DNA of 64,000 bases, taken from the NCBI GenBank assembly GCA_003605035.1, contig QZKJ01000078.1, forward strand, positions 163 through 64,162. Direction: 5' to 3'. The position numbers and the translations under genes are program-made. Below, one piece after another: positions 1 through 64,000 of the stretch (position 1 is its first letter; each line of letters starts with the position of its first letter). Source of the stretch: Desulfurivibrio sp. Its GTDB lineage: Bacteria; Desulfobacterota; Desulfobulbia; Desulfobulbales; SURF-16. Under the pieces are notes generated by a model, which saw nothing but the letters and a program-made list of their open reading frames with translations, was not told where the DNA came from and made no database searches.

Positions 1-57
1 GGGTTATGATTTTTTTGTCATCCATGACATTCATTTTCTGGTTTTAGCTGATATAAA

Positions 58-73
58 AGCCAGTTTCGTGCCA
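58..73 (-). promoter_or_regulatory. candidate sigma54 -24/-12 promoter firing leftwards out of the window
   Basis: Reverse complement of 58..73 is TGGCACGAAACTGGCT. GG and GC are 12 nt apart, with one mismatch to TGGCAC-N5-TTGCW. It lies in the AT-rich spacer downstream of the pilY1 stop. Confidence 0.4.
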
Positions 74-199
74 CTGATCATTTTTCTTGCCTCAACAACC
101 ATAACCAGCCGTATTTAAAGTCAAAAATTATTAATTTTTCCTTCTCGAAACGTTTCAGAAACTTCATCGTTTCACATTGCTTCTTTTTCATTTATCCCT

Positions 200-239
200 G
201 TGACAATTTTTGTCACTTTGACGTGACATATTTTGTCAA
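200..239. promoter_or_regulatory. tandem GTGACA/TGTCAC palindromes, possible activator (bEBP/PilR-type) binding sites
   Basis: 200..216 GTGACAATTTTTGTCAC is a perfect 7-3-7 palindrome. 223..239 GTGACATATTTTGTCAA is an imperfect copy 23 bp away. A third site, TGTCAT-CC-ATGACA, is at 16..29. The tandem pair lies about 130-170 bp upstream (minus-strand sense) of the sigma54-like element at 58..73. Confidence 0.3.
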
Positions 240-302
240 TCCACGCCTCAAAAACATCATGTTCAGGCCAATCCGAACCAGGCGGCTTTAGCGCTGCGCT
301 GA

Positions 303-3300
303 TTACCATTCAAGCCATTTGTACTTCCCGGGCTTTGTAGCAAAGGGAAGGTTCTGCTGCTGAATTTCCTTGATCTCACCGGTACTGGTCTGGACAAATA
401 CCTTGGGTCCGGCGCCGGCATCTCCTTCATCGCCGGAACCGACATAAAGACTGGGGGTCATGGCAAGGCCGCGCCCAAGCGACATCTTCGCCTCAACATT
501 GCCAAGGATATCAATACCATAATCTCCAAAAATCCGCTGATGCCATGCGGTGCCGGTCTGATAATACACCCCATAGAGATAGGCCAGCCCCTCGGCGAGG
601 CAGGTATCCTCATATGGTTGATAGGTGGTAAAGGTCAGAAGACCGCCAAGCAGCGTGCCCTGGCCAAGGTTACGCTCACGATTAGTGTACGGATAGAAAT
701 CCCTGTACCAGCCGTCGGCGTAACCATTGTATCCAGCTGCGGTACACGCATAAGCACCGGCGAAATAATCAATCAGGATATTATAGGTACCGCCAGCGGC
801 AACAACACCCGCAGGAAGACAATCCGTTGTTCCGTCCACACAGGACAGCACAAAAGTAAACGGGGATGTTGATTCATGCACCTCGATCTCGTCAACCTTC
901 AACAACCCCATCTCACCGGGCACAGCGCCCGAAGCAGTAAGCTCAATTTCATTCCAGGTAAACGTTCTCAGACTGTTCGTGCAATCCAGAGGATTAACAA
1001 AGGTCATGGGTTCTTTTATGCCATAATAACTCTGCTGGGTGTCATCCGTCTTATCATTGGCATCAAAAAACCGGCCGGTGCCAAAATAGACCCAGAAATT
1101 TTTCCCATCGGTGCCGACTGAAGGAGAAGCGGTAATCGGCTGGGCTGGATGCAACGGATTTCCATCGGCGTCGAGCACATCACTGCTCAAGTCAATCAAT
1201 GTCTTGATTTGCCACTCATAGGGTTCCGTTGCCGGTTCAGATGCTCCAGTGCCATATTCTGATCGGCCAAAGAGATCGAGCTTTCTGGTCACCAGACGGT
1301 ACATCTTGCCGCCGCCGTCCCAGTAAGAACTTGTCGCATCAAAATCCCCTTCGACCGTGCCGAAATATATGGCGTCTGATTTGTAGTTCTCCATGCTTGG
1401 GTTGATGTCAAAATCCACCGTTATCGGGTCTGAAACAAAACCATGCGGCGATCCCGCAAGCTGAAATGTGCCATCCGGAGAGCCGGCGACTGGAGCAGCA
1501 GCACTTATCCGCAAAGACTTTACGGGCAGGTTGTTGCCATCCACCAAATTGTTCAGCGCGACAATGGAAATTCTGGCATCCTGGTCACTCACCCCTTTCA
1601 AGGCGTCACTGCCATGAGGTCCGCTGCCGAGAATGAGATACCATTTATTGACCTCCGGAGCGACGGAGGCGTCTTTCATGATCGACATGGTTGAGACAAC
1701 GGTGGAAAAACCAAGATCAACATAATTAGGAGAATCGGGGACAAGATTGCCATCGCTGTCAGACAGCGTCTGCGTCAACTCGCCAAGCAAAACAGGAGGT
1801 TTTTCGGGGTCCGTTATATCAAGAATAAAATAGGAAGAAATAAACTGCCTGTTGTCTGTGTTGGGTTGTCCCAGATCAGCCGCCGCGTCAACAGGTGCGC
1901 CTCCAAAACGCATGCCCCCGACAAGTATTGTCCCCCAGCCCTGGGGATGGGTACAGGCGGCATCATTATAATCAGCAGTACACGCGGCTTCTTCGCTGAA
2001 AATCTTGACATCGAAGAGCCGGGGTCTGAGATCAACATAATATTTATGTTTAGCGCCGGCATAATCTTTTTCAGTCAGACATTTCAGATGTGGCAGCAGA
2101 TTATACGGGACATACCCCCACATCTCCGCCCCAAGCGCCGGAGCGGCGGCAGCGGCGTCGCTGCAGGTTCCATCGGCGTTTAAGGAAACGAGACAGAACT
2201 TATTGTCTTTTTCGCTGTAGAAACCTCCGTTTACAGCGTGCAGCATCCCGTCATTTGCCCCCATATAGATCATATGCCTTCTGTTTTTGTATCTGGAGAC
2301 GAATTTGGCATACGATTTGTCATTATAAATGAGATGGAACCCTTCAGACGGAGCGGCAACCGTCATAGGAGTCGAGTGAATGATGTCACCAAGCCGCCAG
2401 GAGCTGAGCGTCCCGCTTCCTTCCGCAGCCGGGATCATTCTGTTTCTGACGGGAGATTCAAGCGACCCGTCGCCATCCACATCCTCCCCTGCATCGAGTA
2501 TTCCATTGCCATTGACGTCTTCAAACACATCAAGATGTCCATCGCCATCAAGGTCTTCCCCTGCATCGAGAATCCCATCCCCGTCAATATCCTCCGTGGT
2601 CCAGTCAGCCCCCCGGACCCAGCGGATGATCTGCCGGACTTCATCATTATCTGCGGCACTAAAATCCTTTGCCACCAAACCACGGTTACTCACGCCTAAG
2701 CCGGCCCAATTGATCGCATTTCCTGATCCGTCACGGTCAACAAAGGGCAGAACTTCCGTGGCGTAATCAACATCACCGTCGTTATTGAGATCAACCCAGG
2801 TAAAAATATAACGACGCTGCTCACTGGACAGATATGTGTTTCTATTATAAAAAACATCATTGGCGCCATAGGGAACCGAGGCATCGGCTGAAAGAACCAC
2901 GTTGGAGATTCTGGACAGCCAATCGTTGGCAGACCACAGATATTTTATTGCTGATAATTCCTTTGAATTCGTGCATGCTCCTGTATAGAAAATTGATGTG
3001 TTATAGCAACCCTTTGAACGGTTGGCGCTGGTATCAAAATAGATGATAACACGCTTATCGTCTCCATCTATAACGCCATCACTGTCCTTGTCCTCATAAA
3101 CATCAAGATGCCCGTCACTATCGGTGTCCTCCCCGGCATCCATGATACCGTTTGCATTCACATCCTCATCATTATCGAGTTTTCCATCACCGTCTACGTC
3201 TTCCGAGGGATTCATCATCCGATCGGAATTGGAATCTTCATACATTCTGCCATACTGATCGATGAAAAGGGAATGCACGTCACCAACCCAGTCAACGGCC

Positions 3301-6221
3301 CATTCTACCCCTGTGTTGTCCTGTCTTTTCAACTCAGGCCAGAAAATAGCCTGATAAATGGCGCCCTCACCGCCACGGGCCGATGAAATTACCGAAGCGG
3401 CGGAACCGGCCGAGGCTCTCTGGCGCAACTCATTGAATTTCTCCAGCAGATTTGATTCAAGCTCAGACGGATTGGCACTGACCAGGAGTTCGGTGCCGCC
3501 ATTGGTTGCAGCCGCCTCAATAATTTCATCAGGACTGCATTCGGTGTCACCGACATCTCTTAACGTACCAGTCACCACTATATGGGTGGTGATATTCTTT
3601 TTATCGTACATGGTGCCATCGTCAGAAGGGAGCTGGCTGTTTCCGGCAGGATAAAGAACGCTCGCATCCGCATGCTGGGCAAAATACGTCAGGTCGTCAA
3701 GGTAGGTGCTGCCGTCCAGGCCATCCGTGCATTTCGTATCACTCACCTGGTCACCATCATCAATAGGGGCACTGTTGACAAAATCAATGACATCCTGATT
3801 GATATCAGCAGTGGATGCGCCTTCAGTGATGATCAGCACATGATTTTCCTGACACCAGTTGGTAATGGGGTTTACCGTCGTATCGAAATCATCGACGCTC
3901 AGACGCATGGCCGTATTCTGGGTGTAGTAGCCTATGGCGTTGTACATGGCTTCGGCCAGCGGCGTCCAGGAGGTGGCCTGAATGCTGTTCACCTGTTGAA
4001 CGACATAATCGATATGACTGCCTGGACCGCTTGCCGCCACATCGGTTCCGAGCCTGATGCCGGCCAGGATTTTCGCGCCGTCCTTGTTGTCCGTCGGACA
4101 ATATTCCTGGATCGCGTCACTGGGGTCAACAGTCGTGCACTCGGTAAGGGCGCCCACGGCATTAAAGGCCATGACGCCGATGCGAAGATCCGCAGCAGTT
4201 CCCTGCAGCACCCCTTCAGGCTGCGTGGTCTGTTTCTTGTAACCTTTCATGACGATCAACGACCTGTCACCGCCGAAAAAGGAGGCAACGCCGGAGTCGA
4301 TCAGCACCGCGGGCATACTCCAGAACTCGCCGGTGTCAAAGATCTGATCCGAAGGATCAATGACTTCCGGAATCTCCATATAGCCGCAGTAATCCTCTAC
4401 AGCCTGCTGGATACAGGCATCAGCCGTGTTCGGGTTAAGATCATCCGTCCAATGGGCAGGAGCAGCCGCGGCAATATCAGCAGCGGTACAGGTGCCCGGA
4501 CCAGCTCCATCAGCATCGACGAGCACAAGGACCCAGGCCTTGTTACACTCGTCCTTGTTGCTGTTATAGTTTCCACTGCATTCATAAAGGTATCCATCCG
4601 TTCCACATCGCGGGTCGCCGATGGTCCCGACCGGCGGACCGCAGGAAACCGGCGCACACCCGGCCGGGATGGTGGCCGGCTCCCAGCAGCGCCCGATATA
4701 GCCGTCACGCAGATCATCCGGGATGCCAATGATATAGTCACCCGTGCAGATATAACCACTGCTTTCCGTCGTAATGGTTGCAGGGGGGATGTCGTGATCA
4801 TAGATATGTTCGCAGGAGGTTTTCACATCCGTTATGCCAACAGGAAAGGAGCCATGCTTCGAGTAATACCAGCAGTCATGCAGGGCATGGTTATAGGCGG
4901 CGTTTGACTCGGCCATGATATTGTTGGTCCCGCCGTAGTCAAGACAGTCGGTAATGTCCTGCTTGAGCGCACCCTGATTGACCACATCCTGCTGCAGCTC
5001 CGTAAGAGCGTCCTGGCAGGCTTGATATTGATCGCTGGCAATAAAACTACTGGCACTCAAGGCCAGGATGGAAATTCTGGTTGTGTCGTCTGTGCTGTCG
5101 ATCCAGTTCTCTTCACTCGCCCCCTGGATGGACAGAGTCAAAACCTTTCCATCAGACATGGTCACTTCCTTGAAGAAACCATGATCGGCGCAACCACGGT
5201 TCTGAGAAATAAGCCGCTGGGCGTCCTCATCAAATTTACCGCCGGTAAGAATTTTCTTCTGGATGTCAAATTTGGAAGAGGAGGCCCAGTTCAGAAAATT
5301 TCCTTTTGCTGCAAAAGCCGAAACCCGCGATTGGACATCTGAAGTACCGTCATTTACACTGACAATCTTCACGAAAAGATCGGTATGGCTTGAGGCAGCT
5401 CCCGGTTGAGCAGCAAAAGCAGTCGCGGCGTCGGCACTTGACGCATAAGCGGTTTCTTCGAAATAGCCTTCATCCAACCTGACCCAGTTCACGCCGGCAT
5501 CATCCCAGACGCCGGTGCCGTTTGATGTTCCGGAACTCGTTGCCTTGAAAAGCATGCCGCCATCACTGACAATGTCATTAACACTGTAGGCAGTGGTATT
5601 ACGCCAGGTTGAGTCAACAGAGACCCATGTCACTCCGGTATCTTCATAAATACTAAGACCGTTTGTCAGATCCGAATCACTGGCCGTGCCGCCGGCGACC
5701 GTATAAAAGAGTTGACCATCAAACTGGACGAAACTTTTGGCGGGATACACCTCACTGTGACGCCAGACATCAATGGTATAAACTGATGTCCACGTCACTT
5801 CGCTGTCAAAACCGATCTCAACGCCGGTGGAAGGACTGCCCGTGGCAGCAGTCGCTTTGTAGAAGACCCCCTCTGTATAGACAATATCCCCAACCGCATA
5901 AGTCGCTCCGCTCTTCCATGGCTGAACCCCTTCTGTCCATTTATACCATTTATCTGCCGTGTAATTTCCCGCATACTGGGTTCCTGATGCGTAACTGTTA
6001 TCAACGCACTCACCGGTGTTTGCAACATAAGCCATGTCGAGCATGGAGCCGGAATTATCAATCATCAGCAAAAGATTCGAGCGGACGCCGAAGGAAAGGA
6101 ACGGTGGCTCGCCAAGTCCGATGCCACAGGTATCCGCGTAGGATAAAGTCGGCGGAAGTACATGAATAACCAGTCCGAAGATCAGTAAATCAATGACAAG
6201 ATATCGTAGGAAAAGCCTCAT
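303..6221 (-). CDS. pilY1: giant PilY1-like type IV pilus tip adhesin (vWA-like MIDAS, CBM5/12-like repeats, Ca-binding DxDxDG blocks, C-terminal PilY1/PilC beta-propeller)
   Basis: 1972-aa ORF with an N-terminal hydrophobic signal-like segment. DNSGS MIDAS-type motif at nt 6045..6059. Three W-x5-Y-x2-(G/N)D-I-V...G-x-(F/L)(Y/F)-(K/T)-(A/V) repeats at about nt 5475..5918. Asp-rich blocks at 3056..3203 and 2461..2596. The C-terminal region carries WRLGDIIHSTP...YMGANDGMLHAVNGG...GWGTILVGGMRFGG, typical of PilY1/PilC. It is the last gene of the minor-pilin operon. Confidence 0.85.
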   Translation of the reverse strand: MRLFLRYLVIDLLIFGLVIHVLPPTLSYADTCGIGLGEPPFLSFGVRSNLLLMIDNSGSMLDMAYVANTGECVDNSYASGTQYAGNYTADKWYKWTEGVQPWKSGATYAVGDIVYTEGVFYKATAATGSPSTGVEIGFDSEVTWTSVYTIDVWRHSEVYPAKSFVQFDGQLFYTVAGGTASDSDLTNGLSIYEDTGVTWVSVDSTWRNTTAYSVNDIVSDGGMLFKATSSGTSNGTGVWDDAGVNWVRLDEGYFEETAYASSADAATAFAAQPGAASSHTDLFVKIVSVNDGTSDVQSRVSAFAAKGNFLNWASSSKFDIQKKILTGGKFDEDAQRLISQNRGCADHGFFKEVTMSDGKVLTLSIQGASEENWIDSTDDTTRISILALSASSFIASDQYQACQDALTELQQDVVNQGALKQDITDCLDYGGTNNIMAESNAAYNHALHDCWYYSKHGSFPVGITDVKTSCEHIYDHDIPPATITTESSGYICTGDYIIGIPDDLRDGYIGRCWEPATIPAGCAPVSCGPPVGTIGDPRCGTDGYLYECSGNYNSNKDECNKAWVLVLVDADGAGPGTCTAADIAAAAPAHWTDDLNPNTADACIQQAVEDYCGYMEIPEVIDPSDQIFDTGEFWSMPAVLIDSGVASFFGGDRSLIVMKGYKKQTTQPEGVLQGTAADLRIGVMAFNAVGALTECTTVDPSDAIQEYCPTDNKDGAKILAGIRLGTDVAASGPGSHIDYVVQQVNSIQATSWTPLAEAMYNAIGYYTQNTAMRLSVDDFDTTVNPITNWCQENHVLIITEGASTADINQDVIDFVNSAPIDDGDQVSDTKCTDGLDGSTYLDDLTYFAQHADASVLYPAGNSQLPSDDGTMYDKKNITTHIVVTGTLRDVGDTECSPDEIIEAAATNGGTELLVSANPSELESNLLEKFNELRQRASAGSAASVISSARGGEGAIYQAIFWPELKRQDNTGVEWAVDWVGDVHSLFIDQYGRMYEDSNSDRMMNPSEDVDGDGKLDNDEDVNANGIMDAGEDTDSDGHLDVYEDKDSDGVIDGDDKRVIIYFDTSANRSKGCYNTSIFYTGACTNSKELSAIKYLWSANDWLSRISNVVLSADASVPYGANDVFYNRNTYLSSEQRRYIFTWVDLNNDGDVDYATEVLPFVDRDGSGNAINWAGLGVSNRGLVAKDFSAADNDEVRQIIRWVRGADWTTEDIDGDGILDAGEDLDGDGHLDVFEDVNGNGILDAGEDVDGDGSLESPVRNRMIPAAEGSGTLSSWRLGDIIHSTPMTVAAPSEGFHLIYNDKSYAKFVSRYKNRRHMIYMGANDGMLHAVNGGFYSEKDNKFCLVSLNADGTCSDAAAAAPALGAEMWGYVPYNLLPHLKCLTEKDYAGAKHKYYVDLRPRLFDVKIFSEEAACTADYNDAACTHPQGWGTILVGGMRFGGAPVDAAADLGQPNTDNRQFISSYFILDITDPEKPPVLLGELTQTLSDSDGNLVPDSPNYVDLGFSTVVSTMSIMKDASVAPEVNKWYLILGSGPHGSDALKGVSDQDARISIVALNNLVDGNNLPVKSLRISAAAPVAGSPDGTFQLAGSPHGFVSDPITVDFDINPSMENYKSDAIYFGTVEGDFDATSSYWDGGGKMYRLVTRKLDLFGRSEYGTGASEPATEPYEWQIKTLIDLSSDVLDADGNPLHPAQPITASPSVGTDGKNFWVYFGTGRFFDANDKTDDTQQSYYGIKEPMTFVNPLDCTNSLRTFTWNEIELTASGAVPGEMGLLKVDEIEVHESTSPFTFVLSCVDGTTDCLPAGVVAAGGTYNILIDYFAGAYACTAAGYNGYADGWYRDFYPYTNRERNLGQGTLLGGLLTFTTYQPYEDTCLAEGLAYLYGVYYQTGTAWHQRIFGDYGIDILGNVEAKMSLGRGLAMTPSLYVGSGDEGDAGAGPKVFVQTSTGEIKEIQQQNLPFATKPGKYKWLEW

Positions 6222-6602
6222 ATCTTCACCCTATTGCAAGTAATGGATGGTAATAAACCTGAGAAAATAATTGACGATTTCGCCTAAAGCCACTTACCCG
6301 CAGTGCACCAGTCTAACTTCTTGATATTTCGTCAGGAGATGGTCAGTTTTCGAGCCTTTGCTGATAAAATTCTGCAAAACTAATAACTCAAGCTTCTGAT
6401 TTGTGGTAACATGTTGAAATTAAGCAAATATTTTCAGTCTGCCTGAAGATTATTTCCAGAGAATTCAGAAGCCTGAATAAAACGATATAAAATCAAACAT
6501 TCTGGATTCTGCCTCCTATCTTCGGAATTCCCATGACGGAGTTCAGAGCAGCAACTATGTCACAAAATACCGTGATAAAATAGATCAAGTCAGAAAGTTG
6601 AG

Positions 6603-7283
6603 CTAATAATTACAATCACCAGTCCAACCGACGGGAAAACGCCAGCCAAGCTGGATAATTGACCGGCTATCCACTCGTCCCTGATGAAGAGCGGTTACCT
6701 CATACAGTTTCAACACGCCGCCGCCGGCAGCGGATTTACCCTTCCCTTCATAGCCAGCGGCCATCTGTAACGCACCACCCGCCGCCATTTCAGTCCGACC
6801 GCCGATGTAAATATAAGAGACCCTCTGCGACCCGGCGGCATCCAGATCATCAAGATTTAACGTCGGGTCAACGGGCAAGGTGAACGAAACATCATTGAGA
6901 GCGTGGGCGTTGATATCGGCCTCGATAACGTTTTCGGCAAGGGAGGGATTTTGATACAACGCCAGTTCATTGCCATTGCGCTCGTAAACACGCACGACAC
7001 CTTCCAGATCGGCAACCGAGATACCACCGTCATCTGCCCCTGTTGATGAAAAACCCGTCGGGCAGTACAGATTCTGTTCAAGAACCTCCACGCCAACTGA
7101 AAGGCTGCCTTCCGCATTGTAAAAAGTCTCTTTGTGGACTTTCTCATTGCCCGCTATCTGCACCTCAATCGTCGTATTGGTTGTTGCCGCGACTCCGATA
7201 ATCACCAGAATCAGGAGAATAAGCAAGGAGGCGATCAGGACGAAGCCTCGCTCATTTTTTGCTATATTTTTCAGATGTATCAT
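6603..7283 (-). CDS. pilX: PilX-like type IV pilus minor pilin/assembly protein
   Basis: 226 aa. N-terminus MIHLKNIAKNERGFVLIASLLILLILVIIGVAA resembles the PilX N-terminal hydrophobic helix. Positioned between pilV and pilY1. Confidence 0.7.
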   Translation of the reverse strand: MIHLKNIAKNERGFVLIASLLILLILVIIGVAATTNTTIEVQIAGNEKVHKETFYNAEGSLSVGVEVLEQNLYCPTGFSSTGADDGGISVADLEGVVRVYERNGNELALYQNPSLAENVIEADINAHALNDVSFTLPVDPTLNLDDLDAAGSQRVSYIYIGGRTEMAAGGALQMAAGYEGKGKSAAGGGVLKLYEVTALHQGRVDSRSIIQLGWRFPVGWTGDCNY

Positions 7284-7290
7284 CGGGAAT

Positions 7291-7788
7291 TTATATGGAA
7301 TTTGATTTCATATAGGCCATGGTGACGGTACGTATCGTTCCGCCATCCTGCCTTTCAATAATTACATTAACCGTCTTGATATCAGGGAAAGGATAGTTCA
7401 CCGCAACATTCCAGTTAATTGTGTAATTACCGTCCGGAGAGGCTGATGTCCCATCCGCATTCGCACCGGTATCATCAAGACCGAAGTTGCCCCCGTCATC
7501 ATCTGTGCCGTCATTATTCGCATCCTCCCCAGTACCATCGCCGTCATCGTCATCAAGATCGGCGTCAGAATAGTTGAGCCCGATGAGCGTTTCGATGCGG
7601 TCGGATGCCCAAGACGATGACTCCGTTATCCTGTTCGCCGATGAATTGCCTTTTATGGCTGCTGTCTGCATGGCATTGACCGCCAGAATGCCGATGGTAA
7701 AAATAGCAACGGCAATCAAGACCTCGATGAGGGTAAAACCTGATTGACGGGAAGTCGCTATGGCCTGGGAAAAATTTCTCATGATCAC
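7291..7788 (-). CDS. pilV: PilV-like minor pilin (prepilin-type N-terminal cleavage/methylation domain)
   Basis: 165 aa. Leader ...SRQSG|FTLIEVLIAVAIF matches the class III signal (G/FTLIE). 4-nt ATGA overlap with pilW. Contains an Asp-rich DxDxDG insert. Confidence 0.8.
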   Translation of the reverse strand: MIMRNFSQAIATSRQSGFTLIEVLIAVAIFTIGILAVNAMQTAAIKGNSSANRITESSSWASDRIETLIGLNYSDADLDDDDGDGTGEDANNDGTDDDGGNFGLDDTGANADGTSASPDGNYTINWNVAVNYPFPDIKTVNVIIERQDGGTIRTVTMAYMKSNSI

Positions 7789-8405
7789 AAACCCATATTT
7801 CTGCAGTTGACCCTTTGGATCAACAGACGACGGCGAAGATAATCATTATAAGGCCCCCAAATTGTTCCTGAAAATGAAGCATATTGTTTCGAATTAAGAA
7901 AATTGGCATCAGAACCGCCAGCCCGGGCCAGAATCGAGATGACCACACTGCGAACTTCCTCAACGTCCGCGGTAACCGCATCGTCTTCATCAAGATATAC
8001 AAATTCAAGTTCTTCAATGTTCTGGGCGATGGGTTGAGTATTTCTTGTAATTTCCTTTTCTACAGTATCCAGAGCATAGGTAATATTTTCTCCAGAGTCG
8101 ACGACATCATCATCCTCATTGAGATCCATGCTAAAATTAATACTGGACGCAGTGATGGCAAGCAAAGCGGCTCCGGCTTTTCCTGTTGAATCATATCCTG
8201 CCATTTTTATCTCCCTGGTCATCATATCAAGTCCGGCACGGATATTCTGCTGCATTTCCGCAACCTGATCCTGAGCGGTATAACTGTTCTGCTGGGACTG
8301 AAACGCTGAATAAATTGAGGCTATAACAATACCGGAAATCAGCATGGTGATCAGTAATTCAATGAGGGTAAAACCCCTCTGCATATCTTCAACATGGGTT
8401 CTCAT
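7785..8405 (-). CDS. pilW: PilW-like minor pilin
   Basis: 206 aa. MRTHVEDMQRG|FTLIELLITMLISG prepilin motif. Gene order is GspH-like, W, V, X, Y1. Confidence 0.8.
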   Translation of the reverse strand: MRTHVEDMQRGFTLIELLITMLISGIVIASIYSAFQSQQNSYTAQDQVAEMQQNIRAGLDMMTREIKMAGYDSTGKAGAALLAITASSINFSMDLNEDDDVVDSGENITYALDTVEKEITRNTQPIAQNIEELEFVYLDEDDAVTADVEEVRSVVISILARAGGSDANFLNSKQYASFSGTIWGPYNDYLRRRLLIQRVNCRNMGL

Positions 8406-8451
8406 CTTTTAACATTTAACCCCGGTCTTATGAGATTCACGGTTGTCAACC

Positions 8452-8976
8452 TTATAACCTTTCCAAGGTCAAACCACCTGCAAGGGAAAGTGAAATCTGG
8501 TAACGTACATTATCATCGTTCCTCACTTGCACGTTACCAATTCGACTGCTCAACGGCAGCCCCCGCGCAGTAAAACCAGGAGTAGTGCTGCCTAAAGAAA
8601 AATTTACGCTATCCAGATCAACACTGGCAGGCATAGTGACATTGGCCAGAATTCTTTCATCCCCATTTTGCGTATCATCATCCGCGGTTCCGGTTGTTCC
8701 TCCATTATCAACAAAAACCTGATACGTTTCCGCACCGGCGTTAAAAGAGAGCACCACATTGCTGTTGGTTTTAATGGCCTCAATCCGGGCTTTCTGAAAA
8801 TTCGTATAAATCTCGCGGGCTGCTGCCTTGAGGCGATAATTGGCGATCCACTGAGAATAATTAGGTATCGCAATGGCCATCAGAACACCCATTATGGCCA
8901 TGACCACAATAAGCTCGACTGTCGTGAAGCCCTGACTGTTTCGATGCAATTTTGTTACTCGCTGGCGATATTTCAT
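8452..8976 (-). CDS. GspH/FimT/FimU-family minor pilin
   Basis: The ORF track extends to 9087, but the internal ATG at 8976 gives MKYRQRVTKLHRNSQG|FTTVELIVVMAIMG, a normal prepilin leader. First gene of the operon. Confidence 0.7.
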   Translation of the reverse strand: MKYRQRVTKLHRNSQGFTTVELIVVMAIMGVLMAIAIPNYSQWIANYRLKAAAREIYTNFQKARIEAIKTNSNVVLSFNAGAETYQVFVDNGGTTGTADDDTQNGDERILANVTMPASVDLDSVNFSLGSTTPGFTARGLPLSSRIGNVQVRNDDNVRYQISLSLAGGLTLERL

Positions 8977-9578
8977 GTTAAATTTTTTTTGTGGATTGCA
9001 TACCGCGTTTTCAAAATGCACAAATCGTACCTCCATGCAGCACACATAATTAGATGAAACAGCTTTTCCCATTTGATTGTCAAGCAAAAAGAAATACTTG
9101 CAAAATCAATGAGTCAGCCTGAATTTTCAAGAAAATTTCCTTTCCAATCGCCTCACCAGGGCGCAACTATAAAAAAAGTTTATCACGGTTGCCTGGCAAG
9201 CTACTAACAAAAAATTTTACCAGAGTAAGGGGTTGAAAAAGATTCACGGTCACGAGTACTTGACAAAAAACTGAGTGAGGGATGGCTATAATTCTTCAGA
9301 AAAACTACTGAAATTGCATGCAATTCCAAACAAAAGAATTTTCTGCTGGAAATGCTTTTTGCGTCTTCATGAGAAAAATGGACCCAACAATTTCCGTCTA
9401 AAAAATCTGCTCGAGTTATAATGAGTTACTGCAGTTCCTTGAAAGCTGTTGCTAGATTTTTTTAACGTCAACCCGGCCACAATGCTAAAAAAAATTAACA
9501 GTTTTTTTTGATGAAACAAATACAAATAAATGAAGGAAAAGCGGATACAGCAATCTGACAATAACAGGTAACGAATAT

Positions 9579-9755
9579 TCAAGTTTCCATCTGCACCTCA
9601 TCACTGCATCCGCAGCTGACGCTTTCCGCCTGGCACATGGGACACAAAAACGTTCCCTCCTCCTCATCCAGGCTCAGCACAGACCAATCATAATATTTGC
9701 CGCATCTGCCGCAGTCCACAGCATGATTATCCGCCCGCAGATCTTCGTCTTCCAT
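9579..9755 (-). CDS. 58-aa zinc-ribbon-like protein (CxxC ... CPxC), below the ORF-track size cutoff
   Basis: My own translation: MEDEDLRADNHAVDCGRCGKYYDWSVLSLDEEEGTFLCPMCQAESVSCGCSDEVQMET. AGGGAGAG Shine-Dalgarno just upstream of the ATG. Same strand as, and 79 nt downstream of, the DUF1566 gene. Confidence 0.4.
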   Translation of the reverse strand: MEDEDLRADNHAVDCGRCGKYYDWSVLSLDEEEGTFLCPMCQAESVSCGCSDEVQMET

Positions 9756-9834
9756 ACTCTCCCTGATTTCACTTCACGCGCCCGACAAGCACCTGAATTC
9801 ACATGAGACTGAAATATTATTTTACAGGGCTGCA

Positions 9835-10302
9835 TCAGGGTCGCACCGCCCGGACAAATCCTTGTTTCGCTTTGACATACTTAAATTCATTTCCTCCGCA
9901 GAGAGGATATGATTCCCACCTGCCGGCATTTACCTCCTGTGATGGACTGACGCTCCAGTAATTATAATTATTGCCAAGCTTCATCATACAGTCGTTGTCC
10001 CCCAGCGCAGCAAGATAATGCAGCATATAAAGCTCTTTTCTTGTCGGCAACCGCCAATCGCCATACCCACCCAGGTTCAACCTTTCCGCATACTCCCTTG
10101 CTTCCTGCCAGGTGGAATACCTGGGGCTTTTATCAATCTGCCACAGCAGACCGTTATTGCTCTGCCGGCAGACCCCGTTGCCGAGATCAACCAACCCGGC
10201 TTGACGCTCTGCCGCAGGGGATGACCGATTTTGACCTGCGCCGGCACAAGCTGCCAGAATTGACAGCAGGAGAATCAACACAATGGATTTCGTTGCAGGC
10301 AT
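9835..10302 (-). CDS. DUF1566 (Lcl C-terminal domain)-like lipoprotein
   Basis: The internal ATG at 10302 gives MPATKSIVLILLLSILAAC (lipobox LAAC). LLWQIDKS...TWQEAREYAERLNLGGYGDWRLPTRKELYML matches the DUF1566 signature. Confidence 0.7.
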   Translation of the reverse strand: MPATKSIVLILLLSILAACAGAGQNRSSPAAERQAGLVDLGNGVCRQSNNGLLWQIDKSPRYSTWQEAREYAERLNLGGYGDWRLPTRKELYMLHYLAALGDNDCMMKLGNNYNYWSVSPSQEVNAGRWESYPLCGGNEFKYVKAKQGFVRAVRP

Positions 10303-10344
10303 ATGCTCCCCTGTACACCGGCCAACCACTTCACTTTCCAACAA

Positions 10345-10848
10345 TCAGGCCACATTGTAATGATTGTAGCACACTTCAACCTGCAGAGGGAAATCCCCAT
10401 ATCTTTCCCCGCAAATTTTCCCATTAATCACATAAACAACCCCGGCCTGGTTATCCATTACCTTGAAATGACGCAGATATTCCTGGATGGAGACCATGCC
10501 CTGATCATAAAAATAAGTGGAAGCCAGAAAAAAGGCCGGGATGACCACACTGGCATTGTGCCGTAAAGTGACGGAGATGCTGACCATGCGACTCCGCATA
10601 TTGCCGATCAGTTCATTGCCGCTGAAGAGCAATATCTTCCAGGAGGAATTATTGGTGAGCTGCACATGGGGCACACCAGCAAAATGATCCACCTGGACAA
10701 CCTCGACCAATCCCTGAGCAAAAGCCTCGTCATATGGCAGCAATGCCTTATCGTCGTTAAGGATTATCGTGTTTTCAGCACTGTTAAAAAAACTGATTAC
10801 CGGCAGCAGTTCCGGTGTTTCTGTCCATGCCTGCATGATTCTTCCCAT
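10345..10848 (-). CDS. hypothetical protein, divergent ARPP-1/DUF6569-like
   Basis: ATG at 10848 is preceded by GGAGG with a 5-nt spacer. The pattern YDEAFAQGLVEVVQV..AGVPHVQLTNNSSWKILLFSGNELIGNMRSRMVSISVTL...VIPAFF parallels the ARPP-1 core (ldEAl..G.v.i.Ev...G.V..l.v.N....pvLll.GeeLvGakQNR.ln.sill....t..iPVsCvE), but QNR and CvE are not conserved. Confidence 0.45.
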   Translation of the reverse strand: MGRIMQAWTETPELLPVISFFNSAENTIILNDDKALLPYDEAFAQGLVEVVQVDHFAGVPHVQLTNNSSWKILLFSGNELIGNMRSRMVSISVTLRHNASVVIPAFFLASTYFYDQGMVSIQEYLRHFKVMDNQAGVVYVINGKICGERYGDFPLQVEVCYNHYNVA

Positions 10849-10940
10849 GATACCCTCCACTTTTTTATTTTTCTTGCATTCCTTCACCTTTTCTCTCACC
10901 ATACAGACAGAGGTAGGACAGATAGTGTCCGACCAGCTCA

Positions 10941-11960
10941 ATGAAAGAAAAAAAAATGCAAAAATTCAAACCGCAACACAGCCGTCTGCTCTTTATCGAC
11001 AAGAAGATCAGGGACAGAACCTATCCGAACTGCACATCACTGGCCGAGGAATGGGAAGTCAGCGCAAAAACGATCCAGCGTGATCTGGATTACATGCGGG
11101 CCATGCTTGACGCCCCCATGGCCTATGACGCCGGAAAGCGCGGCTACTACTATACGGAAGAGAGCTTTCACCTGCCGGCAATCGTCTTGACCGACAGCGA
11201 TCTCTTTGCCGTGTTCATTGCGGAAAAGGTCCTCCAGCAGTATGAAAACACGCCGATTTACCCCAGACTGCAATCTCTTTTCGCCAGGATTGCCGAATCC
11301 CTGCCGGACAAAATCACCATTGACCCGGCCCAGTTACATGACAGATTCTCCTTTTTCAGCAGCCCCCACAGCATGATAGCGACACAGGTATGGGAAACCG
11401 TCTTCACTGCCCTGCGCACCTCGCAATCCCTGCACATCAGCCATGCCAAACCGGGCGCAACCGATCTCGCGCAACGCACGATCGATCCCTACCATGTGGT
11501 CAATTACCAGGGGGAATGGTATGTGATTGCTTTCTGCCAGGCACGCCACGATATCCGCACCTTTGCCCTCTCCCGCATTGACAAGGCGCAGTTAGCCGGC
11601 GAGCATTTCACGGTTCCCGCGGATTTTGATTTTCAACAAACAACCCGGGATCGTTTTGGTATACAATGGAGTGATAAGCAGTATGCTGTCAGGATATGGT
11701 TTTCACCGGCGGCAGCGCCCTACATCCGGGAAAGGCAATGGCACCAGGGCCAGCAGATTCAGGAAAACAGCGATAAAAGCATTATGATGACGTTTACCGC
11801 GAGCCATCTGCTGGAGATTAAAAAATGGGTGCTCTCCTGGGGCTGTATGGCCCGGGTTCTCGCGCCCCGTACCCTGGCAGACGACATACGAAGAGAGCTT
11901 GCCTCAGCAATGGGAAATTATGGAGGAAATGATGAAGAAAGAGCTCATCAAACTGGTTGA
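10941..11960 (+). CDS. HTH-WYL-WCX transcriptional regulator (YafY/CapW/BrxR-like architecture)
   Basis: 339 aa. N-terminal HTH ([39 protein letters not shown]). WYL core [35 protein letters not shown]-like C-terminal domain. The start could instead be the ATG at 10956. Confidence 0.85.
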
Positions 11961-12441
11961 GACAGACATTACCACCCTGGCAGTTGATGCCATTGTCAAT
12001 GCCGCCAACTCTTCCCTGCTGGGAGGAGGCGGGGTCGACGGCGCGATCCACCGGGCCGCCGGGCCGGAACTGCTGGCCGAATGCCGCACCTTAGACGGCT
12101 GCCCCACCGGCGAGGCAAAGATCACCAAGGGCTACAGGCTGCCTGCCCGTTTTGTCATTCATACAGTGGGCCCGATCTGGCGGGGGGGCAAGCATGAGGA
12201 ACCACAGCTTCTGGCCGCATGCTATCGCAGCACCTTCAAGATTGTCCAGGCCAGACACCTTGAGACCATAGCCTTCCCGGCCATCAGCACCGGCGCCTAC
12301 GGCTTTCCGGGCAAGGAGGCGGCAAGGATTGCGGTGCGGGAAACCCTGATGGCGGCCGAGCAGCTCCCCTTTCTGCAACAGGTCATCTTCGTCTGTTTCA
12401 ACCCGGACACCAGAGAAGCCTATGAGGAAGCCCTGCAATGA
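11932..12441 (+). CDS. YmdB-type macrodomain protein (O-acetyl-ADP-ribose deacetylase / ADP-ribose-binding)
   Basis: [48 protein letters not shown]...[13 protein letters not shown] are canonical macrodomain motifs. GGAGG lies 5 nt upstream of the ATG at 11932. Overlaps the 3' end of the WYL gene. Confidence 0.9.
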
Positions 12442-13619
12442 CTAACCCGCTCAGCCCTGACGAGCAACTGCTGGCCTGGATGACGGATATCCGCAGGACT
12501 CTTCATCAGCATCCGGAACTTGCCCTGCAGGAATTCCGCACCGCGGAATATGTGTCCGCTAAACTTGCTGAACTCGGCATCGCCCATCAAAATGGGATAG
12601 CCGGCACCGGCATCGCGGCCTTTATCGGCGAAAAGAAAAACGGCGCCAGATCTGTGGCGCTGCGCGCCGATATGGACGCCCTGCCGATCACCGAAAAAAC
12701 CGGGCTGCCTTTTGCCTCGCAGCATGATGGCGTCATGCACGCCTGCGGCCATGACGGCCATATGGCCATGCTGCTGGGCGCCGCGGCACTCTTAAAAAAA
12801 CAGGCCCGGCTGCCTGGCCGGGTCGTGCTGCTCTTTCAGCCGGCCGAAGAGGATGAGGGCGGGGCGGAAAAAATGATTGCCGCCGGAGTGCTCATGGGAG
12901 TGGACGCCATCTTCGGCGGCCATATTGAGCGTCATTACGCGGTTGGCGAGATTGCCGTGCAGCCCGGCCTCATCTGCGCCTTTACCGATGAATTCCGGAT
13001 CAACATCCGCGGCCCGGGAGGACATGCGGCCAAACCCCATGAAAGCGCTGACTGTATTGTGGCCGCAGCCTTTCTGGTGACCAGCCTGCAGACCCTGGTC
13101 GCCAGGGAAACCAACCCGGTTTACCCGGCGGTGGTCACGGTGGGCAAAATCCATGGCGGCACCGCCTCCAATGTCATTGCCGACCAGGTCGTGCTGGAGG
13201 GCACCATCCGCACCACCCATATCGCAGCCCGGGAGAATATTTTCGAGAGCCTGCGCAGAATGGCGCTGGCGGTCCGGGATCTGTACAGGACGGAAACGGA
13301 ATTAACCCTGACCCCGGGCTACCCGCCGGTGATCAATGACCAGAAGATCGCCGAGGTGGCGCGACAGGCCGCCCGGCAGACGGTGGGAGAAAACGGGGTA
13401 AAAAGCCAGCCATACCCGAGTCTGGGCGGCGAGGATTTCTCTTTTTACCTCAAGCACATTCCAGGCTGTTTTGTCCGGTTTGGTGCCAGACGCGACGACC
13501 TTCCCCATGCCAATGCCCACAGCCCTGTCTTTGATTTTGATGAACGGGTACTGCCGGTCGGCGCCGAATTTCTGGCCCGCTGCGCCCTGCTCTTTCTGCA
13601 GCAGGCAGCCCGGGATTAA
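12438..13619 (+). CDS. M20D-family amidohydrolase (N-acyl-L-amino acid amidohydrolase/hippuricase-like)
   Basis: 393 aa. [22 protein letters not shown] and HACGHDGH metal-binding motifs. ATGA start/stop overlap with the macrodomain gene. Confidence 0.9.
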
Positions 13620-14941
13620 CAACGACACAGAGAAACAATGGTCTCCAGATGATGGGTCTGGGGAAACATATCCACCATCTGCATCTTTTCCACCCCATAC
13701 CCTTCCCTTTCAAGGATGACCAGATCCCGGCACAAGGTGGCCGGGTCGCAGGAGATATAGATGATCCGCGTGACCCCGAGTTCAGACAGGTAAGGGATGA
13801 CTTCAGCACATCCCTGCCGTGGCGGATCAAGCAGGGCCAGAGCAAACCTCTCCCCGCCTGCGGCAAGGCTCTTTGCCCCTGCCAGCGCTGAAGCCTGGGT
13901 GAAGATGCTGTTCTCAATGCCGTTTATCCCGGCATTGCGCCTGGCGCTGCGGATGGCTGAGCGCTGCAGGTCCATGCCGACAACGGATAGCGCCTGCCGG
14001 GCAAGAGGCAGGGAAAAATTCCCCATGCCGCAGAAGAGATCAAGAACCTTATGCCCGTCAGCAAGCTTTGCCCATTCCAGCACCAGGGCAATAAGCTGCT
14101 CATTCTGCTCGGCATTGACCTGGCAGAATCCCCCCGGCTCAATGCTCATCCTGAGGTGGTCACCAGCAGGCATGGCATGGGAGAAAGAGAGCAGAGACTG
14201 CTCATCACCGACCTGGCCGCCTGGAAAAACCTCAGCAATGGCTGAGTCCGCCGTCTTGGCGATCACCTGTTTGATGCTGCTGTGACCGGCAGCCAGCTCT
14301 TCAAGCACTTTCCGTTCAGCCGGCCTCGCTTTTCTGGACAGATGCAGGCAAATGACCACGAGTTCATCGGCCGCACTCAGTAACAGTTCGACCGAGGTGG
14401 TCAAAGCGGCAATGGCGGCAAGGGGAGACTGATTGATCAGGTAAGCCAGCACGTTATTCAGCGGCGGTCTGGCCAGCAGGCAGGCGCTGACTGGTATCAC
14501 CTCATGGGATTGACTGCGGTGAAAGCCGGGTTTTCCATCTTTTCCCACATGCAGCCTGATACGCTGCCGGTAATGAAATGCCTGCGGGGCAAGCAAGGGA
14601 GGAAGAAGAAATGCACTGCTGTCTTGTTGCAGGCCTGACCGCTCAAGCTGCTCACGCAGAATCCGGTTTTTCAGATCCGCCTGGTTTTCGGAAAGGACGT
14701 GCTGGAAATCGCAGCCGCCGCATTGGGGGAAATAAGGACAGGGAGGCTCGGTGCGATCTGCTGATGCCTGCAGAATTTTGACGGCACGCGCCTCGATGTA
14801 GTTCTTTTTTCTGCTGACCGGTCGAATTTCCACCTCCTCGCCGGGCAGGACATAAGGCACCAGCACCACCTTGCCGTCCGGCAGCCGGCCCAGGCCGCTG
14901 CCGCCGATCACCAGTTTTTCAATGTGTACGGTTAATGCCAT
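13616..14941 (-). CDS. rlmD: 23S rRNA (uracil-5)-methyltransferase, RumA/RlmD family
   Basis: 441 aa. N-terminal TRAM-like domain. CPYFPQCGGCDFQH Fe-S cysteines. SAM motif DLFCGMGNFSLPLA. LDPPRQG and ISCDPATLCRDL. Confidence 0.88.
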   Translation of the reverse strand: MALTVHIEKLVIGGSGLGRLPDGKVVLVPYVLPGEEVEIRPVSRKKNYIEARAVKILQASADRTEPPCPYFPQCGGCDFQHVLSENQADLKNRILREQLERSGLQQDSSAFLLPPLLAPQAFHYRQRIRLHVGKDGKPGFHRSQSHEVIPVSACLLARPPLNNVLAYLINQSPLAAIAALTTSVELLLSAADELVVICLHLSRKARPAERKVLEELAAGHSSIKQVIAKTADSAIAEVFPGGQVGDEQSLLSFSHAMPAGDHLRMSIEPGGFCQVNAEQNEQLIALVLEWAKLADGHKVLDLFCGMGNFSLPLARQALSVVGMDLQRSAIRSARRNAGINGIENSIFTQASALAGAKSLAAGGERFALALLDPPRQGCAEVIPYLSELGVTRIIYISCDPATLCRDLVILEREGYGVEKMQMVDMFPQTHHLETIVSLCRC

Positions 14942-15003
14942 TTACGGTATTTTGTCGCAAGAGAGCAAAAGTGTGAATACAACCATATAATATTATTGCG
15001 TTT

Positions 15004-15041
15004 AAAGCAAAAATCCCGTCAAACGCGACGTCCGACGGGAT
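15004..15041 (-). terminator. rho-independent terminator after the PEP-CTERM-like gene
   Basis: The minus strand reads ATCCCGTC-(13 nt)-GACGGGAT followed by TTTTGCTTT, 29 nt after the stop at 15070. Confidence 0.5.
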
Positions 15042-15069
15042 AGGTATTTATCTGTTTACAAAAGGTATA

Positions 15070-15615
15070 TCAGCGGGTTTTCCGTCTTAAGACAACCAGG
15101 CCGGCTAAACCAGAAGCGAGGAGCCATACTGTGCCAGGGAGAGGAACACTTGCACTGTAAGCATATGCCTTGCCCTCATCTCCAAAATTCATCGCTCTGA
15201 CCCGAAAACCTCCCGGATAGTAGCCATCTAGCTGCTCATCGCAAAACAAGGAAAAATTCACCAGAGAAAAGGGTGAATTGCCCGCCAACTTTAAAATAAC
15301 GCCTGCGGATAGATCTTCAGTTCCCCAGTTATTATATCCATACACACCACTCGAGGTTTTTACTATTTCCCACGAGTCAGCAGGGACAACCCCGGGAAAC
15401 CCCGCCCCGTCGACATCCGCGACAGATGAGTATTGAACCACCAAATCCAGATCATCAATAACAACGTCATTGGCGACATCTAACTGGAACCCATCAATAA
15501 GGGAATAATCAGAAAATGTATGATCAATACCTACATAAACAGTATAAGCAAAAACAGGAACGGAACTAAACAGCACGATGACCAATGAAGCAAATATCAT
15601 TTTTAAATTTTTCAT
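15070..15615 (-). CDS. secreted protein with PEP-CTERM/VPLPA-CTERM-like sorting signal
   Basis: 181 aa. Signal peptide MKNLKMIFASLVIVLFSSVPVFA. The C-terminus VPLPGTVWLLASGLAGLVVLRRKTR has the motif + TM + basic tail layout of exosortase substrates. Confidence 0.7.
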   Translation of the reverse strand: MKNLKMIFASLVIVLFSSVPVFAYTVYVGIDHTFSDYSLIDGFQLDVANDVVIDDLDLVVQYSSVADVDGAGFPGVVPADSWEIVKTSSGVYGYNNWGTEDLSAGVILKLAGNSPFSLVNFSLFCDEQLDGYYPGGFRVRAMNFGDEGKAYAYSASVPLPGTVWLLASGLAGLVVLRRKTR

Positions 15616-15659
15616 TTGTTTCTCCTTTTAATCATACATCCTGATGCTTCAAAAAATTA

Positions 15660-16442
15660 TCAATGAGTGATTTTATAAACGATGCAACTTCGATCAGCAC
15701 CATTAACTATGCCGTCGGCATTACAATCCATCCAGGGGTAAGCAACTCCACCATTTACCATATAATAGACAACGGCGCTTCTATCTGCTCCATTGATTAC
15801 CCCATCACCATTCGCATCCCCGCGTTCATAAATTTTCACACCAGGGAAAGCCACACCTGTCAAATCAAGCACGGCTTCACTGGTGGAAACAAAATTTGCA
15901 TACACATCAGGCGCAGGCCGCACAACACCGAGCCCGAGGGAAACGCCAAAATAGCCGCTTGCATTGCCGGTTGCTGCATCCTTGTCAGGGGTACTGTTTT
16001 CAGAACGGGCAAACGTAACCTTACCAAGCAGCTTCCGTGCCCCGGTGACCCCGGCAGTCGGGGCATTCTCATCAATTTTCCCGTTGATAAAAACCACTTC
16101 TCCCACATCGGTGTTGATCTGAGGGTCCTGATAGGGGTATTTGGCGCCATCGGGTGTACCGAAATACCAGTCAGCTTCATTTTTGATTGCGGTGGGGGCA
16201 GAACCGGCAGGATCAGTTGCCGGATCAACGGGATAAAATCTGCTTTTATCATAAGCCAGTTTTACTCCGGCGCTGACCAGAGGATCGGCATTGATGTCAA
16301 CGTAGAGGTAAATAACCAGATTCGTCTCCGTATATGCCCCTTCTGCGTAGACATCAACATCTGCGGCCATTGCCGTGCCGCCTGACCCAATGATGACAGC
16401 GGAAAGGATTGCCGCAATACCGAATGTTGTTTTCTTCTTCAC
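15660..16442 (-). CDS. secreted protein with cohesin-like N-terminal domain and C-terminal dockerin-type duplicated Ca-binding repeats
   Basis: 260 aa. GTG start with GGAGG upstream. Signal peptide ...GGTAMA. C-terminus GDANGDGVINGADRSAVVYYM...DCNADGIVNGADRSCIVYKI is the dockerin type I pattern (DxNxDGxIxxxD, twice). The cohesin call is weaker, resting on a beta-sandwich-like V.L.YD..F motif. Confidence 0.65.
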   Translation of the reverse strand: MKKKTTFGIAAILSAVIIGSGGTAMAADVDVYAEGAYTETNLVIYLYVDINADPLVSAGVKLAYDKSRFYPVDPATDPAGSAPTAIKNEADWYFGTPDGAKYPYQDPQINTDVGEVVFINGKIDENAPTAGVTGARKLLGKVTFARSENSTPDKDAATGNASGYFGVSLGLGVVRPAPDVYANFVSTSEAVLDLTGVAFPGVKIYERGDANGDGVINGADRSAVVYYMVNGGVAYPWMDCNADGIVNGADRSCIVYKITH

Positions 16443-16517
16443 CTCAGCCCCTCCAGAATTATGCTCCCTCTCCGTAATCCAGGTGTCGGTGGAACCTGAA
16501 CCTATCCAATTACTGAC

Positions 16518-16533
16518 AGCAAATCAGGTGCCA
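16518..16533 (-). promoter_or_regulatory. sigma54 promoter (perfect TGGCAC-N5-TTGCT) upstream of the cohesin/dockerin gene
   Basis: Reverse complement of 16518..16533 is TGGCACCTGATTTGCT. It lies about 75 nt upstream of the GTG start at 16442. A GGAATTA-N7-TAATTCC palindrome at 16649..16669 sits about 120 bp further upstream. Confidence 0.55.
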
Positions 16534-16772
16534 TTTGCTTCATTTGCACACCATCAAAAAATGTCTTTTATTTCAATGGGTAAATTAACCTGCAACGAAA
16601 ATGGGCCAGGAAAAGTCATAAAAAGCGGACAGTCTCATTCGTTTTTCTGGAATTAGTGGCGGTAATTCCGGGAAAAAGGAAACACCGTGACGCTAGGCCA
16701 GACTGAAAGGTCTGACAAGCAACTTGCCGGAAAATCTGATAAAAAAGACAAACCCTGCAGGTCCGACATTTT

Positions 16773-17288
16773 TTAATATTTCTTGTCGGCGTAGGCCAGC
16801 CAGCCGCCAGCCAGCACCAGGTCCTTGTCAAAGGAATTGAGCGTGAATTTACAGGTGAATTCCTTTGTTCCTCGGGCAATAAGGGTTTCCTTGTCCATGT
16901 CAATCGAAACGGTTACCTCAGGCCCGACAGCAAAAAGGGCGTCAATGTCTTTCTTGGGCAACTCAATGGCCAGCATGCCGCAGTTGAACATATTCTGCCG
17001 GAAAATCCTGGCAAAACTCTCGGCAATGACCACATTGATGTTATTCACCTCAAAGACCCAGACCGCGTGTTCCCGGGAGGAGCCGCAACCGAAATTGGCG
17101 CGGGTGACGATGACTCCGGCCCCTCTGGTATTGACCGCCGGATCAAAGCCAGGCAGTTTCAGATCCTCCAGGATAAAGGGTTTGAGGTCCTCCTTGGTGT
17201 TTTCCGTCAGATATTTCGCCGGAATAATCTCATCTGTATTGATATTGCTTCTGTCCAGAAAAAGGACCGGACCGCCGAATGTCTTCAT
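16773..17288 (-). CDS. leuD: 3-isopropylmalate dehydratase small subunit (archaeal/type-2 LeuD)
   Basis: MKTFGGPVLFLDRSNINTDEIIPAKYL...GCGSSREHAVW. The ATG at 17288 is preceded by GAGG. The track ORF extends to a GTG at 17399 through a 9-bp repeat array. Confidence 0.9.
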   Translation of the reverse strand: MKTFGGPVLFLDRSNINTDEIIPAKYLTENTKEDLKPFILEDLKLPGFDPAVNTRGAGVIVTRANFGCGSSREHAVWVFEVNNINVVIAESFARIFRQNMFNCGMLAIELPKKDIDALFAVGPEVTVSIDMDKETLIARGTKEFTCKFTLNSFDKDLVLAGGWLAYADKKY

Positions 17289-17300
17289 AACAACCTCGTA

Positions 17301-17390
17301 GGGTTTGTTGGGTTCGTTGGGTTTATTGAGTTTGTTGAGTTTGTTGAGTTTGTTGAGTTTGTTGGGTTTGTTGGGTTTGTTGGGTTGAGG
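17301..17390. repeat. 9-bp tandem repeat array, ten units (GGGTTTGTT/GAGTTTGTT), between leuC and leuD
   Basis: Units read directly: GGGTTTGTT GGGTTCGTT GGGTTTATT GAGTTTGTT x4 GGGTTTGTT x2 GGGTTGAGG. In frame with leuD this encodes (P/L)NK repeats. Confidence 0.9.
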
Positions 17391-17395
17391 CCGTT

Positions 17396-18679
17396 TCACA
17401 GCATCTCCCGGGGATCGGTGATGCAGCCTTTCACCGCCGCGGCGGCTGCGGCAAGCGGGCTCATCAGGTGAACCATGCCGCCCTTGCCCATGCGTCCGTT
17501 GAAATTGCGGTTGGTGGTGGAGGCACAGACCTCGCCCGGGGCCAGCACCCCGTTGCTCATGCCCAGACAGGCGCCGCAGGTGGGGTTGGTCACACAGAAG
17601 CCGGCCTCCATGAAAATCCTGATCAACCCCTCGTCCAGGGCCTGGCTGTAAACCTTGGGGGTGGCCGGCGAAAGGATGGCCCGTACATGGTCGGCGATTT
17701 TCCGGCCCTTGAGTATTTCCGCGGCCACCCGCAGATCTTCAATGCGGCCGTTGGTGCAGGAACCCATGTAAACCTGGTCGATTCTGGCCCCGGCCATGTC
17801 GGTGATGTCCTTGACCTCATCGGGCTTGTAGCCGTAAGTCACCTGCGGCGCCAGTCCGGTTACGTCAAAGGTCTTTTCCGCCGCATAGCCGGCATCGGCA
17901 TCGGAATGCCATTTGCGGAAATCAGCCACCGCCGCCTCGACATCTTGATACTGATCCTGGATAAAGGGCCAGAGGTACTCGGCGGTAACCCGGTCTGGCA
18001 GACACACCCCGCAGGTGGCGCCGGCCTCGATGGCCATGTTGCACACCGTCATGCGGCTCTCCATGCTCATGCCATCCACCACCGGGCCGCGGAACTCCAT
18101 CACCTTGTCGGTGGCGCCGTTTACGGTCAGTTCCTTGATGACCCTGAGGATGACATCCTTGGCATAAACCCCTTTGCCAAGTTTTCCGGCAATGGTGATC
18201 TTCATGGTTTCCGGCAGACGGAAGGAACAGACCCCCTTGAGAATGCCGACCTCCAGATCCGTGGTGCCGACGCCCGCGGCAAAGGCACCGAAGGCCCCGT
18301 GGGTGCAGGTGTGCGAGTCGCCCATGATCACCGTGTAACCGGGGCGGATAAATCCTTTTTCCGGAAACAGGGCATGGCAGATCCCGTTGGCGCCGATATC
18401 AAAAAAATCATTGATATGATTGCGCCTGGCCCAATCCCGCAGAATCTTGGCCTGGATGGCTGTCTTGGTATCCTTGGACGGCGTGACATGGTCAATCACC
18501 ACTTTAATCTTTGCCGGATCAAATACCCTGTCCATGCCTCTCGCCTTCAGATCATTGACGGCGATCGGGGTGGTAATTTCGTGGCACATGACCACATCTA
18601 TATCAAGCACGACGTTATGAGCCGAGGGAACGTCCCGTTGGTGGGCCTCAAAAATCTTCTCCGTGATGGTTTTACCCAT
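17396..18679 (-). CDS. leuC: 3-isopropylmalate dehydratase large subunit (aconitase family, archaeal-type LeuC)
   Basis: 427 aa. Aconitase-family Fe-S cysteines (GDSHTCTHGA, GSCTNGR, CGACLG). Directly upstream of leuD. Confidence 0.93.
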   Translation of the reverse strand: MGKTITEKIFEAHQRDVPSAHNVVLDIDVVMCHEITTPIAVNDLKARGMDRVFDPAKIKVVIDHVTPSKDTKTAIQAKILRDWARRNHINDFFDIGANGICHALFPEKGFIRPGYTVIMGDSHTCTHGAFGAFAAGVGTTDLEVGILKGVCSFRLPETMKITIAGKLGKGVYAKDVILRVIKELTVNGATDKVMEFRGPVVDGMSMESRMTVCNMAIEAGATCGVCLPDRVTAEYLWPFIQDQYQDVEAAVADFRKWHSDADAGYAAEKTFDVTGLAPQVTYGYKPDEVKDITDMAGARIDQVYMGSCTNGRIEDLRVAAEILKGRKIADHVRAILSPATPKVYSQALDEGLIRIFMEAGFCVTNPTCGACLGMSNGVLAPGEVCASTTNRNFNGRMGKGGMVHLMSPLAAAAAAVKGCITDPREML

Positions 18680-18704
18680 TGTTTCTTAACCTCCAGATTT
18701 ACAG

Positions 18705-18734
18705 TAAAAAAATCCCAGCCGTGACGACCGGGAT
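18705..18734 (-). terminator. terminator-like hairpin plus U-run inside the leuC 5' leader (possible attenuator)
   Basis: The minus strand reads ATCCCGG-TCGTCACGG-CTGGGAT (7 bp including one G-U) followed by TTTTTTT, about 25 nt upstream of the leuC ATG. No upstream co-directional gene needs terminating here. Confidence 0.3.
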
Positions 18735-18842
18735 ATACAGGAGTGTAACATTAATAGATACTGCAAAGTTAATCAATTTTTTTATCGTTTGTATCCTGCC
18801 AATAATATGCTATAAAAATCAATATATTGTCATTTAATACTC

Positions 18843-18980
18843 AATGTCATTAACTTAAGACCGGGAGACGGATTTAATTTTCCTCCCACCTGAGGGGACA
18901 GCACCTGAGGGGACAGAATTTTTTTTCGCATTTGTTTTGCGAAATCATTCTGTCCCCGGCTTCATAAGTTAATGGCATTG
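18843..18980. mobile_element. MITE-like element with terminal inverted repeats and 11-bp direct flanking duplication
   Basis: Left end is AATGTCATTAACTTAAG; right end is ATAAGTTAATGGCATT. Identical ATTTAATACTC flanks both sides (18832..18842 and 18981..18991). The interior has a long hairpin, GGGGACAGAAT...ATTCTGTCCCC. Confidence 0.6.
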
Positions 18981-19023
18981 ATTTAATACTCTTTGCTCCG
19001 CATATTTAAAGCCAAATTTCCGC

Positions 19024-20712
19024 ATGCTAAAAAAGAAGCAGCAGCAGCCCTTACCCGCAAATCTGCCGCCTGAACAATCGGATTCATCCCCACAGACCAT
19101 GATTGAGCAGATTTATGCCATTTACCGAACCCAGTACGGCGGTCGGATTGCCCCGAAACTGCAACAGCTCTTTGCCGATGTGACCGCCCTGTACGCCGGT
19201 CAGTGGCCGGAGTTCGAGGCCTGCCAGGTGGGCTATCACAATCTGCAGCACGGTCTGGCGGTTGCCCTGGCCACGGCCCGCATGACTGGCGGATGGAACA
19301 AAATCCATGGGGAGCGGCCCATTTCCAGGCCTGTATTTCTCGCCGGCATCGCCGCCTCGCTGCTGCATGACGCAGGCTACCTGAAGAATAAAAATGACCG
19401 TCAGGGCAAGGGCGGCAAGTATACCTTCACCCATGTCGGCCGCAGCAGAGAACTGGCCAGCCGTTATCTTAGCACAAAGAGATGGAGCAAAAAAGACATC
19501 ATCTTCATCAGCCGGATGATCGGGGCCACGGATTTCGGCGAACCGCCCGACATGTCCGTTTTCGCAAACGATGAGCAACTGGTCATGGCCCGGATGGTGG
19601 CCTCGGCCGATCTTATTGCCCAGATGGCGGATATCAACTATATCAGGCGGCTGCATGATCTCCATGATGAGTTCCTGGAGGCATACGAAAGGGAAGGCAG
19701 GGATAATCTGCGCAAGCGGGCGGTTCATGTCTACGATTCCTTCCAGGAAATGCTCAACACCACCCCGGAATTCTATGAGAATTTCATTCTGCCCAGACTG
19801 AAACTCTTCAACCGCATGGACAACTACCTGGTCTCCTTTTTTGCCGACGGCAGAAATCCTTATTTTGAAAGCATCACCGCCAATATTTCCGGGCAGCTGC
19901 TCAGCAACCGGTTGCAATGGCAGCGGCTCGGGGACATTCTGCAGGCGCTTGGCCTGGTAGATGCCGATGTTCTCGTTGAGGCCCTGGCCAGGCAGCAGCA
20001 GGGCAAGGCGGCCAGGACCATTGCCGCGCAACCGCCCCAGGCGGAGCAGGACATCGGCGCCCAGCTGCTGGACTGGCTGCAGGCAAGGGGCACGGAACGG
20101 ACCCGCCTGGGGGATATTCTCATGGAGATGAATGCGGTGGAGCCGCGCGCCCTCCGCACCGGACTGCTTTCCCAGCTGCTTCCGCCGCAGCTGACCGGCA
20201 AGCTGACCCGCGATGAACTGCTCACCCTGCTGCAGATATCGCTGCTGGCGCAGAACCTCTATGATGATCCCTGGGTGTTTGCTCAGATCATTGAGATGGC
20301 GATCAAGCTGCTGGGTGGAGAATCAGGCTCACTCATGCTGGCCCGCCGCGAAAAAAACGAAATGATCATCGCCATTCACTGCGGCCCCGATAAGGAGCAG
20401 CTTGAAGGCAGAGCCATTCCTGTTGACAAGGGGCTGGCCGGCTGGGTATATCGTCATGCCAAGGCCGCCTTTGTCATCCGATCCTCCATGGGGGATCCGG
20501 CCTGGGAAAATTCCTTGCCCGGCGGCGAGGAGATTCGCGCCATCCTTGCCGTTCCCCTGCATATCAATGGTGAAATCATCGGCGTTGCCGAGGTGATCAA
20601 CAAAAAACAGGGCAATTTCAACGAACATGACGCCGACATTCTCACCCTGCTCGCCAATGTCATGACCTGTTCCCTGTCCCTGGTCAAAAAATTACAGCTG
20701 AGCAAAAGATGA
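19024..20712 (+). CDS. signalling protein: HD-type domain + two T2SSE_N/MshEN-like modules + C-terminal GAF domain
   Basis: 562 aa. HNLQHG...LLHDAGY (HD). RLGDILQALGLVDADVLVEALARQ (nt 19924..19995) and RLGDILMEMNAVEPRALRTGLLSQ (20104..20175). GAF-like C-terminus (GLAGWVY...ILAVPLHINGEIIGVAEVINK). Confidence 0.7.
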   Translation: MLKKKQQQPLPANLPPEQSDSSPQTMIEQIYAIYRTQYGGRIAPKLQQLFADVTALYAGQWPEFEACQVGYHNLQHGLAVALATARMTGGWNKIHGERPISRPVFLAGIAASLLHDAGYLKNKNDRQGKGGKYTFTHVGRSRELASRYLSTKRWSKKDIIFISRMIGATDFGEPPDMSVFANDEQLVMARMVASADLIAQMADINYIRRLHDLHDEFLEAYEREGRDNLRKRAVHVYDSFQEMLNTTPEFYENFILPRLKLFNRMDNYLVSFFADGRNPYFESITANISGQLLSNRLQWQRLGDILQALGLVDADVLVEALARQQQGKAARTIAAQPPQAEQDIGAQLLDWLQARGTERTRLGDILMEMNAVEPRALRTGLLSQLLPPQLTGKLTRDELLTLLQISLLAQNLYDDPWVFAQIIEMAIKLLGGESGSLMLARREKNEMIIAIHCGPDKEQLEGRAIPVDKGLAGWVYRHAKAAFVIRSSMGDPAWENSLPGGEEIRAILAVPLHINGEIIGVAEVINKKQGNFNEHDADILTLLANVMTCSLSLVKKLQLSKR

Positions 20713-22544
20713 TAAAACGTGCTGAAAGGTTTGCCAAAATGAAAAACTGCTCCCATACCCTTCTTGCCTTGGTGCTCCTCAGCTGCTGGTCCTGCCTGCT
20801 TTTCCCCGGCACGGCCATGGCCGCCCACGGGGAAAGCATTGACGGCAAATTGAAATACCCTGCCGGTTTTAACCGCTTTGCCTACACCTCCGACAAGGCG
20901 GTCAAGGGCGGGGATGTCATCCTGCACGCCCTGGGCAGCTTTGATAAAATGAATCCCTTCACCCTGAAAGGCAACCCACCCGAGGGCATTGCCGAACTGG
21001 TCTTTGAAACGCTGGCCTCCTCCAGCCTGGATGAACCCTTTGCCGAATACGGTCTGCTGGCCAGAGATATCGAGCTTGCCCCGGACCGGCTGTCCGTCAC
21101 CTTTACCCTGCATGACCAGGCGCGCTTTTCCGACGGTTCCCCGGTTACCGCCGAAGACGTCAAGTTTTCCCTGGAAACCCTGAAAAGCCAGGATGCCCAC
21201 CCTTTTTTCGCCTCCTATTACCAGGACATCAGCCGGGCCGAGATCATCAGTCCCAATCAGATCCGTTTTCATTTCGCCCGGCCCAACCGGGAAATCCATA
21301 TGATTGCCGGCCAATTGCCGGTGTTTTCCAAGGCGTTTTACCAGAAACATCCCTTTGCCTCAGCGGGCATGACTCCGCCGGTGGGCAGCGGACCTTACAC
21401 GATCAGCGATTTCAAACAGGGGAAATCCATCACCTTCAAGAGAAACCCCACCTACTGGGGCAAGGATATCGCCTGCCGCCGGGGCATGTTCAATTTCGAC
21501 ACCATCACCTTCAAGTATTTCCAGGATCAGGTCGTGGCGGTGGAGGCCTTCAAGGCCGGCGAGTTTGACTTCATGCATGTCAACATCGCCAAGCAGTGGG
21601 CCCGGGATCTGGAGGGGTCGCAATTCGACAGCGGCAGGATCAAGAAGCAGCTCTTCCCCCACAAAAACAACCAGGGCATGCAGGCCTTTGTCTTCAATAT
21701 CCGCCGGCCGCTTTTCCAGGACGTCCGCGTCCGCCGGGCCCTGGGTATGGCCTTTGACTTTGCCCGCACCAACACCACCCTCTTTTTTGATCAGTACACC
21801 CAGACGCAGAGCTATTTCAGTAACTCCGACCTGGCTGCCACCGGCCTGCCCCAGGGCCTTGAGCTGGAAATGCTGCAGCCCTTCAAGGATCAGCTGCCGC
21901 CCGAGGTGTTTACCACCCCGCCCACCCCGGTTAGAACCGGCTCTCCCCAGGCCCTGCGCAATAATCTGCGCACGGCGCTGCAACTGCTGGCCGAGGCCGG
22001 CTGGACCGTGCAGAACGGCAAACTGACCAACCAGGAGGACAAACCCTTTGCCTTTGAGATCCTGCTCTCTTCCCCTTCCTTTGAACGGGTCATGGCGGAT
22101 TTTGCCAAGAATCTGCAGACCCTGGGCATCGACGCCTCCTACCGGACCATTGATCAGGCCCTCTATGTCCAGCGCCTGCAGGACTTCGACTTTGACATGA
22201 CCGTCGAGGTCTTCGGCCAGTCCCAGTCGCCTGGCAACGAACAGCGCGACTACTGGACCTCGGCGGCGGCGGACCGCAAGGGCTCCCGCAACATCATCGG
22301 CATCAGGAACCCGGTGGTGGACCAGCTGGTGGACCGCATCATCTACGCCACCACCCAGGAGGAGCTGACCGCCGCCTGCAGGGCCCTGGACCGGGTGCTC
22401 TGGTACAATTATTACCTGATCCCCAACTGGTATCTGGCCACCTACCGCATCGCCTTCTGGGACAAATTCGCCCGGCCGGAGACCCTGCCGGTCTATTACA
22501 ACCCCTTTCAACTGCTGATGACCTGGTGGGTGAAGGGTAAATGA
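20709..22544 (+). CDS. yejA: ABC transporter substrate-binding protein, family 5 (YejA-like)
   Basis: 611 aa with a signal peptide. Its size and position ahead of yejB/E/F-like genes match YejA. ATGA overlap with the preceding gene. Confidence 0.8.
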   Translation: MIKRAERFAKMKNCSHTLLALVLLSCWSCLLFPGTAMAAHGESIDGKLKYPAGFNRFAYTSDKAVKGGDVILHALGSFDKMNPFTLKGNPPEGIAELVFETLASSSLDEPFAEYGLLARDIELAPDRLSVTFTLHDQARFSDGSPVTAEDVKFSLETLKSQDAHPFFASYYQDISRAEIISPNQIRFHFARPNREIHMIAGQLPVFSKAFYQKHPFASAGMTPPVGSGPYTISDFKQGKSITFKRNPTYWGKDIACRRGMFNFDTITFKYFQDQVVAVEAFKAGEFDFMHVNIAKQWARDLEGSQFDSGRIKKQLFPHKNNQGMQAFVFNIRRPLFQDVRVRRALGMAFDFARTNTTLFFDQYTQTQSYFSNSDLAATGLPQGLELEMLQPFKDQLPPEVFTTPPTPVRTGSPQALRNNLRTALQLLAEAGWTVQNGKLTNQEDKPFAFEILLSSPSFERVMADFAKNLQTLGIDASYRTIDQALYVQRLQDFDFDMTVEVFGQSQSPGNEQRDYWTSAAADRKGSRNIIGIRNPVVDQLVDRIIYATTQEELTAACRALDRVLWYNYYLIPNWYLATYRIAFWDKFARPETLPVYYNPFQLLMTWWVKGK

Positions 22545-22551
22545 AGTGCCT

Positions 22552-22720
22552 AAAGTTTGATGGCGTCGCAAAAAGTCGCCAACTGCTTCGTTGCTGCAAA
22601 TTATCTCGTCATTGCGGCGTACCCAAGTACGCCTCACTCCTCGAAATTTGCGCGCCTCGCATTTGACGGTTTTTGCTTAGCCATCCCCGAAAATTGCTTT
22701 TTTACGAAATCATCAAGTTT
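22552..22720. repeat. ~170-bp nested imperfect palindrome (REP/MITE-like) in the yejA-yejB spacer
   Basis: Outer arms are AAAGTTTGATGGCGTCGCAAAAAG and CTTTTTTACGAAATCATCAAGTTT (about 18/24 matches). Middle arms are GCAAATT (22596..22602) and AATTTGC (22645..22651). Central hairpin is GGCGTAC-ccaa-GTACGCC (22616..22633). Confidence 0.5.
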
Positions 22721-22780
22721 AAAATGCATAAAGTTATGGTACCTTTTGATTTGAGAAAACCCTTTTCACTCAAGGCAGTT

Positions 22781-22847
22781 GCAACTTCAGCGCACTTCAG
22801 GCACTTCAGGCACTCTAGCGCACTCTAGGCACTTCAGGCACTTACCT
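22781..22847. repeat. 9-10-bp tandem repeat (GCACTTCAG/GCACTCTAG, ~7 units) abutting the yejB start codon
   Basis: Reads GCAACTTCAG-C-GCACTTCAG-GCACTTCAG-GCACTCTAG-C-GCACTCTAG-GCACTTCAG-GCACTTACC, then the ATG at 22848. Confidence 0.85.
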
Positions 22848-23903
22848 ATGTTTTCCTACATCCTCCGCCGCCTCCTGCTGATGATCCCCACCCTGTTCGG
22901 CATCATGCTGATCACCTTCACCGTCACCCAGTTCGTGCCGGGCGGGCCGGTGGAGAAAATGATCGCCGACATGCAGCGCTCCTCCCGGGGCGGGGCCGAG
23001 GTGAGCGGCGGCGGCTCGAATATCTACCAGGGCAACAAGGGCCTTGATCCGGAACGCATCCAGGAGATCCGGGCCATGTACGGCTTTGACCGGCCGCCGG
23101 TGGAACGCTTTGTTACCATGATGGGTAACTACCTGGTCTTTGACTTCGGCAGATCCTACTACCATCATCAGTCCGTGGTGGATCTGGTCATCGCCAAACT
23201 GCCGGTCTCCATGTCCCTGGGCCTCTGGTCCTTTCTCATCGTCTATGGGGTGTGCATCCCGCTGGGCATCAAGAAGGCGGTGCGCGACGGCTCCCGCTTC
23301 GATGTCTTTTCCAGCACCATGATCCTTATCGGCTATGCCATCCCCGGTTTTGTGCTGGCCATCCTGCTCATCGTCCTTTTCGGCGGCGGCAGTTTCTGGA
23401 ATATCTTTCCCCTGCGCGGACTGGTGTCGGACAACTGGTCTCAGCTGAGCATGCTTGACAAGGTGCTCGACTACCTGTGGCACATGGTGCTGCCCATCAC
23501 CTCGAGCGCGGTGGGCAGCCTGGCCGTCATGACCCTGCTCACCAAAAACAGCTTCCTGGAGGAGATCCGCAAACAGTACGTGCTCACCGCCCGGGCCAAG
23601 GGACTCAGCGAAAACCGGGTGCTCTACCGCCATGTGTTCAGAAACGCCATTATCCCGATCATCACCGGTTTCCCAGGTTCGTTTATCACCGCCTTTTTCA
23701 CCGGCAGTCTCTTGATCGAGACCATCTTTTCCCTGGACGGCATGGGCCTGCTGGCCTATCAATCGATTTTAAACCGCGATTATCCGGTGGTGCTGGGCAC
23801 CCTCTACTTTTTCACCATTATCGGGCTGATCTCCCGGCTGCTGTCCGACCTCAGCTATGTGGCGGTTGACCCGCGCATTACCTTTGAAAGCGTGGAGCAG
23901 TAA
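22848..23903 (+). CDS. yejB: ABC transporter permease (YejB-like)
   Basis: ATG at 22848 gives MFSYILRRLLLMIPTLFGIMLITF, the typical DppB/YejB N-terminus. The track ORF begins at an upstream TTG inside the repeat array. Confidence 0.9.
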   Translation: MFSYILRRLLLMIPTLFGIMLITFTVTQFVPGGPVEKMIADMQRSSRGGAEVSGGGSNIYQGNKGLDPERIQEIRAMYGFDRPPVERFVTMMGNYLVFDFGRSYYHHQSVVDLVIAKLPVSMSLGLWSFLIVYGVCIPLGIKKAVRDGSRFDVFSSTMILIGYAIPGFVLAILLIVLFGGGSFWNIFPLRGLVSDNWSQLSMLDKVLDYLWHMVLPITSSAVGSLAVMTLLTKNSFLEEIRKQYVLTARAKGLSENRVLYRHVFRNAIIPIITGFPGSFITAFFTGSLLIETIFSLDGMGLLAYQSILNRDYPVVLGTLYFFTIIGLISRLLSDLSYVAVDPRITFESVEQ

Positions 23904-23910
23904 GGAAAAT

Positions 23911-24948
23911 ATGACGGCACCGGCACCACGCAAAAACACCATCTTCCGGCGGCGCTGGCGGAAATTCAAAAATAACCGGCGCGGCTACTGGAGCCTGGTC
24001 ATCTTTTCGGTGCTTTTTGTCCTCAGCCTGGGCGCCGAGGTGATCAGCAACGACCGGCCCTTTCTCATCATCTACAACGGTTCCTTTTATTTTCCCCTGG
24101 TCAGATCCTATGCGGAAACCACCTTTGGCGGGGATTTCCCCACCGAAGCCGACTACCGGGATCCCTATATCCTGGAAAAGATCAGCACGGGCGGCAACCA
24201 GGCCTTTTTCCCGCCAAACCCGCACAGCTACTCCTCCATCAACCCCAACCTGGACGTGCCGGTCCCCTCTCCGCCCACCCGCGACAACCTGCTCGGCACC
24301 GATGACCGGGGCCGCGACGTGCTGGCCCGGCTGATCTACGGCTTCCGCCTTTCCGTCATCTTCGGCCTGCTGCTTACCGCGGTGGGCACCCTGCTGGGCA
24401 TCGCGGCCGGGGCCATCCAGGGCTATTTCGGCGGCAGGACCGACCTCTTCTGCCAGCGTTTCATCGAGATCTGGGGCTCCATGCCCGAACTCTATCTGCT
24501 GATCATCTTCTCCTCCATCTTCAAGCCGAGTCTCTTGCTGCTGCTCATCCTGCTCTCCATGTTCGGCTGGATGGGCCTGTCCGACTACGTGCGGGCGGAA
24601 TTTCTCAAAAGCCGCAACCTCGATTACGTCACCGCGGCCCGGGCCATGGGGGTGGGCAACGTAACCATCATGATCCGCCACCTGCTGCCCAACGGCATGA
24701 CCCCGGTCATCACCTTTCTGCCCTTTCGCATGTCAGGCGCGATCCTGGCCCTGACCAGCCTCGATTTCCTCGGCCTCGGCGTGCCGCCGCCCACCCCCAG
24801 CCTCGGAGAACTGCTGGCCCAGGGCAAGGCCAATATCGATGCCTGGTGGCTGTCGCTCAGCACCTTTGTTGTCCTGGTGGGCACCCTGATCCTGCTGATC
24901 TTCATCGGCGAGGCGCTGCGGGAAACCTTTGACCCGAGGAAGGTATGA
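23911..24948 (+). CDS. yejE: ABC transporter permease (YejE-like)
   Basis: ATG at 23911 follows AAGGA. It has the long N-terminal periplasmic segment typical of YejE. BPD_transp motifs are present. Confidence 0.88.
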   Translation: MTAPAPRKNTIFRRRWRKFKNNRRGYWSLVIFSVLFVLSLGAEVISNDRPFLIIYNGSFYFPLVRSYAETTFGGDFPTEADYRDPYILEKISTGGNQAFFPPNPHSYSSINPNLDVPVPSPPTRDNLLGTDDRGRDVLARLIYGFRLSVIFGLLLTAVGTLLGIAAGAIQGYFGGRTDLFCQRFIEIWGSMPELYLLIIFSSIFKPSLLLLLILLSMFGWMGLSDYVRAEFLKSRNLDYVTAARAMGVGNVTIMIRHLLPNGMTPVITFLPFRMSGAILALTSLDFLGLGVPPPTPSLGELLAQGKANIDAWWLSLSTFVVLVGTLILLIFIGEALRETFDPRKV

Positions 24949-26543
24949 ACACCCCGCTGCTCGCCATTCATGCGCTTAATGCCGGCTTTCACAGCCAGGA
25001 CGGTTTTGTCCCGGTCCTCCATGATGTCTCCTTGACCATCCGCCAGGGAGAGACCGTGGCCCTGGTGGGCGAATCCGGTTCGGGCAAATCCGTCACCGCC
25101 TTCTCCATCCTGCAACTGCTTGACCGCCACAGCTTCAGCTGCCGGGGAGAAATCCTGTTTAACGGCCAGGACCTGCTGAGCAGAAGCGAGGCCGAGCTGC
25201 AGCGGATCAGGGGCAATGATATCGCCATGATTTTTCAGGAGCCCATGACCTCGCTCAATCCGGTCTACCCCATCGGCCACCAGCTCATTGAACCGCTGAT
25301 GCTCCACCAGCATCTCGACCCGGAGCAGGCCAGAAGCAAGGCGGTGCAACTGCTTGCCAAGACCGGCATTGCCGACCCGGAAAGCCGGATGCACAGCTTT
25401 CCCCACCAGCTCTCCGGCGGCCAGCGGCAAAGGGTGATGATCGCCATGGCCCTGGCCTGCCGCCCCAAGCTGCTGATCGCCGATGAGCCGACCACGGCCC
25501 TTGACGTGACCATTCAGGCCCAGATCCTGGTCCTGCTGCAGGAGCTGCAGAAAGAGCTGGGCATGTCCGTGCTGCTCATCACCCATGATCTGCACATGGT
25601 GAGAAAGATCGCTGACACGGTCTGCATCATGCACCAGGGCCGCATCGTCGAGCGTGGCCCCTGTGCGGCCATCTTTGCCGCACCACAAGATCCCTACACC
25701 ATCAAACTGCTTGACAGTGTGCCCAAAGGGGAACCCGACCGCAAGCCGGGCGGCAGGCCGCTGCTCACCATTGCCGATCTCCATTGCCATTTCAGCATCA
25801 GAAGAGGTTTTTTCAAACGCAAGGTGGGCGAGATCAAAGCGGTCAACGGCGTCAGCCTGATGGTCCGGGAAGGGACCACCTATGGCATTGTCGGCGAATC
25901 AGGCTCCGGCAAAAGCACCTTGGGCCTGGGCATCCTGCGGCTCATTGAGGGCAGCGGCCGCATCACTTACGGCGAGACGGATCTGCTGGCCAGAAAGCGT
26001 GGCGAGATGCGCAGCCTGCGCCGGGAACTGCAGGTCGTTTTCCAGGACCCTTTTTCCTCGCTGTCCCCGCGCCTGACGATTTTTCAGATCATCGAGGAAG
26101 GGCTCAAGGTGCACCGCATCGGCCGGGATAAACAGCAGCGGCGGGAAATCGTCGAACGGGTTCTCCAGGAGGTGGGGTTGACCCGCGACATGCTGGACCG
26201 TTATCCCCACGAGTTCTCCGGCGGCCAGCGGCAGCGGATCGCCATCGCCCGGGCCATTGCCCTGCAGCCGAAATTCATCGTGCTCGACGAGCCCACCAGC
26301 GCCCTCGACATGACCATCCAGGCCCAGATCATCGAGCTGCTGCGCTCCCTGCAGGCAAAGTACGCCATCACCTATCTGTTCATCTCCCACGATCTGCGCG
26401 TGGTGCGGGCCCTGGCCGACGAGGTGGCGGTGATGAAGGACGGCGTGATCGTGGAAAGCGGGCCGGCGGCGGAAATTTTTGCCAACCCGGCCCACCCTTA
26501 TACCCGCAGGCTTTTCAGCGCTGCTTTTGAGCTCAAGGCGTAA
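24945..26543 (+). CDS. yejF: ABC transporter ATP-binding protein with duplicated ATPase domains (YejF-like)
   Basis: 532 aa. Two Walker A motifs (GESGSGKS twice) and two LSGGQRQR signatures. ATGA overlap with yejE. Confidence 0.92.
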   Translation: MNTPLLAIHALNAGFHSQDGFVPVLHDVSLTIRQGETVALVGESGSGKSVTAFSILQLLDRHSFSCRGEILFNGQDLLSRSEAELQRIRGNDIAMIFQEPMTSLNPVYPIGHQLIEPLMLHQHLDPEQARSKAVQLLAKTGIADPESRMHSFPHQLSGGQRQRVMIAMALACRPKLLIADEPTTALDVTIQAQILVLLQELQKELGMSVLLITHDLHMVRKIADTVCIMHQGRIVERGPCAAIFAAPQDPYTIKLLDSVPKGEPDRKPGGRPLLTIADLHCHFSIRRGFFKRKVGEIKAVNGVSLMVREGTTYGIVGESGSGKSTLGLGILRLIEGSGRITYGETDLLARKRGEMRSLRRELQVVFQDPFSSLSPRLTIFQIIEEGLKVHRIGRDKQQRREIVERVLQEVGLTRDMLDRYPHEFSGGQRQRIAIARAIALQPKFIVLDEPTSALDMTIQAQIIELLRSLQAKYAITYLFISHDLRVVRALADEVAVMKDGVIVESGPAAEIFANPAHPYTRRLFSAAFELKA

Positions 26544-26691
26544 TTTTCACTTGTTATCAACATTCCATAACGATATGATCATGATAAAAAGACTGCTTAA
26601 CAAACAATAACAGTCACAGGACAAGAGCGGCTTGCTCCCTGCCGCCCTGGGACCGCTGATAACCAACTACTAAAATGATCCGGTGCCGACT

Positions 26692-27549
26692 ATGAAAACA
26701 CGATTCACCCTGTTTCCGTTCTGCCTCTTTTTCAGCCTTATCCTCTGCACCAGCGCCTCTGCGGCAACACATCCCTGGGACATGAAACTGCCCTTCCAGG
26801 CGGCAACCATCCAGTACAGCATCTCAGGCCTCGAGACAGGCGCGGAGACCCTGTATATCCGCGATTATGGCAAAGAAAGAGCAAGCCACCGCAAATCAAC
26901 GACCAAAATGATGATGATGTCCACGGTGACGGATCAGATCGAGATCACCAATCCGGACTGGGTGTATACCATCGACCTGCAGGCCGGCACCGGCACCAGG
27001 GTAACCAACCCGCTGAAATTCATGATGGAGGAATACAACCGGCTCTCATCTGCGGAAAAGGAGATGGTCAATAAAAACGTTCAGGAAATGGGCGCTTCCT
27101 TCATGCAGGGCATGCAGGGCAGCGTCCAGCAGAATGCCGGGGACATCCTGGGTTACAGCTGTGATCGCGCCTCCGTGGCCGGCACCACCTCTTACTCCAT
27201 CCACGGCACGGATATCGCGCTGAAATCAGAGGGAAACATGATGGGCATGCATTTCTCCACCGTGGCCACCGGCATCACCGAGGGCTCAGTGCCCGGCGAC
27301 GTCTTTAACCCGCCTGCCGGCATCCAGATCACCCATGACCAGGAGGCTGATAACGCCGCCAGGACCATGGCCAGATCAACCATCGACACCTTGAAATCAC
27401 CGGACGCCTCCAGTAAAATGCAGCAACAGGCGGAAGGTGCCATGAACGAGGCCCAGTCCGCCGACCCGCAGGCTCCCCCGGCAAACCAGGGATCAGGCCA
27501 GGAAATGCAGCAGGCCATGGATGCCCTGAAAGGTCTTTTTGGTAAATAA
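26692..27549 (+). CDS. secreted hypothetical protein with Met/Gln-rich C-terminal tail
   Basis: ATG at 26692 gives MKTRFTLFPFCLFFSLILCTSASA (signal peptide). I recognise no family. Confidence 0.55.
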   Translation: MKTRFTLFPFCLFFSLILCTSASAATHPWDMKLPFQAATIQYSISGLETGAETLYIRDYGKERASHRKSTTKMMMMSTVTDQIEITNPDWVYTIDLQAGTGTRVTNPLKFMMEEYNRLSSAEKEMVNKNVQEMGASFMQGMQGSVQQNAGDILGYSCDRASVAGTTSYSIHGTDIALKSEGNMMGMHFSTVATGITEGSVPGDVFNPPAGIQITHDQEADNAARTMARSTIDTLKSPDASSKMQQQAEGAMNEAQSADPQAPPANQGSGQEMQQAMDALKGLFGK

Positions 27550-27697
27550 GCCCTTGTAAAAAAACAACATGGTCAGAGAAATGCGCGGAACGGCACTCTT
27601 TTCAGTACCCCCTTGAGGGTTATAAGGAGTCGTACCGAAATTGAGAAAATGGCCATGTTATTTCGTAACGGCTTCTAACCTTAACTGAGAGAACCCC

Positions 27698-29440
27698 ATG
27701 ACGGAAGATATCTACGCCTTCAAATACGGCGAGTTCGGCAACACCGAGGCGATTATTGCCAGAAAACCGGGCCTGGCCCTGCAATACTTCAATTTCGTCA
27801 ACAAAGGCACGGCCTTCACCGGGGAGGAACGGCGCAGGCTGGGTCTGGACGGCGCCCTGCCGCCCTCGCCCCGCTCCCTGGCCAACCAGGTGATCAACAG
27901 CGCCGAAAAGGTGAAGAACAAGGAAGATGACATTGAGCGCTTCATCTATATCCGCGCCCTGTTCGATCGCAACGTCACCCTGGCCCACGCCCTGATCCGC
28001 AGCGATATCAAAAACTACATGGGCATCATCTATACCCCCACCGTGGGGCTCGCCTGTCAGCGCTATTCGTCGATCTTCCGCAATGCCAACGGCATTCACT
28101 TCTATCCCGGCAACATCGAGCGGGCTGAAGAGATCCTGCGCCGCTATGTACACCAGGGCATCAGGGTGGCGGTGGTGACGGACAACCAGGGCATCCTGGG
28201 CATCGGCGACCAGGGGGCCGGCGGCATCGCCATCTGCCTCGGCAAACTGATGCTCTACACCCAGGGGGCTGGCATCGCCCCCTGGCACTGCCTGCCCATC
28301 TCCCTGGACGTGGGCACCAACAACAAGGCCCTGCTTGCCGATGATTTCTACCTGGGCTGGCGGCATGAAAGGCTCTCCGGCAGCGAATATCTGCGTTTCG
28401 TACAGCGCTTTGCCAAGGCCTTCCGGGCGGTTTTCCCCAACGCCCTCTGCCAGTGGGAGGACTTTTCCAAACAGAACGCCTTTGCCATCCGGGACTCTTA
28501 CCTGCACGACCTGATTTCCTTCAATGATGATATCCAGGGCACCGGGGCGGTCACCCTGGCCGGCATCCTCACCGCCATGCGCATCAAAAAGGAGAGACTG
28601 GAGGATCAGGTCTACCTGATCCACGGGGCCGGGGCCGGCGGGGTGGGCGTTGCCGAACAGATCGAAACCGCCCTGATTGAAAACGGGTTAAGCACGGAAG
28701 CGGCGCGCAGCCGCATCTATACCCTGGACAGCCAGGGGCTGGTCACCTCGGACCGCAAACTCGAACCCTACAAGGAAAAATTCGCCAAGGACCCCTCCCG
28801 GCTGCCCTGGCTGAAAAAGGCCGGCGACGGCAGCCTGGAAAACGTGGTTAAGCACGAGAAGGTGACGGTGCTGATCGGCACCTCAGGCCAGGCGGGCTGC
28901 TTCACGAAAGAGGTGGTGCAGGCAGCGGCGGCCAATACCCCGCGGCCGGTCATCCTGCCGCTCAGCAACCCCACCTCCATGACCGAGGCCCTGCCGGAGG
29001 ATATCTACAAATGGACCGAAGGCCGGGCCCTGGTGGCCACCGGCAGCCCGTTTGCGCCGGTAAACCACAACGGCAGGACCTACACCATCGGTCAGTGCAA
29101 CAATGTTTTTGTTTTTCCCGGGGTGGGCCTTGGCATCATTGCCTCAGGGGCCAAGGAGGTGCTGCCCTCCTTTTTCACCGCGGCGGCCCATGCGGTTTCC
29201 CAGTGCGTCCAGCCCGACGCCATGGACAGGGGCGAGCTGCTGCCGCCGGTGGCGGAGCTGCAGAACGTCAGCCTCAAGGTGGCCCAGGCCGTGGGGCTCA
29301 CCGCCATCCGGGCCAATGTCGGTCATCTCTGCGCCTTCAGCGACTTCCAGCATGACAATGATGAGGAAAAACTGGACAAACTGATCACCGGCATGCGCTG
29401 GCAGCCGGAGTATCTGCCCATCGAGCTGGCCTCGCCGTAA
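27698..29440 (+). CDS. maeA: NAD(P)-dependent malic enzyme
   Basis: 580 aa. IYTPTVGLACQ, VVTDNQGILGIGDQGAGGIAICLGKLMLYT and the HGAGAGGVGVA Rossmann motif. Confidence 0.9.
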   Translation: MTEDIYAFKYGEFGNTEAIIARKPGLALQYFNFVNKGTAFTGEERRRLGLDGALPPSPRSLANQVINSAEKVKNKEDDIERFIYIRALFDRNVTLAHALIRSDIKNYMGIIYTPTVGLACQRYSSIFRNANGIHFYPGNIERAEEILRRYVHQGIRVAVVTDNQGILGIGDQGAGGIAICLGKLMLYTQGAGIAPWHCLPISLDVGTNNKALLADDFYLGWRHERLSGSEYLRFVQRFAKAFRAVFPNALCQWEDFSKQNAFAIRDSYLHDLISFNDDIQGTGAVTLAGILTAMRIKKERLEDQVYLIHGAGAGGVGVAEQIETALIENGLSTEAARSRIYTLDSQGLVTSDRKLEPYKEKFAKDPSRLPWLKKAGDGSLENVVKHEKVTVLIGTSGQAGCFTKEVVQAAAANTPRPVILPLSNPTSMTEALPEDIYKWTEGRALVATGSPFAPVNHNGRTYTIGQCNNVFVFPGVGLGIIASGAKEVLPSFFTAAAHAVSQCVQPDAMDRGELLPPVAELQNVSLKVAQAVGLTAIRANVGHLCAFSDFQHDNDEEKLDKLITGMRWQPEYLPIELASP

Positions 29441-29443
29441 GCG

Positions 29444-29477
29444 CAGGAGACAGGAGACGGGAGACAGAAGGAGAGAC
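29444..29477. repeat. short heptamer array CAGGAGA x2, CGGGAGA, then degenerate units
   Basis: Starts 4 nt after the maeA stop. The units are the reverse complement (circular permutation) of the TCCTGNC array at 30022..30091. Confidence 0.6.
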
Positions 29478-29511
29478 TGCTGTATTCTGACTCCCGGCTT
29501 CCTCTCCGCCC

Positions 29512-30018
29512 TCACTCCTTGCCGTGCCGGCGTAAAAACGGCACCCGGTCAATGTCCGCCACCCGGGAACTGCCGTTGGCCCTGATCAGCCAGTAGCGTT
29601 GCGGGTTTGCGCCGATCTCCTGCAGCAGGAGGTCGGACACCCAGTGCGAGTCGTCAATCAGGTTATAGAAGGTCGAATCTATCCCGAAAAAACCGTCCAG
29701 CAGATGGGCGATCTCATGGACGGTTTTGCTGGGATAACCCTGGGGCATGGTCGTCCAGTTGCCCAGATCGCCGAAGCCCTCCTGCCGCAGTTCCGCGAGC
29801 AACTGCTCCACCCGCTGACGGTTTTGCGCCACCCCGTCCGCCAGTCTGGCCCTGAACTCATCCTGCAGAGCGGACAGCGATTCTTCGGCAATAACGCTCA
29901 CCCGGTCATATTTGACCAGAATGGTATTGGCAAAAAAACGCAGCGCATTGTCGCGGCAACCCGCAAAATCCTCTCCGGCCACCAGCAGCAGATGCGAGCT
30001 TATCAATTCCGAATCCAT
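29512..30018 (-). CDS. hypothetical protein (168 aa)
   Basis: ATG at 30018 gives MDSELISSHLLLVAGEDFAG.... The upstream part of the track ORF is a translated heptamer repeat. I recognise no family. Confidence 0.5.
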   Translation of the reverse strand: MDSELISSHLLLVAGEDFAGCRDNALRFFANTILVKYDRVSVIAEESLSALQDEFRARLADGVAQNRQRVEQLLAELRQEGFGDLGNWTTMPQGYPSKTVHEIAHLLDGFFGIDSTFYNLIDDSHWVSDLLLQEIGANPQRYWLIRANGSSRVADIDRVPFLRRHGKE

Positions 30019-30021
30019 GTC

Positions 30022-30091
30022 TCCTGCCTCCTGTTTCCTGTCTCCTGACTCCTGTCTCCTGACTCCTGTCTCCTGACTCCTGACTCCTGTC
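30022..30091. repeat. heptanucleotide tandem array, 10 units of TCCTGNC
   Basis: TCCTGCC TCCTGTT TCCTGTC TCCTGAC TCCTGTC TCCTGAC TCCTGTC TCCTGAC TCCTGAC TCCTGTC. It fills nearly the whole spacer between the antiporter stop (30101) and the next ATG (30018). Confidence 0.9.
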
Positions 30092-30100
30092 TCGAGCAAC

Positions 30101-32251
30101 TCACTGCAGCTTTCTGCCGGCCAGCAGGGCCTCGTTGGCCGGCCGGTAAACGATCAGCAAAGGCTTGCGGATCCTCCGGGAAACCGTCTCCACCAGCGAG
30201 CCGAAAAACAGTTTTTTCAGCATATTCTTTTTCGATGTGCCCATGACCACCAGATCATGCTTTCCCGACTCCTTGAGAATGGTTTCCTGCCTGGCCTCGG
30301 TCTTTTCGATCTGAAAGGTGATCCGGGCGGTGATTTTCAGCCTTTTCAGCCAGTCTGCAAGCTGCCGCTTCTTGAATTCCACTCTCTCATCAGATTCATC
30401 AGCGGACAGCAGGTAGAGGATGGTCAGCTGATGCTCACCCACCCGTGACAGGGCGTGGACCACCGGGGCTACATCACCCAGTTCCTCCAGACTGCGCACC
30501 GGCACCAGGATTTTCTCCGTGTGCAGCTCACCATAGAACCTGACCAGCACCACCGGGCAGGCGACGTTTTTGGCCACCTTCTCCAGGATCTCCTGGAAGC
30601 TCTGAAAGGTTCCTTCAATGGGATAACCGAGCACCACCGCCCGGGCATCGTTGAATTCCACCGCCGCCACCAGACCGGAGGCGACATCCTCGTCCGGCAC
30701 CAGTTCGGTCTGCAGTTCGTAGCCGAGCTGCTCCACCTCGTCCCGCTCCAGGTAGAAAAGGGCACCCGCGGTCCCGGGCAGGACATACTCCATGCCGGAG
30801 GGGGGCACCACCCGGACCGACATGGGCAGAGCGTTATAATGATGGGCCAGGATGGTCGCCATGCGGGCCAGCCCCTTGACCTTGGCCGACTGCTTGGCCC
30901 CGAAGGCCACCACCCCCTCCGGGATGGGGTGAGGGATCAGTTTTTCCCAGCTCCATGGGGTGAGGGCAAAGGCCTCCTGCCCCCTGATGCCGTTGTTCCC
31001 TCCTTTTTCTACCCTGCCGGAGGGGGCCTGGTCCCGGTCCTCGCCGGACTCCCCGGCCCTGGCCACCGCCAGCCGGGCGCAGACCGGGCCGCTCAGCTCG
31101 GAGAGCACCACCCCGGCCAGCACCACCGGGGTGATGATGGCGGAAAAGGCGACCAGGTCCTGGTCGCTGCTGATCAGAAAGATGAGACCGATGGCCACCC
31201 CGGCCTGGGGGATGAGGGCCAGGCCCAGATAATTGCGCACCGCAGGCGAAGCGCCGGTGAAAAACGCCCCGGCATAGGCCCCGCCGTATTTGCCGATGAT
31301 CCTGCACAGGAAATAGACCAGGCCGAGCCAGCCCGCGCTGCCCAGCGAAGAGAGATCGAGGTGGCTGCCGGCCAGGGTGAAGAAGAGCACGTAAATGGGG
31401 GGCTCGAAGGCGTTCAGGGCCCGGAAGAGCCGGACGTCCCTGGTCACCCGGTTGATCACGGTAAAGCCGGCAGCCATGCCGGCCAGCAGCGGGGAAAGAT
31501 GAAAATAGCGGCACCCTTCGCCGGAGAGCAGCAGCAGGGCCAGACCGGCGGTCAGCATCTCGTCCTGGCGCTTGAGATGATGCAGCACAAAGGAGAGGGC
31601 CAGACCGGTGAGCAATCCGGCCGAGAGCGAAAAAGAGATCTCCAGCAGGCTGCCGAGCATGGCGGAGGCCACGGAACCGCTGCCGCTGGCGGCAATCTGT
31701 CCGGCAAAAGACATGGCCAGACCAAAAAAGATGATGGCCAGCCCGTTGTTAATGGCCACCACGGCCATCAGGGTTGAGGTCAGCGGCCCCTTTGCCTTCA
31801 GCTCCCGCATGACGTGCAGGGTGGTGGCGGGGGCGGTGGCCACGGAAACCGCCCCCAGCAGCAGGGCCAGAGCCAGGTATTCGTCCGTGCTCCAACCGGC
31901 CTGCAGACCGCCCAGGCGGGCCGCGAAAAAGGAGGCGAACGCCACGAAAATCAAGGCGCCGGCAGCCTCGGCCACCCCGATCACCCCGATGCTCCTGGCT
32001 GACTGGCGCAGCCGTTTGACCTCGATCTGTTCGCCGATGCCGAAGGCAATCAGCATGAGGGCAATCTGGGTAAAATGGTGCAGCTTATCGCCCACCGACT
32101 CCATGGTGACGATGCCGAAGCCGGAGGGGCCAAGCAGCAGACCGGCCAGGATGTAGCCGGTGACCGATGGCAGCTTCAGCAACTGTCCAACCTTGGCCGT
32201 CAGCATGCCGGCAGCCAGCAGTACGGCCAGGGCCAGGGTAACGTTTTCCAT
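30101..32251 (-). CDS. CPA2-family cation:proton antiporter fused to tandem universal-stress-protein-like domains
   Basis: 716 aa. N-terminus ...LPSVTGYILAGLLLGPSGFG and about 12 TM segments, typical of Kef/NapA-type exchangers. The C-terminal ~300 aa contains two Usp-like modules (ILVPV..., DLVVMGTSKK...VSRRIRKPLLIV). Confidence 0.85.
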   Translation of the reverse strand: MENVTLALAVLLAAGMLTAKVGQLLKLPSVTGYILAGLLLGPSGFGIVTMESVGDKLHHFTQIALMLIAFGIGEQIEVKRLRQSARSIGVIGVAEAAGALIFVAFASFFAARLGGLQAGWSTDEYLALALLLGAVSVATAPATTLHVMRELKAKGPLTSTLMAVVAINNGLAIIFFGLAMSFAGQIAASGSGSVASAMLGSLLEISFSLSAGLLTGLALSFVLHHLKRQDEMLTAGLALLLLSGEGCRYFHLSPLLAGMAAGFTVINRVTRDVRLFRALNAFEPPIYVLFFTLAGSHLDLSSLGSAGWLGLVYFLCRIIGKYGGAYAGAFFTGASPAVRNYLGLALIPQAGVAIGLIFLISSDQDLVAFSAIITPVVLAGVVLSELSGPVCARLAVARAGESGEDRDQAPSGRVEKGGNNGIRGQEAFALTPWSWEKLIPHPIPEGVVAFGAKQSAKVKGLARMATILAHHYNALPMSVRVVPPSGMEYVLPGTAGALFYLERDEVEQLGYELQTELVPDEDVASGLVAAVEFNDARAVVLGYPIEGTFQSFQEILEKVAKNVACPVVLVRFYGELHTEKILVPVRSLEELGDVAPVVHALSRVGEHQLTILYLLSADESDERVEFKKRQLADWLKRLKITARITFQIEKTEARQETILKESGKHDLVVMGTSKKNMLKKLFFGSLVETVSRRIRKPLLIVYRPANEALLAGRKLQ

Positions 32252-32452
32252 TTACAGGTATCCCGGTTGCGCGCAGGTGAGTTCGTCGGAAAAATACTTT
32301 ACCCATTGTAATGGCAATGGCGGAAATTCACCATAATTAGATGAATATGCAGGCAAACTTCTTCTTTCGCTCACCAATCTTTCTGTGCTAGTATCAGCCA
32401 ATACTTTACGGATATTCGCGTAGTTTTACCCTTTTTACCAGGTGTGTCCAGA

Positions 32453-33802
32453 ATGAATGAGCTGATGCAGAAGATCAAGGAGCGGGACCCGGCCGAGAAG
32501 GAATTTCACCAGGCGGTCTTCGAGGTGCTGGAGACCGTCAAACCGGTGCTGGACCGTTATCCCCAGTACCGCCAGAGCGCGGTGCTGGAGCGGATCACCG
32601 AACCGGAGCGGGTGATCATGTTCCGGGTGCCCTGGATGGATGACCGGAACCAGGTCCAGGTCAACCGCGGTTTCCGGGTGGAGATGAACAGCGCCCGGGG
32701 CCCCTATAAGGGCGGGCTGCGCTTTCATCCCTCGGTCAATCTCGGCATCGTCAAATTCCTGGCCTTTGAACAGGTCTTCAAAAACAGCCTGACCACCCTG
32801 GCCATGGGCGGCGGCAAGGGCGGCTCGGATTTCAATCCCAAGGGCAGATCGGACAACGAGGTGATGCGCTTCTGCCAGAGTTTCATGGCCGAGCTCTTCC
32901 GCCATATCGGCGCAAGCACCGATATCCCGGCCGGCGACATCGGCGTCGGCGCCAGGGAGATCGGCTTTCTCTTCGGCATGTATAAAAAGCTGCGCAATGA
33001 ATTCACCGGCGTGCTTACCGGCAAGGGCCTCAACTGGGGCGGCAGCCTGATCCGGCCGGAGGCCACCGGCTACGGCAACGTCTATTTTGCCGCGGAAATG
33101 CTGGCCACCAGAAACCAGACCTTTGCCGGCAAAAGCTGTCTGATATCCGGGGCCGGCAACGTGGCTCAGTTTACCGCGGAAAAAGTGCTGGAGCTGGGCG
33201 GCAAAGTGCTGACCCTGTCCGACTCATCCGGCTACATCCATGATGAGCAGGGCATTGATGCGGAGAAACTCGCCTTTGTGAAAACCTTGAAGAATATCCG
33301 GCGGGGCCGGATCCGGGAATATGCCGAGCAATACCCGGAGGCGGTGTATACGGAAAGAGATCCTGGCGCAGACTTTAATCCCCTGTGGAACCACCGGGCG
33401 GACTGCGCCCTGCCCTGCGCCACGGAAAACGAGATCAGCCGGCAGGATGCCCGGAACCTGGTGCGCAACGGCGTCAGCCTGGTCAGCGAAGGGGCCAATA
33501 TGCCGTCCACCCCGGAGGCCATCGACATCTTTCTGGAACACAAGCTCCTCTATGCCCCGAGCAAGGCGGCCAATGCCGGCGGGGTGGCGGTTTCCGGCCT
33601 GGAGATGGCCCAGAATTCCATGCGCATCAACTGGCCCCGGCAGGAGGTGGACGAGCGGCTGAAGATCATCATGAAATCCATCCACAAAACCTGTCTCGAG
33701 GCGGCGGCGGAATATAATGAACCCGGCAATTACCTGGCCGGGGCCAATATCGCCGGCTTTGTCAAGGTGGTGGACGCCATGCTCGATCAGGGCCTGGTGT
33801 AA
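32453..33802 (+). CDS. gdhA: NADP-specific glutamate dehydrogenase
   Basis: MNELMQKIKERDPAEKEFHQAV..., KGGLRFHPSVNL, GGGKGGSDFNPKG and GAGNVAQ are hallmark GdhA motifs. Confidence 0.95.
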   Translation: MNELMQKIKERDPAEKEFHQAVFEVLETVKPVLDRYPQYRQSAVLERITEPERVIMFRVPWMDDRNQVQVNRGFRVEMNSARGPYKGGLRFHPSVNLGIVKFLAFEQVFKNSLTTLAMGGGKGGSDFNPKGRSDNEVMRFCQSFMAELFRHIGASTDIPAGDIGVGAREIGFLFGMYKKLRNEFTGVLTGKGLNWGGSLIRPEATGYGNVYFAAEMLATRNQTFAGKSCLISGAGNVAQFTAEKVLELGGKVLTLSDSSGYIHDEQGIDAEKLAFVKTLKNIRRGRIREYAEQYPEAVYTERDPGADFNPLWNHRADCALPCATENEISRQDARNLVRNGVSLVSEGANMPSTPEAIDIFLEHKLLYAPSKAANAGGVAVSGLEMAQNSMRINWPRQEVDERLKIIMKSIHKTCLEAAAEYNEPGNYLAGANIAGFVKVVDAMLDQGLV

Positions 33803-34009
33803 GGGACTCGGAAAATACTAATATACCTGGATCGCGCCCGGATTTGGGTTGGATTTGGCTGCACCGATTGAGCACCCCAAGGGTATTTGCTTCGCGGCAC
33901 AAAACCGCAGGTGTAGCAGGGCTACGGTGAGGATTTTGCGATTGAGGCGCAGCCAAAGACGGCCCGAAGACGGGATGCGTTATGCTAAATTGGTATTTTC
34001 CGAGTCCCT
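33802..34009. repeat. 208-bp element bounded by perfect 17-bp inverted repeats (AGGGACTCGGAAAATAC / GTATTTTCCGAGTCCCT)
   Basis: Arms are at 33802..33818 and 33993..34009. Central hairpin GTAGC-agg-GCTAC is at 33913..33925. The element starts within the gdhA stop codon. Confidence 0.7.
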
Positions 34010-34119
34010 AAGACTTTTCACCACGGAAAGCACGGAAGGTACAGAATTTTTTTCTCGCCGCCACCAACTTCGTGCAGAGAAATTCAGGTTTGGCCGGCAA
34101 TGCCGGGAACGTCACGGCC

Positions 34120-36222
34120 TCAGGGCGATTTGGGGAACAACTGCATCCAGAAGGGATTGACTCCCTGCCTGGCCAGCAGATACCAGGCGGTTGCCCCGAT
34201 ATGCAGCCGCCGGGGATAGGTCCACTGCCCTGACCACTCACCGATCTCTTTCATAAAACCCGTCTCGGCCTTATCCGGGCAGGAGGCCTGGATGCCCGTG
34301 CCCCGGCCGCTGCCCGGCTGGATCTCAGCGGCAAAAACCGGACCGGCCAGAGAGCTGAGGATCTGCTCGGCCGGCTCCCTGCTGCCGAGAAAGTTGTAGA
34401 CCGCCGCCACCTGGGCCGTGCCCTCAGCCCAGATCCCGCTGCCCTCCCGGCTGAACCGGTAACCACGGGAGCCGGCGCAGGCGGGGTGGGGCTGCACTTC
34501 CCGCACATTATCTTCAAGCCAGCGGATGGGGGCCGGCAGCGCGGCATCATCCTGCCAGCCGATGACCCGGCGAAACTCGGGGTCATGGCCCATGGCCAGC
34601 AGGCTCCAGGTCTGCACATCCAGCGGGACCACCTCCCGGTTGACCGTGCCTTCGAGATCAATGGCGCCTGCCAGAAAATGCCCCTGCTCAGGGTCATACA
34701 TCTTCAGGACAAAGCTGCGGGCGTGCCTGGCCCGCTCAAGCCAGACCGGATCATTGGTGAGATCGGCCAACTGCATGAAGGCAACAAAGAGATCGATGTT
34801 ATGCTCGGTGCTGCGCCACAGTAAACGCTGCGGCCCGCTGCCGCTGGCGTCGTTCCCCCAGCCGTCAAAGCCGCCGCTGTAGCCGCCGCCTTTGCCTGTC
34901 AGGACATCAGGACTGGCGGCCATCTCCTCAATCCGGCAATTGCGCTCAATCCACTCCGCCCCCTGCAGGGCTGCATGCAGGTAATGATGCTCCCGGCCCG
35001 GCAGCGAATACTTGCGATGGGCGGCCAGCAGGGAGATGACGGCCCAGGCCATATTGCCCGTATCCGTACTGACCTGGTAGCGGTCCTCCACCCAGGCGGC
35101 CACGGCGCTGCCTGACCCGTCACCGGCCGGAACCTGCCACCAGCCGGGCAAACGGGCCGGGTCCGCGGCAAGCAGATCGATCGGCACGGCCAGGTAGGCG
35201 TTGCGCCACCTGCCGTCCCGGTAATAGCGGTCATGATTCTGCAGCCAGACCAGGGTATCGGCCAGGATTTTCCCCCGCCTGGCGCTGTCCGGGTCCCCTT
35301 TGGCCAGATAGGCCAGCAGAGCCAGGGCATTGTCATAAAGAAAGGCGGCATTGCGCAGTGATTTGTCCTCGTCGGCCATGGTTGCCCGGTATGATCTGAC
35401 CAGCCGCAGCATGTTCGGGTCCGCGTTGTTGTATCTGACATCATCAAGATAAACGGTGGCGCCCTGACGATTTTTGCCGGCATCAAAGTAGATGGAAAAC
35501 CCGCCGATTACCCCGGTGAGGTTTGAGCCTGGCGGGATAACAAGCTTAAACGGCTGCCAGCTGGTGGTCAGCTTCAACAGTTTCGGTTCGTATTTCAACA
35601 GGGTCAGGGTATCACGGTGCGGCAGGCCGGCATCGCCCTCCTCATTCACCCCGCCGGCCTCGATCCTGACCAGCTCACCGCCGACCTTGCCGCGGATCCA
35701 GCCGGTCAGCTCGGTGGCCCCCACCAGGACCCGGCCATGCCGTTCCCCCCAGTTACCGCCGCTTACATTGGGATAGACCCAGGTCACTCCGGCCCAGCCT
35801 CTTTTTTTCGCCGGCTGATAGGTGATACGCAGGCAGGTTTTGCCGGCAAAGGGGCTATCCCAGCTGTCAGGGGCCAGGGTAAGATCCTTCACATCACCCG
35901 ACCAGTTGACGGGATAAAAACCGGCGGCCCCGCTGTCATACTCGTCATAAACCACCGTGCCATCGGTCAGGCGGTCCATCTCCCGGGCCAGATAGCCATA
36001 GAGGGCGTCAAGCTGGACCGGCGGGACGGTGCTCGGGGTCGCGACTGTTTCGCTGGTTGGAGCTGGGGAAAGGATTGTTTCCTGCTGCCCGGCTTCCTGG
36101 GCAAGCAGGCTGCCGCCCAGGCCGGCCAGAGGCGGAGAAAAAAGGCAGAGGATGATGAGGGCCTGCAGGAGGCGGGTTGGCGACGGTAAAAGGAGTCGAA
36201 ACGCAGCGGATAATTTTTTCAT
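34120..36222 (-). CDS. secreted protein with probable (alpha/alpha)6 six-hairpin glycosidase-like C-terminal domain
   Basis: ATG at 36222 gives MKKLSAAFRLLLPS...LCLF (signal). Motifs such as RNAAFLYDNALALLAYLAKGDPDSARRGKILADTLVWLQ resemble six-hairpin/GH-like toroid repeats. The function is not established. Confidence 0.5.
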   Translation of the reverse strand: MKKLSAAFRLLLPSPTRLLQALIILCLFSPPLAGLGGSLLAQEAGQQETILSPAPTSETVATPSTVPPVQLDALYGYLAREMDRLTDGTVVYDEYDSGAAGFYPVNWSGDVKDLTLAPDSWDSPFAGKTCLRITYQPAKKRGWAGVTWVYPNVSGGNWGERHGRVLVGATELTGWIRGKVGGELVRIEAGGVNEEGDAGLPHRDTLTLLKYEPKLLKLTTSWQPFKLVIPPGSNLTGVIGGFSIYFDAGKNRQGATVYLDDVRYNNADPNMLRLVRSYRATMADEDKSLRNAAFLYDNALALLAYLAKGDPDSARRGKILADTLVWLQNHDRYYRDGRWRNAYLAVPIDLLAADPARLPGWWQVPAGDGSGSAVAAWVEDRYQVSTDTGNMAWAVISLLAAHRKYSLPGREHHYLHAALQGAEWIERNCRIEEMAASPDVLTGKGGGYSGGFDGWGNDASGSGPQRLLWRSTEHNIDLFVAFMQLADLTNDPVWLERARHARSFVLKMYDPEQGHFLAGAIDLEGTVNREVVPLDVQTWSLLAMGHDPEFRRVIGWQDDAALPAPIRWLEDNVREVQPHPACAGSRGYRFSREGSGIWAEGTAQVAAVYNFLGSREPAEQILSSLAGPVFAAEIQPGSGRGTGIQASCPDKAETGFMKEIGEWSGQWTYPRRLHIGATAWYLLARQGVNPFWMQLFPKSP

Positions 36223-36468
36223 TTTTTTATTCTCGGTGCGGGATATTGGGCAATAGGCCAGGAGTGGCAAGGGTCGGAGCGAATTGAGGCATGATTTCCG
36301 GTTCGAGATTTTTTCATCAATGATTGAAACGAAATTTGTCTGGTTCCCCTGCATTCCTGGTGCTCAACTAACAATCATATGGTTTCCAGATAACTATCAC
36401 ATCCTAAAAAGATTGCCAAACGATATTGTCAGAGCTGCTGTTTTTCTGCCTCTTGCTACCTCCCAATC

Positions 36469-36619
36469 AATGTCATTAACTTTAGCTTTTTCTAATGGCA
36501 GAAGCCTCGGGATGTCATTCCGGCGAAGGCCGGAATCCAGAGATTTGAAGAAGTTCTGGACCCCGGCCTTCGCCGGGGTGACGGCGGGAAACTTCGAATA
36601 CTCTTAAGTTAATGACATT
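36469..36619. mobile_element. second copy of the AATGTCATTAACTT...AAGTTAATGACATT-terminated MITE-like element, with a different core
   Basis: Left end is AATGTCATTAACTTTAG (from 36469). Right end is CTTAAGTTAATGACATT (36603..36619). The core carries GTCATTCCGGCGAAGGCCGGAATCCAG and CCCCGGCCTTCGCCGGGG REP-type hairpins. Confidence 0.6.
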
Positions 36620-36676
36620 GCCCTCCGATATACACCATAAAAAAGGATTCTCGCATTACCCCATATCAGAATTGTC

Positions 36677-36705
36677 TTGACACAATTCAAGACCCTCTCT
36701 ATTAT
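36677..36705 (+). promoter_or_regulatory. sigma70-type promoter for the TetR/RND operon
   Basis: TTGACA (36677..36682), 17-nt spacer, TATTAT (36700..36705), 44 nt upstream of the tetR-family ATG. Confidence 0.5.
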
Positions 36706-36736
36706 TAAACACGTTTAACCAACAAACACATTTAAC
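36705..36736 (+). promoter_or_regulatory. putative TetR operator(s) overlapping the -10/TSS
   Basis: TTAAAC-AC-GTTTAA palindrome at 36705..36718. The direct repeat AAACACGTTTAAC / AAACACATTTAAC occurs at 36707..36719 and 36724..36736. Confidence 0.35.
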
Positions 36737-36748
36737 TCTGTTTACCCC

Positions 36749-37372
36749 ATGAGCCGCCGCGAAACCACCAAACTTGAGACCCGGCAACTGATCCTGGAGG
36801 CTGCCCGCAAACTTTTTCACCGCAGGGGGCCCGAGTTGTGCACCATGCGGGACATTGCCAGGGAGGCCGGGGTGTCGCCGGCCTCGGTGGTGGTCCACTT
36901 CAAAAACAAGACCGCCCTGCTGGAAGTGGCCCTGTATGAAGACATTGAACAGACCATTGCCAAGGCAGTTGCCACCATGCCGCAGGCGGGGGCCTCCCTG
37001 CATGGGCGGCTCATGCACATCGCCCGCTGCATGTATGGTTTTTATGATAACGACCGCGAGCTCTACCGGGTGCTGATTCGCGATACGACATTTGAGAAGG
37101 CAGGGGAAAACCCCTATCTGACCAGGCAACTGCAGGAGTATCTGCAGTTTTTCGGGGCCCTCATCGAACAGGAAAAGGAACGGGGCAAGGTACGGCCTGG
37201 TGCGGATGCCCGAATTGCCGCCTCCTCGCTTTTTTCCCTCTATTTCAGTGTACTCATGGAGTTTCTGCGCAGTCCCGACCTGACCCCGGACATGGCGCTC
37301 GGCTGGCTTTCGGAAGCAGTACGCCAGCATTTGACCGGCATTGTGCCGCCGGAAGGAGACAAGGGTAAATGA
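36749..37372 (+). CDS. TetR/AcrR-family transcriptional regulator
   Basis: 207 aa. RQLILEAARKLFHRRGPELCTMRDIAREAGVSPASVVVHFKNKTALL is a canonical TetR HTH. ATGA overlap with the RND gene. Confidence 0.9.
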   Translation: MSRRETTKLETRQLILEAARKLFHRRGPELCTMRDIAREAGVSPASVVVHFKNKTALLEVALYEDIEQTIAKAVATMPQAGASLHGRLMHIARCMYGFYDNDRELYRVLIRDTTFEKAGENPYLTRQLQEYLQFFGALIEQEKERGKVRPGADARIAASSLFSLYFSVLMEFLRSPDLTPDMALGWLSEAVRQHLTGIVPPEGDKGK

Positions 37373-40300
37373 CCGCGGTCCATAAAAAATTCGAAAACTG
37401 GTTCGCCCGGCTCGCGGCCCTGGTTTACCGGCACCCCTATGCAGCCCTGCTCTTTATTTTTCTGTTGACCGCCGCCCTGGCCGGCCAGATGGCAAAACTC
37501 ACCATCGATACCCGAGATGAAAGTTTTTTCGGCGAAGATGACCCGGCCCTGATCGCCTACAACGGTTTCCGGGACACCTTCGGCCAGGATGACATGTTCA
37601 TCATCTCCATGCGCCCCCACCATGGCCTGACCCGGGATTTTCTTGCCACGCTGACTGAACTGCACCACCAACTGGAGGCAAAGGTCCCCTATCTTGCCGA
37701 CATCACCAGTCTGGTCAACGGCCGCATCGTCTACGGCCAGGGCGACACCCTGGTGGTCGACGAACTGATGACAGAGCCGCCCCGGACAGAGGCGGAACGA
37801 GAGCTGCTGCTTGCCCAGATCGACCGTTATCCGCTCTATGAAAAGCTGCTGGTCTCCACAGACAGGTCCATGACCTCAATCCTCATCAAGGCCCAGGCGA
37901 TCAAGCCGGTGGCGGAAAAGGATCTGCTGGCCGGCTTTGCCGATGATGCCCCGTCCCCAGCCCCGGCAGCGCACCGCTACCTCAGCAATGAGGAGAGCAT
38001 CGAAATCTCCCGGGCGATCAGCCAGGTGGTGGCCGGCTTCCAGGGCCGGGGCATCGACTTTCATCTGAGCGGCACCCCTTTGGTGGTGGCCGAACTGACC
38101 AGCACTATTAATGATGATCTGCGCACCATGGTGCCGCTCTCCTTTCTGCTCATCGTCCTGTTTCTTGCCGTGTTGTTCCGCCGCATCTCCGGGGTGCTCT
38201 ATCCCCTGCTGATCGTGTTGCTGTCGCTGATTGCCACCCTGGGACTCATGGGCCTGTGCCGCATCCCCATCACCATGGTCATGCAGATCCTGCCCTCCTT
38301 TCTGGTGGTAGTTGGCATCGGCGACAGCGTGCACATTCTGACCATTTTCTACCGCCTGTATCGCCGGAGCGGCGACAAGGAGCAGGCCATTGTCCAGGCC
38401 ATGGGCTTTGCCGGCCTGCCGGTGCTGATGACCAGCGTTACCACCGCCTGCGGTCTGCTCTCCTTTGCCTGGGCTGATCTGAACAATGTGGCCCAGCTCG
38501 GTTACATGGCGCCGGCAGGGGTGATGCTGGCCCTGCTCTATACCGTGATGCTGCTGCCGGCGCTGATCGCCATCTTCCCGATCAGCCCGGGCCGCGATGC
38601 CGCAGCCGCACGGCTGCCCCTGGCCGACCGGATTTTTACCTGGATCGCCGCGGTCACCACCCGGCGGCCGCTGCTGATATGCCTTATCTCTGCCATCATG
38701 GTCAGTCTCGCCCTGTGGAGCGCGCTTTCCGTCAGGTTTGCCCATAACGCCCTCACCTGGTTCCCCCGGGACTCTCCCACCCGGGTGGCCACTGAACTGC
38801 TGGATCGGGTCAACGGCGGTACAGTCATGCTTGAGGCGCTGGTGGATACGGGCCGGGAAACCGGACTGCATGAACCTGACCTGCAGCGCCGCCTGAGCGA
38901 GGCGGCCCAGACCATCCCGACCCTGGAGGCCCATGGCATCCGGGCGGCCAAGGCCTGGTCCCTGGCCGATGTGCTGAAAGAAACCAACCGGGCCCTGCAT
39001 GAGGGCCGGGATGAGGCTTACCGGGTGCCCGAGAGCCGTGAGCTGATCGCCCAGGAACTCATTCTCTTTGAATCGGGCGGCAGCGACGACCTGGAGGATG
39101 TCGCGGACAGCACCTATCAGACCGGACGCCTCTCCATCCTGGCCCCGTGGACCGATGCGGTTCTGTACAAGGATTACATTGACCGGGTCTCAGAGTATCT
39201 GGCCAGCCAGTTTCCCCATGAGCAGGTGCGGCTCACCGGCCACATCGTCCTGTTCATGCAGATCATTAAAAAGGTCATCACCAGCATGGCCAAGAGCTAT
39301 GCCTTTGCCCTGGTGGTGATCTCGCTGCTCATGGTGCTGCTGGTGGGCCGGGTGCGCATCGGCCTGCTCAGCATGATTCCCAATGTGGTGCCGATCATTT
39401 TTATCCTGGGGCTGATGGGCCGGCTCGCTATCCCCCTGGACCTGAGCACCATGCTGATCGGCAGCATTGTCCTGGGTCTGGTGGTGGATGACACCATCCA
39501 CTTTCTGCACCATTTCCGCCGGGCCTTTGAGGAGAGCGGCGAGGTGGAAACCGCAGTGCGCGAGACCATGCTCACCACCGGCCGGGCCATGGTGATCACC
39601 AGCATCGTGCTGTGCGGCGGTTTCTTCATCTACACCACCGCTTATCTGGCCAGCAGCGTGCGTTACGGCCTGCTCACCGGCAGCGCGGTGCTCTTTGCCC
39701 TGGCCGCCGATTTCTTCCTGGTGCCGGCCCTGCTCAGTCTGGTCAGTCTGAATAGCCCTACTGGTCCGACCAGTCGGACCAGCAAGACCGTTCCCATCAT
39801 CTTTTTATTATGCCTGCTGCCGATACTGGCCCACGCCGGAAACGATGCTAACCGGGCCAGATCCATCATGCAACAGGTGGACGCCCGGGACGACGGGGAC
39901 CACTCCATTGCCGACATGCAGATGCTTCTCATCGACCGACACGGCAGGAAACGCAGCCGCACCATCCGTTCCTTCGGCCTGGACCGGGGCAAGGACCGCT
40001 GCAATCTGATGTTCTTCCTCGCCCCGGCCGATGTCAAGGATACCGGCTTTCTCACCTATGACTACGATGAGGGGGGTAAAGACGATGACCAGTGGCTCTA
40101 TCTGCCGGCCCTGAAAAAAACCAAACGCATTGCGGCAAGCGACCGGAGCGGCAGTTTCATGGGTTCTGATTTCAGCTATGCCGATCTGACCAAACGGCGG
40201 CTCGACGATTACACCTACTCATTCAACCAGGAACAGCGGGAGGCCAGGGTGTACGGGCAACAGACCTGGGTTATCGATTCCCTGCCGGCCAATACCAGAG

Positions 40301-40590
40301 TGCTTGAGGAAACCGGCTACAGCCGTTCGATCCTCTTTGTCAGGCAGGACAACTTCATGGTGGTGCGCGCCATCCACTTTGCCACGGAGGGCGGTTTGCG
40401 CAAGTATTTTGATGTGAAGCGGATGGAGCTGGTGGACAATATCTGGACCAGCCTGGAGATCCATATGAGCGCGAGAAAGGGGGATGAGCTGGTGCACCGG
40501 ACCATTCTCACCCTAGACAATGTCCGCTATAACCAGGAAGCGGTGGATGACCAGCTGTTCACGGTCCGTACCCTTGAAAAAGGGCTGTAA
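37369..40590 (+). CDS. RND-superfamily (MMPL-type) transporter fused to a C-terminal LolA-like 'outer membrane lipoprotein-sorting' domain
   Basis: 1073 aa with two 6-TM bundles and large loops. After the last bundle come a PTGPTSRTS linker and an extra hydrophobic segment, VPIIFLLCLLPILAHA. The next ~270 aa carry IMQQVDARDDGD...RTIRSF...LMFFLAPADVKDTGFL...WLYLPALKKTKRIA...SFMGSDFSYADL, typical of LolA-like sorting proteins. Confidence 0.8.
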   Translation: MTAVHKKFENWFARLAALVYRHPYAALLFIFLLTAALAGQMAKLTIDTRDESFFGEDDPALIAYNGFRDTFGQDDMFIISMRPHHGLTRDFLATLTELHHQLEAKVPYLADITSLVNGRIVYGQGDTLVVDELMTEPPRTEAERELLLAQIDRYPLYEKLLVSTDRSMTSILIKAQAIKPVAEKDLLAGFADDAPSPAPAAHRYLSNEESIEISRAISQVVAGFQGRGIDFHLSGTPLVVAELTSTINDDLRTMVPLSFLLIVLFLAVLFRRISGVLYPLLIVLLSLIATLGLMGLCRIPITMVMQILPSFLVVVGIGDSVHILTIFYRLYRRSGDKEQAIVQAMGFAGLPVLMTSVTTACGLLSFAWADLNNVAQLGYMAPAGVMLALLYTVMLLPALIAIFPISPGRDAAAARLPLADRIFTWIAAVTTRRPLLICLISAIMVSLALWSALSVRFAHNALTWFPRDSPTRVATELLDRVNGGTVMLEALVDTGRETGLHEPDLQRRLSEAAQTIPTLEAHGIRAAKAWSLADVLKETNRALHEGRDEAYRVPESRELIAQELILFESGGSDDLEDVADSTYQTGRLSILAPWTDAVLYKDYIDRVSEYLASQFPHEQVRLTGHIVLFMQIIKKVITSMAKSYAFALVVISLLMVLLVGRVRIGLLSMIPNVVPIIFILGLMGRLAIPLDLSTMLIGSIVLGLVVDDTIHFLHHFRRAFEESGEVETAVRETMLTTGRAMVITSIVLCGGFFIYTTAYLASSVRYGLLTGSAVLFALAADFFLVPALLSLVSLNSPTGPTSRTSKTVPIIFLLCLLPILAHAGNDANRARSIMQQVDARDDGDHSIADMQMLLIDRHGRKRSRTIRSFGLDRGKDRCNLMFFLAPADVKDTGFLTYDYDEGGKDDDQWLYLPALKKTKRIAASDRSGSFMGSDFSYADLTKRRLDDYTYSFNQEQREARVYGQQTWVIDSLPANTRVLEETGYSRSILFVRQDNFMVVRAIHFATEGGLRKYFDVKRMELVDNIWTSLEIHMSARKGDELVHRTILTLDNVRYNQEAVDDQLFTVRTLEKGL

Positions 40591-41923
40591 GAAGGCCGCT
40601 CTGGCCTGCCTGCCGGGGCTCCTGCTTCTGCAGGCGGTTGCGGCGGCGGGCGAGGCTGAGCTGTTCAGCGGCTTTGAGGATGGGGCAGCATTCGGCCCGG
40701 AAACGGTCAGCGAAGGCAGGGATGCCCTTCTTTTCAGCGGCTATGCCAAGCTGGGCGCCACCTGGAATATCGCCCACCACGCCCCGGCGGCGGGCGAGAC
40801 CGACTGGCGCGGCCTGTCACGACTGCGGACCGAGCTGCAGCTGGAGGCGGATTACCGGCATCAGCAGTGGCGACTTTTTGCCTCGGCCAAGGGGTTCTAT
40901 GATTATGCCTATGCCATCAACGGCCGCAGCGACTATACGGCTGCCGTGCTGGATGAGTATGAATGGGAGGCCCAACTGCGCGAGGCCTTTGTGCAGGGGG
41001 CGCTCAGCGACAGCCTCGACCTGAAGCTCGGCCGCCAGACCGTGGTCTGGGGCCGCTCCGACAACTTCCGGGTCACCGATCTGCTCAACCCCCTGGACAA
41101 CCGGGAGCCGGGACTCACCGATCTCGAGGACCTGCGGCTGCCCACCACCATGAGCAAAATCGATTACTTTCGCGGCAACTGGCAGCTTGCCCTGATCGGC
41201 ATCCACGAACATCGTTTTGACAAGCTGCCGCCCTTCGGCTCTGATTTCTACCCCGCCCCCCTGCCAGCCCCGTCCGAGGAGAAACCGGCCGCCACTCTGG
41301 GCAACACAGGCCTGGCCCTTGAGGTGCAGGGCATCTTTTCCGGCTGGGACATCTCCTTTTACGGGGCGGATGTCTATAACGACCAGGCTACTATCGTTCC
41401 TTCCGCCCCCCTGACCCGGGAGCATCGCCGCATCAAGATGGCCGGCGCAGCCATCAACCTGGCCAGGGGAAATTTCCTCTACCTTTTTGAAGCTGCCCAT
41501 CGCCGCGGCCTGCGCTTCCTGAGCGATTACCAGACGGATTACCGCCGCACCGACCTGCTGGCCGGCATCGAATACCGCGGCTTTACCGACACCGCGGTCA
41601 GCGTGGATCTGGTCAACCGCCATCTGCACCACTATCAGTCAGAGCTGAACGACTCTCCGGAATTTCCGCAACGAGACGCGCCCCAGGCAGCGCTGCGCCT
41701 CAGCCGCGAGCTGTTTCACCAGAGGCTTGACCTCACCGCCCTGCTGATCGTCCTGGGTGAACGGGCCCGGGACGGTGCCTTGGCGCGTTTCACCGCCACC
41801 TATGATCTGGCCGACAACTGGAGCCTGACCGGCGGCCTGATCTTTTATCAATCCGGCAGCGGGACAATGGCCACTGCCGGTGAGAATGACCGGCTCCTCC
41901 TGGAAATCCGCCGCGATTTCTGA
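40547..41923 (+). CDS. DUF1302-family outer-membrane beta-barrel protein
   Basis: LREAFVQGALSDSLDLKLGRQTVVWGRSDNFRVTDLLNPLDNREP is the DUF1302 signature. The protein has a signal peptide and a C-terminal ...EIRRDF with terminal Phe. The start is uncertain: ATG 40547 has an AGGAAG SD, and ATG 40520 is the alternative. Either overlaps the RND gene. Confidence 0.72.
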   Translation: MTSCSRSVPLKKGCKKAALACLPGLLLLQAVAAAGEAELFSGFEDGAAFGPETVSEGRDALLFSGYAKLGATWNIAHHAPAAGETDWRGLSRLRTELQLEADYRHQQWRLFASAKGFYDYAYAINGRSDYTAAVLDEYEWEAQLREAFVQGALSDSLDLKLGRQTVVWGRSDNFRVTDLLNPLDNREPGLTDLEDLRLPTTMSKIDYFRGNWQLALIGIHEHRFDKLPPFGSDFYPAPLPAPSEEKPAATLGNTGLALEVQGIFSGWDISFYGADVYNDQATIVPSAPLTREHRRIKMAGAAINLARGNFLYLFEAAHRRGLRFLSDYQTDYRRTDLLAGIEYRGFTDTAVSVDLVNRHLHHYQSELNDSPEFPQRDAPQAALRLSRELFHQRLDLTALLIVLGERARDGALARFTATYDLADNWSLTGGLIFYQSGSGTMATAGENDRLLLEIRRDF

Positions 41924-42211
41924 GCAGAGGCCGCCGCTCTAACCCTCTTCTTCGCCGGACCTGTCCTGTTCTGCCCCGCCTGGCTGTTTTGCCGGGTCAA
42001 TCTGCCCCGCATCTCTTGCCGCCTTTCCCGCCGCCATCCTGACCTGATCCAGTGAGCAGACTGCCGCTGCTGATGGCTGCCTGCCCCAGCTTTTCCAGGA
42101 CAGAAAGCCCCAGTGCACCGAAAACCTTCCGCCAGGAGCATCACGGCGACAACATAAATAACTATCTGACATTACTCATATAAGCTCATAGGCGAAAATT
42201 ATTATCACGCC

Positions 42212-42227
42212 TGGCACACCGCCTGCT
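42212..42227 (+). promoter_or_regulatory. candidate sigma54 promoter (TGGCACACCGCCTGCT)
   Basis: GG at 42213-14 and GC at 42225-26 are 12 nt apart. The -12 box is CTGCT versus the TTGCW consensus. It lies 245 nt upstream of the OMP gene, with a MITE in between. Confidence 0.4.
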
Positions 42228-42241
42228 ATACAGAGGGCCAA

Positions 42242-42411
42242 CCTAAGAGTCTGTCGGACTTAGACATAAATCTACTGCAAACCCGAGAAATCGGCCCATA
42301 TTTCCATGGTTTTTCGTTAAATAGCCCAACTATTCGCCTCAAACCCATGAAAATCTGGTCTCGATTTCTCGATTTTTCGCTACGATTCTCTAAGTCCGAC
42401 AGACTCATAGG
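42242..42411. mobile_element. 170-bp MITE-like element with 23-bp terminal inverted repeats (1 mismatch)
   Basis: CCTAAGAGTCTGTCGGACTTAGA at 42242..42264 pairs with TCTAAGTCCGACAGACTCATAGG at 42389..42411. The inner 18 bp are perfect. Confidence 0.7.
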
Positions 42412-42471
42412 GGTTTCATCGATGAATTTGAACTTGCCGCTCACATTGAACTATGGAAAAAGGAGAAAAGC

Positions 42472-43350
42472 ATGAAAAATCCGGGAACACAGTCACTGCT
42501 CCTGGCAGGCTCCCTCATACTGGCGTTTCATACCCCGGTGCTGGCTGATAACGACGCCCGGGATTACATCCCCCTGGAACCCGGCACCACCTTGATCGCC
42601 GCCTATTACAATTACATCAGCGCCACCGATTTTTACGCGGATGGCGACAAAATCAACAGTGACACAAATCTAAGTGCCAATATCGGCATATTAAGGCCTG
42701 TTTATTATACCAAGCTGGGTCCCTTTGTCATCGACCCCCAGATGCTGATCCCCTTTGGTGAGCAATCACTGGATGGCGACGGAGTGGGCGGAGTGGAAAT
42801 CAGCTCATCAGGCCTGGCTGACCCCATTGTCACTGCCACCATCTGGCTGGTCAACGATCCCGCATCAAAGACCTGGCTTGGCTTCACCCCCTTCATCACC
42901 GTGCCGCTGGGTGAATATGACGAGGATAAGGCATTGAATATGGGGGCAAACCGCTGGGCCTTCAAACCGGAGGTCGGTTTTGTCAAAGGCTTTGGCAACT
43001 ATTTTTTTGAACTCACCGGCAACTGCGAATTTTATACGGACAACGATGACTTTTCCGCGCAGTCACTCACCCTGGAACAGGATCCCGTCTATACCCTGGA
43101 AAGTCATCTGAGTTATAATTTCAGCGATGCTTTTTATATCTCCGGCGATTACTTCTACCACAACGGCGGCGAGACCACCCTTGCCGGCATTGATCAACAT
43201 GATGAGAAAGATGATCATGCCGTGCAGCTTACCCTGGGTTTCCTGCTTAATCCCTCCTATCAGCTGCTTCTGAAATACAAAACTGATATCGAAGTGGAAA
43301 ACGGCCTGAAAACCAACACCGTCGGGCTGCGTTTCGCCCATTTCTTTTAA
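42472..43350 (+). CDS. outer-membrane beta-barrel protein (MetA-pathway/'transporter' OMP family-like)
   Basis: 292 aa with a signal peptide ...HTPVLA. DARDYIPLEPGTTLIAAYYNY is the N-terminal motif of that family. Alternating beta-strand pattern, and a C-terminal GLRFAHFF beta-signal. Confidence 0.6.
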   Translation: MKNPGTQSLLLAGSLILAFHTPVLADNDARDYIPLEPGTTLIAAYYNYISATDFYADGDKINSDTNLSANIGILRPVYYTKLGPFVIDPQMLIPFGEQSLDGDGVGGVEISSSGLADPIVTATIWLVNDPASKTWLGFTPFITVPLGEYDEDKALNMGANRWAFKPEVGFVKGFGNYFFELTGNCEFYTDNDDFSAQSLTLEQDPVYTLESHLSYNFSDAFYISGDYFYHNGGETTLAGIDQHDEKDDHAVQLTLGFLLNPSYQLLLKYKTDIEVENGLKTNTVGLRFAHFF

Positions 43351-43397
43351 GCTGTACCCTGTCGCAACGATCTCGCTCATCGGACAGGTTTCATAAT

Positions 43398-43431
43398 CCC
43401 CCTGCAGGAAACACCGTTTTCCTGCAGGGGG
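43398..43431 (+). terminator. strong hairpin downstream of the OMP gene (terminator-like, no U-run)
   Basis: CCCCCTGCAGGAAA-caccgt-TTTCCTGCAGGGGG is a perfect 14-bp stem, 48 nt after the stop codon. Confidence 0.45.
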
Positions 43432-43610
43432 ACCCTTCCCGCTTCCTTTTCCCTCTCCCTCCTTCTTCTCCCCTGCTGGAAATTGTCCTGATCCGGGCCG
43501 GCAAACCTGACAGATAAATAAATTTAAAATCCCGCTTCTTTTTTCCATTACATTTCCCCGTTTAATGAGTATTTTTTATAAAAATGGCATACCATGGGAG
43601 AAGGATTTAC

Positions 43611-44288
43611 ATGAAACAGCAGCAGGTGCAGGAACATTTTGGCCGCCAGGCGGATGAATACGAAGAACTGATGGTGAGGCTTGTCCCGCAATATCTGTTT
43701 CAGCACCAGATCATCGAGGATCTGCTGCCGGATGAGGACAGAGCGTACCGGGTTCTTGACCTGGGCTGCGGCAACGGCGTTCTCTCGGAACTGGTTTTCC
43801 GCAGGCTTCCCCGGGCCCAGGTCGTCGGCTTTGATCTGACGGAAAAGATGCTTGCGGCCTACCGGAAAAAACTGGCCGGCTTTACTGACAGGTTTACCCT
43901 GCAGGCCGGGGATTTCCGGGTTGATCCCCTCGGCAGCGATTATGATCTCATCCTGGCCGGGCTTACCCTGCACCATCTCACCTGGCCGGAAAGAGAGGCA
44001 TTTTACCGGCGCCTTTACGCGGCCCTGCGGAGCGGCGGCAGATTCATCGCCCGGGACATCATCATCGATGAGGAGCCTGAGGTGACCGGGGATCATTACC
44101 TGCTGTGGAAGAAATTCATGCAGTCCCGGGGAGAGGATCCGGAATTCTGGTACGCCAGACATGTGGAAAAAGACCACCCCATGACCCTGACGGACCATTT
44201 TTCCTGGCTGAGGGAGGCGGGATTCACCAAAACAGCCTGCCACTGGCGGCTGTATAATTTTGCCGTCACCTCGGCCGAAAAACCATAA
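43611..44288 (+). CDS. class I SAM-dependent methyltransferase
   Basis: VLDLGCGNGVLSE motif I. The ATG at 43611 is preceded by GGGAGAAGGA. Confidence 0.8.
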   Translation: MKQQQVQEHFGRQADEYEELMVRLVPQYLFQHQIIEDLLPDEDRAYRVLDLGCGNGVLSELVFRRLPRAQVVGFDLTEKMLAAYRKKLAGFTDRFTLQAGDFRVDPLGSDYDLILAGLTLHHLTWPEREAFYRRLYAALRSGGRFIARDIIIDEEPEVTGDHYLLWKKFMQSRGEDPEFWYARHVEKDHPMTLTDHFSWLREAGFTKTACHWRLYNFAVTSAEKP

Positions 44289-44365
44289 ACAGAAGCAGAT
44301 CCGGCCGACGTTCTCGCGAAAGCGGCCGGCCATTGTGCAATTGAAAAAATCGAAAGGAGGCCATC

Positions 44366-44554
44366 ATGACTCAGGAAAAAAATACCAGCATATGCCCCAC
44401 CTGCGAGGGGAAAAAAGTGATCGCCGGCACCTGCGAATGCAACATGGAATGGCGCGGCACTCAGAAAGGCGACAACTGGGAGGACTGCCAGTGCACCCCG
44501 GAGGTCGAGTGTCCGACCTGTCACGGTACCGGCCTTATCAAGTCCGGCAAGTGA
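44366..44554 (+). CDS. 62-aa cysteine-rich protein with DnaJ-type CxxCxGxG zinc-finger motifs
   Basis: CPTCEGKK ... CECN ... CQC ... CPTCHGTG. Strong SD (AAAGGAGG) 7 nt upstream of the ATG. Confidence 0.6.
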   Translation: MTQEKNTSICPTCEGKKVIAGTCECNMEWRGTQKGDNWEDCQCTPEVECPTCHGTGLIKSGK

Positions 44555-44622
44555 TCCCGGTTGCGGCAGTTTTCCGCCAATGCAATGATGATGAATGTCC
44601 GGCAGTCAGATAGAATGGTGAA

Positions 44623-44991
44623 ATGATGAGAGCCCAGCTGAAAAAAGGCTCATCGGTCAAGGAATGCATGACCGATGAGCGCTGCTTTATTGCCGAGATC
44701 GCCAACGATGCGGACGATGAGCAGGTTTCCATCGCCCGCGCCCGGGTAAGACCAGGCATTGCCACGGCCTGGCATCGGGTGCGCGGCACCTGTGAGCGTT
44801 ACCTCATTGTTGCCGGCCAGGGCCGGGCCGAGGTTGAAGGGCTGGAACCGCTGGAGGTGAGCGCCGGCGATGTGGTGCGAATACCCGCTCGCTGCGCCCA
44901 GCGGATCATCAATACCGGCGACAGCGATCTCATCTTCTACTGTGTCTGTTCACCACGCTTCCGGCAGGAAAATTATGAAAGTCTTGAGTAA
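44623..44991 (+). CDS. cupin-domain protein
   Basis: 122 aa. WHRVRGTCERYLIVAGQG...VSAGDVVRIPARCAQRIINTG fits the two cupin motifs. Confidence 0.7.
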   Translation: MMRAQLKKGSSVKECMTDERCFIAEIANDADDEQVSIARARVRPGIATAWHRVRGTCERYLIVAGQGRAEVEGLEPLEVSAGDVVRIPARCAQRIINTGDSDLIFYCVCSPRFRQENYESLE

Positions 44992-45108
44992 CTCCTTCCT
45001 GCCCGCTGCCTGCGGGCGGGGCAAATCCACCGCTGGCAAGCGCCCGGCCGCCAGACTCTGTCCCGCACGGACAGACACCCGATCCCCCATCCCTGTTGCA
45101 GGTCGCCC

Positions 45109-45780
45109 ATGACCATCCCTGCGTACTCCGTCCTCTCCGTGCCCCAGGACCTTGAACTGCAGCAGGAGTGGGACAGCCCGGTCTGGCGGCAGGTCCCTGC
45201 CTTGACCATTGCCGCCTTCCGGCCGGAAAGCAGCGGCCATCGTCCGCTGACCGAAGTCAAGCTGCTCGCCGGGCCTCTGTCCCTGCATGGTTTTTTCCGG
45301 GTCAGGGACCGCTATGTCCGCTGCGTCCACGACCGCTTTCAGCAACCGGTCTACCAGGACAGCTGCGTGGAGTTTTTCGTCCAACCCAAGGCAGACGCCG
45401 GCTACTTTAATTTTGAGTTCAACTGCGGCGGGACCCTGCTTGCCTCCTACATCGTCGATCCCACCCGGGTGGAAAACGGCTTCAGGGATTTTAGCCGCCT
45501 GACCGGGGAGCAGGGCAGCCAGCTCGACATTTATCATTCCCTGCCGGCTCCGGTCGAGCCGGAGATCAGCCGCGACATCACCTGGTTCATTGAGTTTCGC
45601 CTACCCTTCAGCCTGCTGGAACAGTATGTTGGATCGCTGGGAGAGATCAGGGGGCAGGTCTGGCGGGCCAATTTTTACAAATGCGGGGATGCGACCTCCC
45701 ACCCGCACTGGGCAGCCTGGTCGCCGGTTGATGCGTTGAATTTCCACCTGCCGCGCTGTTTCGGCAGGATATGTTTTTAA
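45109..45780 (+). CDS. carbohydrate-binding family 9-like (CBM9_2/DOMON-like) protein, no signal peptide seen
   Basis: DSCVEFFVQPKADAGYFNFEFNCGGTLL...WFIEFRLPFSLL...WRANFYKCGD matches the CBM9-like pattern. Confidence 0.6.
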   Translation: MTIPAYSVLSVPQDLELQQEWDSPVWRQVPALTIAAFRPESSGHRPLTEVKLLAGPLSLHGFFRVRDRYVRCVHDRFQQPVYQDSCVEFFVQPKADAGYFNFEFNCGGTLLASYIVDPTRVENGFRDFSRLTGEQGSQLDIYHSLPAPVEPEISRDITWFIEFRLPFSLLEQYVGSLGEIRGQVWRANFYKCGDATSHPHWAAWSPVDALNFHLPRCFGRICF

Positions 45781-45921
45781 GGGACTCGGCCAGGAAGAAA
45801 AACGTATCTCGCCACTGTTTTCAGCAGTTTACCTCTTGCCTTTTGCCATGCAAAACTACTAGTGTTTGACAAGGAGCAACGAAGCGAATCCCAAAAAATA
45901 TAATGATGAGAGAGGTGCCCC

Positions 45922-46698
45922 ATGACATTTCCGCTAAAATGTTTTCAGAAATCAGCAGTTGTAATCGCCATATCAGGTTGCCTGACCATTCCCCTCTTCT
46001 CCCCCGCGGACCAGGTGCAGGCCCAGGGCAGCTGGCTTGAGCAGGGATCAAAAATTCTCGGCACCGTACAGTCGAAAAAAGGGGGAAGCAGCCTTTCCAA
46101 TGCAGAAATCGGCGGGGCATTCAAGGATGCGCTGCACATCGGCACGGCAAACGTGGTGAGCAGACTGGGCAGTCTTGACGGTTTCAATGCCGACCCCGCC
46201 ATCCATATTCCCTTGCCCTCGCAACTCGATACGGCCAAAAAAATGCTGTCCCAGGTCGGCATGTCCCATCTGCTCGACGATCTCGAACTGAAACTGAACC
46301 GGGCGGCCGAGGCTGCTACGCCCAAGGCCAAGGAACTCTTCTGGCAGGCCATCAATGACATGACCTTTGATGATGTCATGAAAATCTATAAAGGCCCGAA
46401 AGATTCGGCCACCCAATATTTTCAGCGCAAGATGACCCCTGCCCTGACCAGGGAGATGCAGCCCATCGTCCAACAGAGCCTGTCCGAGGTCGGGGCGGTG
46501 CAATCCTATGACAATGTCATGGCAAAATACAAGACCCTGCCATTCGTGCCGGATGTCAACGCCGATCTGACCAGCTACACAGTAGAAAAAGGGCTGAACG
46601 GCATTTTCCATTATGTGGCCAGCGAGGAGGCCGCCATCCGTGAAAATCCCGCCAGACAGACCACGGATCTGCTGAAAAAGGTGTTCGGAGGCAAATAG
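45922..46698 (+). CDS. DUF4197-family periplasmic protein
   Basis: IGGAFKDALHIGTANVVSRLGSLDGFNADPAIHIPLP...LNRAAEAATPKAKELFWQAINDMTFDDVMKIYKG...ATQYF...VASEEAAIRENP follows the DUF4197 consensus. Confidence 0.75.
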   Translation: MTFPLKCFQKSAVVIAISGCLTIPLFSPADQVQAQGSWLEQGSKILGTVQSKKGGSSLSNAEIGGAFKDALHIGTANVVSRLGSLDGFNADPAIHIPLPSQLDTAKKMLSQVGMSHLLDDLELKLNRAAEAATPKAKELFWQAINDMTFDDVMKIYKGPKDSATQYFQRKMTPALTREMQPIVQQSLSEVGAVQSYDNVMAKYKTLPFVPDVNADLTSYTVEKGLNGIFHYVASEEAAIRENPARQTTDLLKKVFGGK

Positions 46699-46729
46699 CT
46701 GCAGGCAGCAGGGGATGGCCTGATCTTAC

Positions 46730-48748
46730 TTACAACGCCTCGCCCATAGCGATGTCGCAGGTGGAAAGGTCCACTGTACCGCCTGCTTCCAGCCCCTGGT
46801 AGATGGTCCAGAACCTGTCATCAATCCGTTTCTCCCGGGAGGAACCGCCCTTCAGGAAACGCCGGGCCGCGCGGGGCCCGGCGTTGTAAGCCGAATAGGT
46901 GGCGCGGGCCGCGTACTTGATCTCATGATTTTTGTCCGCAACCGTGATGCCGTATTGCGTGAGATAAAGCATGAGAATCTGGGCCCCCGCCCGGACATTG
47001 TAAGGGACCTCCCAGCGCAGCCGTTCCAGATTATAGAAGCCGCGCCAGACATGCTGATTAATCTGCATGAGGCCGATACTGCCGGCAGGTGAACGTAGGA
47101 AGGTGACCTGATCGCCCTCTGCCACGAACTGCCGCCAGCAGCTTTCAATCAGGGCGGTGGCCGGCACCAGATGCTGGAAAATCTCGACATAGCGGGGGTC
47201 GAGCTTGCTGCGCTTTATCTCCTCATCAGCAGCGGACTGCAGCAGCTGGCCGATCTGCTGCCGGTAGGCATCCAACTCCTCGGGGCGGGGAATCCAGCGG
47301 TCCAGCGACCGGCTGATCCGCACCTCATCAGCATAAACCATTGGCAGGAGAAAGTCCCAGAGAAGCTGGCTGAGCGGCGGCAGTGACTGCGGGGCTGTCT
47401 CCGGCACAGGTTCAGGCGCCGATTCGAGTACGGGTTCAGGTGCGGATGCAGGCGTCTGTTCGAGTGCGGGTTCAGGTGCCGATTCAGGCAACGGTTCAGG
47501 TGCTGTCTCCGGCACCGGTTCAGGCGCCGGTTCCGGGGCAAAATGAAAAAGCTCTCGCAGGGCGGGGTCAACCTCCCAGTCAAAGTACAGCGGATCGGTC
47601 GTGGCTGTCGGCTCCAGGGTCCGGGCCAGGCGGCGCAGACCATCGGTGGTGATCTGCATGCCGAGTCGCGGCGCTGCCGCATCCAGGGCGAGCAGGGCAT
47701 CGCCGGCGTTGACGAATGTCATGTAGCGAAGCGGCTGGGCCTGGATCAGACCACGCTCTTCGGCCTCTTCAATGATCACTCGCAGCTGATGCCAGGCATC
47801 GACAAACAGGGTCCGCAGCGGATCACCCGGCTCCGGGGTCGTCTCGCCGGAGAGGATCGGCAGCAGCTGATAACGGCTGGATATCAGCAGATCAAAGAGC
47901 TGCTCGCGCATTTTCGTATCGACCAGATCGGCGCCGGCGCTCTTGATGACAAAGACCATAAATGCATCCCAGGGCTCCAGCACCTTCTGAAAATTCTCCA
48001 TTTCAACAGCATCAAGCGGCGCTTCGGCAGGCAGAGCCATCTCGGCAGCAGGCGCACTGTCCGGCACGGCAAGCATCAGCGGCACCACTATGCCGTTGGC
48101 GTCAACCCGCAGCCGGCCGGCAAGCATCGAACGTAAGGCAGACTCGACCTGATTTATCTCATCCGGTGAGGCACAGGCCTTGAGGAAGGCGATAATCTCC
48201 TGCTGCGGGGGCTTGAGATCAAGAGAGAAATTCTCCAGCCGTGGGTGGAGATAGCGTTTTACCAGGTTCCAGACCAGGCTCGACATCATCGGCTTGGTAC
48301 CGTCTTTATCGTAAATGATCGAATCAACAATATGATAACGCAACTGCCACTTTTCATCCACATACGGGGTAAGACTCATGTCGATGGAACCGACCCACTT
48401 CAGACCCACCGGCCATTTGCCCAGCAGGCTGAAGCCGAGACTGGCGTAAATACGTGACGAGAAGTGCGGCTGTCCGCCGCGGATAGAGAGACGGGGCTGG
48501 TCTGAATGCAGAAAACGGTAAGGCCCTTCCTGATAAAGAACCGCGGGCTGGTCGAGCTGCGGATTCAGATACCTGGCAATAGAGTGCTGCAGCAACGCCG
48601 TGCGCAGCGTCAGCGGCAGTTCGATGGAATCGGCTGCCGCAGCCCTGGCAGGTGCCGCAAGCAGGCAGATCATGGTGCAGATCAGCGCCAGGCCCCGGCC
48701 CATCATGGTCAGTTGCGCAGCCCTCTTGTATGATGATGATTGTTGCAT
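46730..48748 (-). CDS. large periplasmic protein with C-terminal lytic transglycosylase (SLT) domain and Pro/Glu-rich linker
   Basis: 672 aa with a signal peptide. C-terminus ESCWRQF...GSIGLMQIN...YNVRAGAQIL...AYNAGPRAA has the SLT catalytic Glu and motifs. Confidence 0.8.
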   Translation of the reverse strand: MQQSSSYKRAAQLTMMGRGLALICTMICLLAAPARAAAADSIELPLTLRTALLQHSIARYLNPQLDQPAVLYQEGPYRFLHSDQPRLSIRGGQPHFSSRIYASLGFSLLGKWPVGLKWVGSIDMSLTPYVDEKWQLRYHIVDSIIYDKDGTKPMMSSLVWNLVKRYLHPRLENFSLDLKPPQQEIIAFLKACASPDEINQVESALRSMLAGRLRVDANGIVVPLMLAVPDSAPAAEMALPAEAPLDAVEMENFQKVLEPWDAFMVFVIKSAGADLVDTKMREQLFDLLISSRYQLLPILSGETTPEPGDPLRTLFVDAWHQLRVIIEEAEERGLIQAQPLRYMTFVNAGDALLALDAAAPRLGMQITTDGLRRLARTLEPTATTDPLYFDWEVDPALRELFHFAPEPAPEPVPETAPEPLPESAPEPALEQTPASAPEPVLESAPEPVPETAPQSLPPLSQLLWDFLLPMVYADEVRISRSLDRWIPRPEELDAYRQQIGQLLQSAADEEIKRSKLDPRYVEIFQHLVPATALIESCWRQFVAEGDQVTFLRSPAGSIGLMQINQHVWRGFYNLERLRWEVPYNVRAGAQILMLYLTQYGITVADKNHEIKYAARATYSAYNAGPRAARRFLKGGSSREKRIDDRFWTIYQGLEAGGTVDLSTCDIAMGEAL

Positions 48749-48867
48749 ATAGGTTACGGGGAAATGGGTTTACAGAGAAGATTGAGAGACAGGTGCAGAT
48801 TTACCTGTTCACAGGCAGGACGGCAGCGGGAGCAGATCAGCCCCCAACCTGTCTGCCCTCCCCTCAA

Positions 48868-49494
48868 TCAAGGCGATTTATAGACCCTGGGAATCATCTT
48901 GATCACCATTGCCCCCTTCACGGTCTGAATATCAGCCGGCATCAGCTTGACCGGGATAGTGCGGTCACCCACCCTGAAAAGAAAAGGCTCGATGGAATCA
49001 AGGGCAATCGGGTATTCCCTGCCGCCAAGTGAGTGCAGCAACGGCAGCAGGATGTCCGCGGAGTCGGCAGACGCATCTTTTTCCGCTTCAGGGAAAACCG
49101 GGGTGACGAACAGGATCTTCTGCTGTTTATCGAAGCGCAGGAAAAGCTCGCATCGCACCGGCAGCTTGACGCTGCCCAGCTTCATCTTGACGTCCTGGCC
49201 GGCGATCCTGGTTTTCATGGCAATATCCCGGCCCAGCACAACCCCCTGCAGAAAGATCGATTTGCCGTTTATCTGCAGTTTCTCCAGGGAATCAACGACA
49301 ATACTCCCTTCCATGTAATGGTTCTGCGGTTCGATGGGCAGGGGCAGGGAGTCGCTGATCGTCTGCCGCAGAACTTCGGCAGGCATGGTGATGGATACTA
49401 CCTGCTCGCTGGAAACAGCCGGCCTGCTGCCGGCCAGAACAAGCAAAAATACCAGAACAGCAAAGTGGAAAAATCCGGTTCCCGTTGGTTTCAT
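48868..49494 (-). CDS. secreted hypothetical protein
   Basis: 208 aa. Signal peptide MKPTGTGFFHFAVLVFLLVLAGSRPAVS. I recognise no family. Confidence 0.55.
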   Translation of the reverse strand: MKPTGTGFFHFAVLVFLLVLAGSRPAVSSEQVVSITMPAEVLRQTISDSLPLPIEPQNHYMEGSIVVDSLEKLQINGKSIFLQGVVLGRDIAMKTRIAGQDVKMKLGSVKLPVRCELFLRFDKQQKILFVTPVFPEAEKDASADSADILLPLLHSLGGREYPIALDSIEPFLFRVGDRTIPVKLMPADIQTVKGAMVIKMIPRVYKSP

Positions 49495-49673
49495 GAGAGA
49501 TATCCCTTTATCGCAAGCGATGGCAAGTTGATAGAAAACGCAACCCGCTGACCTGCTGTATTTTCCTTTGATGACATTTTACAACTTTTTTCATACACTT
49601 CCTGTTTACTGCTGCGGACGGCGGGAGTCAAGCATTCTGCGGCCGCCTTGTCTGTCGCCGGGAATTGCGGCTG

Positions 49674-50333
49674 TCAGGGATCAAGCCTTGCCAGCGCCAC
49701 ATTATAGCCGATGACCATCAGCGTATCGTCTGTTTCAAGGATAAGATCCGCCTTGGGAATAAATGAAAACTTGCGATCCCCCTTTTTTTTGATGGATATG
49801 ACCTGCACATTGAAGCGGTTGGTCAGGTCGATCTGGCGCAGGGTTTTACCGGCCCAGCGCGCGACGGTCAGCTCCTTGATCGACATGTCGGGGGCAAACG
49901 GCAGCTCGCTGATAAAGCCTGGCATGGCCACCCGGTTGGCGAGCTGCCGGGCGGCCAGATGCTCGGGGATAAAAACCTCGTCAACCCCGATTTTCAGCAG
50001 CAGTTTCTGGTGATCGCCGTTGATCGCCTTCACCCAGACCTGGGGCACCCCCAGTTCCTTGAGATACATGGAGATCATCGAACTGGCAGCAATGGAATCC
50101 CCCACGCTGACCAGCACATGACTCATGTCGCCGAAGCCGAGCTGCTGCAGGGCTTCCTTGTCCGTGGCATCGGTCTGATAGACATAGGGAATGACATGTT
50201 GCGCCTTCTTGATATTTTCCGGGTTGGAATCAACGCCGATGACCTTCCTGCCAAGTTCGACCAGGGTCTGGCCGAACTGAAAGCCGAACTTGCCCAGCCC
50301 TATTATCCCGATATCTGATACGTTCACTTTCAT
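49674..50333 (-). CDS. trkA: potassium uptake protein, NAD-binding subunit (TrkA/KtrA)
   Basis: 219 aa. IGLGKFG Rossmann motif (TrkA-N) plus a TrkA-C domain. Adjacent to trkH. Confidence 0.9.
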   Translation of the reverse strand: MKVNVSDIGIIGLGKFGFQFGQTLVELGRKVIGVDSNPENIKKAQHVIPYVYQTDATDKEALQQLGFGDMSHVLVSVGDSIAASSMISMYLKELGVPQVWVKAINGDHQKLLLKIGVDEVFIPEHLAARQLANRVAMPGFISELPFAPDMSIKELTVARWAGKTLRQIDLTNRFNVQVISIKKKGDRKFSFIPKADLILETDDTLMVIGYNVALARLDP

Positions 50334-50404
50334 TTCTGACCTGTCCTCACGGCATCACGGCCCGGCATTACCTGCATTTCCAGCAATACCCGCCACCGGC
50401 CTCA

Positions 50405-51757
50405 TCAGCCGATCATCATTTTTTCTTCGGGATGGGTGTAATAACGCTCCCGGTAAAGACTGTTCATGGCATCCAGAAAGATGAGCGGCCCGAGGCGGCC
50501 GATAAACATCAGCAGGATGACAATACATTTCCCTGCCAGGGAAAGTTTGGGCGTCAGACCGGTGGTCAACCCCACCGTCCCGAAAGCCGAGGTCGCCTCA
50601 AAAAGGGCATCAAGAAACAAGCCGCCGATGTCCTGGTGGGAAGCCCCGCCCCCCTCGGTGATGTTGAGCAGAATTGTAGCGCAAAAAATAATAGTTACCG
50701 CAAAAATCAGCAAGGTGAAGGCCTTGTTCATCGTTTCCTCTTCAATGCCGTACCCCTGCACCACAGACTGCCTGCGCCTGAGGATCTGCGCCCAGGCGAA
50801 GGCCGCCAGGACCCGGAAAGTGGTCACCTTGATGCCGCCGGCACAGGAACCGGGAGCGCCGCCGATGAACATGAGAATCAGCATGATGAGCAGCGACACA
50901 TTGGTCATGCCAGCGATGTCCAGGGTGTTGAACCCGGCGGTGCGGCAGGTGACGGATTGGAAAAGGGACGACAGTACGGCCTCTACCAGGGGCAGCGGCC
51001 GGCTGGGGATATACTCGGCCAGGCAGATGCAGAACCCGCCGGTTACGATGAGAAACATGGATGTTTTCATGACCACCCGGCAATACCAGCTAACCGGTCT
51101 GACCGGCTTGTTCCGCAAACGTTTGCCGGTCCAGCTGCCCAGTTCCACCAGAACTGAAAAACCGATGCCGCCGGAAATAATCAGCGCCATGATGAGGGTG
51201 TTGACGACAAAATCACCCCGCCAGCCCATGAGATTATCGGGGAAAAGGCCAAAGCCGGCGTTGCAGAAGGCGGAAACGGCATGAAAAAGGGCGGAGAAAG
51301 GATGGAAAGCGATGGGACTGCGCAGATAGAGCAGAAACGCCCCGGCAATTTCGATGGAAAAGGTCCAGAGCATGATCTGCACGAGAAAATGGCCGAGATG
51401 AAAACTCCTGTCATGCAGCAATCCCTGGCCGATGATGATTCTGTCAGTCATGGAAACCTTGTGGCGCCAGAGATAAAAGGCCAGGGCGCTGAAGGTCATG
51501 ATACCCAGACCGCCAAGCTGAATGAGCAGCAGAATCACGCTTTGCCCCAGCAGATTGTAACTCGTGCCGGTATCGACCACCGTAAGGCCGGTGACGCAGG
51601 TTGCCGAGGTGGCGGTGAACAGGGCATCGATGAAAGATACCTCCCTGCCCGGCTGGCAGCACTGCGGCTGATGCAGAGCAGTGGCGCCGGTCAGGATAAC
51701 CAGACCGAAAAAAATGATCGGCAGCCAGATTACCGGCAGCAGAAAGCGTTTTTTCAT
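50405..51757 (-). CDS. trkH: potassium transporter membrane subunit (TrkH/KtrB family)
   Basis: ATG at 51757 gives MKKRFLLPV.... The repeated M1-P-M2 motifs with selectivity-filter glycines (TGLT, NAGF, RTAGF, TVGLT) are typical of the family. Confidence 0.9.
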   Translation of the reverse strand: MKKRFLLPVIWLPIIFFGLVILTGATALHQPQCCQPGREVSFIDALFTATSATCVTGLTVVDTGTSYNLLGQSVILLLIQLGGLGIMTFSALAFYLWRHKVSMTDRIIIGQGLLHDRSFHLGHFLVQIMLWTFSIEIAGAFLLYLRSPIAFHPFSALFHAVSAFCNAGFGLFPDNLMGWRGDFVVNTLIMALIISGGIGFSVLVELGSWTGKRLRNKPVRPVSWYCRVVMKTSMFLIVTGGFCICLAEYIPSRPLPLVEAVLSSLFQSVTCRTAGFNTLDIAGMTNVSLLIMLILMFIGGAPGSCAGGIKVTTFRVLAAFAWAQILRRRQSVVQGYGIEEETMNKAFTLLIFAVTIIFCATILLNITEGGGASHQDIGGLFLDALFEATSAFGTVGLTTGLTPKLSLAGKCIVILLMFIGRLGPLIFLDAMNSLYRERYYTHPEEKMMIG

Positions 51758-51840
51758 AGCAGTTGACCTGCTCCAGGGCAATCCCGCCGGCGGCGCCGGC
51801 GGGATGCCCGTTTGGTTTCGGGAGTCAGTTTCTTTCCCTC

Positions 51841-53187
51841 CTACTGCAACAGCGGCATCATCAGCGTGGCCAGGCTGAGGAAAACGAAAAAGCCGCTGAC
51901 ATCGGTGGCTGCCGTGATGAAAACGCTGGAACCGAGGGCCGGATCAAGCTTTAAGGCCTTGAGAGCCAGCGGAATGGCGGAACCGATCAGACCGGCGATG
52001 ATGAGATTGCAGACCATGGCCAGCAGCATGATCAGCCCCAGCCACGGCTTATGAAAACCGAACATGGCAATGGCGCCGACCAGCAGGCCGATTAAGGCGC
52101 CATTGAGCAGGCCCACCCCTGCCTCCCGCATGATGACCTTGCGGCCGAAACCCAGCGGCACCTTGCCCAGGGCGATGCCGCGCACGGTGACCGCCAGGGT
52201 CTGGGTGCCGGCGTTGCCGCCGAGACCGGCGATGATCGGCATGAGGGCGGCCAGAATGACGTAATGGGAGATGGTATCCTGAAAACGGCTGACCGTATAC
52301 GATGAGAGCATGGCGGTGGCAAGATTCAAGGTCAGCCACGGGCTGCGCAGGCGGATACTCTGCAGAATGGAGGTATTTTCATATTCCTCCGAGTCGGTGC
52401 TGGCCATGCGCAGCATGTCCTCGGTGGCCTCTTCGGTGACCACGTCCAGGGCATCGTCATGGGTGATGATGCCGACCAGGGCGGCCCCGCCGTTGACCAC
52501 GGGCAGGGCGATCAGATCATACTTGGCGATCAGTTCCGCCGCCTTTTCGCGGGGATCAACGGCGCGGACGTAAATCACCTCAGCCTTCATGATGTCCCCC
52601 ACATAGGCGGACGGTTTGGACAGAATGAGTTTGCGCAGGGAGACAAAGCCGAGCAGCCGTCTGCCTTCTCCGATGACATAGGCGTAATAGATGGTCTCCT
52701 TGCCGGGCCATTGGCGGCGGAGCTTTGCCAGGGCCTCGGTTGCGGTGATATCGGGGGTCAGGGTGACATATTCCGAGGTCATGACCGAACCGGCCATGTT
52801 TTCCTCATAGGAACTGAGTTTGCGGATATCCTCCCGCTCAGCCTTGGCCAGCAGGGGGAACACCGACTCCTTGGCCTCATCCGGCAGACGCTTGAACAGA
52901 TCGACCCGCTCGTCGGCCGACATCTCGGTGAGCAGGTCGGCCAGCTCGTCTCTGTTGATATTCTCGGTAAGATAGACCTGAAAATCGAGATTGAAGTAGC
53001 CGAATACCGCAGCCCGCTTCCACGGCCGCATCAGGGAAAGCAACTCCCAGACAGCCTGGGGGGACTCGCCGGTCAGCATCTCGGCAAGGGTAGCCTCGGG
53101 AAGCTCACTGCAGAGATCGCGGCGGGCTTCGGCCTCGCCGCTGAGAAGAAGGATGCGCAGATCCTGCGCGTATTCAGGAGTGGTCAT
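51841..53187 (-). CDS. mgtE: magnesium transporter MgtE
   Basis: 448 aa with an N domain, tandem CBS domains, and a C-terminal 5-TM MgtE domain (PIIAGLGGNAGTQ...ATDVSGF). Confidence 0.95.
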   Translation of the reverse strand: MTTPEYAQDLRILLLSGEAEARRDLCSELPEATLAEMLTGESPQAVWELLSLMRPWKRAAVFGYFNLDFQVYLTENINRDELADLLTEMSADERVDLFKRLPDEAKESVFPLLAKAEREDIRKLSSYEENMAGSVMTSEYVTLTPDITATEALAKLRRQWPGKETIYYAYVIGEGRRLLGFVSLRKLILSKPSAYVGDIMKAEVIYVRAVDPREKAAELIAKYDLIALPVVNGGAALVGIITHDDALDVVTEEATEDMLRMASTDSEEYENTSILQSIRLRSPWLTLNLATAMLSSYTVSRFQDTISHYVILAALMPIIAGLGGNAGTQTLAVTVRGIALGKVPLGFGRKVIMREAGVGLLNGALIGLLVGAIAMFGFHKPWLGLIMLLAMVCNLIIAGLIGSAIPLALKALKLDPALGSSVFITAATDVSGFFVFLSLATLMMPLLQ

Positions 53188-53621
53188 TGTTCACCTCCAG
53201 TCTGGACAGCAACAAAAAGACTGACTGGAGGAGGAGCGGGTAAAAACGAGCGGGTCAGGGAATCATGCTTGAGACCCCGCCACCTTTCGCATGCCGCCAC
53301 TGCAGTCGGTCAGCTTCCGGGCTTGCTGCCAGCAATTTATGCCTACCAGGGCTAGGGTCGTCCATTGAGAAACCTTTTTACACATTTAAAAAAAAATCCA
53401 GGAAGGGGCTGGCCTGAGCGGCACTCCATGTCCTGGGTTTCATCGCACGCAAAAACGTGGTCATTATAGCTCGTAAGATCAGAATGTCAAAAGAATTTTA
53501 ACCGGAAAATAATCAACAATACGTGGAGGCGATCCCCCGTGCACAGGCCGATTTCAGCCGTTATGCCCGCAAACGCCGTAAGTGCCGGCCGTGCGCAAAA
53601 AAACGTGAGGCGCGCTTAAGC

Positions 53622-55316
53622 TTATTGCCCGCCGAAATGATAAGCGATCAGTTTTTTTGAGGGTTTCTGCCAGGCAAAAGATTCTTCCGCCAAACCCGGC
53701 TGCAGACCGGCAAGCTGCGGCAGAGTTGCGACCAGCGATTCCATGGTCTTGCGCCTGATCACCAGAATATACTCATCCCGGCTCTTTTCCATGAAATCCC
53801 GCAGCTGCTCAGGATTTTCGATGAGCGTGGCCGGCCGTGGCAGACCAAGATAAAACAGCACGTTCGGTTCGGGTTTCTCGTAAAAGACGAGACGCTCAGG
53901 CGGCAGATCGCCCAGCCTGCTTTTCAGCTGCAGGGCAAAGGGGCGCTCGGTGCGGTAGATTTCCAGGGGCCTGGTTTGCCAGCAGAAATAACCGCCGAGA
54001 ATGATGGAGACCGCCACCAGCAGCCCGCCGATGCCTGCCGGGGTTCCGGTCAGGCGGGCCAGCCAGTCCGGCCTCCGCCAGTCAAGCAGCAACACGCCAA
54101 GCGTGGCTGTGCCGGTGAGCAGGGTGGCCAGCGGCAGACCGGCAGGAACAACAAACCCGGTTTTCTCCGCAACCAGCGGCAGGAGCAGCGGGCTGGCAAG
54201 TTCGAGCAGGGCCAGCAGGTAGATCAGCAGCTGCTGCAGCCAGCGCAGCAGACGACCGATGGCCTGACTGGACAGGGCCCCGCAGCCGCCGGCATTGCCG
54301 ACATAAACGGCCAGCCAGAGAGCGATAAACGGTACAATGGGCAGGATATAGTAGCTGCGGCGGGAGCCGGAGGCGCTGAAGAAAAGAAAGATCATGGCCA
54401 CGGCCTTGATCAGCCAGCGGGTCTGGCTATCCAGCTGCCGCCAGCGGGGCAGCCCGGCAAGCAGGGCCCCGGCGAACAGGGGTACCCACGGCAGCAGCAG
54501 AATGGGCACCTCGTAAAAATAGATATAAAAGGGCTCCACATGATCAATGGGGTCGAAGTAACGCTGGATGTTCTCCTGGAAAACCAGGGCCAGGCCGCTT
54601 GACTGGTAATCCGGCCTGGTCATGGAGGCATAGAAAAACGGCGCCAGGTAACAGAGACTGCCAAGAAGCAGGGCAAGAACATGGGAAAAGCTCAGATAGC
54701 TCCGCCAACGCCTCTCGCGCACCACATCGGGCAGCAAAGCGGCAATGGGCACCACCACGGCGGTCAACCCCTTCAGCTGGGCGCCGATGAAGAGGATCAG
54801 ATAAAAAACCAGAAAAGAGAGGAAATTCGGCCGGTCGCGCCAGGCCCAGTACCAGGCCACGGCCAGCAGGATGACGGCAAGATTTTCCACATCGGCGACA
54901 CCGGTGCGGGACCAGAACAGGATGCTGTAGGTGCTCAGCAGAAACCAGCCGGCGGTCAGGCCAACCTGACGGGACCATAATTTCAGGCCCAGCCAGACCG
55001 TGATCGCCACGGCAACCAGCAGCGAGAGGGCGCTGGGGAGGCGGACGGCCCATTCATTGAGCTGGCCGGTGACCAGGGAGGCGGCGGCCACCAGCCAGTA
55101 GGTCAGCAGCGGCTTGTCAAAATAGGGCTGGCCGTTGATGTTGGGGTGGAAGAAATCCCCGCTCTGCAGCATCTCACGGGTCACCTCGGCCCAGCGCCCC
55201 TCGGAAGCCCACAGCCCCCGATACCCCAGGGACCACAGCGACAGCAGCACTGCCGCCAGGCCCAGCACAATATATGCGCCATAGCCAGCTTGTTTTTTCT
55301 GCATGACATCATCCAT
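53622..55316 (-). CDS. GT39/ArnT-like membrane glycosyltransferase (GT-C fold)
   Basis: GLWASEGRWAEVTREMLQSGDFFHPNINGQPYFDKPLLTYW is the typical ArnT/PMT N-terminal loop. More than 10 TM segments. ATG 55316 was chosen over the upstream track start. Confidence 0.78.
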   Translation of the reverse strand: MDDVMQKKQAGYGAYIVLGLAAVLLSLWSLGYRGLWASEGRWAEVTREMLQSGDFFHPNINGQPYFDKPLLTYWLVAAASLVTGQLNEWAVRLPSALSLLVAVAITVWLGLKLWSRQVGLTAGWFLLSTYSILFWSRTGVADVENLAVILLAVAWYWAWRDRPNFLSFLVFYLILFIGAQLKGLTAVVVPIAALLPDVVRERRWRSYLSFSHVLALLLGSLCYLAPFFYASMTRPDYQSSGLALVFQENIQRYFDPIDHVEPFYIYFYEVPILLLPWVPLFAGALLAGLPRWRQLDSQTRWLIKAVAMIFLFFSASGSRRSYYILPIVPFIALWLAVYVGNAGGCGALSSQAIGRLLRWLQQLLIYLLALLELASPLLLPLVAEKTGFVVPAGLPLATLLTGTATLGVLLLDWRRPDWLARLTGTPAGIGGLLVAVSIILGGYFCWQTRPLEIYRTERPFALQLKSRLGDLPPERLVFYEKPEPNVLFYLGLPRPATLIENPEQLRDFMEKSRDEYILVIRRKTMESLVATLPQLAGLQPGLAEESFAWQKPSKKLIAYHFGGQ

Positions 55317-55457
55317 ATCGATCTCTTCTCCCACAGCGAAAACCGGCCAGCCTGAGCGCGGAACTGCCATCAGCGCTGGTGGCCGGCGAAAATAACATAC
55401 AAATTCCGCAAACACAAGCAAACATCGGAGCCGGCTTGCCGGCAGGCAAGCCGCCGG

Positions 55458-56498
55458 TTACCTGACATTTTCGTAAAAACAGGTCCTGCCGCAGTAATTG
55501 GTAAAGACCAGCCGGTCGCCATCCTCGCTTACATAATCCGGCAGCAGGGGGATTTTGCCCCCGCCGCCCGGCGCATCCAGGGCATACATCGGCACCGCCA
55601 GCCCCGAGGTGAAGCCGATCAGGGAGCGCATGATCTGCCGGCCGGTGGCAATGGAGGTGCGGAAATGATTGGTGCCGCGGGTCATGTCCCCCTGGAACAG
55701 ATAATAGGGCCGCACCCTGATGCGCAGCAGCCGGTGCATGAGTTCCCGCATGGTTTGCGGGTCGTCGTTGATGCCGCGCAGCAGCACGGTCTGGCAGCTC
55801 AGCGGAATACCGGCGTCGGCCAGCCGGCCGCAGGCCCGCGCCGCCTCCGCGGTGATCTCCGCCGGATGGTTGAAATGGGTGTTGATGTACAGGGGATGAA
55901 ATTTCTTCAGCAGCCTGGCCAGCCTCAGCGTAACCCGCATGGGCAGGGTGCAGGGCACCCTGGTGCCGATGCGGATGATTTCCACCGAGGGGATGGCCCG
56001 CACCGCGGTCAGAATTTCCGCAAGCCGCTCATCGGCCAGCAGCAGCGGATCGCCGCCGGAGATCAGCACGTCCCTGATTTCCGGATGCGTTTTGATATAA
56101 TCAATACCCGCGGCAAGCGTCTCCCTGCTGATCACCATCCGTTCGGTGCCCACCTTGCGCTTGCGGGTGCAGAAACGGCAGTACATGGCACACTGGGAGC
56201 AGACCAGAAAGAGCACCCGGTCCGGATACTTGTGGATCAGATTGGGCACCGGGCTGAGATTTTCCTCATCCAGGGGGTCCGCCACGCAGACCTCGTCCTG
56301 CAGCTCTTCAGGCGAGGGTACCGCCTGTTTCCACAGGGGGTCGTCTTTCTCCCGGATGAGTCCCAGATAGTAGGGATTGATCCGCATGGGGAAGACCGCG
56401 GCCGCCCGGGCAATGCCATCGACATCCGGGGCGAAGTGTTCCGGAATATCGCCGGCCCTGGTGATGCTTTTTTTCAGTATTTCTTGCCATCCCGGCAT
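55458..56498 (-). CDS. KamA-family radical SAM aminomutase (lysine 2,3-aminomutase/EpmB-like)
   Basis: 346 aa. CAMYCRFCTRKR radical-SAM cluster motif, and HKYPDRVLFLV. The size is nearer EpmB than the long KamA/AblA forms. Confidence 0.85.
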   Translation of the reverse strand: MPGWQEILKKSITRAGDIPEHFAPDVDGIARAAAVFPMRINPYYLGLIREKDDPLWKQAVPSPEELQDEVCVADPLDEENLSPVPNLIHKYPDRVLFLVCSQCAMYCRFCTRKRKVGTERMVISRETLAAGIDYIKTHPEIRDVLISGGDPLLLADERLAEILTAVRAIPSVEIIRIGTRVPCTLPMRVTLRLARLLKKFHPLYINTHFNHPAEITAEAARACGRLADAGIPLSCQTVLLRGINDDPQTMRELMHRLLRIRVRPYYLFQGDMTRGTNHFRTSIATGRQIMRSLIGFTSGLAVPMYALDAPGGGGKIPLLPDYVSEDGDRLVFTNYCGRTCFYENVR

Positions 56499-56587
56499 GG
56501 ACAGGTTCCCTTCATTCCTGTTAAGATTGTCTCCAATACAACATCAGCAACGGAAAGCCACACTAGCATTTTTGCCGTGTCCATGAA

Positions 56588-57541
56588 ATGACAAAAAACA
56601 AAAAAACAGCAGGCTATCTCGCCCTGCAGCAGGCAGGCGAGCTGGGTAAACGAATCGAACAGCTTAGCACAATTCTTGCCGATTGTACACTCTGCCCGCG
56701 TCGCTGCCAGGTGAACAGGCCGGCCGGCGAGCTGGGTTTCTGCCGTACCGGCAAGGAGGCGGTGGTGGCGAGTTACTGCCCCCATTTCGGCGAGGAATCC
56801 TGTCTGGTAGGGGTCAGCGGCTCCGGGACGATTTTTTTTACCAACTGCAATCTTGGCTGCGTCTTCTGCCAGAATTACAGCATCAGCCACCAGGGTGAAG
56901 GGATCGAGGTGGACAGCGGCCAGCTGGCGGCCATCATGCTCAGCCTGCAGAAACAGGGCTGCCACAACATCAACCTGGTCACCCCCAGCCATGTGGTGCC
57001 GCAGATTGTCGCGGCCCTGCCCGCGGCCATTGACAAGGGGCTCACCCTGCCCCTGGTTTACAACAGCAGCGGCTACGACACGGTGGATACCCTGCGGCTG
57101 CTGGAAGGCATTGTCGACATCTACATGCCGGACTTCAAGTTCTGGAACAGCGAGTCAGCCAGACGTTTTGCCAATGCCCCTGATTACCCGGACAGGGCCA
57201 GAGAGGCCATCAGCGAAATGCACCGGCAGGTCGGCAATCTCCAGCTGGATGACCAGGGCCTTGCCGTCAGGGGTCTACTGGTCCGCCATCTGGTCATGCC
57301 CGGCGGCCTTGCCGAAACGGCGGAAATCATGCATTTCCTGGCAAAACTCTCCAGCCAGACCTTTGTCAATGTCATGGAACAGTACCGCCCCCTGTACAAG
57401 GTAAACAAATACCCGCCCATCGACAAGCCGCTGGCCCATGCCGAGTACGCGCAGGCCGTCAGCCTGGCATGCCAGGCCGGGCTCACAAGACTTGAACAGA
57501 ACGGCCTGCTCTATCTCCTGAAAAAAATGATGCCCCGCTGA
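56588..57541 (+). CDS. radical SAM protein, PflX-like (PFL-activase homolog, COG1313-like)
   Basis: 317 aa. CTLCPRRCQVNR N-terminal Cys motif plus CNLGCVFCQN (CxxxCxxC). Divergent from the KamA-family gene across an 89-bp spacer. Confidence 0.78.
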   Translation: MTKNKKTAGYLALQQAGELGKRIEQLSTILADCTLCPRRCQVNRPAGELGFCRTGKEAVVASYCPHFGEESCLVGVSGSGTIFFTNCNLGCVFCQNYSISHQGEGIEVDSGQLAAIMLSLQKQGCHNINLVTPSHVVPQIVAALPAAIDKGLTLPLVYNSSGYDTVDTLRLLEGIVDIYMPDFKFWNSESARRFANAPDYPDRAREAISEMHRQVGNLQLDDQGLAVRGLLVRHLVMPGGLAETAEIMHFLAKLSSQTFVNVMEQYRPLYKVNKYPPIDKPLAHAEYAQAVSLACQAGLTRLEQNGLLYLLKKMMPR

Positions 57542-57823
57542 AGGGCCCGCACGTCTTCCACCTGCGTGCCACGGCTGCAACCCCTGCCGCTGCGGCCCTT
57601 TGCCTTACTCATAAATTTTGTCAAAAATATTGCCAGGAATCCCTGTAATTTTATATAACAATTCCGGCACAGACTGCACAACCCTGTTTCATCGCCTTGC
57701 AGGCTCGCCAACAAAATAGGTAAATCTACTGGTTTTTTATGACCCGATGCTATATATAGTAAACTAACTCGTATTTCCAGCAGCCCTTAGCCGACCCCTT
57801 TTTTTTGATAACAACTTTCAGTC

Positions 57824-58471
57824 ATGACGCTCAGCCAGACATTACGGTCATCGGTAGGCCAGAAGATTCTCATGGCAGTCAGCGGGGCAATACTCAGCCT
57901 GTTCCTGGTGGCCCACGGCATAGGCAACTCCATGACATTCTTCGGCAGCGAAGCCTTCAACTCCTATGCCGAAAAACTGCATTCCCTCGGCTTCCTGGTC
58001 CCCCTGTTTGAGCTCGGCCTGCTTGCCGCTTTTCTGCTGCACATTTTTCTCGGCCTCACCCTTTTTCTGCAGAACAATCAGGCCAGACCCGTCCGCTACC
58101 AGGTGGAAAAATCCTCCGGCGGCCGCACCCCGGGCTCACGCACCATGCCCTATACCGGGGTGGTTATCCTGATCTTTCTGGCGGTGCACCTGGTGAACTT
58201 TCACTTCACGGATCGCGCCATTCCCATTTCTGAAATTGTCAGAAACGTACTGCGCCAGCCTCTCTACGCGCTGTTCTATATCTCCGCCATGGCTGTACTC
58301 GCCCTGCATATCAGCCACGGCTTCTGGAGCCTGTTCCAGAGCCTGGGCATCAACCATCCGAAATATAATGCAGCGCTGCGCCACGGCAGCCTGGGGGCGG
58401 CAGTGGTGCTCTCCGCCGTCTTCATGTTCATTCCGCTCTGCACCTTGCTGATCAAAGAGTTTCTGCGCTAA
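57824..58471 (+). CDS. sdhC: succinate dehydrogenase/fumarate reductase cytochrome b subunit (type B, 5-TM)
   Basis: 215 aa. Conserved His-containing TM helices. Immediately upstream of sdhA/B. Confidence 0.85.
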   Translation: MTLSQTLRSSVGQKILMAVSGAILSLFLVAHGIGNSMTFFGSEAFNSYAEKLHSLGFLVPLFELGLLAAFLLHIFLGLTLFLQNNQARPVRYQVEKSSGGRTPGSRTMPYTGVVILIFLAVHLVNFHFTDRAIPISEIVRNVLRQPLYALFYISAMAVLALHISHGFWSLFQSLGINHPKYNAALRHGSLGAAVVLSAVFMFIPLCTLLIKEFLR

Positions 58472-58484
58472 AGGGTGAGACCAG

Positions 58485-60398
58485 ATGACACTTGATGCCA
58501 GAATACCGGACGGCCCCCTGGCGGAAAAATGGGACAGACACCGTTTTGCCGGCAGGCTGATCAATCCGGCCAACAAGAGAAAGTACAGCATTATTGTGGT
58601 CGGCTCCGGTCTGGCCGGCGCTTCCGCCGCCGCCACCCTGGCCGAACTCGGCTACCGGGTGCGGGTTTTCACCATGCATGACAGCCCCCGCCGGGCCCAC
58701 AGCATCGCGGCCCAGGGCGGCATCAATGCCGCCAAGAACTACCAGAACGACGGCGACAGCATCTTCCGTCTCTTCTATGACACCATCAAGGGCGGCGACT
58801 TCCGGGCCCGGGAGGCCAATGTCTACCGGCTGGCCCAGCTCAGCAACAACATCATTGATCAATGCGTGGCCCAGGGGGTGCCTTTTGCCAGGGAATACGG
58901 CGGTTCGCTGGCCAACCGCTCCTTCGGCGGGGCCCAGGTCTCCCGCACCTTCTACGCCAGAGGGCAGACCGGCCAGCAACTTCTCCTTGGCGCTTACGGC
59001 GCCCTGATGCGCCAGGTGCAGCTGGGCAAGGTGAGCATCCACAGCCGCCAGGAGATGATGGATCTGGCGGTGGAGGACGGCAGGGCAAAAGGCATTGTCA
59101 CCCGGGACATGCGGACCGGCGCCATCGCCTCCCATGCGGCCCATGCCGTGGTGCTGGCCACCGGCGGCTACGGCAACGTCTACTATCTTTCCACCAACGC
59201 CATGGCCTCCAACGTCACCGCGGTCTGGCGAGCCTATAAGCGGGGGGCGTTTTTCGCCAATCCCTGTTTCGTGCAGATCCACCCCACCTGCATCCCGGTG
59301 CATGGCGACTACCAGTCCAAGCTGACCCTGATGAGCGAAAGCCTGCGCAACGACGGCCGGGTCTGGGTGCCGAAAAAATCAGGAGACAAAAGACCGGCCG
59401 GCGAGATCCCGGAAGCGGAGCGCGATTACTACCTGGAGAACAGATACCCCGCTTTCGGCAATCTGGTGCCGCGGGACGTGGCCTCCCGCAATGCCAAGGA
59501 GGTGTGCGACCGCGGCCGGGGGGTGGGCGAGACCGGCCTGGCCGTCTATCTGGACTTTGCCGATGCCGTCAGACGGGACGGCATGGAGACCATTTACCGC
59601 AAGTACGGCAACCTCTTCCAGATGTATGAAAAGATCACGGCCCGGAACCCGCTCAAACAGCCCATGATGATCTACCCTGCCGTACACTATACCATGGGCG
59701 GCCTGTGGGTTGATTATGATCTGATGAGCACCGTCCCCGGCCTCTTTGTGCTCGGTGAAGCGAATTTTTCCGACCACGGCGCCAATCGTCTCGGGGCAAG
59801 CGCGCTGATGCAGGGGCTGGCCGACGGTTACTTCATCCTGCCCAACACCATCGGCACGTATCTCTCCTGCTGCGCGCCCGGTGAACCGGACGGATCGGCC
59901 AGCCTCTTTGCCGATACCGAAAAAGAGGTCGAGGCACACCTGGCCAGACTGCTGGCAGTGCAGGGGAAACGGACCGTGGACGATATCCACCGGGAACTCG
60001 GCAGGCTGCTGTGGGACCATTGCGGCATGGCCCGCAATAGCGCCGGCCTGCAGCAGGCCCAGGCCCGCATCCCGCAGATCCGCGAGGAATTCTGGCACAA
60101 TGTGCTGATCCCCGGCAGCGGCCGACAGCTCAATCAGTCCCTGGAGCGGGCGGGCAGACTGGCTGATTTTCTTGAATTTGCCGAACTGCTGGTCATGGAC
60201 GCCCTGCACCGGCAGGAATCCTGCGGCTGCCATCTGCGGGAGGAAAGCCAGACCGAAGAACACGAGGCCAGGCGGGATGATGAAAGGTATGCCTATGTGG
60301 CCGCCTGGCAGTACCGGGGTACAACTGAGAGGCCCATGCTGCACCAGGAACCGCTCACCTTTGAGAATGTCACGCCCAGCCAGCGCAGTTATAAATAG
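58485..60398 (+). CDS. sdhA: succinate dehydrogenase/fumarate reductase flavoprotein subunit
   Basis: 637 aa. [15 protein letters not shown] motif, [12 protein letters not shown] (covalent FAD His), and HYTMGG. Confidence 0.95.
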
Positions 60399-61154
60399 AT
60401 GCAGAGCAGAAAAATAAACATAAGCCTGGAAATCTGGCGGCAGGAAAACCCGGAGGCCCCGGGAAGCTTTCAACGTTACAGCCTTGCCGGCCTGTCAGCC
60501 GACATGTCTTTTCTGGAGATGCTTGATGTGCTCAATGAAAGGCTGACCCTGGAAGGACAGGAACCGGTGGCCTTTGACCATGACTGCCGGGAGGGGATCT
60601 GCGGCATGTGCGGGGCGGTGGTCAACGGCCAGCCCCACGGGCCGGAACCGGGCACCACCCTCTGCCAGCTGCACCTGCGCCACTTCAAAGACGGCGATCA
60701 TCTGGTGATCGAACCGTTCCGCGCCAGGGCCTTCCGCATCGAAAAGGACCTGGTGGTGGACCGTAGCAGCCTGGATCAGATCATCCAGGCCGGCGGCTAT
60801 GTCTCGGTCAACACCGGAGGGGCGCCGGACGCCAACACCATTGCCATCCCCCAGCAGACCGCGGAACAGGCCATGGACGCCGCCGCCTGCATCGGTTGCG
60901 GCGCCTGCGTGGCGGCCTGCCCCAATGCCTCTGCCATGCTCTTTGTCAGCGCCAGGGTTTCCCAGCTGGCCCTGCTGCCCCAGGGACAGCCGGAACGCAG
61001 GCTGCGGGCCCTGAACATGGTCGGCAGCATGGACGAACTCGGTTTCGGCAACTGCAGCAACGAGCGGGAATGCGAGGCCGCCTGCCCGAAAGGCATATCC
61101 ATCCGGCATATTGCCCGGTTGAACAGAGAATTTCTCAAGGCGGCCCTTTTTTAA
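60399..61154 (+). CDS. sdhB: succinate dehydrogenase/fumarate reductase iron-sulfur subunit
   Basis: 251 aa. [10 protein letters not shown] (2Fe-2S), [12 protein letters not shown] (4Fe-4S), and [10 protein letters not shown]. Confidence 0.95.
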
Positions 61155-61217
61155 TCAGCAGACAGGAGACCGAAAGGAACCCTTACCGCATTTACTTAAC
61201 GCGCATAACTGAGAACC

Positions 61218-62189
61218 ATGAAGAATCTTTTCCTGAAATACCTGGCCAGAACAGGCGCCCTGCTGGCGCTTTTCCTGACTTGCTGCCCTGCCGCCCTGGC
61301 CGGGGACATCTATATTTTCGGCGGCGGCCCGGCCGGCGGCACCTTCCAGTTCATGGCCGCCGGCATCGCCGCCTACGAGACGGTCAGACAGATCCCGGAT
61401 TTCAAGGTGCAGGCCAGGGCCTCGGCCGGCTCGGTGGAAAATCTGCACAAGGTCCATGCAGGCGCCTATGCCATGGCCGTGGTCTACTCCGGCGAGCTGT
61501 ACATGGGACGCAACGGCCTGCTGAAAGACGACCCGAATCGCTATGAAAATGTGCTGGCGGTCGGCTACTTCTATGGCGCTCCGGCCCAGCTCATTGTCCG
61601 CAAGGATTCGGGGATAACCAGACTCAGCCAGCTTGCCGGCCTCGATGTGGGGGTAGGCAATCAGGGCTCCGGCGCCTACGCCAACTGTGAACGTCTCTTC
61701 AGCCACCTGGGCCTGTGGAACGCTATCCACCGACACCCCATGGGCTATAACGATGCGGCATTCTCCTTCGGCCACAAGCAGCTCGACGCCTTCTGGCTGT
61801 TTGTCGGTTTTCCCAGCGACGCGGCGGTCATGGCCGCCGACAACAACGACATTGATCTGGTCGATCTCTACCAGACCGCGGAGACCAACGGCTTTTTCAA
61901 GAAATACCCGTTTTTCTCCAAGGTCGTCATCCCGGCCGGCACTTACCGGGGGGTGAACCGGGATGTTGAATCATACCAGGATTCCGCGCTGTGGGTAGCC
62001 AACCGGGACGTACCGGCGGAGGTTGTCTATACCCTGCTCTCCCTGATCTATACCGATGAGGGACTGGCCTACATGCGCAGCCTGAAAAAGACCGCGGGGG
62101 CAATGTCCGTCAAGGACGGCATCAAGGGCATCGTCACCCCTCTCCATCCCGGCGCCATCAGATTCTGGCAGGAAAAAGGCATCCTGTAA
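61218..62189 (+). CDS. TAXI-family TRAP transporter solute receptor
   Basis: 323 aa with a signal peptide. GGGPAGGTFQFMAAGIA..., ...SAGSVENL and ...HPGAIRFWQEKG match the TAXI (TIGR02122-like) pattern. There is no adjacent permease in the window. Confidence 0.8.
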   Translation: MKNLFLKYLARTGALLALFLTCCPAALAGDIYIFGGGPAGGTFQFMAAGIAAYETVRQIPDFKVQARASAGSVENLHKVHAGAYAMAVVYSGELYMGRNGLLKDDPNRYENVLAVGYFYGAPAQLIVRKDSGITRLSQLAGLDVGVGNQGSGAYANCERLFSHLGLWNAIHRHPMGYNDAAFSFGHKQLDAFWLFVGFPSDAAVMAADNNDIDLVDLYQTAETNGFFKKYPFFSKVVIPAGTYRGVNRDVESYQDSALWVANRDVPAEVVYTLLSLIYTDEGLAYMRSLKKTAGAMSVKDGIKGIVTPLHPGAIRFWQEKGIL

Positions 62190-62228
62190 GCCCGGCCCTG
62201 CCAGGCCGCCCTGCCTCCCCTTTCCCTG

Positions 62229-62684
62229 CTATTCCTCTTCCTGGTAAGTATTGACCACCAGCACCGGACAGGGAGCCATTTTGAGGACCTTTTCCGCTAC
62301 GCTGCCGAAAATCATCCGATCAAGCCCGGTAAAACCGTGGGTGCCGATGATAATCAGATCGATCTTTTCCCGCGCCGCAAAGTTGATGATTTCCCGGGCA
62401 GGATGACCGGTGAGTACGACGCTTTCATATTCCCCCGTGACATGTCCTCGATTTTCCTCGAAAAAATTTTTCATACTGCGCCGGGCGAAGGCCTCAACGT
62501 TCTCATCAAACGGATCGAGCCGGATTTCAACGGGAACCCCCGTATAACTGAAAGGGTCTTCCGCCACGAAAAGAAAAACCAGTCCCGCCGCAAATTTCTC
62601 GGCAAAGGCATTGGCATATTGCAGAAGCACGGTAGAAGCGCGGGACAAATCCACGGGCACCAGAATTCTTTTCACATCATCCAC
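62229..62684 (-). CDS. universal stress protein (UspA family)
   Basis: 151 aa. ILVPVDLS..., DLIIIGTHGFTGLDRMIFGSVAEKVLKMAPCPVLVV. Confidence 0.9.
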   Translation of the reverse strand: MDDVKRILVPVDLSRASTVLLQYANAFAEKFAAGLVFLFVAEDPFSYTGVPVEIRLDPFDENVEAFARRSMKNFFEENRGHVTGEYESVVLTGHPAREIINFAAREKIDLIIIGTHGFTGLDRMIFGSVAEKVLKMAPCPVLVVNTYQEEE

Positions 62685-63084
62685 AGTCTGCTCCTTTCTA
62701 TTTATTCCCTGTTGTCATCATGACCCTGCCTTAGAAAAATGCTAACAAACAGTACGGCTGAAAATAAAGAAAAAATACAAAAAAACAAAGAAATTCGCTT
62801 GGTAATGAATTTTTAATTAACTCCTAACACAAATCTATCCCCCTCTTTATCAAAATCTCATACTCCCCTTTTACCATGACGGCAACCCACAGGCACAGGG
62901 GAATCAGCGTGTCATTCTGCCGGCAAAACCGGCGCGAGCCAGAACCCAACCGGAATTTCCGGATGAACATTGATAAGAAAAACTGACATGGATGAGGAGG
63001 TGACCCCAGACAGCTTGACCAAGGAGGAGAGGAGTATTCAAGGAGTGTTTCATCATCAAATTATGCACTAAAAGGAATAAAGCA

Positions 63085-64000
63085 ATGAAGAGATCTCTGA
63101 AAGCAATTGCCTTGACGGCAACCCTGGCTGTACCGTTCATGATGTCCGCCACCGCCTTTAGCGGTGACCATGACTACGACAAGCGCCATGACCACAAAAA
63201 AGGGGTGAGCAACTGGCTGGCCGGCGATTTTCATCAGCACACCTTCTACACGGACGGCAAAACCGCCTTTGATTACGTCATGGGGAAAAACAACGAGTTC
63301 GGTCTTGACTGGTGGGCCAACTCCGAGCATGGCGGAGCGCGGCCTACCGACGGCGAGGGCGTGAAATGGCTTGACACCAGCAAATATCCGGTCAACCCGA
63401 TCCTGGGCGACTTCCCGGAAAAGGGTTTGATGTACCGCTGGCAGTCCCTGCGGGATTTCGTCTATCCGGATATCGAGCGCAATCGCGACCTCTATGCGGA
63501 CAGAAAGATCGCTTCGGGGGTGGAATGGAACGTCCCCGGCCATGAGCATTGCAGCACCGGCATCGTTGCCGAGGATGCCGGCGCCATCAGCGCCTTCGAG
63601 TTCATCTTCGACAAATCCGACGACGACACCAGCCGGGTGGGCGAAGAGACCCCCTACGGCGTGCTGGCCAAGCAAAACGGCAAGATCTATGAGTGGGTTG
63701 ACGGCAGCAAGATCATCACCAGCAAATCAGTGGAGGAGCAGCACGCCGATGCGGTGGCCGGCTGCGCCTGGATGCAGCAGCAGCTCGATGCGGACAGAAT
63801 CGACAACGGCTGGATCATTTTCGCCCATATAGAAAGAAACGGCGCCTGGAGCACCGGCGGCTACGACATCAATAATTTCCGGGATCTGAACAACGCCGGA
63901 CCCGACGTCTGTTTCGGCTTTGAAGGCGCACCGGGCCATCAGGTCAACAGCGACCGCGGCGGCTTCGACACCGCCGAGGCCTTCGGCGGCACCTACGGCG
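63085..64000 (+). CDS. secreted PHP-domain-like metal-dependent phosphoesterase (3'-truncated by window end)
   Basis: Not in the ORF track because the frame is open-ended. My translation: MKRSLKAIALTATLAVPFMMSATAFSGDHDYDKRHDHKKGVSNWLAGDFHQHTFYTDG...NSEHGG...WNVPGHEH.... GDFHQHTxxTDG resembles PHP motif I (DxHxHTxxSDG). The frame stays open to nt 64000. Confidence 0.6.
   Translation, partial: MKRSLKAIALTATLAVPFMMSATAFSGDHDYDKRHDHKKGVSNWLAGDFHQHTFYTDGKTAFDYVMGKNNEFGLDWWANSEHGGARPTDGEGVKWLDTSKYPVNPILGDFPEKGLMYRWQSLRDFVYPDIERNRDLYADRKIASGVEWNVPGHEHCSTGIVAEDAGAISAFEFIFDKSDDDTSRVGEETPYGVLAKQNGKIYEWVDGSKIITSKSVEEQHADAVAGCAWMQQQLDADRIDNGWIIFAHIERNGAWSTGGYDINNFRDLNNAGPDVCFGFEGAPGHQVNSDRGGFDTAEAFGGTYG

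What the first reader, a model, noticed from the sequence alone, without database searches (positions are those of the whole stretch)
37369..41923. RND (MMPL-type) transporter covalently fused to a LolA-like sorting domain via a 22-bp perfect palindrome, followed by a DUF1302 barrel
Seen:
- A single 1073-aa ORF contains 12 TM segments of an RND/MMPL exporter.
- Next comes the linker NSPTGPTSRTS, encoded by CTGGTCCGAC-CA-GTCGGACCAG (39761..39782, a perfect 10-2-10 palindrome).
- Then comes VPIIFLLCLLPILAHA, which looks like a retained signal peptide or a 13th TM.
- Then comes a ~270-aa LolA-like 'outer membrane lipoprotein-sorting' domain.
- The next gene overlaps and encodes a DUF1302 barrel. 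A TetR gene precedes the operon with an ATGA overlap.

Established: RND + LolA-like + DUF1302 genes commonly occur as separate neighbouring genes in putative lipid or hydrophobic-compound export loci.

Inference: an ancestral intergenic hairpin was converted into a linker, fusing pump and periplasmic carrier. The extra TM would correctly place the LolA-like domain in the periplasm. This gives a physically tethered inner-membrane-to-periplasm handoff.
Basis: partly seen in the sequence, partly recalled or inferred. Interest (0 to 1): 0.55.

Follow-up and report, generated by a model that had tools for sequence, protein, structure and literature searches.

The report
Pump and lipid-carrier genes fused by hairpin collapse
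A membrane export pump gene and the neighbouring periplasmic carrier gene were joined into one reading frame when the inside of a hairpin-forming repeat between them was deleted; the carrier's export signal survives and most likely still lets the cell cut the carrier free, so this is a clear example of how genes fuse, not a new kind of machine.

Summary
ORF 37369-40590 (1073 aa) is an HAE3/MMPL-type RND pump with 12 TM helices. It continues through a 13-residue linker, a retained Sec signal peptide (VPIIFLLCLLPILAHA|G) and a PF17131 LolA-like domain. A TetR gene lies upstream and a DUF1302 barrel gene downstream.

Three loci about 97% identical in DNA have two separate genes. Between them sits a hairpin (-99.9 kcal/mol) made of two inverted arrays of a 9-bp unit. 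The window equals the best-studied of these minus 212 bp, which restores the frame; the 22-bp palindrome is what remains.

Similar array pairs occur in other operons of a Desulfobulbaceae genome.

The fusion is probably not an artefact. A sister lineage carries a homologous junction in three assemblies. A Desulfobacter clade (62-67% identity, one on a closed chromosome) is uniformly fused. dN/dS shows no relaxation.

A permanent tether is not supported. Every reliable fused lineage keeps a short h-region plus small residues at -3/-1. This suggests signal peptidase releases a free carrier.

Fused forms are rare: about 3 of the 120 best pump homologues.

It is a new variant of a known, poorly understood system. 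Interest is moderate.

The parts
36749..37372 (+). TetR-family regulator; its stop overlaps the pump start codon (ATGA)
   Evidence: Pfam TetR_N, E 5.8e-16. The overlap was read directly. The same gene is present in all related loci.
37369..39750 (+). RND pump part (residues 1-794): 12 TM helices and two large periplasmic loops, HAE3/MMPL type
   Evidence: Pfam MMPL 98 bits. NCBIfam HAE3 TIGR00921 E 4.7e-59, 200 bits, which is below its 351.9 cut-off. Hydropathy. AlphaFold2 pLDDT is mostly above 85. The best solved relative is HpnN, 6wu0/5khn.
39751..39789 (+). Linker N795-T807 (NSPTGPTSRTSKT). It is made from one left-arm unit (PTG) and two right-arm units (TSR, TSK) of the former intergenic repeat, and is predicted to be cytoplasmic
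   Evidence: Alignment with split loci L001, L007 and L104 and with fused L002. pLDDT is below 50 over 796-824.
39761..39782 (.). Perfect 10-2-10 palindrome CTGGTCCGAC CA GTCGGACCAG: the collapsed remnant of the hairpin and the deletion junction
   Evidence: In L001 the deleted stretch is 8399-8610, flanked by GTC microhomology. Position 8399 pairs with 8611 in the predicted 23-bp stem.
39790..39837 (+). Retained Sec signal peptide V808-A823 (VPIIFLLCLLPILAHA), now internal; predicted signal peptidase I site is A823|G824
   Evidence: It differs at one residue (I819 here, M there) from the signal peptide of the stand-alone LolA-like proteins of L001 and L007. There is no in-frame ATG, GTG or TTG between TM12 and this segment. 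An A-x-A site is conserved in the fused Desulfobacter clade.
39838..40590 (+). Mature LolA-like domain (G824-L1073) plus stop codon
   Evidence: PF17131, E 7e-48. The closest solved structures are 9tp6 LolA3 of P. gingivalis (E 4e-46), 3bk5 and 4z48. The domain is confidently modelled. dN/dS is 0.13.
40520..41923 (+). DUF1302 outer-membrane barrel gene, overlapping the end of the fused ORF (start at 40520, or at 40547 as annotated in relatives)
   Evidence: PF06980, 95 bits. The same gene follows the fused or split pair in every related locus that extends far enough downstream to show it, including the distant fused loci L100, L102 and L103; the decayed locus L004 is the exception.
42472..43350 (+). 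Second outer-membrane protein (Phenol_MetA_deg family), probably part of the same hydrophobic-compound locus
   Evidence: PF13557, E 4e-34. It is present in L001 and L007 but absent at this position in L002.

Best explanation
What it is. This is a real and very recent in-frame fusion of two adjacent operon genes: an HAE3/MMPL-type RND inner-membrane pump and its periplasmic LolA-like partner. The operon is TetR-controlled and also encodes a DUF1302 outer-membrane barrel.

How it arose (shown by comparison).
- Ancestrally the two genes overlapped by ATGA.
- In this lineage a hairpin-forming repeat grew between them. It has an array of the 9-bp unit CTGGTCNNA at the pump's 3' end and the inverted array GACCAGNNN at the carrier's 5' end.
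- Both arrays are open in the frames used, giving (G-P/L-T)n and (T-S-Q)n tails.
- A deletion of about 212 bp between GTC microhomologies at paired positions of the stem removed the stop codon, the spacer and the start codon. It left the 22-bp palindrome and one continuous frame.

How the product works (inferred).
- After TM12 the chain is in the cytoplasm.
- The retained signal peptide (808-823) re-engages Sec/YidC, inserts N-in/C-out and exports the LolA-like domain.
- Signal peptidase I then cuts after AHA823, releasing the same soluble carrier that split relatives make.
- The pump keeps a short extra C-terminal hairpin.
- The net effect is a polyprotein with obligatory 1:1 co-synthesis at the same site, not a permanent tether.

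What the system does (inferred). By analogy with the related AmeABCD and DUF1302/DUF1329/RND systems, it moves a hydrophobic or amphiphilic compound from the inner membrane across the periplasm to the outer membrane.
For: Origin.
- L001, L007 and L104 are 96-98% identical to the window in DNA. They carry split genes with the inverted arrays and a shared core.
- The window equals L001 minus 212 bp, which is 2 mod 3 and matches the frame offset between the two genes.
- The L001 hairpin folds at -99.9 kcal/mol, z = -8.4.
- Intermediate stages exist: L010 has no repeat and an ATGA overlap; L005 and L008 have arrays that lie outside the pump ORF.
- Array pairs of similar build lie between argG and argH, and between topoisomerase subunit genes, in a Desulfobulbaceae MAG. 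Some have arms that abut directly.

Reality of the fusion.
- A homologous fused junction occurs in lineage B1 in a JGI assembly, a Logan assembly and a 242-kb contig. It has three protein variants.
- Independent fused lineages are P0137 (two samples), P0138/P0273 and P0172.
- P0137 and P0406-P0409 form one fused clade at 62-67% identity. One member lies on a closed 6.04-Mb chromosome. P0137, P0138 and P0407, the three of these whose surroundings were examined, are each followed by DUF1302.

Function retained.
- dN/dS of the LolA part is 0.13-0.15 in comparisons that involve fused genes, against 0.10-0.11 in split-versus-split comparisons across lineages; the one close split pair has too few differences to count. 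The RND part gives 0.12-0.19.
- No in-frame canonical start codon remains upstream of the signal peptide. Any periplasmic carrier must therefore come from the fused chain.

Cleavage.
- The h-region is about 13 residues with two prolines, and AHA|G is intact.
- A-x-A and 15-16-residue h-regions are kept across the diverged Desulfobacter fused clade, while the surrounding residues are not.
- Stand-alone homologues have ordinary Sec signal peptides at the same position.
- AlphaFold2 does not pack the segment into the TM bundle: pLDDT is below 50 over 796-824.
Against: - No reads were available, so the window's own junction rests on one MAG contig.
- Cleavage is inferred only from sequence motifs. 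Five old-clade sequences is a small sample, and A-x-A can occur by chance in Ala-rich segments.
- The low pLDDT at the junction may simply reflect the few fused rows in the alignment.
- The window-specific branch is short (19 differences in the LolA part), so purifying selection since this particular fusion is weakly tested.
- Fused forms are rare, so the arrangement may carry some cost.
Confidence: 0.6

Rival explanations
1. Permanent tether. The hydrophobic segment acts as a stable 13th TM helix and is not cut. The LolA-like domain then stays covalently attached to the pump, receives substrate at the membrane surface, and works as a fixed periplasmic adaptor and not as a shuttle.
For: - The topology is compatible.
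- Fusion as such is tolerated for long periods in the Desulfobacter clade.
- AmeB-type LolA-superfamily proteins have been proposed to act as adaptor-like components of HAE3 pumps (PMC6394551).
- Recurrent fusion of the two genes is classic evidence for physical interaction.
Against: - The h-region is only about 13-16 residues and rich in proline, which is short for a stable anchor.
- The -3/-1 small-residue motif is retained in every reliable fused lineage although neighbouring residues diverged.
- The folded domain starts about 10 residues after the hydrophobic stretch. A tethered domain therefore could not cross the periplasm to the DUF1302 barrel.
- The great majority of homologous systems use a free carrier.
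Confidence: 0.25
2. Artefact. The organism really has the split arrangement. The 212-bp hairpin interior was lost during library preparation or sequencing (polymerase jumping across a stable stem), or through mis-assembly in the repeat arrays.
For: - The window comes from a single metagenome-assembled contig (RJX28475.1).
- The three other clade-A sequences are all split.
- Contigs do break in these arrays: L104 starts inside one.
- Some other apparent fusions in the databases are unreliable. P0410 has a scrambled TM12, and L004 has a truncated LolA domain.
Against: - The left and right arms share no same-strand word long enough for a de Bruijn mis-join. Skipping the loop needs reads that contain the palindromic junction (sequence reasoning).
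- The deletion is exactly frame-restoring.
- A homologous junction was recovered by different assemblers from different data sets in lineage B1, with point variation inside the linker (GPTDLAG against GPTGLAG).
- Collapsed, core-less versions of the same repeat exist at other loci.
Confidence: 0.08
3. Real but defective. The deletion is a recent, slightly deleterious or neutral accident in one strain. The fused chain is misfolded or the carrier is not exported, and the locus is on its way to decay.
For: - The fusion is unique among the four clade-A sequences and therefore very young.
- Fused forms are a small minority overall.
- One fused locus (L004) does look decayed.
Against: - Both halves are intact and under dN/dS of about 0.13.
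- The same type of fusion is the only form seen in lineage B1.
- A comparable fusion has persisted across 62-67% protein divergence in Desulfobacter, with the downstream DUF1302 gene still present at the two loci examined.
- Sec-dependent export of a domain after an internal signal sequence is normal membrane-protein biogenesis.
Confidence: 0.07

Closest known systems
AmeABCD of Castellaniella defragrans, and the co-fit DUF1302/DUF1329/BNR/RND(COG1033) clusters of Shewanella and Pseudomonas
   Same: An HAE3-type RND pump is encoded next to a LolA-superfamily periplasmic protein and a DUF1302 outer-membrane protein. The proposed role is export of hydrophobic compounds or envelope components (PMC6394551; bioRxiv 10.1101/072470).
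   Different: - Here the periplasmic partner is PF17131. The DUF1329 hit is only sub-threshold (21.1 against 23.1 bits).
- No COG4447/BNR (AmeC-like) protein was seen among the genes examined in the locus or annotated in its relatives; the window was not searched for one specifically.
- The gene order is reversed: pump first.
- Pump and carrier form one ORF.
LolA3 of Porphyromonas gingivalis (PDB 9TP6) and the structural-genomics proteins 3BK5 and 4Z48
   Same: The C-terminal domain is a clear sequence homologue (E 4e-46, 9e-28, 5e-25). These are LolA-fold proteins that are not the canonical lipoprotein chaperone. LolA3 binds LolB at most very weakly, and its function is unknown (PMC13103446).
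   Different: Those proteins are free periplasmic proteins with N-terminal signal peptides. None is fused to a transporter.
HpnN hopanoid transporter (HAE3 RND; PDB 5KHN, 6WU0)
   Same: It is the closest solved pump by sequence, with the same 12-TM and two-loop plan.
   Different: The match is distant (E about 1e-10 over about 250 residues). HpnN works without dedicated periplasmic or outer-membrane partners (as stated in PMC6394551), and it has no C-terminal exported domain.
Polyproteins split at an internal signal peptide, for example the Bradyrhizobium japonicum FbcH cytochrome b-c1 precursor (from my own knowledge; no paper on it was found in the library)
   Same: A polytopic membrane protein is followed in the same chain by a signal peptide and a periplasmic domain. 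Signal peptidase then separates the two mature proteins.
   Different: Processing of FbcH was shown experimentally. Here it is only inferred from the conserved short h-region and the A-x-A motif.
REP/BIME-type intergenic palindromic repeats
   Same: These are dispersed hairpin-forming repeats that sit between co-transcribed genes. Palindromes of this kind are known deletion hot-spots.
   Different: The elements here are inverted arrays of a 9-bp unit with variable copy number. No RAYT transposase link was tested. The exact 24-mer also occurs in many unrelated genomes, so the family is loosely defined.

Membership tests
RND superfamily, MMPL/HAE3 type | Profile match above the curated threshold | tested here: met
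   Pfam MMPL PF03176 scores 98.3 bits against a cut-off of 20.5, in two stretches.
RND superfamily, MMPL/HAE3 type | NCBIfam HAE3 subfamily model TIGR00921 at its curated cut-off | tested here: inconclusive
   It is the best NCBIfam hit (E 4.7e-59), but its 200 bits are below the 351.9 cut-off. Several close homologues are named HAE3 by JGI.
RND superfamily, MMPL/HAE3 type | 12 TM helices with large periplasmic loops after TM1 and TM7 | tested here: met
   Hydropathy and the AlphaFold2 secondary structure both show this. The loops span residues 43-250 and 454-643.
LolA_like / TP_0789-like (PF17131) | Profile match above the gathering score over the full domain | tested here: met
   163 bits against 30, covering profile positions 4-184 of 184. 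PDB homologues are 9tp6, 3bk5 and 4z48.
Canonical LolA of the Lol lipoprotein pathway | Match to the LolA family proper, and pairing with LolCDE/LolB | tested here: not met
   No LolA family hit appeared at E <= 0.01; only PF17131 and a weak DUF1329 hit were found. The solved homologue LolA3 binds LolB at most very weakly. The name 'lipoprotein-sorting' is an annotation label, not a tested function.
DUF1302 (PF06980) outer-membrane protein | Profile match above the gathering score, plus a signal peptide | tested here: met
   95.3 bits against 23.2. The N-terminus is KKGCKKAALACLPGLLLLQAVAAAG.
AmeABCD-type tetrapartite HAE3 cassette | Four genes: DUF1302, DUF1329, a COG4447/BNR propeller and an HAE3 pump | tested here: not met
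   No BNR/COG4447 gene appeared among the genes examined in the window or annotated in the related loci, though none was searched for specifically. The carrier is PF17131, not DUF1329, which scores 21.1 bits against 23.1.
Sec signal peptide cleaved by signal peptidase I | Positively charged n-region, an h-region of about 7-15 hydrophobic residues, and small residues at -3 and -1 | tested here: met
   R803 and K806; V808-L820; A821-H822-A823|G824. The segment is homologous to the N-terminal signal peptides of the stand-alone proteins.
Sec signal peptide cleaved by signal peptidase I | Actual cleavage when the signal is internal | not testable with these tools
   This needs protein expression or proteomics. 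The only support is indirect: A-x-A is conserved in the old fused clade.
REP-like dispersed intergenic palindromic repeat | Several copies per genome, located between genes, able to form a hairpin | tested here: met
   A Desulfobulbaceae MAG (JALNXE01) has at least four such loci: L013, L032 (between argG and argH), L040 (between topoisomerase subunit genes) and L047. The hairpin energy was computed only for L001. The 64-kb window has only the one remnant.
REP-like dispersed intergenic palindromic repeat | Association with a RAYT/TnpA-REP transposase | not tested
   No genome-wide search was possible.

The most novel reading that the evidence does not exclude
The fusion is not cleaved. In the fused lineages the LolA-like domain would then work while covalently anchored to the pump through a 13th TM helix. 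It would be a natural 'Rosetta stone' showing that HAE3 pumps hand substrate directly to a docked LolA-fold partner, not to a diffusing shuttle. As a second layer, the 9-bp inverted arrays are open in two of three frames and prone to interior deletion. They would then act as recurrent hot-spots that fuse neighbouring operon genes in Desulfobulbales.
Probability: 0.25. Interest if true: 0.6.

Novelty: new variant of a known kind. Interest (0 to 1): 0.42.

Why it matters
- HAE3 pump / LolA-fold / DUF1302 systems are widespread but mechanistically obscure. The available literature offers only 'exports a cell-wall component' or 'monoterpene efflux'.
- Repeated, independently arisen fusions of the pump and carrier genes are strong comparative evidence that the two proteins act together in a fixed ratio. 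The fused proteins also give a simple handle to test whether the carrier is released or stays docked: one ORF and one blot.
- The locus preserves every step of a gene fusion in near-identical genomes: an overlapping gene pair, then repeat invasion, then read-through tails, then hairpin collapse. That is unusually clean documentation of how intergenic palindromic repeats can create multidomain genes.
- Practically, automatic annotation calls these 1070-1080-aa pump fusions 'outer membrane lipoprotein-sorting protein', which is misleading.

Tried and rejected
- P0004/L004 (53% identity, 1011 aa) as an independent fused example. I rejected the locus itself: its LolA domain is truncated near residue 1004 and no DUF1302 gene follows. 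Its junction is, however, corroborated by the intact fragment P0172.
- P0410 (1118 aa) was rejected as a frameshift-type artefact, because TM12 is replaced by PG-rich sequence.
- The idea that the repeat is one specific mobile element. The exact 24-mer (GACCAGTCA)n occurs in 88 loci of many unrelated phyla, so the word alone is not diagnostic. Only the inverted-array architecture in Desulfobulbales loci is comparable.
- Other copies in the window: none beyond the junction.
- AlphaFold2 as a test of whether residues 808-823 form a packed 13th TM helix. This was uninformative: pLDDT is below 50 and few fused rows were in the alignment.
- One origin or two for the window and B1 fusions. The result was ambiguous. 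Overall phylogeny separates them (about 85% against 97.5% identity). Yet they share three substitutions within 15 nt next to the junction and the same two right-arm units.
- Exact look-up of the window protein's contig returned nothing.
- The metagenome scan for the fused-junction 34-mer found only the B1 contig.
- Literature searches for a described pump-LolA fusion and for the FbcH precedent found nothing relevant.
- A lipoprotein (lipobox) reading of C815 was rejected. The residues at -3 to -1 are F-L-L, not L-[AS]-[GA].

Full report
OBSERVATION

- ORF 37369..40590 (+) is one 1073-aa frame.
- Pfam finds MMPL, Sterol-sensing/Patched and ACR_tran signatures in the first 790 or so residues. 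It finds LolA_like (PF17131, now labelled TP_0789-like) at 878-1071 with E 7e-48.
- The best NCBIfam model is the HAE3 subfamily of RND transporters, although the score is below its curated cut-off.
- Hydropathy and an AlphaFold2 model (mean pLDDT 86.9) show the standard 12-TM plan with two large periplasmic loops.
- After TM12 (ending at V792) comes S793-L794, then the linker N795-T807 (NSPTGPTSRTSKT). Next is the hydrophobic stretch V808-A823 (VPIIFLLCLLPILAHA), and then the LolA-like domain from G824.
- The palindrome CTGGTCCGAC-CA-GTCGGACCAG sits at 39761-39782 and encodes T798-S805.
- A TetR gene overlaps the start by ATGA, and a DUF1302 gene overlaps the end.
- As a bare statistic the palindrome is only mildly unusual: two such loci in the window against 0.27 expected. 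Its meaning comes from comparison with relatives.

WHAT THE RELATIVES SHOW

The window protein is RJX28475.1 from a Desulfurivibrio sp. metagenome-assembled genome. A search of 5.8 billion proteins found that 117 of the 120 best pump homologues are ordinary proteins of about 800 aa. All 120 best homologues of the LolA-like part are 209-295 aa, the length of a stand-alone protein, and those inspected carry ordinary N-terminal Sec signal peptides.

The closest relatives are the informative ones. Three loci about 96-98% identical in DNA carry two separate genes. They are L001 (GCA_049325115.1), L007 (GCA_040756855.1) and L104 (a Logan contig).
- In L001 and L007, where the pump's 3' end is present, the pump ends ...SLVSLNGPTGLTGLTGPTGPTGPTGQKTNNDKTY* (L104 starts inside the left array).
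- The carrier starts MAIETTMTCKTSQTNPTIPTNPTSQTSQTSQTSRTSQTVPIIFLLCLLPMLAHA...
- The DNA between them is an array of the 9-bp unit CTGGTCNNA, then a core of about 100 nt holding the stop, spacer and start, then the inverted array GACCAGNNN.
- As RNA this folds at -99.9 kcal/mol (z = -8.4), with a perfect 23-bp stem.
- The window equals L001 with positions 8399-8610 removed. That is 212 bp, or 2 mod 3, which is exactly the frame offset between the two genes.
- The deletion is flanked by GTC microhomology, and its endpoints are partners in the stem.
- The palindrome is therefore one surviving left unit abutting two surviving right units.

Earlier stages survive in a sister clade (about 85% identity to the window, 88-90% among its members).
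- L010 has no repeat and the plain ATGA overlap (...CCAATATGACCAAAAAG).
- L005 and L008 have the arrays, but the pump stops before them and the carrier starts after them (MTIIFLL...).
- In these loci the right array lies between duplicated copies of GACCAATATGACC.
- Array copy number varies between strains: pump lengths are 823 against 832 aa, and carrier lengths 292, 304 and 307 aa.

Array pairs of similar build occur at unrelated places in a Desulfobulbaceae MAG. Examples lie between argG and argH, and between two topoisomerase subunit genes. Some have arms that abut directly with no core. The element is thus a dispersed, REP-like intergenic hairpin repeat.

IS THE FUSION REAL?

I could not see reads, and the window allele is known from one contig. 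Four things argue against an artefact.
- The two arms share no same-strand word long enough to mislead a de Bruijn assembler, so the junction must be present in reads.
- The deletion is frame-restoring.
- Lineage B1 of the sister clade carries a homologous fused junction (...SLTGPTDLAGPAGQTSRTSKTVPIIF..., a 20-1-20 palindrome). It appears in a JGI assembly, an independent Logan assembly and a 242-kb contig, as three protein variants that differ even inside the linker.
- Unrelated fused lineages exist, each with its own junction. These are P0137 (identical in two samples), P0138/P0273 and P0172. P0137 and P0406-P0409 form a Desulfobacter clade in which all five members are 1075-1080 aa despite only 62-67% identity. 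One member lies on a closed 6.04-Mb chromosome (CP054837.1). P0137, P0138 and P0407, the three whose surroundings I examined, are each followed by DUF1302.

Two database 'fusions' (P0410 and the L004 locus) look defective and were set aside.

Selection has not relaxed. dN/dS for the LolA part is 0.13 (window against L001) and 0.15 (B1 against split relatives). Split-versus-split comparisons across lineages give 0.10-0.11, and the one close split pair (L001 against L007) has only two differences. No in-frame ATG, GTG or TTG remains between TM12 and the signal peptide. Any exported carrier must therefore come from the fused chain.

One point is unresolved. The window and B1 alleles share three substitutions within 15 nt beside the junction and the same two right-arm units, although their flanks follow their own clades. 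Either there was one fusion spread by a short gene-conversion tract, or there were two parallel deletions.

HOW IT MOST LIKELY WORKS

Established knowledge of RND topology puts the end of TM12 in the cytoplasm. The linker carries R803 and K806, which fits the positive-inside rule. The next hydrophobic segment would therefore insert N-in/C-out and export the LolA-like domain.

The segment is built like a cleavable signal peptide, not like an anchor. It has about 13 hydrophobic residues, two prolines, and A821-H822-A823|G824. It differs at only one residue from the signal peptide of the stand-alone protein in L001.

The strongest clue comes from the old Desulfobacter clade. Its junction segments have diverged almost completely. 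Yet each keeps a K/R-rich linker, a 15-16-residue h-region and A-x-A (AHA, AHA, AAA, AEA, AQA) at the same distance from the conserved ARAIM..VD motif. The other fused lineages also keep small -3/-1 residues (AEA, AFA, SLA). A permanent tether gives no reason to conserve that motif. Continued cleavage by signal peptidase I does.

The folded domain also begins only about 10 residues after the hydrophobic stretch. A tethered domain could not reach the outer-membrane barrel.

I therefore favour a polyprotein model (about 0.6). The chain is made as one piece, the carrier is exported and cut free, and the pump retains a short extra C-terminal hairpin. Function is as in the split operon, but with obligatory 1:1 co-synthesis. 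The precedent I know of, the B. japonicum FbcH cytochrome b-c1 precursor, is cited from memory; the library search did not retrieve a paper on it. The uncleaved-tether reading keeps about 0.25. AlphaFold2 could not discriminate, because pLDDT is below 50 over 796-824.

COMPARISON WITH KNOWN SYSTEMS

- The closest characterised relatives are AmeABCD of Castellaniella defragrans and the co-fit DUF1302/DUF1329/BNR/RND clusters of Shewanella and Pseudomonas. AmeABCD combines an HAE3 pump, a DUF1302 protein, a DUF1329 LolA-superfamily protein and a COG4447 protein, and is implicated in monoterpene tolerance. The co-fit clusters were proposed to export an envelope component (PMC6394551; 10.1101/072470; 10.1101/2020.07.04.188060).
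- The present locus works like these but is not a member of the four-gene cassette. No BNR protein was seen among the genes examined, the carrier is PF17131 and not DUF1329, and the gene order differs.
- The carrier domain's closest solved homologue is LolA3 of P. gingivalis (9TP6). That paralogue binds LolB at most very weakly and has no known function. It is not canonical LolA.
- The pump's closest solved relative is HpnN.
- I found no paper describing a pump-LolA-like fusion. The proteins do sit in public databases under the misleading automatic name 'outer membrane lipoprotein-sorting protein'.

VERDICT

This is a new variant (a fused, probably self-separating form) of a known but poorly understood kind of system. 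It is also an unusually well-documented fusion mechanism.

The interest is moderate. It would not astonish a specialist. It does offer Rosetta-stone evidence that pump and carrier act together, a cheap experiment to decide release against docking, and a clear case of a palindromic repeat creating a multidomain gene.

Noticed in passing
window 36464-36620: An intergenic insertion of about 157 bp, absent from the 97.5%-identical locus L001. It has 15-bp terminal inverted repeats (CAATGTCATTAACTT / AAGTTAATGACATTG), looks MITE-like, and lies just upstream of the TetR gene.
   Followed up: partly
window 42246-42407: A second insertion of about 162 bp relative to L001, with 18-bp terminal inverted repeats (GAGTCTGTCGGACTTAGA / TCTAAGTCCGACAGACTC). 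It lies between the DUF1302 gene and the Phenol_MetA_deg outer-membrane gene.
   Followed up: partly
window 51782-51804: The only other perfect palindrome with arms of at least 10 nt in the window (ATCCCGCCGGCG-G-CGCCGGCGGGAT). It is GC-rich and lies in the 60-bp gap between two minus-strand ORFs (50405-51781 and 51841-53187). It may be an inter-cistronic hairpin.
   Followed up: no
L032 7569-7830; L040 4720-4830; L013 4930-5230; L047 4450-4660 (Desulfobulbaceae MAG JALNXE01): A dispersed family of inverted arrays of the 9-bp unit CTGGTCNNA / GACCAGNNN. L032 and L040 lie between co-oriented genes (argG-argH; topoisomerase subunit genes); the gene context of L013 and L047 was not examined. The core varies in length or is absent. 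The family may be an undescribed REP-like element of Desulfobulbales.
   Followed up: partly
L001 8385-8470 and 8520-8635; L007 5385-5500 and 5547-5670: In the split relatives both genes read through the arrays. The pump gains a (G-P/L-T)n C-terminal tail, and the carrier gains a T-S-Q-rich extension of about 30-45 residues, mostly (T-S-Q)n, ahead of its signal peptide. Copy number differs between strains. Whether these tails matter is unknown.
   Followed up: no
P0253 (1125 aa) and P0164 (918 aa): Other homologous HAE3 pumps carry different C-terminal extensions. P0253 has about 340 extra residues beginning with a Rossmann-like VLVTGAFGNIGRH motif, which suggests a cytoplasmic NAD-binding domain. 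P0164 has about 110 extra residues. C-terminal fusions to this pump family seem to be a recurring theme.
   Followed up: no
window 34120-36354 (-): A 744-aa ORF upstream of the TetR gene has no Pfam hit. It is nevertheless conserved, as a protein of about 700 aa, at the same position in the five related loci that extend far enough upstream for it to be identified (L001, L007, L008, L010 and, by DNA match, L002).
   Followed up: no
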